DNA from: a virus
Taxonomy: Duplodnaviria > Caudoviricetes
Strand: one strand, 5' to 3'
Virus record (IMG/VR): IMGVR_UViG_3300032231_000265
Span: 1-38,966 of that record
DNA: 38,966 nt
Shown piece by piece: positions 1 through 38,966 of this stretch. Both the position numbers and the translations under genes were made by a program. How positions within the stretch are numbered: the stretch's first letter is position 1; every line of letters starts with the position of its first letter. The notes beneath the pieces are model-generated. The model searched no databases. It was not told the origin of the DNA and was given only the letters and a program-made list of their open reading frames with translations.

Positions 1-1959
1 ACAGGTCAAGAACATTGGATCAGTAGTTACGATAGTTCCATAAATCAGCGTGGCTGGATATTCGACTGGATTAGTGGCGACCTGCGGTTCTATTCGGACC
101 CCGACGGTACTGGGGTGAGTGAGGTATTTATACTAAGAGCCTACACGCCAGCCGCCGACACTTGGATTCACTTCGCTATTTCACGGATAGGTAATGTATT
201 GCGCTTCTTTGCTGACGGTGTGCAGGTAGGCGCAGATGCCACAATCACGATGACTATCCATAATTCTACAGCCGACCTCATCATAGGTGCAGTCAACGGG
301 TTTAGTGGCATTACTGGATGGATGAATGGGTGGCTAGACGACATCCGTATCACTAACGGTGTCGCAGTATATACAGCTGACTTCACCCCACCGACAGAGC
401 CTCACAGTATCGGCGCGACAGCAGCAGCAGATGAGGTGTTCATCGGTGGTGACCCTGCATACACGACTCGTATTGATGGGCTGAACCTTGAGCTGACCGC
501 ACCAACAGCCGTGACTGGCACGCTTGATGTCACAGGTGCAGCTACAGTCGGTGACACACTGGATGTGAATGGTGCGGTCGCTCTACAGGACACACTGGAT
601 GTTGCTGGTGCGGCGACATTTCAGTCCACACTAGACATGTTTGGTGACACCCTTACGGCAACCCCACCAACTACCGAGAGCTGCTATGCGCAAATGCGCT
701 TCTACGATGCTGATGGTTCAGACCTTCTCGGTGAGATCGGGTTTGGTCGGTTCGGTTTTGGTCCGAGTCACGATATAAATATAAATAACCACTATAACAG
801 TGGCAGGATTCTTCTTAGAGCCGACAATGCCTTGAACCTTCAGGTGACCCTGCTTGTCGCTAGTTCTATCAGTGGTGTTACTCTCTATCACCCTGACCGT
901 GGAATATCCTTTAAGACTACGGCGGCTGGTGCACAGGTAGTAGGTGAATTAACTGTTGACGAAAAGATAATCGGTGACACACTGGATGTGAATGGTGCGG
1001 TCACGATTTACGATGCCACAGGCGCTGACTCGGCTGCGTTTAGTCACGATGGCACTGACTTCAATACAGCCTTTACCAACACGACTGACTGGAATGTCAC
1101 AGGGCATACTGGGACAACAGTGCTTGGTGGTGATGGTTTGTCCATTACTGGTTCAGGGCAGCTTACGACCACTCCAACCGGAGCAACCGTTCCGTCTGTT
1201 CTGGATATTCCGTCTCGAACTCTCGGCGCATTTGAGCAACAGTTTGCAGTTGGCATTGGCTCTGCTTCAGCCAGCACGGCTCGTGTGTTCAGCGTCTTCG
1301 ATCAGCGCGGCGGCGGCACAGCTCACCAGCCATCAATTGGTGTGTTTAGCCCAGACGAAACCGACTTGTTTGGTTTTTCTTGGGAGGGAGCCAACACCAC
1401 AGCGTATCTCAAGTCTATAGCTGCCAACTTGGCATTCCGGGTAGGTTCTACGACGTATATGTCGATAGACACCGGGGCCACATCGGTTAATGTCGTCAAC
1501 GCGAGTTTCCGCGTCTACGACTCAGGCTCTACTGACTACGCTGATTTCAGCCACGACGGCACGGATTTCAACACCGCGTTCACAAACACGACTGACTGGA
1601 ACATCACCAGCCTTACGTCTATTCAGGCTGGTACTGTTGATGCAGATTTCGATGCCATAACTGCTACCAGTTATGGTGGTATTGCTGAAGCCGATCTGGT
1701 AGACAAGACGGCTGATGAAACTTTCGACGGGGTATGCACTTTTGCTGATGATGTGGTGTCTCAGACTTATCTCCAGCTAAGGACCGCGACTGATACTGAA
1801 CTGAATGACATAACCGATGCAGTTAATACTGACCCGGGTAAAGTGCAGGGTGCTGTCGCTTACAATACGACAACAGATAACCCGGTCTACGCAACAGGTG
1901 ACACCGATGGAGCTGTCTGGGTAGACGGCGCTGGCACAACAGTGAATACACCAGTATGA
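1..1959 (+). CDS. Tail fibre / receptor-binding protein, 5'-partial, with LamG/concanavalin-like domain and internal repeats
   Basis: Frame is open from base 1. LamG-like motifs WIHFAISR..LRFFADG..LIIG..GWLDDIRIT; Thr/Asp/Gly-rich repeats (GDTLDVNGAV x2, FSHDGTDFNTAFTNTTDWN x2); lies upstream of the ejection genes. Confidence 0.75.
   Translation, partial: TGQEHWISSYDSSINQRGWIFDWISGDLRFYSDPDGTGVSEVFILRAYTPAADTWIHFAISRIGNVLRFFADGVQVGADATITMTIHNSTADLIIGAVNGFSGITGWMNGWLDDIRITNGVAVYTADFTPPTEPHSIGATAAADEVFIGGDPAYTTRIDGLNLELTAPTAVTGTLDVTGAATVGDTLDVNGAVALQDTLDVAGAATFQSTLDMFGDTLTATPPTTESCYAQMRFYDADGSDLLGEIGFGRFGFGPSHDININNHYNSGRILLRADNALNLQVTLLVASSISGVTLYHPDRGISFKTTAAGAQVVGELTVDEKIIGDTLDVNGAVTIYDATGADSAAFSHDGTDFNTAFTNTTDWNVTGHTGTTVLGGDGLSITGSGQLTTTPTGATVPSVLDIPSRTLGAFEQQFAVGIGSASASTARVFSVFDQRGGGTAHQPSIGVFSPDETDLFGFSWEGANTTAYLKSIAANLAFRVGSTTYMSIDTGATSVNVVNASFRVYDSGSTDYADFSHDGTDFNTAFTNTTDWNITSLTSIQAGTVDADFDAITATSYGGIAEADLVDKTADETFDGVCTFADDVVSQTYLQLRTATDTELNDITDAVNTDPGKVQGAVAYNTTTDNPVYATGDTDGAVWVDGAGTTVNTPV
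548..1002 (+). repeat. Perfect 32-bp direct repeat inside the tail-fibre gene (548-579 and 971-1002)
   Basis: tcggtgacacactggatgtgaatggtgcggtc occurs at both positions. Confidence 0.9.
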
Positions 1960-2035
1960 ACAATCTGATCAGCGGCAGCGACCGACACGACAGCCATCCT
2001 GAGCGGAATGCTGATAGACGACTAGGAGAGAGAAT

Positions 2036-2161
2036 ATGATGAATTTGATTATTGGAATGGTGGCTGGAGGGCTGATTGTTGCCCTAATCCCACCTGAGTA
2101 CGAGGACCGGCTTCGAGTCGGAATTATCAATCAGTGGAAAAAAGTTACTAAGAAGGGGTAA
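2036..2161 (+). CDS. Small membrane protein (41 aa, not in ORF track)
   Basis: AGGAG RBS; MMNLIIGMVAGGLIVALIPPEYEDRLRVGIINQWKKVTKKG; stop lies just before the next ATG. Confidence 0.6.
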   Translation: MMNLIIGMVAGGLIVALIPPEYEDRLRVGIINQWKKVTKKG

Positions 2162-2162
2162 A

Positions 2163-2633
2163 ATGACAACGATTAAGATCAGACCGGCTAAGCCCTTGGA
2201 CACCTCGAACATCGCTCGATTGCTTATCGAGTGCCATGGCGAGGGAAGCGCTTACCCACCAGTCGATCATACAGTTGGAATCAACTGGATAACACAGACC
2301 CTATCCAATGGCTTCGTTCTCGTAGCCGATGTGTCTGGCAGACTGGTGGGAACACTGGCTCTCACCAATTACCAATTTCCGTGGTCACCCAAGTGGTACA
2401 TGTACTTGGAATGGCTCTATGTGCAGAAGAAGTTTCGGAAAGGTGGAGCATTCGAGGCGCTTATACAAGCCACTCACGCTCATGCTGACGAGAAGGATGC
2501 ACCAATAGTTGCCGGGGTTTCGGCGGCTGATGCTGATGTCCTGTTGAAGGACAAGCTATTCAAGCAGCACGGCTACCAGTATCTCGGCGGCGACTTCATT
2601 AGGAGTGAAGCCAGTGGGAGGCAAGAAAACTAA
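2163..2633 (+). CDS. GNAT-family acetyltransferase
   Basis: IRPA..D start, VADVSGRLVG, motif A LEWLYVQKKFRKGGAFEALI, C-terminal LFKQHGY; GNATs are common in podovirus tail/ejection blocks. Confidence 0.85.
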   Translation: MTTIKIRPAKPLDTSNIARLLIECHGEGSAYPPVDHTVGINWITQTLSNGFVLVADVSGRLVGTLALTNYQFPWSPKWYMYLEWLYVQKKFRKGGAFEALIQATHAHADEKDAPIVAGVSAADADVLLKDKLFKQHGYQYLGGDFIRSEASGRQEN

Positions 2634-3597
2634 GAGCACCCAAACATACAGACCAGCTGGGTACGTTGAGGATAACGCACGGCTGGCGAATCAGATCGGC
2701 GCTCGCATCGGAACTAAACAGTGGGAAGGTTACTCTGGTGATCGTGTAGCTGGCCTGTCTGAGAACGAGCAGATGGGCATGGAGATGGCTCGCGATAACG
2801 TGGGCATCGGTCAGCCATACTTCGATCGAGCTGCGAGTTACGCTGAAAGCGGCGCTCAGTCTTGGGCTGACGCTGACCAATCCAGATACATCAACCCGTA
2901 CATTAAGGGCGCACTCGACCCAGCAGCGCGTGAGATACGCGAGGAAGGTGCAAGAGGCGCTATGGCGCTCGATGCCCGTGCCAGTAGCATGGATGCCTTC
3001 GGTGGCAGTAGAGCGGCTCTGATGCGCTCTGAGAACCGCGAGAAGACTATTCAGGGTGTCTCCGACCTGTACGGTAAGGGCTACGCTGATGCGTACAAGT
3101 TTGGTGCCGAGATGTTCGGTGACGACAAGGCGCGGGAGATGATGGCATCGGATCGCTTCAGGCAGCTCGGTGGCGACGTGATTGACGCATCTCAAACCGA
3201 CATCTCAACCCTTATGACGACCGGAGCTGTGGATCGCAACATCCAGCAGGCTGTGGCTGACTTCGATTTCGCTCAGTTCATGGAAGAGCGCGACTGGGAC
3301 TGGAAGCAGCTCATGGGAGTGGTCTCCGCGATGGAGGGATCGAAGGGTTCGTACACGACAACCCAGACCAAGGAAACTGAAGAGAGCGGAGGTAACGCTG
3401 CCGCAGTTATTGGTGGCATCGCTCAGGTGGTTGCTGCGATGTACACAGGTGGAGCGTCTCTGGCGCTCACTGCTGGAGCTAAAGGTGCATCCAGCGCCCT
3501 TGGTGGTGGTGGAGGTGGTGGTGAAATGGGTGGCTCTGCGATTGGTGACTTTGGCAGTATGCCCGACTCGTTCGCAACCGGAAGCACACCAAGTTAA
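2614..3597 (+). CDS. Putative ejection (internal virion / DNA transfer) protein
   Basis: GTG at 2614 follows AGGAG (2601-2605); MGGKKTKSTQT start, YINPY and AFGGSR motifs, Gly/Ala-rich hydrophobic C-terminus; position. Confidence 0.65.
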   Translation: MGGKKTKSTQTYRPAGYVEDNARLANQIGARIGTKQWEGYSGDRVAGLSENEQMGMEMARDNVGIGQPYFDRAASYAESGAQSWADADQSRYINPYIKGALDPAAREIREEGARGAMALDARASSMDAFGGSRAALMRSENREKTIQGVSDLYGKGYADAYKFGAEMFGDDKAREMMASDRFRQLGGDVIDASQTDISTLMTTGAVDRNIQQAVADFDFAQFMEERDWDWKQLMGVVSAMEGSKGSYTTTQTKETEESGGNAAAVIGGIAQVVAAMYTGGASLALTAGAKGASSALGGGGGGGEMGGSAIGDFGSMPDSFATGSTPS

Positions 3598-3608
3598 GGA
3601 TTTATATC

Positions 3609-5036
3609 ATGCTCATTAAAGATGACCCACTCAAAGGTGCATTGCCACCAGCTCCGAACACAACTGGATCGCCAGCACTGGCTGGGCAACCTCCATCAAT
3701 AACTGGCGCTCAACCAAATTTACCTGTTCCTGATATGCAGGGGCAGGGTTCAGCTTTGGCACCTGCATCACCCGGTAGTGGTAGTGCGAACATTGGCGCA
3801 CCCCTGTCCAATGCAGCACCAGAACAGCAGGCTGGTGCAGGTGCCAATTTAGACCTTGTGAAGGATCGCGGAACGCCTGACGAGTTTCACGCTAAGAACC
3901 TTGCAGAGGTTGGTAGCGAGAGGGCTACCAGCTTGGCATTCGAGATTATTGGTGGGCGCAATAACAGCATGGGTGTTGCTCCTGAAGACATTCGTCGTCA
4001 GGGCGCTCGCGCAAACGCATCGCTTGGCATGGAGACCCCAGAGAAGGCACAGCAGATTGTAAATGAAGTTGTGTTTAAGCCAACGCTCGCCACCATGAGA
4101 GCGGAGGTTGATCAGGAGGTTATCTCAGCAGACGACGCTGGCATTCGCGGTACGCAGCTGATCGCCAATGTAAATGGCGCTGAGACCGAGGATGACCTCA
4201 AAGAGATCGCCATGGAGGTGCATAACGAAACCACTGGCGAGACCATCAAGAAGAACAAGGTCGAGGACCTCAACTGGTGGGGATCGGTCAAGAAGTGGTG
4301 GAACAAGGGTAAGGGCAATCCAGATGAGCAGGTCACTGGCTTCATGGGCGGTATGAACAGGAATGAGCTTGGCATGTTCGTGTTCCAGTGGGGCGCACTG
4401 ATGATGGCGAACTCAAGCGAAGGTCTGGGTCCAGCAATGGGCATGGCTGGCATGGGCGCTATAGCTGGGCATCAGGGTCGCGAGACTCAAGCGCAACAGA
4501 GCGCACTCGAAGAGCGCAAGGTCGCTGCTGCCGAGATGACAGCAGGAGCTGCCCAGACCAGAGCAGAAGCTGAGTCAAACAAGACGGCGAACATCCAGTG
4601 GGGTAAGGACGGAGCTTATGTCATCGAGCGTCAGGAGGATGGCACGTGGAAGGCTGTTCCTCTCAAGGACTCGGAGACAAGCGCACAGCTTGCACCGGGA
4701 CTCACACCCGGATCGAAGCAAGGTCAGTTCCGCGACCAGTGGATGTACGACCAGATGATCGCAGCTGGCTATACAGAGCGGCAGGCTGTTGACTTCATCA
4801 ACGGTGCGCCAACAGAGTCTGAGGTTAAGTTGACGGTGCAGCGCGTCTGGTTGTCTTACGATGACAGGCAGAAGCTGCGTTCACCAATCAGCGGTGAGGT
4901 AAAGAACAAGTCTGAGTTCACTGAGGCTGAATACAAGAAGTGGCTCGATGAGCAGGTAGGGGCATGGTCGTCAGGTGGGGCGCTCCCACCAACCACGGAC
5001 CCCGGTAAAGATGCAGTTGATGAGTACAGTGAATGA
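3609..5036 (+). CDS. Putative second ejection / internal virion protein
   Basis: 475 aa; Pro/Ala-rich N-terminus, hydrophobic Gly-rich segment; ATGA overlap with the giant ORF. Confidence 0.55.
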   Translation: MLIKDDPLKGALPPAPNTTGSPALAGQPPSITGAQPNLPVPDMQGQGSALAPASPGSGSANIGAPLSNAAPEQQAGAGANLDLVKDRGTPDEFHAKNLAEVGSERATSLAFEIIGGRNNSMGVAPEDIRRQGARANASLGMETPEKAQQIVNEVVFKPTLATMRAEVDQEVISADDAGIRGTQLIANVNGAETEDDLKEIAMEVHNETTGETIKKNKVEDLNWWGSVKKWWNKGKGNPDEQVTGFMGGMNRNELGMFVFQWGALMMANSSEGLGPAMGMAGMGAIAGHQGRETQAQQSALEERKVAAAEMTAGAAQTRAEAESNKTANIQWGKDGAYVIERQEDGTWKAVPLKDSETSAQLAPGLTPGSKQGQFRDQWMYDQMIAAGYTERQAVDFINGAPTESEVKLTVQRVWLSYDDRQKLRSPISGEVKNKSEFTEAEYKKWLDEQVGAWSSGGALPPTTDPGKDAVDEYSE

Positions 5037-8000
5037 GCACACCACAGCAACAGGAACTGGAACGAGCACAGCAGGCTCGTGAGCGAGCTAGTGCTGCCGG
5101 TGACTCGGATGCCGTTAATGCAATAGACGGATACATCAGCCAGATTCAGCAGTCCATTGGCTCTATAGAGCAGGAGGATGACGACCGTGATCCAGACCTG
5201 TTCCCCGGTGTGTCTGGTCCAGCGCTCAGCCCACAAGAACGAAAGCTAAAGATCGGCGCTCTTGAGAGAGCGCAGCTTGAGGTCGGTCCTACTGCTGGTG
5301 AGATTGAAGAGAAGGGCGCTCTCTTTGGTGGGTGGGGTCAGGGTCTGACTCCAGAAGTGTTTGAGAGCAGCCGCAGGGCTGAGCAGGTGCGTCAACGAGC
5401 CGCTCAGGGTGGTGGTCTGAATCCGCTTACCGATCGAGAGCAACAGGCGATGGCTGAGATCGAGGGGTTCGAGCGAGACCAGAACTTGCCTGATGCTAAC
5501 TTTGCTGAGGCGCAGCAGTACCGGCCAGCCAGTACAGACAAGAGGGCACCGGATGGGCCACTAATGCCCGGTGACCGTCTGGTCGTTGACCCAGAGACAG
5601 GTCAGGTACGCAAGGCTGCGAAGTCTCCAGAGACTCTGGCAGAGCGGCGCATTGCTGAACGCAAGCTGTCTGATGCTAGTGCTCAGGTTAAGACTGGCAC
5701 ACAGCAGATGATTGCTAACCGGCTGCTATCAGAAGAGGCAGAGATTGAAAGCCGTAAGCTGACGCAGCAGATCATCTTTGAGCAGCTGTCCGAGCAGGAA
5801 CAAAAGCGCCTTAAAGAACAGTTCAAGGGCAAGGAGATCAAGGACGTTGCTCCAGCTGCATTCATTAAAGCGGTTGAAGCCAACCCTGAGAATCAGGATG
5901 TCCTTGATGGCATCTCTGGCGACGAGAGCTGGGAAATTGTCAAGGAACGCTGGAGGCGCATCGGCAACAAGATTCTTGGTCTACGCGCTCCGTACCCCGG
6001 CATGGCTGAGGCGCACAACATTACCGGCGCTGCTGATCCTCAAGGCGACGTATTTGGCATCGAGACCAACTTGGTTCCAGAGGGCTTCTACGAAGGCAAG
6101 GGTAAGGATGCGCCACTCTACCCCGGTGCTTCTGAGCACATGCAGGAGTACCTGAACTCAGCCAACTCGATTCACTTTTATGAGAACGTCATTCAGCCTG
6201 CGTTTAAGGCTGAGGACAAAGAGACCGGCAGGGAGATCATGCCGGGTGAGCGGCTGAGTAAATACGTCGAGAAGGTTCGGCAGGAGACCTACAGCCCGGA
6301 AGCGCTGGAGAAAAAGAAGAAACGCTTCGTTGCTGAGGACGCTACTTTTTACAACCCGTTCTCATGGGCAGACGGAACCACGGCGATGCCATGGGACGAC
6401 TTCGATGCCTTCATGATCCATGTGTTTGAGAACACCCCACAGATCGCGGTTGGCATTATTGCTGCTCGTATGGGTGGTCGTGGTGGCGCTGGTTTGGCTG
6501 GCAGGATTCACGCAGGTCAGCGACTAAGTAGAATTGAAACGATGCGCCGCAGGGCGTCTGGCATCGGAGGTGCTGCGAGCGGTGGTGGCACAGAGGGGCT
6601 GCTTATTCATGATGCGGTGAAAGAGCAGATCACCCAAGGTATGAACGAACTCGAAAACGAGGCGTTCGAGAACAGTCCCTACTACCTCTCCATGATCGAG
6701 GCTGGCTTTCCTGATGAGGTTGCCAGACAGGTACTGACTGCTGAGACAGCGAGGCTTGGTGGTAAGACCGCATTCGTTGGGTCGGGGCTGCTGATGGGCG
6801 CTCCCATGGGCTACCTGTTTGGCAGGGCTGCTGCTGGACGCATAGGAGGCTCTCTACAGCGCGAGGGCGCTCTTCAGACGGTCGGGCGCATTGGTACGGC
6901 TGGTGGTCTTGAGGCTATACAGGAAGGCTCTCAGGAGGTCTCAGAGGATGTCATCACCAATCTCGGCATGAGAGCGGTTGACCCTGATCGCCCGATCTTC
7001 GATGACGTGTTGAACACCTTCATGGGTGGCGCACTGATCTCGTTCGTTCCGGGCGCTCTTGGTGGTGTCCAGCGCAGCGATCCAGCTGGTCTGACGAAAG
7101 AAGACAAGACCGTGATGGACGCTACGCAGGACTACATGGATGCGACCAACCGTCGCTATTCATTTGAGGCGAGCATTACATCACCACAGTACATCGAGAA
7201 TACAGCGCCACAGCAACGCCTAAGTGACCTGAAGAAGCTGGAGAAGCTACAGGAGAAAGAGGCTCAGCAGATACTGGCGAATCAGGATGTCATGCGTGAC
7301 CACCTGACCAAGAAGGGTGGACCAACAGCTGATACCGAGCTGATGATGCTAGATCGACTGGTCGCCAGAGCTAACGCCACCCTGACCGACATCGCGGTTG
7401 CTCGCTCACGCAGGACCACCTCGACTCAGGCGCTGGAGCAGTACAAGCGCGAGCAGTCAGAACGCAAGTACATTCAGAATCAGATCGATGATCAGGTTCT
7501 GGAAATTCACGACATCGCTCGCCTTGCCAACAACATCGATAAGGTGCAGCAGGGCGAGGCGCTCACCTCTCCAGAGGAATACAAGGAGCTGATCAAGCAG
7601 GGCTGGGCGAAGGAAACCGAGTCAGGCGAGTTCATTATCCTACCGAAGGGGTCGCGAGCACTGAACCATCTGGTGCAGCAGCACGAGTCTCTGATCAAGA
7701 AACTGGAGAAGGGCTACACAGGCGTTGATCGACGCTCCGAGGGCAATGCTGAGCTGCGTGCCAAAATGGATGCGATGACTGAGGATGAGTTCGAGACAGC
7801 CATCTATCGTCGTGAGATCACCGGACTACAGAATCGTCGTGCCATGAATGAGCGGCTGGAGAAGGACCCGGACGCACAGAGCTTCGCATACGCTGACCTC
7901 GACTCACTGGGCTGGGTCAACGACAACATGGGTCACAATGCTGGTGACAAGTTCCTGATGACAGCTGGTCAGGCTTTCCTTGAGGAAGATGGCAAGAACG

Positions 8001-11000
8001 GGATACAGGTGTACCACGTCTCCGGTGACGAGTTCGTCATGTCCGGTAAGACCGAAGCTGATGTTGAGGCGGCAATGAAGCGCGTGCGTGACCGCATGGC
8101 AGCGAAGCCGATCAAGGCAGGCATGGATCAGTTCAACCCCAGCCTCACATGGGCAACCGGGGAGACAGTTGAGGCCGCTGACGCAGCCAACAACCGTATG
8201 GCTGAGAGTCGCAAGGTGTCAGGCAAGCGAGCTGCTAAGGGTGGCGCTCCAGTCAGTCACAAGGACATCGGTTCCACGCAGGGTGTGTTGCTGGATCGTG
8301 CTGGAGGGTCTCAAAGTCGTAGAGGCACTACTTATTTTGAGGGCATTACAAGGGACGACCGTACCACTAAGAGTGGAAAAAGGATCGAGTATTTCGTTGA
8401 TGAAAGCGATGAGTCTGGCTCAGTTGTATTCAAGAGAAGAATTGATGGCAAGGTATCTAACTCATCATCTGTAAATATTGAAGCTAGTGAATTTATCCCG
8501 ATGCTGGACAGTGAGTCGCGGGATCAGTTTGAAGAGATGTATGCCGATGAACAAGACGTTCAGGTCTCAATAAAAAGCGTAAAGACAAACCCAAAGACTG
8601 GCGAAAAAATCTACGAGGTCAGAGTATCAGCTGAAGGTTCCATTAAGGTTGATATGACATTTATTGGTGAGGCTGGTCCTATTCAGGATGACATGTTCGG
8701 GGCTGAGCCAGCCCAGTGGTCTGACATCAGGAGAGAGATTGAGATCGGTGATGAGGTCGAGATCATTACGCCAGAGAACCGGGTGGTCACTGGCACGGTC
8801 TCCATGGTTACGCGCAAACGTGGGCGTGACCGCATCAAGGTGTTCGTTGAGGGGCATGAGGTTACCTTCAACCCATTCAAAAACTGGATGATCGAACCAA
8901 AGAACCCGAACGCACTGCGTGACATCTCGCCGCAGGCTGCTGTGAATCAGGCTATGCCGGGATCGCAGCCGAACGTGGTGCCTGACATCATGATTGGCAG
9001 GGTTGGCAGGGACGGTCAGTGGTACGCAGACATGTCTGCCCTTGGCACTGAGTACCAGTATCAGGGCGAGACGTGGCAGGCACCAAGGGAGCTGGCTCCA
9101 ACGCTGCCTCGCGCCACCAAGAAAAAGAGACGCAAAGCCGAGACAGTGGTCCGAGCACTCTTCGGCAAGTACAAGAACCTGCCGCGCATCCAGCTCTGGG
9201 ATAGCTGGGACGATATACCTGATGAGATTCAGCAGGCGATCTATGATGAGGGCGGCACGGCTCACAGCACTCGTGGCTGGTTCGATCACAATGATCCGTC
9301 ACGTGGTGTACACATCATCCTGCCGAATGCGATCAACATCGTTGAGAGAAGGATCAAGGGACTCAATGAGACGGAGATTATCGAGCGTGCAGTAGCTGAG
9401 ACGCTGTTCCATGAGATCGTAGGTCACTATGGCATACGCGGACTCATCGGTAACGAGACAGAGCTGCGGTCACTGATGCACCAGCTGGTTGACTCTATGT
9501 CAGGCAAGCGGCGCAAGTCCATGTATAACCTGCTTGGGCTGAGTCAGATGCACCCACAGAACAGGCCAGTATGGAAGGAGCTGGACGAGAACCAGCGCAG
9601 AAAAGAACTCCAGAAGTGGGACGCTGAGAAGCAGCTGGTTGGTGAGGAATACATCGCTTACATGGTGGGCGACAACCACGCTAAGCTGAGCGAGCCTGAC
9701 CCTGAGACCAAGGGGATCATCAAGAAGATCATCGCATGGGTGAAAAGCTGGATGGTGCGTAACGATTACGCCAAGTACTTCCACAACCCAGCGAAGACAG
9801 CAGTCAAGAAAGCAGCTAAGAACGAGCGCATCACTGATGATGATGTGGCGAACCTGATTGCTCAGGCGCAGGACTTTGTTCGTTACCGGAGCGAGTGGCA
9901 CTGGACCTCACTGGGCGGCGATACATCGTCACTGGTCAGCCAAGGTCTGCGACTGATGCGAGATGGTGACATCTTCCAGAGCGGTCTGGTTACTGCTATC
10001 GAATACGGCAAGACCGAGCAGCTCATCTGGCGCACCGAGAAGAAAGACTACAACATAAAGAGCAAGGGCGAGCTGAAGCGCATTAAGAAGCAGGTGCCCA
10101 ACGGTGAAGAGATCAGTGGCAAACTACCCATCTTCCCGGCTGAGGGAACGATCGCAGAGTACAAGGCTGCTATCGAGCTTGCTGTGAATGAAGGCTACGT
10201 CACCCAGAACGAGGTGAAGACGCAGCGCATTATCGCCTTCCTCGACAACCTGTCACAGGCTGACTTGGCAACGTACCTGCCGCGCAGTAGCAGAGACCCA
10301 TGGTGGCTGAACCAGATGCAGCCAGTGCGCGAGAGCCTGATGACGGCAGCTAAGATTGCTGAGTGGAATGATCAGGGTATTGACCCGAACACCATCCTTC
10401 CAGAAGACAAGCAGATGACGACCGAGGAAGCGTACAAGCTACTGCTCAGTCAGAATGAGATTGTCTGGAAAAATCAGGGCGACGATACCGAGCACAGGTT
10501 CGGCGGCAAGGATTATGACGATGTAACCGATGGAGACATCGAGCAGTTGAAGGCGCTACCAAGCGTGCTGCGTCGTGCGTATGAGCAGGCGCAGGAAACG
10601 GTCTTGTCTGAGACAAAGATCGGCAAGCGACAGAAGGTTCCCAGAGAACTGCTGACGGCATACATGAATGGCGAGAAGGTCATCCGCATCAGCTTCAAGA
10701 CGCTCGCCATGCGAACCGGCAGCATGGAAGAGTCGGCGCGTGAGGTCCTTGGTGAGGATGAGTTCAACGAGATTCACAATGACTACGGCTTCGTAGATAT
10801 TGATGAGTGGGTAAACGATGAAAGGATTGATGAGGAAGCCGCAGCAGAGATCAGGCACGCACATGACGAATCTCAAGCCAAGGGTTACAACATTGGATAC
10901 AACGAGCAGTCAGGCGAATGGTTTGATGTAGCACCAAGCTCAGCTGCCCATACTAGCTACATGCCTCACTACGAAGCATCCGTTGATGGCTCGGCTCGAA

Positions 11001-14000
11001 ACTTCGCGATCCAGATGTACGGTCGTGGGCCGATGTACGCTCGCGACACATCGCACAGTGACCACCTGAGCCACCACAACTTTCAGGGTGACCTGCCGGT
11101 GAGTGGCACGACAGTCGGTCACATGCGCACCACGCTGATGTATGACGCTGATCCTGCACCACCGACAGCGCCGAATCCTGACCATCAGGGGCACGTGACG
11201 TATCTGGGTGAGCTACAGGCCGATTGGCAGCAGTACGTCTCTCAGGCATTCAACTCACCCGAAGAGCAGGCAGCTGGAGCGTCTCGCATCAGCACCAACT
11301 TCATAACGCTGGTTAGTCGCACCAAGGACCTGTCCGCTGCGTTCAGCCAGAAGGTGAAGTTGGAGTTGGAAGCAATATTGAAGGTGCCGCTGACAGATGA
11401 GCAAGCCGAGGCTGCATTCAGTCAGGTCAGGTCGTACTGGAATACGTGGGACTCAACAGGGGAGCCTGAGTTCACGGCACGCCTTACTCTTGCTGAGCAG
11501 GAGGGTGGCGCAGCTGGTCGTATGGCTGAGCTGAAGGTGTTGCTTAATGAGAACCCAGTGGGTAAGGCGTTCGCATTGCAAGGGAAGGCTGGAGCTGCTC
11601 GTAACGTAGTGAAGCAGATGATAAATGCGCTCGATGCTCTCAAGGATAAGTACCCACCACTGAACGTGCAGAGCAAGCAGTACGTCTCTGACATCAGGCT
11701 ACACGAAGCGCTCGATTCTGCCGCCATCAATAAATATATATGGCAACTGCAAGAGACGCTCACCAAGGTAAGTAATCAGCTGGAATACGCTGACCGATCA
11801 GACAACGCTTCTGAGGTTGCCGACTATCTGAATCAGGGCCTGAAGCGCCTCGATAACTGGCCTAAGAACGTAGGTGATGACCTGATCAGGAGATCGCGCT
11901 ACTCGACATACCAGACCAGAATCCCAGCCCTGATGAATGAGGTCTTGGATGTTTTTCAGACCACGCTGGATGGCGCTCAGCTGAGCAACAAGGGCTTGGC
12001 TACCGTCGAAGAGCTTGAGGGTCACATCAACAAGACTGGTTCGAGAACCATCGTCATAGAGAGCACGGCTCTTGATGATAACGGCATCAGCACAGCTGGC
12101 GATAACGGTCAGGACATCATGGAGTTCTTCAACCAGATGTCAGGTAACAACGTCGCAGCTGGTGGCAACCCTGCTATTGACATTAGTCCGAGATTCGATG
12201 CTGATGGGAATATAGTGTTGAACATCAGTGGTCCGATCGAGGCAATTGATGCAGCCACAGCGTTTGTTCCTGACCTGCTGAAGTACTACGCGAAGAACCT
12301 GTACAGTATTAAATGGAAAGACCGTGAGCGTGAGCGTGTCCAGCGGATCGTCCAGCAGTCTGAGCAAAATGCTTGGACCTCACCCAATGACATTGACTGG
12401 GAGACGATGAAGGAGTGGGCGAAGTTTGAGGCAGTCGATCTTGACAACCCTGACAGTTGGAACGATGACGCGAAACACATCATAGAGCACCACGGCATTC
12501 GGGGAAGAACGAAATACATAGAGGATAATATTGATCGTCGTGTTAGTCGTGATGCGTGGCAGCTGAATGAAAAACTTGACCAGATGAGAATTGATGAGTT
12601 CACGACAGAGGATGGTCAGCCTATCTCACGTGAGCGTGCTGAATACACGAGCGAGATCACTGCCGATGGCAACAACGACCGTGCTGAGCGGTGGCTAAGA
12701 TATGCGCTGTCTAATGCTAAAGATCGAGCGAGGGCGGCGGCTCAGCAGCCGGGTGGAGAAGCGTACGAGCAGGCACACAAGGAGCTTGCTGAGCAGTTCG
12801 ACCAATCACCGGCTGGGCTGTTCGTTGGTCTTCTGCCTGCCAAGATAGGTGATCCAGCTCCGGGCTTTGAGCATGGCAATATAGAAAAAGAGACACCAGT
12901 CTACTTCTTCAAGAAAGACCCCGGCAAATACTGGCAGACGTGGATTGGCAGAGAGAATCAGGTTTACCATCAGGAGCGAGCGGACCTCAGTAACGTGCAG
13001 GATCAGGTTGCCTACTGGGTTAATGAACACTTCGAGTGGCACGCCAGCAGCAGGGATTTCCCCGACCTGTACTCGAAAGGCAAGAAGGATTTCCTGCGCA
13101 CGTTCCCGAACCCGTTCTATGACACCACTGACGTAAAGTCTGCGGCTGACATTCCAAAAGAGCAGGAGCCTAACTGGGATGACGTTACCAGCGGCATCTT
13201 GTCTCAGAGCAAAACGATTGAGGGGATCGAAGAGCACGGTGAATCGAACTTCCTATTTGAGGAATCCATAAGGCTCAACAAGAAAAAACATCGCAATGAC
13301 TGGATTCCAGACATGCCGATGAGCGACGAGGACGTTCGCGCTCTGTTCCTGAAGGGCCTCCTTGCTGATGCGGTCAGGCGAGGCGTTCCGCGTATCGCTT
13401 GGTCAGGTGGCCTTGCGTCCACGAAGCGTGGGGGTAACTGGGATGCTCGCTGGACCAATGTCACGAAGATCACATGGTCTCGTGAGAAGATGAAGATTCG
13501 CGGCAAGGAGAAAGAGGTCCTTGTCCTTCAGGGTGACGCGACGGCTGATGGCAACTACTTCGGTGGATGGTCTGAGCCGTTGGTTGTTGACACGTCTGCG
13601 CAGGCGCTGGGCACTGTGCTTGGGCAGAAAGAGCGACAGGCGATACTGGACCAGATCAGGGGCAAGACTCAGGCGCGTCAAGAAACTACCATTGAGCCGC
13701 AGGAGAACGACATCCAGATCAGTGGGTCTGGTGGCGGCGCGTTCTACCTGACGCTCAGTGGATCAAACGACATTCTGCACACAGCCGTAACACTGGAAGA
13801 TGCTACCGCGAAGAGGGCTGAGCTATTCGCCGCTGCTCAAGCAGCAGGTGGCTGGCCTAACACGCAGCAGACATCTGGCGCTCCAACAACGTCAGTGTTT
13901 GGTGGTGAGTTCCTTGATAGTGGAGTGATCCACGCTGATGAGTTTGGCACCACACCGATGCGCGTTCTGGTAGGTCAGTCGCTGTCACAGATAACAGCGA

Positions 14001-17000
14001 GTGAGGGCTACATCCCAACGCTGGACATCACGACATCGGATAGCGTCGATCGCTATTGGTGGTGGGAGCGTGGCGCTCGCTTCTCTTACGACCAGCTGAC
14101 CTACAAGGCATGGGACAACATACTCAAGAGGTATAACTCCAAGATAGAAGAGGGAGTGATTAAAACCAATGAGTATGACAGCCCGTTCAGTTTGTCAGGT
14201 ACTAGCCTCGGTGAGACGCGGGTCCCAGTTATACCAGCTGATCTTGTTCAGCAGCATGGCAGGATTACTGTCGAACCTGTCTCTGGTCAGCGTCAGGGCT
14301 ACGTGGTTACTGGAGTCGATGACCTCGTGATCCCGCAGGTCTTCGCCAACAGAGGTGAAGCAACTGCCGCAATGGACGAATTCATCAGGGTCAACTCAGG
14401 ACAGCCAGTCAACGCAGCAAGGGTTTTCCAGATCACCATCACCGATGAAATGCGTGCGGAGTTCTCGAAGCCTCAGCCGTTCATGCACTACGATCCGTAT
14501 GAGGACCCGGTGCTGAAGTCTGCTGCTGAGAGAATCGGCAGTAAGCTGCCCAAGTTCCGTGACCGCTACAACCAGTTCAAGCAGACGTGGAAGGACGAGG
14601 CGCATCAGGGGATGTTCGACAAGTTCTACGGCATCAAGTATGCGTTGCAGCGTGCTGAAGTGTGGGACGAGCTGGACGCGGAGAACAACCCGTACATACA
14701 GTCTCGCTTCACAACGTCACTAGACTCAGTGATGAAAGCGGTACTTGAGTTTGGTTACCCAGTCTGGAAGGAGGGCATTACCCAGACTGAGGGCATGGGG
14801 TTGCTGGAAATATTTCAGCCTATTCTCAATGACGTTGAGACATGGGCTATGTACATGGCAGGCAAGCGCTCGAAGGGGCTGCTTCTCGAAGGCGTGTCAT
14901 CGCTCACTGCTAATGAGATAGCACAAATTCATGCGATCGCTAAGGACAACTTCAAGGGCAACAAGCAAGAAAGGCTGATGTCATTGCTCGCGTACTGGGC
15001 AGCATCGCAGGACGCAGGCAGCGACAACAAGGTGATGGCTGATGCAGCCAGATCAGCTATCGATGAGCTGCGCGGAGAGATGAAGAAGGGCCACAACCTG
15101 AGTCAGCTCGACAACAGCAACGCCAAGCTCGACAAGATAATTGAGGGTGGTAGGGAGCGGAACTTCAGACCATACGAGATCAAGAAGATGGCTGACCTTG
15201 GCAACCACTTCACCCAGTTCGAGAAGGTGGCTAAGGACTATGCTGCGTTTAACAAGAAGGTGCTCGACTACGCGCAGGAAGCCGGGATCATCAACCCTGA
15301 GACAAGGCCACTCTGGGAGAACGCAGACTACATTCCGTTCTACCGTGTACAGGACGACAGGCTGGCTGGTGGGCTTGGCAAGGGAGTGGGTATTGCGAAC
15401 CAGCCGCACCAGATCAAGAGGCTCACTGGCGCTGAGGATAATGTTGGTGACCTGATGCACAACATCATGACCAACCTGACCAATCTGGTCGATGCCTCAA
15501 TGAAGAACCATGCGGCTCGAATGACGGTCGATGCTCTCAAGGAGAGCGGCATCATTCAGAGGAAGCCGATGACTGTTGAGCAGAAGCTGGTATCGATGGA
15601 TCAGATCAGGAAGAAGCTGATCGAGCGCGGCCTGAACCCTGACTCAATACCTAAAGACGCTCTCTCTGGGTTCCAGCAATCGTTCGCGCTGACACCACCA
15701 AGCGGTGAGGGTGTGATCTCCATCATGCGTGATGGCAAGAAAGAGTTCTACTACACCGACGACATGCTCCTGTATCGATCGATGTCATCGATCAACATGA
15801 AGCAGTTCGGTGAATGGATAGGGCTACTCAGAGGGCCGAAGCGCCTGCTGACCACCATGGTCACGCTGGACCCCGGCTTCATGCTTGCCAACTTTGTTCG
15901 AGACTCAGCCTCAGCGTTCGTGCTTAGCCGGGATCACTTCGTCCCTGTCGCTGGAGCCGTCAGGGGCTTTGGTCAGGCGCTCATTAAGGATGAGGCAATG
16001 CGCACCATGCTGTCAGCAGGTGCCGCGTTTGAGAGTGGCTACATCAACGCTGCTGACCCGACCGCTACGCACAGACTGCTGAAGAAGGCGCAGCGCAAGA
16101 AGGGCTTCGCCCGGACGATCATTGGCTCACCACGCTCAGCGTTCGAGGCTTACAGGGCACTGGGGTCAGCGGTCGAGAACTCGAACAGACTGGCTGTGTA
16201 CAACGCAGCGATCGCAGCAGGCAAGAGCAAGGCTCAGGCAGCGTTCGAGGCAAAGGACCTGATGGACTTCTCCATGAGCGGTGATTGGCCTGTGATTCAG
16301 TTCCTGATTCAGACTGTGCCGTTCATGGGCGCTCGTTTGCAGGGTATCCACAGGCTTGGTCGTGGTGTGCATGAGCACCCACTCGCGTTCACCATGAAGG
16401 GCGCATTGATTGGCATGGCTGGTCTGGCACTCTGGTTTACGTACAAGGAAGACGAGCGCTACAAGGACTTGGAAGAGTGGGACAAGGACACTTACTTCCA
16501 CTGGTGGATTGGTGAAGAGCACTACCGTCTGCCGAAGCCGTTCGAGGTTGGTGCCATCTTCAACACGATCCCAGAGCGGTTCTTCGAGGCGATGTACTCA
16601 GAAGAGAACGACGCTGGCAAGCTGCTCCTGAATCGGTTCGGCTGGATGCTCACTGAGACCTTCTCCATGAACCCGATTCCGCAAGCAGTCAAGCCGCTGG
16701 TCGAGTCGTACTTCAACTACAACACCTTCCAAGAAAGGCAGATCGTCAGTCCCTACGAAGAGCAGCGGATGGCACCTGAGCAGTACCGCTACAACACCAA
16801 CCCAACGTGGATCGAGCTGGCTCGAATCATGCCGGGTGGCGTTGATACGATCAGCGAAAAGATCAGGTCGCCACTGCATCTTCAGAACCTGTACGCGGGT
16901 TACATGGGCACGCTGGGACGGTACTTCGTGATGGCGAGTGACGCGATGATTCGCGAGAAGATGGGCTACCCAGAGGAACCTGACTGGCGCAAGGGCGACT

Positions 17001-17560
17001 ACGTTGTGTTGGGTCGGTTCTTCCGTGGCGACAATCCGCGCCGGACCAAGTACGAAGAAGAGGTCTACAACCTGATCAGGAAGGTCACGAAGATTCAGGG
17101 GTCGATGAGGTTCCTTGATAAGACCGAGCAGTTCGACAGGCTCGACATGATCGAGGATGACTGGGAAGCATACATCGACATCGCGCAGGACCTTGAGGGC
17201 ATCCGTGAGGACGTACAGGACATCAACAAGGAGATCATGTACATCTGGCAGGACCCGAAGATGGGCGGCGAAGAGAAGCGCAGGCGCGTCGATGATCTAC
17301 AGCGTGAGAAGAACGTGCTGTTCAAGGAAGGCTGGGAGCTTCGACCGGGTGGTCAGGCTGGTGCCGGTCAGCGCAAGCTGGGGATGGAGGACGTAAGGTT
17401 CATCATCGATCAGTTTGGCGTTGATGACGAGATCGATGAAAAGATTAGGGACGCGCTGCCTGCAACGGCATCACTCATGGAGGGGCTTGATTCGCTCAAC
17501 ATGAGAGAGCTTGAGAGGCTGGCAGCAATTGTATCTGACGAAGCGAGAGGACAGCAGTAA
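5033..17560 (+). CDS. Giant polyvalent virion/ejection protein (4175 aa) with GGDEF-like, zincin-like and LPD38-like domains
   Basis: GGDEF-like ITGLQNRR..DLD..VNDNMGHNAGD..SGDEF (SGDEF at 8021); HEIVGHYG plus EEYIA (from 9410); C-terminal DLMDFS..VPFMGARLQG..RLPKPFEVG..NPIPQAVKPLVE resembling LPD38; sits between ejection genes and lysis. Confidence 0.8.
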   Translation: MSTPQQQELERAQQARERASAAGDSDAVNAIDGYISQIQQSIGSIEQEDDDRDPDLFPGVSGPALSPQERKLKIGALERAQLEVGPTAGEIEEKGALFGGWGQGLTPEVFESSRRAEQVRQRAAQGGGLNPLTDREQQAMAEIEGFERDQNLPDANFAEAQQYRPASTDKRAPDGPLMPGDRLVVDPETGQVRKAAKSPETLAERRIAERKLSDASAQVKTGTQQMIANRLLSEEAEIESRKLTQQIIFEQLSEQEQKRLKEQFKGKEIKDVAPAAFIKAVEANPENQDVLDGISGDESWEIVKERWRRIGNKILGLRAPYPGMAEAHNITGAADPQGDVFGIETNLVPEGFYEGKGKDAPLYPGASEHMQEYLNSANSIHFYENVIQPAFKAEDKETGREIMPGERLSKYVEKVRQETYSPEALEKKKKRFVAEDATFYNPFSWADGTTAMPWDDFDAFMIHVFENTPQIAVGIIAARMGGRGGAGLAGRIHAGQRLSRIETMRRRASGIGGAASGGGTEGLLIHDAVKEQITQGMNELENEAFENSPYYLSMIEAGFPDEVARQVLTAETARLGGKTAFVGSGLLMGAPMGYLFGRAAAGRIGGSLQREGALQTVGRIGTAGGLEAIQEGSQEVSEDVITNLGMRAVDPDRPIFDDVLNTFMGGALISFVPGALGGVQRSDPAGLTKEDKTVMDATQDYMDATNRRYSFEASITSPQYIENTAPQQRLSDLKKLEKLQEKEAQQILANQDVMRDHLTKKGGPTADTELMMLDRLVARANATLTDIAVARSRRTTSTQALEQYKREQSERKYIQNQIDDQVLEIHDIARLANNIDKVQQGEALTSPEEYKELIKQGWAKETESGEFIILPKGSRALNHLVQQHESLIKKLEKGYTGVDRRSEGNAELRAKMDAMTEDEFETAIYRREITGLQNRRAMNERLEKDPDAQSFAYADLDSLGWVNDNMGHNAGDKFLMTAGQAFLEEDGKNGIQVYHVSGDEFVMSGKTEADVEAAMKRVRDRMAAKPIKAGMDQFNPSLTWATGETVEAADAANNRMAESRKVSGKRAAKGGAPVSHKDIGSTQGVLLDRAGGSQSRRGTTYFEGITRDDRTTKSGKRIEYFVDESDESGSVVFKRRIDGKVSNSSSVNIEASEFIPMLDSESRDQFEEMYADEQDVQVSIKSVKTNPKTGEKIYEVRVSAEGSIKVDMTFIGEAGPIQDDMFGAEPAQWSDIRREIEIGDEVEIITPENRVVTGTVSMVTRKRGRDRIKVFVEGHEVTFNPFKNWMIEPKNPNALRDISPQAAVNQAMPGSQPNVVPDIMIGRVGRDGQWYADMSALGTEYQYQGETWQAPRELAPTLPRATKKKRRKAETVVRALFGKYKNLPRIQLWDSWDDIPDEIQQAIYDEGGTAHSTRGWFDHNDPSRGVHIILPNAINIVERRIKGLNETEIIERAVAETLFHEIVGHYGIRGLIGNETELRSLMHQLVDSMSGKRRKSMYNLLGLSQMHPQNRPVWKELDENQRRKELQKWDAEKQLVGEEYIAYMVGDNHAKLSEPDPETKGIIKKIIAWVKSWMVRNDYAKYFHNPAKTAVKKAAKNERITDDDVANLIAQAQDFVRYRSEWHWTSLGGDTSSLVSQGLRLMRDGDIFQSGLVTAIEYGKTEQLIWRTEKKDYNIKSKGELKRIKKQVPNGEEISGKLPIFPAEGTIAEYKAAIELAVNEGYVTQNEVKTQRIIAFLDNLSQADLATYLPRSSRDPWWLNQMQPVRESLMTAAKIAEWNDQGIDPNTILPEDKQMTTEEAYKLLLSQNEIVWKNQGDDTEHRFGGKDYDDVTDGDIEQLKALPSVLRRAYEQAQETVLSETKIGKRQKVPRELLTAYMNGEKVIRISFKTLAMRTGSMEESAREVLGEDEFNEIHNDYGFVDIDEWVNDERIDEEAAAEIRHAHDESQAKGYNIGYNEQSGEWFDVAPSSAAHTSYMPHYEASVDGSARNFAIQMYGRGPMYARDTSHSDHLSHHNFQGDLPVSGTTVGHMRTTLMYDADPAPPTAPNPDHQGHVTYLGELQADWQQYVSQAFNSPEEQAAGASRISTNFITLVSRTKDLSAAFSQKVKLELEAILKVPLTDEQAEAAFSQVRSYWNTWDSTGEPEFTARLTLAEQEGGAAGRMAELKVLLNENPVGKAFALQGKAGAARNVVKQMINALDALKDKYPPLNVQSKQYVSDIRLHEALDSAAINKYIWQLQETLTKVSNQLEYADRSDNASEVADYLNQGLKRLDNWPKNVGDDLIRRSRYSTYQTRIPALMNEVLDVFQTTLDGAQLSNKGLATVEELEGHINKTGSRTIVIESTALDDNGISTAGDNGQDIMEFFNQMSGNNVAAGGNPAIDISPRFDADGNIVLNISGPIEAIDAATAFVPDLLKYYAKNLYSIKWKDRERERVQRIVQQSEQNAWTSPNDIDWETMKEWAKFEAVDLDNPDSWNDDAKHIIEHHGIRGRTKYIEDNIDRRVSRDAWQLNEKLDQMRIDEFTTEDGQPISRERAEYTSEITADGNNDRAERWLRYALSNAKDRARAAAQQPGGEAYEQAHKELAEQFDQSPAGLFVGLLPAKIGDPAPGFEHGNIEKETPVYFFKKDPGKYWQTWIGRENQVYHQERADLSNVQDQVAYWVNEHFEWHASSRDFPDLYSKGKKDFLRTFPNPFYDTTDVKSAADIPKEQEPNWDDVTSGILSQSKTIEGIEEHGESNFLFEESIRLNKKKHRNDWIPDMPMSDEDVRALFLKGLLADAVRRGVPRIAWSGGLASTKRGGNWDARWTNVTKITWSREKMKIRGKEKEVLVLQGDATADGNYFGGWSEPLVVDTSAQALGTVLGQKERQAILDQIRGKTQARQETTIEPQENDIQISGSGGGAFYLTLSGSNDILHTAVTLEDATAKRAELFAAAQAAGGWPNTQQTSGAPTTSVFGGEFLDSGVIHADEFGTTPMRVLVGQSLSQITASEGYIPTLDITTSDSVDRYWWWERGARFSYDQLTYKAWDNILKRYNSKIEEGVIKTNEYDSPFSLSGTSLGETRVPVIPADLVQQHGRITVEPVSGQRQGYVVTGVDDLVIPQVFANRGEATAAMDEFIRVNSGQPVNAARVFQITITDEMRAEFSKPQPFMHYDPYEDPVLKSAAERIGSKLPKFRDRYNQFKQTWKDEAHQGMFDKFYGIKYALQRAEVWDELDAENNPYIQSRFTTSLDSVMKAVLEFGYPVWKEGITQTEGMGLLEIFQPILNDVETWAMYMAGKRSKGLLLEGVSSLTANEIAQIHAIAKDNFKGNKQERLMSLLAYWAASQDAGSDNKVMADAARSAIDELRGEMKKGHNLSQLDNSNAKLDKIIEGGRERNFRPYEIKKMADLGNHFTQFEKVAKDYAAFNKKVLDYAQEAGIINPETRPLWENADYIPFYRVQDDRLAGGLGKGVGIANQPHQIKRLTGAEDNVGDLMHNIMTNLTNLVDASMKNHAARMTVDALKESGIIQRKPMTVEQKLVSMDQIRKKLIERGLNPDSIPKDALSGFQQSFALTPPSGEGVISIMRDGKKEFYYTDDMLLYRSMSSINMKQFGEWIGLLRGPKRLLTTMVTLDPGFMLANFVRDSASAFVLSRDHFVPVAGAVRGFGQALIKDEAMRTMLSAGAAFESGYINAADPTATHRLLKKAQRKKGFARTIIGSPRSAFEAYRALGSAVENSNRLAVYNAAIAAGKSKAQAAFEAKDLMDFSMSGDWPVIQFLIQTVPFMGARLQGIHRLGRGVHEHPLAFTMKGALIGMAGLALWFTYKEDERYKDLEEWDKDTYFHWWIGEEHYRLPKPFEVGAIFNTIPERFFEAMYSEENDAGKLLLNRFGWMLTETFSMNPIPQAVKPLVESYFNYNTFQERQIVSPYEEQRMAPEQYRYNTNPTWIELARIMPGGVDTISEKIRSPLHLQNLYAGYMGTLGRYFVMASDAMIREKMGYPEEPDWRKGDYVVLGRFFRGDNPRRTKYEEEVYNLIRKVTKIQGSMRFLDKTEQFDRLDMIEDDWEAYIDIAQDLEGIREDVQDINKEIMYIWQDPKMGGEEKRRRVDDLQREKNVLFKEGWELRPGGQAGAGQRKLGMEDVRFIIDQFGVDDEIDEKIRDALPATASLMEGLDSLNMRELERLAAIVSDEARGQQ

Positions 17561-17985
17561 TGCCATCATTTGGAGCAGACTCACGAGCTGTACTGGACAC
17601 TGTGTGTCCTGAGCTGGTTGAGGTAATGGAAGTCGTAGTCGAAGAGTTCGACATCAGCGCACTGGAAGGTCGGCGCTCATGGGCGCGTCAGGCTGAGCTG
17701 TTACGCCAGAACAAGACGAAGGTTGGTCCGGGTGGGTCCAAGCACAATCCACCCGAAGAAGGGAATGAGTCATGGCTGTCACTTGCCGTCGATGTAGCGC
17801 CCTACCCGATCGACTGGAACGACGCGAAGCGATTTATATACATGGCTGGGTTGATCATTGGTATCGGCAGATCAATGGGATACGATATTCGCTGGGGAGG
17901 AAACTGGGATGAGGATCAGGTGATCCTCGATGACCAGAACTTCGATGACCTGCCGCACTTCGAGTACAAGGGACCACTGACATGA
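17560..17985 (+). CDS. Endolysin, M15-family Zn peptidase (L-Ala-D-Glu peptidase-like)
   Basis: EGRRS..RQ, SKH, AVDVAP, RWGGNW, DLPHFE. Confidence 0.9.
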   Translation: MPSFGADSRAVLDTVCPELVEVMEVVVEEFDISALEGRRSWARQAELLRQNKTKVGPGGSKHNPPEEGNESWLSLAVDVAPYPIDWNDAKRFIYMAGLIIGIGRSMGYDIRWGGNWDEDQVILDDQNFDDLPHFEYKGPLT

Positions 17986-18182
17986 ATCAGGTAACAAAAA
18001 AGGCAGGGATGCTTGTTCCCGGTACTAATCAGGTAAAGATCAATCCATTCGTTACTATGGCTATGACTGTGATCGCATGGGCCGTCACCACATACACCGA
18101 TGTCAGCCCTACGCCAGAGGTGTGGGTTGCTGTTTCTGGTATGGTGTCGTATGCACTTCAGTACTGGCATGGGCCGCGCTAG
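17982..18182 (+). CDS. Holin candidate (two hydrophobic segments)
   Basis: 66 aa; directly after the endolysin with ATGA overlap. Confidence 0.5.
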   Translation: MNQVTKKAGMLVPGTNQVKINPFVTMAMTVIAWAVTTYTDVSPTPEVWVAVSGMVSYALQYWHGPR

Positions 18183-18443
18183 GTGAACGAGATGATCAGC
18201 AACACATTTGAGAGGCACGCACAAACGGCATTGGTTTTGCTGCTTGTCGCGCTATTGGTCTGGGTTGGTAAAACCACTCAGGAGACTGCTGTTGCTATCG
18301 CTGCGTTGAAAGTCGAGATGGAGTTTCTGCGGCAAGAGGCAATAAGGCCACACAATCACGGCGACATTAGCGGTCAGATAATTGCGATCAGGGAGCAGAT
18401 CGAGGACCACATCAGGCGATGTGAGGCAAAGAGCCAACCATGA
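18183..18443 (+). CDS. Single-TM coiled-coil protein, holin/antiholin candidate
   Basis: ALVLLLVALLVWVG followed by coiled coil; inside the lysis cassette. Confidence 0.5.
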   Translation: MNEMISNTFERHAQTALVLLLVALLVWVGKTTQETAVAIAALKVEMEFLRQEAIRPHNHGDISGQIIAIREQIEDHIRRCEAKSQP

Positions 18444-18910
18444 ATCCATACATCACTGGTGGGATGGCGTTGATCATCATACTGCTCAGCTGGCAGCTGA
18501 AGTCTGCCCTTGAGCGCAAGGGTGAGTTGACAGCCAAGCTGGAGACTCAGGCATCAGAGACGCTTGAGTGTACAGATGCCAACGAGACCAGCTTTACGAC
18601 CATCACGCAGCTTGAGAAGGCGCTGGAGGATATAACGGCTGACAGGGCGGCAGATGCTGCCTCACGCGAGGCTGTGCTCGTAGAGCGCGACAGAGAGCTT
18701 TCAGCAGCCAGAGCAGAGAACGAAGTACTAAGGGGTGAACGGGAAGATGAAGCTGATACCAATATTGACTGCGCGGACCTACGCTCTCTTAGCGTTGGCC
18801 TTTTCTGCCCTGTTGCTGGCGACCAGCTGCGCGAGCGATCCAGAGGTCCGGGTGGTAACGAAGACGGAGGTAGTGAAAGTCCCGGTGGAGGTGATCAAGC
18901 CACTCCCTGA
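18440..18910 (+). CDS. i-spanin (Rz-like)
   Basis: N-terminal TM, long coiled coil, C-terminal Cys; overlapped by a lipoprotein ORF in another frame. Confidence 0.8.
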   Translation: MNPYITGGMALIIILLSWQLKSALERKGELTAKLETQASETLECTDANETSFTTITQLEKALEDITADRAADAASREAVLVERDRELSAARAENEVLRGEREDEADTNIDCADLRSLSVGLFCPVAGDQLRERSRGPGGNEDGGSESPGGGDQATP

Positions 18911-19073
18911 GTCGCTGACTGCGCCGCTGCCGTACCCACCAGAGTTACCGGAAGACTATACCGTTGACGACATCATCGAACTGACCTTCGCCCTGTTCGA
19001 TGCCTTAGATTTGGCTAACAGTGACAGGGCGAAGGCAGATCAGCTGACTCAACCCGAACCAGTTCCTCAGTAG
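18747..19073 (+). CDS. o-spanin (Rz1-like lipoprotein), overlapping architecture
   Basis: Signal peptide with lipobox LLATSC, Pro-rich PLPESLTAPLPYPP, LDLANSDRA; ATG at 18747. Confidence 0.8.
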   Translation: MKLIPILTARTYALLALAFSALLLATSCASDPEVRVVTKTEVVKVPVEVIKPLPESLTAPLPYPPELPEDYTVDDIIELTFALFDALDLANSDRAKADQLTQPEPVPQ

Positions 19074-19221
19074 ACGAGACCATGTGGTCGCCATGCTGAG
19101 GGCAGCGCTGGGCCGTCATCTGGTTAGGACGAAACGACTGGACACAGCCACACCCGAAGGCGATATAGATAACCTTCTCGTATGATGTGAAAATTTTCTC
19201 AGTCAACGTGTTCATATTCAC
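19015..19221 (-). CDS. Small hypothetical protein, possible Zn ribbon
   Basis: CGC...CPQH; last gene of the leftward block. Confidence 0.4.
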   Translation of the reverse strand: MNMNTLTEKIFTSYEKVIYIAFGCGCVQSFRPNQMTAQRCPQHGDHMVSSTEELVRVESADLPSPCHC

Positions 19222-19246
19222 AGTATGTGTGAATATCTCTGACTGT

Positions 19247-19447
19247 TCAAGTGTCTGAGAGTTCCTCAGAGACCTTCAGGCGTGTGATCGTGATTCTGGT
19301 AATCTGGTCTTGCAGGTAGTCGATCAGGTCTGAGAGCAGCTCTGGCTGTGCCTCAAGCTCTCTCCGCTCCCTGATCCTGATGACCTCGCCCTGAATGATA
19401 TTGGTTAGGTGTACGTAGTCAGCCATTGAGTATCTCCATCTGACCAA
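19247..19447 (-). CDS. Hypothetical protein
   Basis: In tandem with neighbours; likely start at MADYVHL after GGAG. Confidence 0.5.
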   Translation of the reverse strand: MVRWRYSMADYVHLTNIIQGEVIRIRERRELEAQPELLSDLIDYLQDQITRITITRLKVSEELSDT

Positions 19448-19450
19448 ACA

Positions 19451-19732
19451 TCAGTTTTCTCCTTGTTGGTATTCACAACTTTCTATCTTACTGGTGGGGA
19501 ACATGAATTCGCGTCGTGTTCCATCTTCAGTGAATCGGTACAGTTTGACCATGTGCTTGTTGTAGTACCTCGGTCTCTGTGAAACAAACACCCCTTCCAC
19601 CCGCTCAACTTTGCAGGTCCATTTGTATAGCGTCCGGTCGTGCTCTGTTGAGCAGCCAGACAAAAAAATGAGGATGCCAGCAATAATTGCCAGCATCCCC
19701 AGTGCCAAGAAGACTCTTCCCCGGTGCCTCAT
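19451..19732 (-). CDS. Putative lipoprotein
   Basis: Basic N-terminus, hydrophobic core, lipobox LSGC; ATGA overlap with the upstream gene. Confidence 0.6.
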   Translation of the reverse strand: MRHRGRVFLALGMLAIIAGILIFLSGCSTEHDRTLYKWTCKVERVEGVFVSQRPRYYNKHMVKLYRFTEDGTRREFMFPTSKIESCEYQQGEN

Positions 19733-20544
19733 AGGACAGCCAACTTGGTGCCAGTGCCCGTACCAGCCTTGCGTACGTAGAACCTCTTCAGGTTGTACTT
19801 AGCAATGGCGTTGCGAGCAGCCAGAGGACCGTAGTAAGAATCCAGAGCCTTGTGCATCGTCTCAGCGTCTTGGTCGAGGAATCGACGGATCACTTCAACG
19901 AAGGCGTAGTTCTGCTCGTCCACCTGCCACTTCTCAGTGTCAGCGCAGCCGATCATCTTAGCCTCAGTCTCGTCCGAGACGAACATGCCGGTGTAGAAAC
20001 CGTCAAGGTCGCTCCACTCGATGAACTGGTCAGCGTTGCACCAGATCGTCGTCAACTTCTTACCACGAAGCTGATCGGCATTGCTGTCATCGATGACGTA
20101 TCCAGTAGACAGGCTGGCGTAGCTTCCGCTGTAGCCACCGTAGGTGCCACTGGCGTAAGTGCCGCGACCCTGATAACTGCGAGACTTAAACCAGTCGTCG
20201 TCGTCATCGATCCCCGGCTCGCGGTTTGGCAAACCATCTGCCTTACCAGTCGAGCTGTACAGGTTCTTCAGGTCCTTCTTTGTTACAACAGCCTTGCCGC
20301 CAGATCGAACCTGATGGCTTGGTTTATACACAGGCTTCTTACCGTTGAAGTTGCCCATAGCCAGAAGACCCTGTGGCGTGCCGTGACCCATCATTACGAT
20401 GTGCTCGTGCTCGTCAATAGCCTTGGCTACATCTTCCTTCGTGCAGTTGCCGGTGATCACTGTCACATCACTGCGACCGTGATAGATCGGCTTCAGAAAG
20501 TCTGTGCTCTTATCTTTTGGGTGAATTACTAAAATCTTGTTCAT
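19729..20544 (-). CDS. Hypothetical protein, possible caspase/CHAT-like (His-Gly...Cys) fold
   Basis: Start MNKILVIHP at 20544 after AGGAG and its own consensus promoter; IVMMGHG and TIWCNA motifs. Confidence 0.55.
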   Translation of the reverse strand: MNKILVIHPKDKSTDFLKPIYHGRSDVTVITGNCTKEDVAKAIDEHEHIVMMGHGTPQGLLAMGNFNGKKPVYKPSHQVRSGGKAVVTKKDLKNLYSSTGKADGLPNREPGIDDDDDWFKSRSYQGRGTYASGTYGGYSGSYASLSTGYVIDDSNADQLRGKKLTTIWCNADQFIEWSDLDGFYTGMFVSDETEAKMIGCADTEKWQVDEQNYAFVEVIRRFLDQDAETMHKALDSYYGPLAARNAIAKYNLKRFYVRKAGTGTGTKLAVL

Positions 20545-20566
20545 GATACTTCTCCTTTGAGACCCC

Positions 20567-20595
20567 ATTATAATGGACACTCCAAGGGAAGTCAA
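20567..20595 (-). promoter_or_regulatory. Sigma70-type promoter
   Basis: TTGACT-17-TATAAT. Confidence 0.85.
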
Positions 20596-20607
20596 TGCCA
20601 TTGGCAG

Positions 20608-21030
20608 TTAGAATGGAATGTCGTCATCGAGGTCCTGACTCTGCTGATTAGGCTTGGGTGGCGCTGGTGGCTTGTTGTCGCTCCTGCCCTGCGGTGAGCC
20701 AAGGAACTGTACGTTCTGGGCATGGACCTTGGTCCGGTACTTCGTCTGCCCTGAGTTCTTGTCTTCCCAGCTGTCCGTCTGGAGCTGCCCCTCAACGAAG
20801 CACTGTGATCCCTTGCTCAGGTACTGGGCGCAGGCTTCAGCAGCCTTACCCCATACCTCGACATTGATCCACTCAGTGCGCTCCTTTTTCTCGCCTGTCT
20901 GCTTGTCGGTCCAGCTCTCGCTGACAGCTATGCTGAAGGTCGTTACCGCAGCACCTGAAGGCACGTAGCGTGTCTCCGGGTCACTACCAAGGTTGCCGAT
21001 TGCCATTACTTTATTCAGTCCGCGTGCCAT
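20608..21030 (-). CDS. ssb: Single-stranded DNA-binding protein
   Basis: [32 protein letters not shown], acidic tail DDDIPF. Confidence 0.97.
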
Positions 21031-21274
21031 TGTTCTTCCTCTTTAGTTTGATTGGGTGACCCTTCATCGCTTTCGAGTTGCAGTAGTCACACATAATGAT
21101 TCCCTTGACGATGTTCTCATTGCCGCGAACACCTTTCCTCTCACAACCCTCGACCTCGCATTCATCTGGCAGCTTGCTCCAGAGTTCCTCAAGAAAAATG
21201 TACCTGTGTCGCCAGATGATCCCGACCACGATAGCGATCGACAGGATTAGAATTGCCCAGAAAGCGGGTGTCAT
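21011..21274 (-). CDS. Membrane-anchored Zn-finger-like protein
   Basis: N-terminal TM, CEVEGC...CDYC. Confidence 0.55.
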
Positions 21275-22278
21275 GATGTTCCCTCCCTGAGCACGTCGCG
21301 CATCTTCTTGTAGGTGATGCGAGCTGTACCCTGATCCCGCTCATCGAGATGCTTCGCTAAGTCAGCAGCCTTGAGCAGGTCTTCCATGGAGTCCGACTGG
21401 TGCATGGCTCGCTCGACCTTCGCCAGCGTGACCTCTTCCACACCATCACCGAACACCTCCTTAGCCTGCGTCAGGACCTCTGGTTCGGCCTCTGGCTGCG
21501 GCAGCTGGTAGTCAGTCACTGGTGGTGGCATATCGTCATGGTCCTGCCGCTCTTCAACCACACCAAGACCCTTGAGCAGGTCAGGGTAAGCGTCACGCAG
21601 GCAGTACGCACGAGCACGCATCTGGAGCATCCGCTTGGGGTGCTTCTTCCAGTTGAACTTGTTCGAGATGCCTGCCTGTACAGCGTCGTCCATCGAATAA
21701 GTAGCAGTGACCGGGTTCGGATCACCTTCCCGCTGTGTCTTGCAGGTTGCAGTCTTACCGTCATCCGAGAGTGTTTCCTCGATCCACTTGCACTTAGATG
21801 ATGCGCGAACAACACCGATGAGTCCGTCACCATACAGGCAGGGCTTACCCTCAATCACAGCGATGGACTGGATAGCCTGAAACGGCTCCATGCCCAGCTC
21901 TGCGCCCATGTTGATTGCCACGAAGACATCGTTGGGCTTACCAACGTAGTCGATAGGCACGAGGTTCGAGCACGCCAGTGTGTGCGCAATACGCTTGGCA
22001 ATCTCGTACTTGGCGAATGCAGGGTCTCCTGACATGGTGGGCGCATCGGTCTCAGCAGGCGCTCTAACCAGCTTTGCTGGCGCACGAGACGCAGCCTCGA
22101 TCGCCTCATCGACAATCGTCATACCGTTATCTACGATCTTCTGTGCGGCCTCTTCTGGCAGGTGCTTGTGACAGTACTCACTGCCAACCATAGCCTTGGC
22201 TCTGCACGGCTTGTTGCTCGCCGTGGTGCCCTTGCATACGGGTCTTCCTTTTTCGGTTGTCATTGTTTCGGTCTCCAT
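21271..22278 (-). CDS. RecT/Bet-like ssDNA annealing protein with N-terminal Cys/His module
   Basis: LVP..Y.GKP.D, GAELGMEPFQAIQSIAVIEGKP, WKKHPKRML..RA..LRDAYPD; between exonuclease and ssb. Confidence 0.85.
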   Translation of the reverse strand: METETMTTEKGRPVCKGTTASNKPCRAKAMVGSEYCHKHLPEEAAQKIVDNGMTIVDEAIEAASRAPAKLVRAPAETDAPTMSGDPAFAKYEIAKRIAHTLACSNLVPIDYVGKPNDVFVAINMGAELGMEPFQAIQSIAVIEGKPCLYGDGLIGVVRASSKCKWIEETLSDDGKTATCKTQREGDPNPVTATYSMDDAVQAGISNKFNWKKHPKRMLQMRARAYCLRDAYPDLLKGLGVVEERQDHDDMPPPVTDYQLPQPEAEPEVLTQAKEVFGDGVEEVTLAKVERAMHQSDSMEDLLKAADLAKHLDERDQGTARITYKKMRDVLREGTS

Positions 22279-22547
22279 TCGTTGCCGCGTGGCTTGTAAT
22301 CCATCACGCCGAACAACTCAGTTAAAAATATCTCGCGTGGGCTTGGTCCTTCTTCGTACTCATGGACGGTCACCTTCGCTTCATTGTAGTGCCGCCCACC
22401 GTTATCCCACCAGTAGCTGCCAGCCATGCGCAAGACGATGAGCTGCTTATCACAGTTCATCGCCAGCACTTTGGTTTTGCCAGTATCAACCCCGTGCCAC
22501 GTCACCGTGCCATCATCATTGATCGTGATTGCGAATCGCTGACTCAA
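22260..22547 (-). CDS. Hypothetical protein
   Basis: Overlaps both neighbours in the operon. Confidence 0.6.
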   Translation of the reverse strand: MSQRFAITINDDGTVTWHGVDTGKTKVLAMNCDKQLIVLRMAGSYWWDNGGRHYNEAKVTVHEYEEGPSPREIFLTELFGVMDYKPRGNEWRPKQ

Positions 22548-23488
22548 TTGTCTTCTCCAATTTTAATTACCGTGCCCTCTTCTATGGCTTTTGTCGCAGC
22601 CACTGGTAGCTTGCTCGCGTGCCGGGTCACGATGAAAGTGTTCTCCGCAACCTCGAACGCTTTGCGGGTTTGCTCTTTACGGGTGTATGCCGAACCATCA
22701 GGCAGCAGCCCGATTGCGCTCTCACCCATAAGCATTGCGATGCGGTTTTTGCATCCGTCAACGACCTTCTCGAAGATGAGTCTTTGTTCATTAGCGTCCT
22801 TCATCACATCGTGATACTTCTGTGCTGTCTCTGGCAGCTCAATGACGTTGCCATTAGTGCCGGGGTAGAGGTTCTTGATCAGACGTGTCGTTGCTGCGGA
22901 CTGCCACTGTGGTTCGGGTGCGACCTTCGCCTGCACGCGATCCCAGAACTCTTCCTCAGCTTCGATCAGGTCATCGATGATCGACTGGATCGGGTTGATC
23001 CTGTACGAACGGTAGTCACGATTGCCGATCAGGACAGCGAGGTCCCAGACATCGTAGCCAGTGACAGCAAGGTAGTGCTGCACCTGACACATAATGTACG
23101 GTGGAATCTCATCTGAGCCTGACTCGCCCCAGCCATCGGGACGTGCTGCGGTCTTGGCCTCGAAGCCAATGCGCATCTCTTCACCGACCACCTTGCGGTC
23201 GATGTTGGCGATCATGAATGGGTGCTCTTTCGAGCGGATTAGTTGGTTGGCTCGTTGAACTTTGAAACCTGTCTCTTCCGCGTAGCGATCGCACACGGGT
23301 TGCTCCAGTACGGAACCCCAGTAACGTGACTCCTTGAGGAAGTCTGCGTCTTCTGGTGGGGCTTCGCCCAGCTTATCGAGATAGAGTTCGTATTGAGTGT
23401 TGTACGGGTTGATACCCAGTACTGTGGCAGCGTCTGAGCCACCTACCCCTGTTCTTCGTTCTTCGAGCTGTGCCTTCGTGAGGGACAT
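22544..23488 (-). CDS. YqaJ / lambda-exonuclease-like recombination nuclease
   Basis: RRTGVGGSDAA, G..LE, ANIDR, FEAKT, QVQHYL; AGGAG RBS. Confidence 0.92.
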   Translation of the reverse strand: MSLTKAQLEERRTGVGGSDAATVLGINPYNTQYELYLDKLGEAPPEDADFLKESRYWGSVLEQPVCDRYAEETGFKVQRANQLIRSKEHPFMIANIDRKVVGEEMRIGFEAKTAARPDGWGESGSDEIPPYIMCQVQHYLAVTGYDVWDLAVLIGNRDYRSYRINPIQSIIDDLIEAEEEFWDRVQAKVAPEPQWQSAATTRLIKNLYPGTNGNVIELPETAQKYHDVMKDANEQRLIFEKVVDGCKNRIAMLMGESAIGLLPDGSAYTRKEQTRKAFEVAENTFIVTRHASKLPVAATKAIEEGTVIKIGEDN

Positions 23489-23532
23489 GCTGTTCTCCTA
23501 TCGTGAAACGCCGACAACCGGCGCATATAAAT

Positions 23533-23622
23533 GACAGAACGCTGGGTTTTAACCAGCTCGGTCTTGCGACCACTAGCCCATGTCGCCATGGGTAGCCTTG
23601 CTTGCAGCTCGCTCGTCCTGTC
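23533..23622 (-). ncRNA. Structured multi-hairpin RNA or leader at the start of the recombination operon
   Basis: 8-bp closing stem GACAGGAC/GUUCUGUC enclosing CCCAUG-GCGA-CAUGGG, GGUC-GCAA-GACC and GCUGG/CCAGC; starts ~7 nt after a TATAAT box. Confidence 0.65.
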
Positions 23623-23629
23623 TGCCTTA

Positions 23630-23669
23630 ATTATAGCACCGAGTGCTGAAATTTCAACACTCGGTGCTA
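23630..23669 (-). promoter_or_regulatory. Sigma70-type promoter embedded in a 12-bp inverted repeat (may also terminate the Ro60 transcript)
   Basis: TTGAAA-16-TATAAT; IR tagcaccgagtg/cactcggtgcta at 23634-23669. Confidence 0.7.
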
Positions 23670-23676
23670 AAGGATG

Positions 23677-25320
23677 TTATCTACTGAACTCACTGATAAC
23701 AGGGAGTACGTTAGCGTCGAATCCGACCACATCCAACATGCCGGAATCGTTCGGGTCAGCGATCGTAAAGTCGGTCGCTGTCGTTGCAACAACCACGAGC
23801 TTAGCGTTCGGGTTGTGGGTCTGCCTGTAACGACGCAGTGCATCGACCGGCTTAATCTTGCCAGCCCAAGTCTCACTGTCGGTGATTACGACGAACGTGT
23901 CCACCATGATGTTGTTTGCCGAGGCATACAGCATTGGGAGAGCACAGTCAGTCGAGCCGAAGTTGTGATTGCGCGTCTTGCTCATCACGTCCGGCAGCGA
24001 GTCGTTCGAGCCGATACCCAGATCAACGAAGCCTTCCAGACTTCCCTGATCACGACCGAAACTGTAGCGACTTGAGCCTGACGTGAAGCCATGGATGAAG
24101 TGAACAGGCTCAGTACGAGCGATGATCATTGCCATGGCACCAGCAGCTTCAGCGGCGCTGATGTTCGAGCCAGAGATCGGAGACGACATCGAGCCTGATA
24201 CGTCCACGCCGACCATGAATGCCTTGCCAGTAGGCTCTACGTTCGCGAACGACTTGTAGAAGCCAATGTCCAGAGCACCAAGAATGGCGTTGTTAGCGTG
24301 CCACTTCAGGCTGCCACGGAAACCCTGACCTGCGGCGTAGTTCTTCAGTGCCAGCAAGTAGTGCATCGGGTGGATGCGCGAGCGCTTGATCTGCTCGTCA
24401 TCCTTGATGCGATCCATGACCATCGCCTGCTCAGGGGTCATCGGCTTGATGGTGCCATTGGCAGTCATCTTGCCCAGCTGACGAATCGTCGCCATGAGTG
24501 GCATCGTAGACAGCAGCTGCTTATTCACAGCCTCATCCTTCAGCCACTCGGTCGGCAGCATCTCCCATGACAGGTTGTACTGCTCGACCAGCTCGTGCGG
24601 CTCATTGGTATGCTGCCAGTTGCCAATACCATTGGCGGCTGCATAACCCTGATAGATGTCCGGCAGAGCCTTCATCACACCAATGTCCTCCAGCCTTTCC
24701 GGGCGGCACGTCACATCGAACATTGCACGCTTGCCTGCGTCGGTCGTAACCGGGTGAGCAAGGCGCAGGATGTCACGGTGCGACCAACCATCACGCTGAC
24801 GATACTTCAACAGCTGGTAAGCCAGCCTGTCGTTGTTCTTCTCGTCATACCAGCGCTGGAATGCACGCTTCGTGGCGCGGCCCCAACCACCAAAGGCTTC
24901 AACGAACTGAGCGAACTGGAAGAGATGAGTGCCGGTGCGAGCGACTTCGGTCAATACGCCGAATGCCAACTTGCGCGTCTGCTCATTACCCAGCTTCGCT
25001 GCGGCAGCGAGAACAAACAGGGCAGCATCGTTCTTATGCGCACGAGCTTCCTGTGACACCTTCACGACCGTGTTGACGACGCGCAGACCATCAGTTTTTA
25101 TCAGTCCGATGACTGTGTTCGCGTTGTCTTTGGTCAGGCGGCTTTCGCTGACGTAGTACGTTCCACCCTCGGAGCCGAGGATAAGAAATCGTTCCAGTCG
25201 ATCCCAGTCAGAGACAGCATGGACGAATCCACCTGCGCTGTTCTCGACTTCGTTTTCACGACCGGGTGTGCGCTCCATCTGTGGAGTCGCCTTGGTATTT
25301 ACGTGCTTTGAATAATCCAT
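23677..25320 (-). CDS. rsr: Ro60 (TROVE + vWA) RNA-binding protein, 547 aa
   Basis: NSAGGF, RLERFLILGSEGGTYY, RTGTHLFQF, GWGR, KYRQRDGWSHRDILRLAHP, MIDAS DVSGSM, TDC, ITDSET, DVVGFD; ATG 25320 has an AGGGG RBS 6 nt upstream. Confidence 0.96.
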   Translation of the reverse strand: MDYSKHVNTKATPQMERTPGRENEVENSAGGFVHAVSDWDRLERFLILGSEGGTYYVSESRLTKDNANTVIGLIKTDGLRVVNTVVKVSQEARAHKNDAALFVLAAAAKLGNEQTRKLAFGVLTEVARTGTHLFQFAQFVEAFGGWGRATKRAFQRWYDEKNNDRLAYQLLKYRQRDGWSHRDILRLAHPVTTDAGKRAMFDVTCRPERLEDIGVMKALPDIYQGYAAANGIGNWQHTNEPHELVEQYNLSWEMLPTEWLKDEAVNKQLLSTMPLMATIRQLGKMTANGTIKPMTPEQAMVMDRIKDDEQIKRSRIHPMHYLLALKNYAAGQGFRGSLKWHANNAILGALDIGFYKSFANVEPTGKAFMVGVDVSGSMSSPISGSNISAAEAAGAMAMIIARTEPVHFIHGFTSGSSRYSFGRDQGSLEGFVDLGIGSNDSLPDVMSKTRNHNFGSTDCALPMLYASANNIMVDTFVVITDSETWAGKIKPVDALRRYRQTHNPNAKLVVVATTATDFTIADPNDSGMLDVVGFDANVLPVISEFSR

Positions 25321-25335
25321 CTTTTTCCCCTGTTG

Positions 25336-25358
25336 CGGCTCGTCCATCACGAGCATGT
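25336..25358 (-). promoter_or_regulatory. Permuted Ro-site-like hairpin next to the Ro60 RBS
   Basis: ACAU-GCUCGU-GAUGG-ACGAGC-CG, near-identical to 25776-25797; ends ~4 nt before AGGGG. Confidence 0.6.
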
Positions 25359-25362
25359 AAAA

Positions 25363-25493
25363 CGGGCATGTTACTGGCAGCGAAAATGACGCGCTCTCCC
25401 AGCTGAGCTACACCCACCATTGTAGGGTGGGCGACTGGACTCGAACCAGTGACCTCGATCTCCCAAAGATGATAACGCTATCCATCCGGCCCG
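25363..25493 (-). ncRNA. yrlA: YrlA-type Y RNA (131 nt) with circularly permuted tRNA-like domain
   Basis: Terminal stem CGGGC-CGG/CAU-GCCCG; T arm ACUGG-UUCGAGU-CCAGU lies 5' of a loop-closed acceptor-like stem CGCCCACC/GGUGGGUG and D arm GCUC-AGCUGGGA-GAGC; adjacent to Ro60. Confidence 0.88.
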
Positions 25494-25503
25494 AAAATCT
25501 AAA

Positions 25504-25565
25504 GTGGACGTGCAAATTACCCAGCTGTTTTATCTTACAAGGATAACGCTTGGCATCCGGTCCAC
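25504..25565 (-). ncRNA. Short Y-like RNA (62 nt)
   Basis: GUGGAC-CGG...CAC-GUCCAC terminal stem, CGUUAUC motif, U-rich flanks. Confidence 0.72.
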
Positions 25566-25576
25566 AAATCTAAAAC

Positions 25577-25657
25577 GCGAGCATGTTACGAGAGACCGAT
25601 CGGCTTTCGCCAGTTTGATTTCAGAGTCAAAGATAACGATCTTACTCACCGGCTCGC
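25577..25657 (-). ncRNA. Y-like RNA (81 nt) with two internal hairpins
   Basis: GCGAGC-CGG...CAU-GCUCGC; AGAUCG/CGGUCU upper stem; CGUUAUC; UUUGA/UCAAA and GGC-GAAA-GCC hairpins. Confidence 0.75.
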
Positions 25658-25694
25658 ATTGTCCGGTTGCCACGCCGATCCACTCAGCGTGGCG

Positions 25695-25725
25695 AAAAAA
25701 GTCCCCGGCTATCATTTCACCGGGG
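25695..25725 (-). terminator. Intrinsic terminator / attenuator inside the RNA cluster
   Basis: CCCCGG/CCGGGG stem followed by AC-UUUUUU. Confidence 0.65.
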
Positions 25726-25810
25726 GTTGTAACTATGGGCCGAAGCCCTTCCTTAGCAGATAACGGTCTATTCCTCGGCTCGCCTTGACGAGCATGTTGC
25801 GAACAACCGA
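25695..25810 (-). ncRNA. ~115-nt sRNA or leader with circularly permuted Y-like stem
   Basis: Starts ~7 nt after a -10 box; CAU-GCUCG-loop-CGAGC-CGA, then CGUUAUC, GGGC-UUCG-GCCC and the terminator. Confidence 0.62.
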
Positions 25811-25816
25811 ACGTGC

Positions 25817-25844
25817 ATTGTAAGCAACTGACGTAGGAAGTCAA
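25817..25844 (-). promoter_or_regulatory. Sigma70-type promoter
   Basis: TTGACT-16-TACAAT. Confidence 0.75.
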
Positions 25845-25862
25845 CCCCTATCGCAATAAATT

Positions 25863-25964
25863 TGGAGCCACTGAAAAGAATCGAACTTTTGATAACCGTG
25901 GAGGCATCGGCCCTTGCGGACGTGGTTCGCTCACGGTGCCCTAACCAACATGGGCGACAGCGGC
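25863..25964 (-). ncRNA. tRNA-like RNA (102 nt, CCA end) with extended anticodon arm
   Basis: GCCGCUG/CAGUGGC acceptor, GCCC/GGGC D arm, CCGUG/CACGG enclosing 31 nt, AAAAG-UUCGAUU-CUUUU T arm, U-CCA. Confidence 0.8.
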
Positions 25965-25967
25965 ATA

Positions 25968-26034
25968 GCCTGAACATATAAATGACGGTGGGATATACGA
26001 TTTGGAGTGGTAACCCAATGTCTCCGGCTCAGGC
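25968..26034 (-). ncRNA. Y-like RNA (67 nt), first in the cluster
   Basis: GCCUGAGC-CGG...UAU-GUUCAGGC; GAC/GUC and UGGG/CCCA upper stems; GUUACC variant motif; begins ~6 nt after a -10 box. Confidence 0.68.
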
Positions 26035-26039
26035 AGGGC

Positions 26040-26067
26040 ATGGTACTCTGGGTCTGGTGAAAGTCAA
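26040..26067 (-). promoter_or_regulatory. Sigma70-type promoter for the RNA cluster, back-to-back with a possible rightward extended -10 (TGnTAAAAT, 26075-26083)
   Basis: TTGACT-16-TACCAT. Confidence 0.65.
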
Positions 26068-26125
26068 CACTCAGTGGTAAAATTCTACCCCTTCCTGATA
26101 AACCTAAAAAAGCGAGAATAATGTG

Positions 26126-26380
26126 ATGCCTGATCCATTTGGTCCGAACGAACGTCCTGACGCAATCCCACCCCACATCAATGTCATCAGGCGCTTTCGC
26201 GAAGAGCTACGCATGGACCGCATCACGTTCGCTGAGCTGCTTGAGGTGAACGTGGACACACTCAGGGTCTGGGAGACGGAAGGCAAGAGCAAACCACGAG
26301 CGCAGGCCGCGCTCAGAATCATCGAGGTTGCGCAACGCAACGACTACCCGCTCGACATCAAAGACATCTTCCCGAAATAA
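26126..26380 (+). CDS. XRE/Cro-like HTH regulator
   Basis: IRRFREELRMDRITFAELLEVNVDTLRVWE..G..KP; first gene of the rightward replication operon. Confidence 0.85.
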   Translation: MPDPFGPNERPDAIPPHINVIRRFREELRMDRITFAELLEVNVDTLRVWETEGKSKPRAQAALRIIEVAQRNDYPLDIKDIFPK

Positions 26381-26580
26381 CTGTCCGAGACATATCCGTG
26401 ACGTTCCGTGACATAGCGTTACGCTCTCGGAGTGTCGCACAATGTACTATACAAAACGCGACGGTTGACGACTGTCGCAAATGTCGCTATTGTCGCCCAT
26501 ATAGAGGTAGAGGTAGAGGTAGAGGTAAATAGAACCACCTGACCAATACCAGAGAACTTATTAGTACCTACTAACTAAGG
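26381..26580. repeat. Putative replication origin / iteron region
   Basis: TCCGWGAC x3 (26384, 26395, 26405), TGTCGC x4 (26433, 26473, 26482, 26491), TAGAGG x4 (26502-26525), then an AT-rich tract. Confidence 0.55.
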
Positions 26581-26587
26581 GGCAACA

Positions 26588-26977
26588 ATGGGCACCAAGC
26601 TATTCGGCAAAGTCTTCCAGCAGATTTACGATTCAACCGTCGCAGCAGACTGGGAAGTCATGACGGTATGGATTCACTTCATCATCCTCGCTGACGAAAA
26701 AGGCGTTGTAGATATTCCACCGTTCGCCATCGCTCGACGCACCGGCTTGCCGCTGGAGATGATCGAGAAGGGCATCAAGGAACTCGAAAAAGTAGACCCA
26801 CTCAGCAGAAGCAAAGATGAGGGCGGCGCTCGACTGGTCAGGCTCGATGAGCATCGTGACTGGGGCTGGAAACTACCGACCTATAGCGAGTACTCGAAGC
26901 GACTTACGCACGAACAAAAGAAGCAGGCCGATCGCGAGCGCATGAGAGAGAAACGCGCAGCGAAAAAGGCGAGCTAA
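26588..26977 (+). CDS. Short replication initiator-like protein (N-terminal wHTH only)
   Basis: KVF..IYDSTV, ILADEKGVVD, IARRTGLP, GW.L..Y..Y, DRERMREKR; directly upstream of the helicase. Confidence 0.6.
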   Translation: MGTKLFGKVFQQIYDSTVAADWEVMTVWIHFIILADEKGVVDIPPFAIARRTGLPLEMIEKGIKELEKVDPLSRSKDEGGARLVRLDEHRDWGWKLPTYSEYSKRLTHEQKKQADRERMREKRAAKKAS

Positions 26978-28524
26978 TGTTCGTCCTTCGCGACTACCAA
27001 GACCGAGCTATCGAGCAGGTGCGACAGGCGATCCGCGCAGGTTACCGGCGCATCCTGATCGTGGCTCCCACAGGTTCCGGCAAGACAGTCATCGCAGCTC
27101 AGATCGTAAAACTTGCTGCGGAGAAACTTCGCCGGTCCATGTTTCTTGCCCATCGCCGCGAGCTTATCTACCAGTGTGCTGGCAAGCTGGAGAAGTTCGG
27201 TGTCGATCACGGCATCCTCATGGCTGGTGAATATCCATACGGTGCAGCGGATTGTCAGGTCGCCAGTATCCAGACGATCGCAGCTCGATGTATCACAACG
27301 GATCGTTTGCCGTTCCCCAATTCGGATGTAGTTATCGTTGATGAGGCCCACCGCTCGCTCGCACCAACGTACCTGACGCTCATCAACCACTACGGTGAAC
27401 AGGTTGTCATTGGGCTGACGGCGACACCCATTCGTGGAGACGGCAAAGGTCTGGGTCATGTTTACGATTACATGGTGCAGTGCCCCACGATTCAGGAACT
27501 CATTGATCTCGGACATCTGGTTGAGCCTCATACGTTTGCGCCGACGATACCAGACCTGACTGGCGTGAAGGTTCGCGGCGGTGACTATGACCCTGCTGAT
27601 CTGGATCGTGCAATGGATCGCCGGTCATTGGTTGGGGATATCATCGAACACTGGCATAGGCTTGCTGCGGACAGGCCAACTATAGTGTTTGCGAGTTCCG
27701 TCAAACATTCGATTAACCTGCGCGACGAGTTCGTCAAGATGGGGACTAAAGCAGCGCACGTAGATGGAGACACGCCGCTCGAAGAGCGCAAGCAAATCAT
27801 AACCGGACTTCAGGTAGGCGATATACAGGTTGTCTGCAACTATGCGGTCCTGACCGAGGGCTTCGATGAGCCTAGCCTGAGCGCTTGTGTGCTTGCGAGG
27901 CCGACGAAGAATCTTGGCCTGTATCTCCAGATGGCTGGCAGGACCTTGCGTCCAGCCGACAACAAGGAAGACTCCAGAATCATCGACCATAGCGGTAACG
28001 TCTATGAACACGGTTTTGTCCAAGATGATCACAACTGGGTCCTTGAGGAAGGCAAGGCGTTGCACAGTACAAACGCCGACCGACAGAAGGACCTCGATGA
28101 AAAGAATCCTATCACATGCGTGATGTGCGCCACCGTGTACACCGGGCAGCTGCCCTGTCCGCACTGCGGTCACGTCCCAGTGAAGAAAGGCAAGCGGGTC
28201 GAGTCACGAAGCGGTGACCTGATGGAGCTGCGCATGGAGAAGCGGCGCACTGCAAAGAAGCGCACCTTCACCATGGAAGAAAAGCGCGAGTGGTATCGTG
28301 GGCTACGCGGCTACGCTATCGATAAAAAGAAATCAGATGGGTGGGTTGCTCACACGTACAGATCGAAGTTCGATGTGTGGCCTAACTCATTCAGTCCCGA
28401 CAGGGATGGACCAATAGAACCGAGCGGTGAGGTGCTGGGATACATCCGGCATCGCAACATCGCCTATGCGAAAAAAATGGAGAAGCAAAATGAGAATGAC
28501 AACAAAGCAGGCAGCCAAGGGTAA
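26977..28524 (+). CDS. SF2 DExH helicase with C-terminal Zn finger
   Basis: LRDYQ, APTGSGKT, DEAH, TATP, LTEGFD, QMAGRTLR, CxxC...CPHC. Confidence 0.95.
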   Translation: MFVLRDYQDRAIEQVRQAIRAGYRRILIVAPTGSGKTVIAAQIVKLAAEKLRRSMFLAHRRELIYQCAGKLEKFGVDHGILMAGEYPYGAADCQVASIQTIAARCITTDRLPFPNSDVVIVDEAHRSLAPTYLTLINHYGEQVVIGLTATPIRGDGKGLGHVYDYMVQCPTIQELIDLGHLVEPHTFAPTIPDLTGVKVRGGDYDPADLDRAMDRRSLVGDIIEHWHRLAADRPTIVFASSVKHSINLRDEFVKMGTKAAHVDGDTPLEERKQIITGLQVGDIQVVCNYAVLTEGFDEPSLSACVLARPTKNLGLYLQMAGRTLRPADNKEDSRIIDHSGNVYEHGFVQDDHNWVLEEGKALHSTNADRQKDLDEKNPITCVMCATVYTGQLPCPHCGHVPVKKGKRVESRSGDLMELRMEKRRTAKKRTFTMEEKREWYRGLRGYAIDKKKSDGWVAHTYRSKFDVWPNSFSPDRDGPIEPSGEVLGYIRHRNIAYAKKMEKQNENDNKAGSQG

Positions 28525-29443
28525 GTGGGATGGAATTCTCACAGAACTACTTGGTGAGGATGCGGTATCTCGGACACATGGTCCCTGCCCCATCTGTGCC
28601 GGGACAGATCGGTATCGTTATGATAACAACCGGAACGACGGAGACTGGTTCTGTAATCACTGTGGACCGGGCGACGGATTTAAGCTGGTCATGGAGGTCC
28701 TTGGGCTGGACTTCTCAGGGGCAGCTAAGGCCATTGATCGCATAGTCGGCAACATCGAGGCAGAGCCGTTCACGCAGAGCTGCGACATCGACAGGCGCAG
28801 GAACTCACTGAACGAGACGTGGAGGTACTCGAAGCACCCAGAGGTTGTGGTTGAGTATCTGAAGGGCAGGGGTATACCGACTGAGATAATCGCTCAGGCC
28901 AGAGACCTGCGTGGACGCACCAAGCTGCGCCACTATGATGACGAGAAGAACTGTACATATAGACCGGCGATGGTCGCACTAATTCGCAACAGCAAGGGTG
29001 AGCCGATCTCGATTCACAGGACGTACCTTGGCATCCTGCCGAAGGAGAAGAAGATCATGCCACCCATAGAGAAGATCGTCGGTGGTTGCGTGCGTCTGGG
29101 TGAGCCTGACGATACGCTCGTGCTGGCTGAGGGAATCGAGACCGCACTGGCAGCGTGGGCAATTACTGGTCATCCAGCATGGGCAACAATCAGCGCTCAC
29201 GGTCTGGCTGAGTTCAAGTCGATCCCACGGCATGTGAAGAAGGTTATCGTGGCGGCTGACAATGACCATTCGTTCACTGGTCAGACAGCTGCCTTCGAGT
29301 GCGCCAAGTACATGAAGCAGAAGATGCAGGTTGAGACCGTAGTGACCATGCCCAATGTGATCGGGATGGATATGCTCGACGTGCTGCAAGACCTGTCAGA
29401 TGTTGGTACATACGGAACGAAGCTGATGAGGTGGGCACCATGA
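28490..29443 (+). CDS. Primase (Zn ribbon + TOPRIM)
   Basis: HGPCPICAGTDR..WFCNHCG.GDG; IHRTYL; AEGIETALA; AADND; ATG 28490 after GGAG. Confidence 0.9.
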   Translation: MRMTTKQAAKGKWDGILTELLGEDAVSRTHGPCPICAGTDRYRYDNNRNDGDWFCNHCGPGDGFKLVMEVLGLDFSGAAKAIDRIVGNIEAEPFTQSCDIDRRRNSLNETWRYSKHPEVVVEYLKGRGIPTEIIAQARDLRGRTKLRHYDDEKNCTYRPAMVALIRNSKGEPISIHRTYLGILPKEKKIMPPIEKIVGGCVRLGEPDDTLVLAEGIETALAAWAITGHPAWATISAHGLAEFKSIPRHVKKVIVAADNDHSFTGQTAAFECAKYMKQKMQVETVVTMPNVIGMDMLDVLQDLSDVGTYGTKLMRWAP

Positions 29444-30153
29444 GCATCGCATACAACGCCAAGGTCACCATGCACGAAGCGAAGTGGACAGACGTGGACG
29501 GCAGCACCGTGACGTTCAAGCTGCCAATGACCGGCATGGAGGGGCAGCGCAACCCATTCGAGAAGTTCACTAAGCGCAGGAAGGGTCGAGCTGGGACACG
29601 CTTCGCCATGATCTGCTACGAGATCGAGGATGAGTGTCAGGGGCCGATGGTCTACAAGGATGAGGTGATGCTGGCAGGCTGGAACGATAGCCAGTCCAAC
29701 GGACACACAGTGAAGTTCTGGTTGTGTGCTGACGGCATGGGCCACCCGTTCGAGGGATACAACCGGAAGAAGGACCACTTCGTTGTTGCTCTGGTCGAGC
29801 TGGATGACGATCAGGAGACGATCGACCAGAAGATGAGGGATAGGGTAGAGAAGAAGTCGGTTAAGCCGTCACAGCGCCCCAGCTACGGCGCAGTGATGCT
29901 CTGTGGTAACGAGGCATTCTGGCAATACATCAAGGACATCGGTGAGTGGGAGTCATGTGAGATCGAGTCACAGGCTGATACAGCTCGTGTTGGTGGTTAC
30001 AACGATGTCGCAAGGCACTACATCTGCTCAAGGCTGGGTATCACATCACGTGCTGAGCTGGACAGGAACGAAGAGGTGCGGCAGCGGTATCACGAGATAA
30101 TCTACAAGCCCTTCATGGCAACACAAGAGGTTGGGCCGGGAGCGCCGTTTTGA
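29440..30153 (+). CDS. Hypothetical phage protein
   Basis: ATGA overlap with primase; C-terminal LGITSRAELD motif. Confidence 0.7.
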   Translation: MSIAYNAKVTMHEAKWTDVDGSTVTFKLPMTGMEGQRNPFEKFTKRRKGRAGTRFAMICYEIEDECQGPMVYKDEVMLAGWNDSQSNGHTVKFWLCADGMGHPFEGYNRKKDHFVVALVELDDDQETIDQKMRDRVEKKSVKPSQRPSYGAVMLCGNEAFWQYIKDIGEWESCEIESQADTARVGGYNDVARHYICSRLGITSRAELDRNEEVRQRYHEIIYKPFMATQEVGPGAPF

Positions 30154-30626
30154 TGCCGACAAGCGACGAAGAGTTCCTGCGCAGCCTGAAGGTCTCGCAT
30201 GAGGTTACTGTACAGGTGGCTGCGTGGTTACGATCTAAGGGTCGTGACGCGCACGTGCAGACCACACGGATAAGACCAAGCCATAGTGAGTGGAAGGACT
30301 ACATCGATGACGGCGACATCTTCATCGAGGGAAAGGGACGGATCGAGGTCAAGTACCGGGAGAACCTGTCGTTCGTCTGCACTGAGACGTACAAGTACCC
30401 GACGATATTTGTCGATGAGGTTCGCAAGGTGGACATGGAGCACGCCGCTCCGCTGGTCGCCTACATCATCGTCAACAAAGAGCGGACACATGTGGCTATA
30501 ATCAAACCAGACTCGAAGCAGTTCTGGATAAAGAGTAAGCGCTTCGATCGCAGGACGAGCGATGACAGGGAGTTCTACGAATGCCCGAAAATACTTGCAG
30601 CGTTTCGTTGCATGAGAAGAACCTGA
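30150..30626 (+). CDS. PD-(D/E)xK nuclease-like protein
   Basis: DDGDIFIEGKGRIEVK. Confidence 0.6.
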   Translation: MMPTSDEEFLRSLKVSHEVTVQVAAWLRSKGRDAHVQTTRIRPSHSEWKDYIDDGDIFIEGKGRIEVKYRENLSFVCTETYKYPTIFVDEVRKVDMEHAAPLVAYIIVNKERTHVAIIKPDSKQFWIKSKRFDRRTSDDREFYECPKILAAFRCMRRT

Positions 30627-30967
30627 GACAACTGCGCTGTGCAGTTTCGCGCAATCCATTTATCACGCTGCACCACTGCCATGGTGGGTCCATGAAAGAG
30701 ATGGGCTGGCACGTAGGTGTAGGACAGAAACAGAACCCGTTCCTACAGATACCACTGAAGGACGACTACCACATCGGTGACATGGGCATCGACTCAGGCA
30801 TGGGTGTGGAGACATGGGAAGAACGGTTCGGCAGACAATGGGATCATCTGATATGGGTAAACGACCAACTTCCATACAACATTTTCGCACAGGCAGTGCG
30901 GTGGGAAGAGACAAACCGAAAAAGCCAGCCAAGTACAAAAACAAGAAGGTCCACTGGGAGGGAATGA
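30581..30967 (+). CDS. Ref/DUF968-like HNH-type nuclease
   Basis: LRCAVS...LHHCHGG...IPL..DYH...WEERFG.Q. Confidence 0.65.
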   Translation: MPENTCSVSLHEKNLRQLRCAVSRNPFITLHHCHGGSMKEMGWHVGVGQKQNPFLQIPLKDDYHIGDMGIDSGMGVETWEERFGRQWDHLIWVNDQLPYNIFAQAVRWEETNRKSQPSTKTRRSTGRE

Positions 30968-31260
30968 CGTTCGACTCCATCAGGGAGTTCGAGCGCTATC
31001 AGGAGCTGTCATTACTGGAGAAGGCTGGGGTGATCAAGGACCTAGCCTGTCAGGTGGTGATGCCGCTCTCCTGCGGCGACAGCGCAGTGCTTAGTAAGGC
31101 TGGGCGACAGCTTTCGTACTGGGTGGACTTCTGCTACTACGACATCGAGCAGGACCGCAAGCGCTATGAGGATGTGAAGGGCTTCGACACCAAGCTGTCA
31201 ATGCTGAAGATCGCAGTGGTCGAGGCTCAGTATGGCATTGAGGTGGAGATTGTGAGATAG
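30814..31260 (+). CDS. DUF1064-like endonuclease (start uncertain)
   Basis: KYKNKKV..GMTFDS.RE..RY..L, YWVDFCY, EDVKG. Confidence 0.8.
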   Translation: MGRTVRQTMGSSDMGKRPTSIQHFRTGSAVGRDKPKKPAKYKNKKVHWEGMTFDSIREFERYQELSLLEKAGVIKDLACQVVMPLSCGDSAVLSKAGRQLSYWVDFCYYDIEQDRKRYEDVKGFDTKLSMLKIAVVEAQYGIEVEIVR

Positions 31261-31304
31261 TCAGTTCTGCAAAGTCATTGTTTTCTTCATTTCAGAACCA
31301 ATTA

Positions 31305-31338
31305 GGGGCGCTACCTCACGGCAGCGCCCCATTTTTTT
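31305..31338 (+). terminator. Intrinsic terminator between convergent operons
   Basis: GGGGCGCT/AGCGCCCC followed by A-T7. Confidence 0.8.
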
Positions 31339-31345
31339 GCCAGTC

Positions 31346-31792
31346 TTATTGGCTGGCTTCCCCTGTGTAGCGCAGGTAGCCGTTCTTGATCAAGGCTGAG
31401 ATCGTGGGAACGATCTGGGTGTCCTTGTCGTTGTTCGGGTTACGCGCCACCAGCTTAGCTGTAAGCTCATTCCGCTTCAGCACCTTGGTGGGGTCCTCTT
31501 TCAGGACGCGAGTCGCATCACAGTAAATCGCATACTGCAATGTATTCGGTCGCATTGCGCCAGCATTCTTAGTCGTCAGCTGGACGAACTTCGAGGCGTT
31601 AGCTCGATTGCCACCTTTCGCAGCCTGCTTACCTACGCGCTTGATCGGCTTGCGCTTCACATTCACTTTGGCACCCTTGCTACGGGTCGATAGTGCGCGG
31701 TTCACGTCCACGTAGTAGCGGACTTCGCCGGGATGAAATCTGGTCAGAACCTCAAACTCTTCTTTAGAGACCTGTCTCATTTTTGTTGACAT
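31346..31792 (-). CDS. Basic hypothetical protein, possible wHTH DNA-binding C-terminus
   Basis: Lys/Arg-rich; ISALIKNGYLRY. Confidence 0.6.
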   Translation of the reverse strand: MSTKMRQVSKEEFEVLTRFHPGEVRYYVDVNRALSTRSKGAKVNVKRKPIKRVGKQAAKGGNRANASKFVQLTTKNAGAMRPNTLQYAIYCDATRVLKEDPTKVLKRNELTAKLVARNPNNDKDTQIVPTISALIKNGYLRYTGEASQ

Positions 31793-31875
31793 TGCTTTCT
31801 ACCTTTCTTGATGAAGGGATTGGGGGCTTCCGCTTCCCGCTGTAGTCAGCGATACTCGGCGTGCCCCCGCTCCAG

Positions 31876-33060
31876 TTACGCCGCAATCCTTTCGGCTTGG
31901 GCGATTCGGTTCCACTGCGAGGTGTGCAGGTCGATCAGTTGTGAGCCAATGTTCTCCAGCTCACATGCCCGGTCGTAGTCCACCTTCTCAGTGTTCGCGA
32001 TCTTGGTGACAGCGTTGACCATTCCCCACCGGCTGAAGTCGCCATCGGTCAGCAGGTTGCTGATGATGTCTTCCTTCTCGCCGTCGCGGATGTCAACTTC
32101 CTTAGCCAGCTGATCGACAGCGGCGAAGGTGTCTTCTACCACAGCGCCTTCCTTCGTAGCGCGGAGCTTCTCGCCCATCTTGGCGACATTCTCTTCGCTG
32201 GTCAGGGCTTCCATCGCGTCAGTAATCTCAGCGATGATCAGCTCATTCTGCTTGCGCTTCGTGTCGTCAGAGAACACCCGGAAGTCGCCGTCAGCTTCGA
32301 GCTTCCCACCAACGTGGTTGCGCTTGTAGCTGAAGATTTCCTCTGTGCCGTAGACACAACCATTGAGGCAGTAGTCCCGGTAGAAGAAGCCGTCGATTCT
32401 CAGCCTGCCGTGCCCAGTCTCGCTGTTGCTGATGACTGCGCCCGGACGGATGATGTCGCGGGTCGATCCGTTGCTCTGACCACCGATATGGTTCTGCGGT
32501 CGAGCAAGCTCTCCAAGGTCCTGAGCCAGATTGTCGCCAGTGAACAGCACCTTGATGTGCATTGAGTTCTCCGAGACATTCGAGCTAAGGAGCTGACTGG
32601 GCACGTCGCCTTGCACGATAGGTGGCAACACCTGCTCGATAACCTCATCGTTATCGATCGTGCGGTAGCGGTTAGACAAGAAGGCGCGAGCCTTTCCATC
32701 CAGTGTCCGCAGCAGCCGTGTTTGCGGCTCCTTCTTGAAGATTGCGTTGACCTCATTAACGATCAGGTCACGGTAGTCCTCAAGCATTCTGAAGTAGTGC
32801 TTCAGGGGAATCTGCAAGCGTCCAGCGATCTGTCGGTGACAGTTCTCCGAGATCGAGAAGCGCTCCAGCTCTGATGCACCTTCCTTGAGTAATACAAGGG
32901 CAACCTTGTTCGGCATGTCTTCAGCTGCAACCATCGAGATGGACTCTTTGGTGTCGGCTACGAAGTCACGCTTACTATCGCGTTGCTCGATTACCGTGGT
33001 GAGAAGGCTCTCAAGATTCATTCCTCGTTTCATTGTTTTCTCCATTTGATACCGGGCCAA
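31876..33060 (-). CDS. DUF932-like phage/plasmid protein (start may be slightly downstream)
   Basis: QIAGRLQIP, RAFLSNRY..IDN, ISNSETGHG, CLNG, WGMVNAVT. Confidence 0.75.
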   Translation of the reverse strand: MARYQMEKTMKRGMNLESLLTTVIEQRDSKRDFVADTKESISMVAAEDMPNKVALVLLKEGASELERFSISENCHRQIAGRLQIPLKHYFRMLEDYRDLIVNEVNAIFKKEPQTRLLRTLDGKARAFLSNRYRTIDNDEVIEQVLPPIVQGDVPSQLLSSNVSENSMHIKVLFTGDNLAQDLGELARPQNHIGGQSNGSTRDIIRPGAVISNSETGHGRLRIDGFFYRDYCLNGCVYGTEEIFSYKRNHVGGKLEADGDFRVFSDDTKRKQNELIIAEITDAMEALTSEENVAKMGEKLRATKEGAVVEDTFAAVDQLAKEVDIRDGEKEDIISNLLTDGDFSRWGMVNAVTKIANTEKVDYDRACELENIGSQLIDLHTSQWNRIAQAERIAA

Positions 33061-33077
33061 CCCCGGTAGATGTTCGT

Positions 33078-33106
33078 ATTATTAGGTAACTTCCATAGGA
33101 AGTCAA
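33078..33106 (-). promoter_or_regulatory. Sigma70-type promoter with palindromic operator
   Basis: TTGACT-17-AATAAT; ACTTCC-N3-GGAAGT at 33089-33103. Confidence 0.75.
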
Positions 33107-33351
33107 GTACTTTTTTCAATAGCCCCTTTGCTTTCTAAGCAGGTCAGTAGGTCGCGTGCCATGTTGGGCATCTTCCTGTGACTTGCTCGATCTGGAGGGA
33201 CCAGCCAGCGATCAACCGTGCTGAGGTTCACGCTACAGAACTTAGCGACTTGTGGTCGCGTCAGCTCGAAGTGCTTCATGAACCGCTTCAGCCAAATCCG
33301 ATTGTCACGCTGGTGCATTCCATACCAGCTACTCATTCCTCTCTCCTTCAA
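33103..33351 (-). CDS. HTH DNA-binding protein
   Basis: LTRPQVAKFCSVNLSTVDRWL..R.MP; start probably MSSWY. Confidence 0.75.
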   Translation of the reverse strand: MKERGMSSWYGMHQRDNRIWLKRFMKHFELTRPQVAKFCSVNLSTVDRWLVPPDRASHRKMPNMARDLLTCLESKGAIEKST

Positions 33352-33353
33352 GT

Positions 33354-33385
33354 AAAAGCCCCACCCGCAGGATTGCAGGTGGGGC
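33354..33385 (-). terminator. Intrinsic terminator
   Basis: GCCCCACC/GGTGGGGC followed by T4 on the minus strand. Confidence 0.65.
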
Positions 33386-33392
33386 GTGCATC

Positions 33393-33674
33393 TTAATTGA
33401 AGAGACGAGTTTGTATAGCAGCGGCTTCTCGTAGCGTACCGATCTCACTCTCTGTCAGGATGGCAGCTCGTGCTGCACCTTCCGAGGTGAGGACCTCATC
33501 ACCGCTCGACAGTGATGCAGCTGTAGGCTGATAGTCGTCGGCTTTCATGATGTCCACGCCGAGCTGTTCTGCCAGTGCGATTACTGCGCCCTCTGGTGTC
33601 AAGCCGGTTTCTTTCAAGATGGCTTGTACTAGGGACTCTCTCGTTACTCCAAGTGCTTCCAGATTAAGGTTCAT
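33393..33674 (-). CDS. Hypothetical early protein
   Basis: AGGAG RBS; tandem layout. Confidence 0.7.
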   Translation of the reverse strand: MNLNLEALGVTRESLVQAILKETGLTPEGAVIALAEQLGVDIMKADDYQPTAASLSSGDEVLTSEGAARAAILTESEIGTLREAAAIQTRLFN

Positions 33675-33683
33675 TGTTTTCTC

Positions 33684-33962
33684 CTACGCAGCGTTATTGA
33701 GATTAGATAGGAACGACTTAGCTGCCTTCGTCATTCCAGTTCGTGCGCCGAACGACTTAAAGCGTCGTGCGACAGTTTTGATACCTCGCGAGTGGGGTGG
33801 CAGTGGAATCTCACGCAGGTAGCGCTCTTCTGTTAGCGGCACCTTCCTTACTGTGAGTCCGCTGGCTTCCATCATCAGGATGGGGACCAGCTTGCGACCC
33901 TTCGGTCCAACCAGCACGGTCTTGTTGCCGTGCTCAGTGTGATAGTTCATGAGGTTGTACAT
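33684..33962 (-). CDS. Hypothetical early protein
   Basis: AGGAG RBS; own promoter. Confidence 0.7.
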   Translation of the reverse strand: MYNLMNYHTEHGNKTVLVGPKGRKLVPILMMEASGLTVRKVPLTEERYLREIPLPPHSRGIKTVARRFKSFGARTGMTKAAKSFLSNLNNAA

Positions 33963-33990
33963 TGTCTTCTCCTATCCAAGCGAACAACCC

Positions 33991-34036
33991 ATTGTACCTG
34001 ACTATGGAGGTGAAGTCAACCTCACCTCCACAGTCA
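33991..34036 (-). promoter_or_regulatory. Sigma70-type promoter whose -35 box is the loop of a 15-bp inverted repeat
   Basis: TTGACT-17-TACAAT; IR tgactatggaggtga/tcacctccacagtca (1 mismatch). Confidence 0.75.
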
Positions 34037-34051
34037 TTGCGGCCTTACTTA

Positions 34052-34296
34052 TGCGCTGGATGAGGCTAGGTCGAAGGGGGTAAGGATTCCTCGCGGCTAG
34101 ATGCTTTGAGTATTTCTTCAGCGGCAGCTATTTTGCCAAGGTAGAAGTTACGAGCAGGTTCCCGAGAAGGCAATTTTTCGAGCATGGATTTTGCTTTACG
34201 GATGATATTTTTGGCAGTTTTTTCGTATCGTTTTTTCATAGTTCTGTTTCCTCTGCGCTGGATGAGGCTAGGTCGAAGGGGGTAAAGATTCCTCGC
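34052..34296. repeat. 43-bp direct repeat (34052-34094 and 34254-34296, 1 mismatch)
   Basis: tgcgctggatgaggctaggtcgaagggggtaa(g/a)gattcctcgc. Confidence 0.95.
34066..34239 (-). CDS. Small basic protein (57 aa, not in ORF track)
   Basis: GAGG RBS; MKKRYEKTAK...EESLPPST. Confidence 0.65.
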   Translation of the reverse strand: MKKRYEKTAKNIIRKAKSMLEKLPSREPARNFYLGKIAAAEEILKASSREESLPPST

Positions 34297-34522
34297 TAGC
34301 CTTTTCGAGCAGTTGCATCTTCCAGTAGTGGGGCGTGTATGCGTTGTTGTTTGCTACCCAAACCACTTCAGCCCAGGTCTCAAGTACGGCATGTTCGAGT
34401 TTTTTATCAATCGGCCGCTTGTCTTTTGGTATTCCACCGGGGCTTAGGTATCCGTCACGGAGGTATGATTTAGCAGCAATGATGCCGCGCCTGAACAATT
34501 GTTCTTTGTCGTATTCATTCAT
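34268..34522 (-). CDS. Hypothetical protein ending EESLPPST
   Basis: ATGA overlap with the upstream gene. Confidence 0.65.
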   Translation of the reverse strand: MNEYDKEQLFRRGIIAAKSYLRDGYLSPGGIPKDKRPIDKKLEHAVLETWAEVVWVANNNAYTPHYWKMQLLEKASEESLPPST

Positions 34523-34824
34523 GACTGTGTCTCATCGTCGGTGTAAGGCTTAGCATAGTTGCTGCTGTACCTGTTGCCGTGAACCTTGCCGTTGGTCTTG
34601 GCTACGCGAACCTCCTTGCCTTCCTCGTCTCCTTCGAGCCAGAACGTCAGGTCCGTGTGTCGGGTAACCCGCTTTGGCTTACTGTACGTTGTCGGGCTTG
34701 ACCAGCGTCCACCATAGGTGATTACAAACTTGTCGCCTGTCTTGATGTCGCGGAAATCTTCTTCGATCCAGTGCAATCTTCCACCTGCGTCTATTACATG
34801 TGAGTCTGTTACTGAGTGTGTCAT
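34519..34824 (-). CDS. Hypothetical small beta-rich protein
   Basis: GGAG RBS; IKTGDKFVI. Confidence 0.65.
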   Translation of the reverse strand: MTHSVTDSHVIDAGGRLHWIEEDFRDIKTGDKFVITYGGRWSSPTTYSKPKRVTRHTDLTFWLEGDEEGKEVRVAKTNGKVHGNRYSSNYAKPYTDDETQS

Positions 34825-34835
34825 TGTCTTTCTCC

Positions 34836-35096
34836 TTACTTGCGCAGCGTGTTGTTGCAGTGCGCGTTTGTTACGGTGATTGTCATGCCCCAGTGCTTTG
34901 CTATGGCGCGGAGGGCTGTTTCTTTGTTCAGTCCCATCTCAGTCAGGATCGTGTCGATCGCGTTCTCGATGAGTTCCTTACTGGGTCCTACTGCGCGGAT
35001 GAAGCCTGTCAGGGTCTTCGCACCCATGATGTAAGCGAGCTTCGCTTCACGGTGCTCTGGCGCTACCCAGAAAATAAATCTGCTAAAAAAGTTCAT
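34836..35096 (-). CDS. Hypothetical early protein (start MNFFSRF)
   Basis: AGGAG RBS before ATG 35096; the longer ORF call runs through the promoter. Confidence 0.65.
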   Translation of the reverse strand: MNFFSRFIFWVAPEHREAKLAYIMGAKTLTGFIRAVGPSKELIENAIDTILTEMGLNKETALRAIAKHWGMTITVTNAHCNNTLRK

Positions 35097-35196
35097 TGTC
35101 TGTCTCCTGTAAAAGGTGAGGGAGACCCGCGTTGACTTTATCCAGTCCATCCATTCGGATGCCAGCGGTGGGGTGTCTCCCTCGGCTATGGACTGC

Positions 35197-35225
35197 ACTA
35201 TAGGGACACTTCCACAGGAAGTCAA
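35197..35225 (-). promoter_or_regulatory. Sigma70-type early promoter with palindromic operator
   Basis: TTGACT-17-TATAGT; ACTTCC-N3-GGAAGT at 35208-35222. Confidence 0.8.
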
Positions 35226-35296
35226 GCACTTTGTGATAAAAAATTCACACTAAGTGGTAACTTTATCTATCTCAGTGGGTTAGGTACACTGCTTTC

Positions 35297-35908
35297 ATGA
35301 CACCCAAGCAGCGAAAGTTCGCGGAGCTGTATGCTCAGTGCGGCAGCATCCAAGAAGCCGCTCGTGGTGCGGACTACTCAGACAAATACGCCAGCCAGAT
35401 GGCGCACAACCTGATGAAGAAGCCGGACGTTATCGCTGAGATAAAGCGCTTCAGGGAGAGGCTTAACCAGACAGCCGACAAGTCAGCCACGGACGTGGTG
35501 AATGAGTATGCCAAGATCGCATTCACCGATCGCGTGAGCTTCCTGAAAGAGGACCCGCACTATCCCGGTGAGTTCATCTACAAGTCACCTGATGAGCTGA
35601 CAGATGAGCAGCGAGCCATCGTGGAGAAGGTCACCTACAACATGCACGAGATCACCGTCATCGAGAATGGTGAGGTAGTGAAGCACTGGATTAAGAACTA
35701 CAGTTACGTGCTCGCAGAAAAAGCCAGCGCACTGCAACAGATGGGCAGGCACTTCGGCATCTTCGATGACAAACTCAAGCTCACAACTGGTGGGCAAAAT
35801 CCATTTAAGAACGCAACGCCAGAACAGCTGGCACAACTAAAGCAATCGTTCGTCGGCATCATGCACAACCCACCAGCTGAGGGCGAGTTCAAAGAGGTGA
35901 AGAAGTGA
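35297..35908 (+). CDS. terS: Terminase small subunit
   Basis: MTPKQRKFAELY, AARGADYS, LMKKPDV..EI, EYAKIAF, KASALQQMGRHFGIF. Confidence 0.9.
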   Translation: MTPKQRKFAELYAQCGSIQEAARGADYSDKYASQMAHNLMKKPDVIAEIKRFRERLNQTADKSATDVVNEYAKIAFTDRVSFLKEDPHYPGEFIYKSPDELTDEQRAIVEKVTYNMHEITVIENGEVVKHWIKNYSYVLAEKASALQQMGRHFGIFDDKLKLTTGGQNPFKNATPEQLAQLKQSFVGIMHNPPAEGEFKEVKK

Positions 35909-36153
35909 GACCAAGAACCGTATACCTGATGGTGAAGGACGCTGAGGGGCAGGAGGATGAGGCTGCGCTGGAGTGGGGTGTCAACTGGGACCTCGATGAG
36001 GGTGAGGTGCTACCGACCGATGTGGAGGAACTGAGTGAGGCTCAGTTCACGATCTTCCAGATGATGCAGATACTCAGGGGCACGTTCGAGGACGCTGGTG
36101 CCAAGGTCGTCATGGGTGAGGCTCCAAGCGGGATAATCACGCCTGATGGATAG
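35905..36153 (+). CDS. Acidic hypothetical protein
   Basis: GTGA overlap with terS. Confidence 0.6.
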   Translation: MRPRTVYLMVKDAEGQEDEAALEWGVNWDLDEGEVLPTDVEELSEAQFTIFQMMQILRGTFEDAGAKVVMGEAPSGIITPDG

Positions 36154-36445
36154 ATACGAAATAAACCTCGAATATCTGTGCCGAAACCAGAGATTTAAGC
36201 CAGCGGAAGTGATATCATCTGAGCTGGTAATACCAAAGGGCGCGGTGCCCAATTCAATGCTGTTGTGGATACGGATTGAGTTGACGAGTGGCGACCGCAA
36301 ATTTATCACGCTCCCGCTGGTAGATTTTTACAAGTACGTGGAGCTTCCAGAATCATCCATTGGTGGGTGGACAGATGGCGATCTGGGTAGCGATCTCAAT
36401 AACACGGCTCACATGAAGAAATATGGCGAAAGACAGGAAAGATAA
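36146..36445 (+). CDS. Hypothetical protein
   Basis: Overlapping tandem ORF, lower GC by eye. Confidence 0.55.
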   Translation: MDRYEINLEYLCRNQRFKPAEVISSELVIPKGAVPNSMLLWIRIELTSGDRKFITLPLVDFYKYVELPESSIGGWTDGDLGSDLNNTAHMKKYGERQER

Positions 36446-36680
36446 TGATGGTGATTACTGTCCTGATAATTGTCGATGTGCTCATGGCAAAGACGTAGAT
36501 AAGGAACAAGAAATCAACCTCGAATCCCGATATGTGAAGCCTATATCCAGATTCTTTGGATATGACAGTCCTCGATGGCTAGCATACGCAGAATGGTGGA
36601 TTCGAGTTAAGATATTTAGACAGCCTTCATACCTCATTGATCGATGGACGTTTATTGAAGAATATGAGAGTGATGATTAG
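36423..36680 (+). CDS. Hypothetical protein
   Basis: Tandem ORF, AT-rich by eye, CxxxCxC. Confidence 0.5.
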   Translation: MAKDRKDNDGDYCPDNCRCAHGKDVDKEQEINLESRYVKPISRFFGYDSPRWLAYAEWWIRVKIFRQPSYLIDRWTFIEEYESDD

Positions 36681-36706
36681 CCAACAACAGGGGAGATTCG
36701 GGGCTT

Positions 36707-36904
36707 ATGGCTATCGTAGATCAAATCACACAAGACTTAACGCCGGGAATGAAACTCACTATCAGTGGTGCGGCAAAAAGGTATCAGGTTAGTTACAGCA
36801 CAGCGCAGCGCGGCTTACGTGAATTGTGGAGGTATAAGTTTGTATCTCGCAACAAGGTTGGCAGGATGCTGGAGTACGAGGGAGTTCAAGAACGGCTGGT
36901 ATGA
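36707..36904 (+). CDS. Small winged-HTH (GntR-like) protein
   Basis: PGMKL.I..AAKRYQVSYSTAQRGLREL. Confidence 0.7.
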   Translation: MAIVDQITQDLTPGMKLTISGAAKRYQVSYSTAQRGLRELWRYKFVSRNKVGRMLEYEGVQERLV

Positions 36905-37041
36905 GCGAGATCACAATAACAATAAAACTGGATGTCAGCCCAGCGGTAGAGAAGCTCATCGACCAGCTGGCATCTGCACAGTATCAATACAACGAGGATT
37001 TTGATGATGACGACGAGGACGAAGCTGGCACTACAGATTAG
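36901..37041 (+). CDS. Small acidic protein (46 aa, not in ORF track)
   Basis: ATGA overlap; MSEITITIKLDVSP...DDDDEDEAGTTD. Confidence 0.45.
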   Translation: MSEITITIKLDVSPAVEKLIDQLASAQYQYNEDFDDDDEDEAGTTD

Positions 37042-38083
37042 TGCGATCATCGTACTATCGTGTGCCTTCGCCCTGATACCAGCATTCGCTGGTGGCGACG
37101 ATTGCAGGCAGGGACACAGACAGTGCGGTCACGATAACGGAGACGGTGGTGGAGACCAAACCCAAGGACAACAGCAAGGACAAGCCCAAGGGCAGCAACA
37201 AGGGCAAGGCCAGACGCAAAGCCAAACAGCTGAAGCAAGCGCAGCAGCGGCAGCAGCTGCCAACGCCACCTCCACGTCCACCGCAGATTCGACCGCGACC
37301 GCAAGTGGTGGCACTGGCGGTGAAGGGGGCGCTGGTGGACATGCGGAGAGCAACAGTGCTGTCGGAGATACGACAGCAACTGGAGGAAGCTCGGAAGCCA
37401 CAGGTGGAAGTGTCGGAGACATCAACGTCAACACCGGAAACAACATCCCAGCCAACACCACCCACAAGTCAGACATCCGAATAGAGAACACCCCGGACAG
37501 CGTGACGATCACACCGGGGTCAGGTGACAGGTGCAAGGCACACATCGGTGCGAACCTGTCGATCCCCGGACTGGGCACGGGGCTGACGATCCCACTACCC
37601 GGCAAAGAGTGCCGCAAGCTGAACTACTACGACCGCATGATCGCTATAGGCGACACGAACGCGGCTGAGATCATCTTCTGCTCACTCAAAGAGGTGAAGA
37701 CGGAGTTCAGGCAGCTGGACCTGCCGTGCCGTGACACGCTGTCGATCCATACTGAAGAGCCTGATCCCGATCTTACTGGTCAGGTGATTATCCCAGAGGA
37801 TGAGTACAACAGCCTACTGCTCGCTCAGGTGCAGCAGGAAGAGGTTGAGGAACTCGAAGACAAGTACATGGAGCAGCAGGCGCTCATTGATGACCTGAAG
37901 GAAGAGATAGCTGATCACGATCTTGAGCAGGAAGAGATAGACCAACTAAAGCGACAAGCGGCTGAGCTTTCCGCAGCACAACAGGCTCGTGAAAAAGAGA
38001 GAGCTGACTTCCGCGCCGCAGCTAAGGCCCGGTTAGCAGCACGTGAAGAGCAGGGGTCAGAAGAGGAAGACCCCAATGAGTGA
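37001..38083 (+). CDS. Secreted low-complexity / coiled-coil protein
   Basis: Signal peptide ending AFA; QGQQQG repeats; A/S/T/G tract; four-Cys domain; acidic coiled coil. Confidence 0.7.
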   Translation: MMMTTRTKLALQISAIIVLSCAFALIPAFAGGDDCRQGHRQCGHDNGDGGGDQTQGQQQGQAQGQQQGQGQTQSQTAEASAAAAAAANATSTSTADSTATASGGTGGEGGAGGHAESNSAVGDTTATGGSSEATGGSVGDINVNTGNNIPANTTHKSDIRIENTPDSVTITPGSGDRCKAHIGANLSIPGLGTGLTIPLPGKECRKLNYYDRMIAIGDTNAAEIIFCSLKEVKTEFRQLDLPCRDTLSIHTEEPDPDLTGQVIIPEDEYNSLLLAQVQQEEVEELEDKYMEQQALIDDLKEEIADHDLEQEEIDQLKRQAAELSAAQQAREKERADFRAAAKARLAAREEQGSEEEDPNE

Positions 38084-38366
38084 TGAAGAGGTGGCAGTAG
38101 ACAAGATCGCGGATGCAGTAAAGATGCTGATCCGTGGTTGGCCTATCTATGGCGCTGTGGTTGGTTTGCTGTGGGGCTATGGTGAGTTCTGGTTGGATGA
38201 CAAGATCGCTAAAGCCATCAAGACGCAGACGCTGGAGCAGCCTGCTGTGGTAACGCTGACTAACTCAGTGAATACCAACACACTGGCGATCGGTCGCGTG
38301 AGTGAACAGGTTGAAATTGTCGAAGAAGATACCAAGGCTATATTGAGAATAATGGCTAATGACTAA
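38076..38366 (+). CDS. Single-TM protein
   Basis: MSDEEV start; WPIYGAVVGLLWGYG. Confidence 0.6.
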   Translation: MSDEEVAVDKIADAVKMLIRGWPIYGAVVGLLWGYGEFWLDDKIAKAIKTQTLEQPAVVTLTNSVNTNTLAIGRVSEQVEIVEEDTKAILRIMAND

Positions 38367-38370
38367 ATAT

Positions 38371-38444
38371 GTCGCTGTAGCTCAACTGGTAGAGCAGCCG
38401 GATTTCAACCCGGATGGTACGGGTCGAGACCGTCAGCGACTCCA
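38371..38444 (+). tRNA. Atypical tRNA or tRNA-like gene (CCA encoded, anticodon indeterminate)
   Basis: GUCGCUG/CAGCGAC acceptor, canonical UAGCUCAACUGGUAGAGC D arm, CCGG/CCGG with 8-nt loop AUUUCAAC, 4-bp T stem with GUCGAGA loop, U-CCA. Confidence 0.7.
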
Positions 38445-38616
38445 GCGTCACGTCAGAACTGGAGCGCCTTAATCGTTTAGCTCCTGCGAAAAAAATATAG
38501 AACGGTCGGAAGGGTGAGAGGCCCAATGGTCAAGAAATATGGCAAGGCAGAGGCCATAAATTCTCTGCCACAAATTGAGGCAGCAATGATGCTGTCTCTG
38601 TCTGGAGACCACGATA

Positions 38617-38966
38617 ATGCAGAAGACGCATGTAGTAATGCTGCTTGATGAGAGCGGCTCAATGGGTGGACATCGCCAAGCGGTGGTGAGCACCTTCAAC
38701 AGCTATGTCGAAGAACTGAAGGGTGGGGCGAAGCGCTGCTTCCTGTCACTGTTTAAGTTCGACAGTAGCTTCACCAATGATGGCAGCATACTGAGAAAAG
38801 TATTCCAGAACCGCAAGGTGAAGGAGTGCTACCCACTCACTATGGAACAGTATCAACCGCGTGGCGGCACGCCGCTGTATGACGCGATTGGTATGCTGAT
38901 AAGGCAAACCAAGAAACGTCTACCTAAAGACGCTAAGGTGCTGTTCGTTGTTCACACTGATGGGCA
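38617..38966 (+). CDS. vWA (MIDAS) domain protein, 3'-partial (not in ORF track)
   Basis: VVMLLDESGSM...PRGGTPLYDAIG...VVHTDG; GGAG RBS. Confidence 0.88.
   Translation, partial: MQKTHVVMLLDESGSMGGHRQAVVSTFNSYVEELKGGAKRCFLSLFKFDSSFTNDGSILRKVFQNRKVKECYPLTMEQYQPRGGTPLYDAIGMLIRQTKKRLPKDAKVLFVVHTDG

Follow-up and report, generated by a model that had tools for sequence, protein, structure and literature searches.

The window, meaning here the whole 38,966-nt stretch of DNA analysed, is a phage record encoding YqaJ, RecT, SSB, a helicase, a primase, a small terminase, an endolysin and a Ro60 protein. The conserved start of the Ro60 gene, rsr, is position 25320 and not 25356, and its product can be aligned with solved Ro60 structures over its full length. 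Within the 750 bases upstream of rsr lie seven units assembled from two short motifs (Table 1). The 5'-type strand reads G-R-R-C-C-G-R, followed by GUUAYC in six of the seven units, while the 3'-type strand reads CAY-G-Y-Y-C. The 5' motif comes first in four units (Y1, Y3, Y4 and YrlA), as in Y RNAs, and second in three, namely the RNA analysed here (hereafter the element), the unit behind promoter P2 and the hairpin preceding rsr; in these three a loop joins the strands. The family that Rfam names for Y1 (ceN72) is a nematode family and the match is sub-threshold, as is the Rfam match to YrlA (25371-25466), which scores 28.5 bits against a gathering value of 69. The modules of the cluster are shuffled, since in locus L002 a promoter and swapped-unit module of the P2 type lies directly before rsr. 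In all 15 loci of the close clade the swapped mini-hairpin ends 13-17 nt ahead of the ATG of rsr, its letters changing while its pairing is kept, and is a candidate translational autoregulation site, or autoregulatory operator, of rsr. Between the P2 unit and Y3 (25690-25723, minus strand) there is also a hairpin rich in G+C, then a U run and another hairpin, an arrangement that resembles a terminator by eye, although a terminator scan made no call there.

Table 1. Features of the Y RNA cluster and rsr, in the order of transcription, with the parts of the element listed after the element itself.
Feature	Position	Strand	Remarks
Promoter P1, sigma70-like	26040..26067	-	Predicted driver of Y RNA cluster and rsr; position conserved in relatives
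Y1, normal-order short Y RNA	25968..26034	-	Weak Rfam ceN72 match (E 0.92); ends 3 nt before the element
Putative tRNA-order Y RNA (element), compact CCA-encoding subtype	25863..25964	-	102 nt; assigned from fold, homologues and R1 match
Element, acceptor stem, 5' strand	25958..25964	-	RNase P site predicted directly before 25964; U at -1
Element, D arm	25938..25955	-	4 bp, GG in loop
Element, anticodon-type stem, 5' strand	25932..25936	-	Equals upper stem of Y units
Element, Ro60 helix, 3'-type strand	25918..25925	-	Shares 7 letters with 3' strand of unit Y4
Element, GCAA cap	25914..25917	-	At the place of the free ends of normal Y RNAs; unconserved
Element, Ro60 helix, 5'-type strand	25905..25913	-	Bulged C and GA (GNCGA motif as defined in PMC4201824)
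Element, anticodon-type stem, 3' strand, and UUAUC	25891..25900	-	UUAUC directly forms the variable loop; no anticodon hairpin
Element, T arm, acceptor 3' strand, U73 and encoded CCA	25863..25890	-	From sequence and fold
Promoter P2, sigma70-like	25817..25844	-	Predicted
Second swapped-order Ro60 hairpin with UUAUC	25747..25811	-	At start of P2 transcript; without tRNA ends
Y3, normal-order Y RNA	25577..25657	-	Ends approximate
Y4, normal-order Y RNA	25504..25565	-	Ends approximate
YrlA-type Y RNA	25363..25493	-	Closed acceptor, T arm ahead of D arm
Swapped-order Ro60 mini-hairpin	25336..25358	-	Immediately 5' of rsr ribosome-binding site
rsr, Ro60 gene (TROVE and vWA)	23677..25320	-	547 aa from conserved start

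The element, upstream of rsr, is a tRNA-shaped RNA read from 25964 to 25863. A preliminary description of the locus had recognized a tRNA-like cloverleaf, all parts of which were found: a 7-bp acceptor, a 4-bp D stem with a 10-nt loop containing GG, a 5-bp anticodon-type stem enclosing 31 nt, the variable loop UUAUC, a 5-bp A-U-rich T stem with the loop UUCGAUU, and U73 followed by CCA. The MFE fold agrees, comprising this cloverleaf and a GUCC-GCAA-GGGC hairpin. Pair probabilities are 0.98-1.0 in the acceptor, 0.95 in the D stem, 0.68-0.93 in the anticodon-type stem, 0.57-0.77 in the T stem and 0.70-0.76 in the inner hairpin, and 0.13 for the C-G pair under the bulged C. In addition to the three arms the RNA possesses U8, A14, G18G19 and U54-U55-C56-A58, but its 15:48 combination would be U:C, which is non-standard for tRNA. 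Given this U:C, the 4-nt D loop of relatives and their often 4-bp T stem (see below), tertiary folding as in tRNA is not assured. The folding energy is not better than that of shuffled sequences (z -0.68 alone, z -0.75 with the upstream unit), so support for the element is comparative. ARAGORN, which the preliminary description had suggested as a check, made no call on the element or in eight related loci, and Rfam returned no match, including none to YrlA (RF02553) at E values up to 5 and no RF00005 call. The element fails as a decoding tRNA in that the 31-nt insert replaces the 7-nt anticodon loop with its U33 and purine 37, and, judged from its sequence, it cannot decode.

The 31-nt insert places a swapped Ro60-type helix in the anticodon arm, with UUAUC next to it. 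Both motifs in the element's order occurred in 66 of 200,000 shuffles of the insert, a rough figure as the pattern was written once the neighbouring units were known. In Y RNAs the 5' strand is the main Ro60 contact (Chen et al., PMC4201824). When compared with the Ro60 motif GNCGAAN0-1G, the element has GNCGA with U as the sixth base, and the other Y units of the phage deviate as well. The YUAY expected after the upper stem is present as UUAUC in 8 of 8 copies of the element, confirming the earlier remark that the variable loop carries the motif of the Y units. The element lies on the rsr strand, 543 nt upstream of the conserved start, and is thus within the 4 kb used as a criterion for YrlA. 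The preliminary description had envisaged a Ro60 substrate or a mere processing signal; since the insert itself is the swapped Ro60-type helix, we read the element as a Y RNA. It is very probably a Y RNA gene in tRNA order, in which a hairpin likely to be bound by Ro60 has been grafted into the anticodon arm.

Conservation was assessed in loci that Ro60 searches retrieved from three collections; L001, L014, L024 and L102 are the window's own sequence, represented in tables by L001. Among the ten other close-clade loci that cover the whole region, seven contain the element 3-4 nt after Y1, a spacing seen in 8 of 8 copies and consistent with the 3 nt noted originally for the window. These homologues, with their compensatory changes and CCA ends, exclude the private decay event that the preliminary description had named as its refuting condition. 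The three remaining loci have Y1 but not the element, which is thus dispensable, at least as a processing signal. Pairing is complete in 8 of 8 copies for the acceptor (7/7), the anticodon stem (5/5) and the inner helix (4/4) despite changed letters, the best partner having been picked by script. The CCA end is encoded in all eight, as is G1-C72, and U73 is present in seven. In relatives the D loop is reduced to 4 nt with its GG kept, and the T stem is often 4 bp. The cap is variable in sequence and ranges from 4 to 29 nt; the GCAA hairpin reported earlier does form in the MFE fold, but the GNRA cap is not conserved, and the GCA that had been proposed as an anticodon lies inside this cap. The element has the same sequence in L007 and L028, and that in L288 is one base off the window, a change from G.U to A-U. 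L288 and two DNA contigs retain the element, which in the contigs has no listed change, while the core of Y1 has been replaced.

In a blastn search against annotated phages 18 records were returned, containing tandem tRNA junctions that resemble part of YrlA, and none covers the element. A pattern scan of viral contigs found 14 stretches, five from this clade and nine unrelated. The compact alignment has 18 members, in which the inner helix is paired in 94.4% of cells, with two-sided changes in two of four pairs, and the anticodon-type stem in 80%, whereas slid controls all reach at most 59%. Loci L020 (~1800-1852) and L023 (~2985-3035) contain, downstream of a sigma70-like promoter, a short RNA-like gene that ends in CCA and has an acceptor and a T arm but lacks an anticodon arm; these loci gave no Ro60 match.

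In a structure scan, RNAs of tRNA shape that contain the swapped helix but exceed the element in length were also detected close to more distant Ro60 genes. Nineteen of these were aligned, the acceptor, D and T stems, but not the inner helix, being chosen for pairing; the inner helix covaries also in a plain MAFFT alignment of the 19 sequences. A model built from them, R1, had no knowledge of the element in its training, and was run on the window and 258 of 317 loci, omitting duplicates, short fragments and most non-Ro60 loci. It matched the element at full length (35.8 bits, E 1e-6). A cut-off of 55 bits was adopted as ordinary tRNAs score about 48 bits in the loci and 54.7 in one whole genome. 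Above this value there were 97 matches in 63 loci, the loci having been picked for containing them and 19 of the matches being training rows. Their inner helix is 94.7% paired with two-sided changes in five of five pairs, and all 21 pairs together are 97.9% paired against at most 46.9% in slid controls, in an alignment fitted to R1 itself. With 13 matches set aside as possible tandem-copy junctions, the class comprises 84 tRNA-order RNAs in 54 Ro60 loci (24 genome, 22 viral and 8 metagenome), including two doubtful rows, L307:2150 and L255:1908. R1 gave at most 34 bits on five non-Ro60 control loci. The window's element falls at the compact end of the class range, and a second model built from the 18 compact members, R2, recovers longer members outside its training.

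The association with Ro60 was examined in 121 genomes from the phylum of L250 (a Chthonomonadaceae record), with 28 candidates scored per genome. Of 30 TROVE-positive genomes 21 had R1 matches, in 20 of the 21 beside the gene and on the same strand, and none of 91 TROVE-negative genomes had one; the Fisher value of 8e-17 is inflated by kinship, and the matches may include tandem-YrlA junctions. In one genome (G054:C1:2682098-2682380, minus strand) two strong R1 matches lie 1.7 Mb away from the TROVE gene. The initial description of a non-decoding tRNA mimic tied to a Ro60/Y RNA cluster is upheld, and the RNase P signal that it proposed for maturing the 3' end of the upstream Y RNA is plausible. 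Class members outside this clade stand alone or in arrays, and in L240, L244, L252, L253, L264 and L266 they lie within long tRNA gene arrays flanking rsr. Following UUAU, 17 of the 83 members with the motif have a stem of 3 bp that closes a 7-nt loop containing U33 and a purine at 37 (mean 0.36 and maximum 3 in shuffles). These 17 anticodon-like hairpins carry 11 different triplets, 66 members have no canonical hairpin at this place, and five of the 83 lack the anticodon-like stretch almost wholly. CCA is encoded in 13 of 84 class members, against 149 of 353 ordinary tRNAs from those loci and all eight copies in this clade, so a free CCA end may matter only here. An acceptor lengthened by a -1:73 pair occurs in 62 of 97 class matches, compared with 133 of 347 ordinary non-His tRNAs. 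Rfam, run on 20 loci, made just plain tRNA matches, on eight longer members and on no compact one.

To relate the class to YrlA, the alignment of 84 was re-opened at the cap and the profile rebuilt (junctions having been filtered; the result was the same before filtering). The permuted profile gave one end-to-end match to the window's YrlA (25493-25363, 62.5 bits, E 7e-19), whereas the native-order profile matches it in two halves. As the cap-reopened profile spans YrlA from end to end, the tRNA-order class and YrlA are, by this comparison, circular permutants. The geometry of the Ro60 complex would be alike in both forms, because in each the Ro60 site continues the anticodon-type stem. Compared with YrlA (RF02553; PMC4201824; structure preprint 10.1101/312249), the element has a similar Ro60-type 5' motif that deviates at the sixth base, and shares the upper stem, YUAY, the T arm, the acceptor stem and the D arm, and it likewise lies beside rsr on the same strand. 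In YrlA the T arm precedes the D arm, the acceptor loop is closed, the RNA ends lie free in the Ro60 stem and there is no free CCA; the element, in contrast, has tRNA order, an open acceptor with an encoded CCA and a capped Ro60 stem. The hairpin that follows YUAY in YrlA, its 'V arm', is absent from the compact subtype. By defining topology the element is therefore not a YrlA, but in all likelihood it functions as YrlA does.

The supplementary YrlA-II alignment of PMC4201824 contains, in our reading, the anticodon-like hairpin of the class in Mycobacterium smegmatis and Streptosporangium, while its Calothrix and Stanieria rows run from a T arm through 7 nt, NCCA and a spacer to a D arm. The latter layout is what reading across the junction of two tandem tRNA-order genes should give, and suggests that certain published cyanobacterial YrlA predictions span two such genes. 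In L273 (1903-2174) and L258 (1887-2161) tandem tRNA-order units have acceptor halves that pair equally in the tRNA and YrlA frames, which would be the expected look of a permutation intermediate. The 'V arm' of the window's own YrlA (25456-25476, minus strand) is a short stem with a 7-nt loop resembling a Pro(UGG) anticodon loop with G37; relatives have other triplets there.

Several known RNAs resemble the element in part. The nearest functional precedent is the RNase P product of M. smegmatis YrlA, which has a 7-bp acceptor, gains CCA after cleavage and is bound by Ro60 with tRNA-like 5' and CCA ends (PMC4201824). That form is the two-piece product of a permuted gene, whereas the element is one continuous gene that encodes both tRNA order and CCA. 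Deinococcus radiodurans Yrn1 is like the element in that D-like, anticodon-like and T arms have been modelled in tRNA order, but differs in having a Ro60 helix made from the RNA ends at the acceptor position, with no open acceptor or CCA (PMC4201824). In the Thermus phage phiLo, as in the window, a phage Ro60 gene is preceded by Y-like RNAs (Yrl1 and Yrl2), and the phage Ro60 binds these RNAs and host PNPase (PMC12135203); the RNAs have a normal 5'-3' stem, and the terms 'anticodon' and 'CCA' are absent from the main text of that paper. The predicted b7a-tRNA (Burroughs and Aravind 2016, as described in the Discussion of 10.1101/312249) sometimes lies next to Rsr. It is defined by Band-7/RtcB neighbourhoods, unlike the Ro60-linked class, and may, on a comparison by description only, overlap part of the tRNA-order class and be prior art for that part. 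Literature searches, which did not cover Burroughs and Aravind 2016, Sim and Wolin 2018 or Sim et al. 2020, retrieved no description of a tRNA-order Y RNA, and a term search of an allo-tRNA paper (PMC5389517) and a review of non-canonical tRNAs (PMC7609411), in their available parts, returned neither Y RNA nor Ro60.

These comparisons suggest how the element might function. On one strand P1 precedes Y1, the element, three more Y-type units, YrlA and rsr, an arrangement that would yield a polycistronic early RNA. RNase P would cleave before G1, thereby freeing the 3' end of Y1, and 3' trimming would halt at the encoded CCA; we have moderate confidence in this predicted release by RNase P with a CCA end. 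Motif order and covariation point to the inner helix, bulged C included, as the putative Ro60 site. Because this helix extends the anticodon-type stem, Ro60 would be placed on the tRNA body exactly as on YrlA, just the open end differing. In the complex the elbow and the CCA end would then be exposed to host enzymes whose substrates are tRNA or structured RNA, which is the weakest step; possible targets are PNPase, in keeping with the Thermus phage case, or defence enzymes that attack tRNA ends. A role as bait or tether, that is, as a Ro60-tethered tRNA look-alike, is tentatively proposed. The element would not be a bait for anticodon nucleases, since the compact subtype has lost the anticodon hairpin. 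Points that speak against this mechanism are the weak T stem, the U:C at 15:48, the reduced D loops of relatives, the improbable pair under the bulge and the absence of the element from three of ten relatives. Taken as a whole, a tRNA-order Y RNA that is cut out by host enzymes and held by Ro60 as a non-decoding look-alike with a free CCA is the likely explanation.

Charging of the acceptor by a host synthetase, such that the aminoacylated Y RNA acts via EF-Tu or as an amino-acid donor, has a small chance of being correct, and is compatible with the reading as a Ro60-held look-alike rather than exclusive of it. It is favoured by the constant CCA and G1-C72 and the near-constant U73 of the copies, by the full bacterial Gly acceptor set (U73, G1-C72, C2-G71 and G3-C70) in four relatives, and by the report that U73 alone can confer Cys identity on minihelices (PMC9976931). 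The acceptor type nevertheless varies among copies (Thr-like in the window, Gly-like, or of a G73 type), and none of the determinants listed for Gly, Thr and Cys in the anticodon is present. Among 353 ordinary tRNAs from the fetched loci, the window's first three acceptor bases with U73 occur in 15 tRNAs, 12 of them Thr; the type in L002 and L007 is Gly in 8 of 8, and that in L031 is mixed. The CysRS identity suggested initially is not sustained by this Thr-like acceptor, which has U73 and C3-G70 but C2-G71 where bacterial Cys identity, as listed in PMC9976931, has G2-C71. It is quite unlikely that the element is a processing signal alone, through which RNase P matures the Y1 3' end while the RNA cut off has no role of its own. 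Such a signal would fit the fixed spacing behind Y1, the independent folding of Y1 and the element predicted in the precursor, and the intact acceptor-T coaxial arm and CCA of relatives whose D arm shrinks. In mascRNA/menRNA-type cloverleaves a shrunken tRNA-like fold lies directly behind another RNA and is cut by RNase P, although these are eukaryotic and have no protein-docking helix. The principle of 3' processing by an RNase P-cut cloverleaf is mentioned in 10.1101/312249, and D. radiodurans Y RNAs are co-transcribed with a tRNA (PMC4201824). A signal, however, has no need of UUAUC or a covarying Ro60 helix, Y1 occurs without the element in three of ten relatives, and class members elsewhere are solitary or in arrays.

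The preliminary description also considered a tRNA with an intron of ~24 nt, whereby the insert would be excised and the halves ligated into a decoding tRNA. Longer members carry the insert within the 5' strand of their anticodon stem, and excising it could give a normal tRNA, as 17 of 83 keep the U33/purine-37 hairpin; rsr, moreover, often neighbours RtcB (10.1101/312249). In the element the anticodon hairpin is gone and no 24-nt deletion, of eight possible, yields a loop that has both U33 and a purine at 37, the canonical hairpin is missing from most members and heterogeneous in triplet in the others, and RtcB was found in neither of two near-complete relatives, making an intron very improbable. 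Scarcely credible, finally, is a decayed tRNA or chance cloverleaf without function; the unremarkable folding energy and the absence from three of ten relatives would be in line with it, but compensatory changes in four helices, a constant position and a Ro60-tied class that extends across phages and bacteria argue against it.

What is new with this window is a compact, CCA-encoding subtype of tRNA-order Y RNAs. The compact subtype is missed by ARAGORN, and other members of the class are filed as plain tRNA by Rfam. It is a standing proposal that Y RNAs arose from tRNA, and in the published model YrlA derives from a dimeric pre-tRNA, the leftovers of which happen to make a Ro60 site (10.1101/312249). 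The common single-gene form in tRNA order, with a ready Ro60 helix and, in some members, an intact anticodon hairpin, provides a concrete candidate intermediate, and would recast the 'V arm' of YrlA as a relic anticodon arm. More speculatively, and with a modest chance of being right in full, tRNA order could be the surviving ancestral form of Y RNAs, in which a tRNA gained a Ro60-docking arm on its anticodon stem; tandem copies would have been re-opened at the cap to give YrlA, and this phage clade would have trimmed the RNA to a CCA-ended form of ~100 nt, possibly chargeable, displayed by Ro60 as bait for those host enzymes that attack the 3' ends of tRNA. Because the class is present in cultured species, such as Desulfonema magnum (L245) and Limnoglobus roseus (L309), binding, processing and charging are directly testable, and the phage subtype that always encodes CCA eases the hunt for an effector of tRNA-like Y RNAs.

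Elsewhere in the window, a degenerate tRNA on the plus strand (38371-38444) has an irregular anticodon loop, U73 and CCA, and the 5' strand of its acceptor equals that of the element in six of seven bases. Also on the plus strand, positions 5033-17560 encode a polyvalent protein of 4175 aa with LPD38 and a GGDEF-like stretch, which adjoins genes of the DNA-ejection type.
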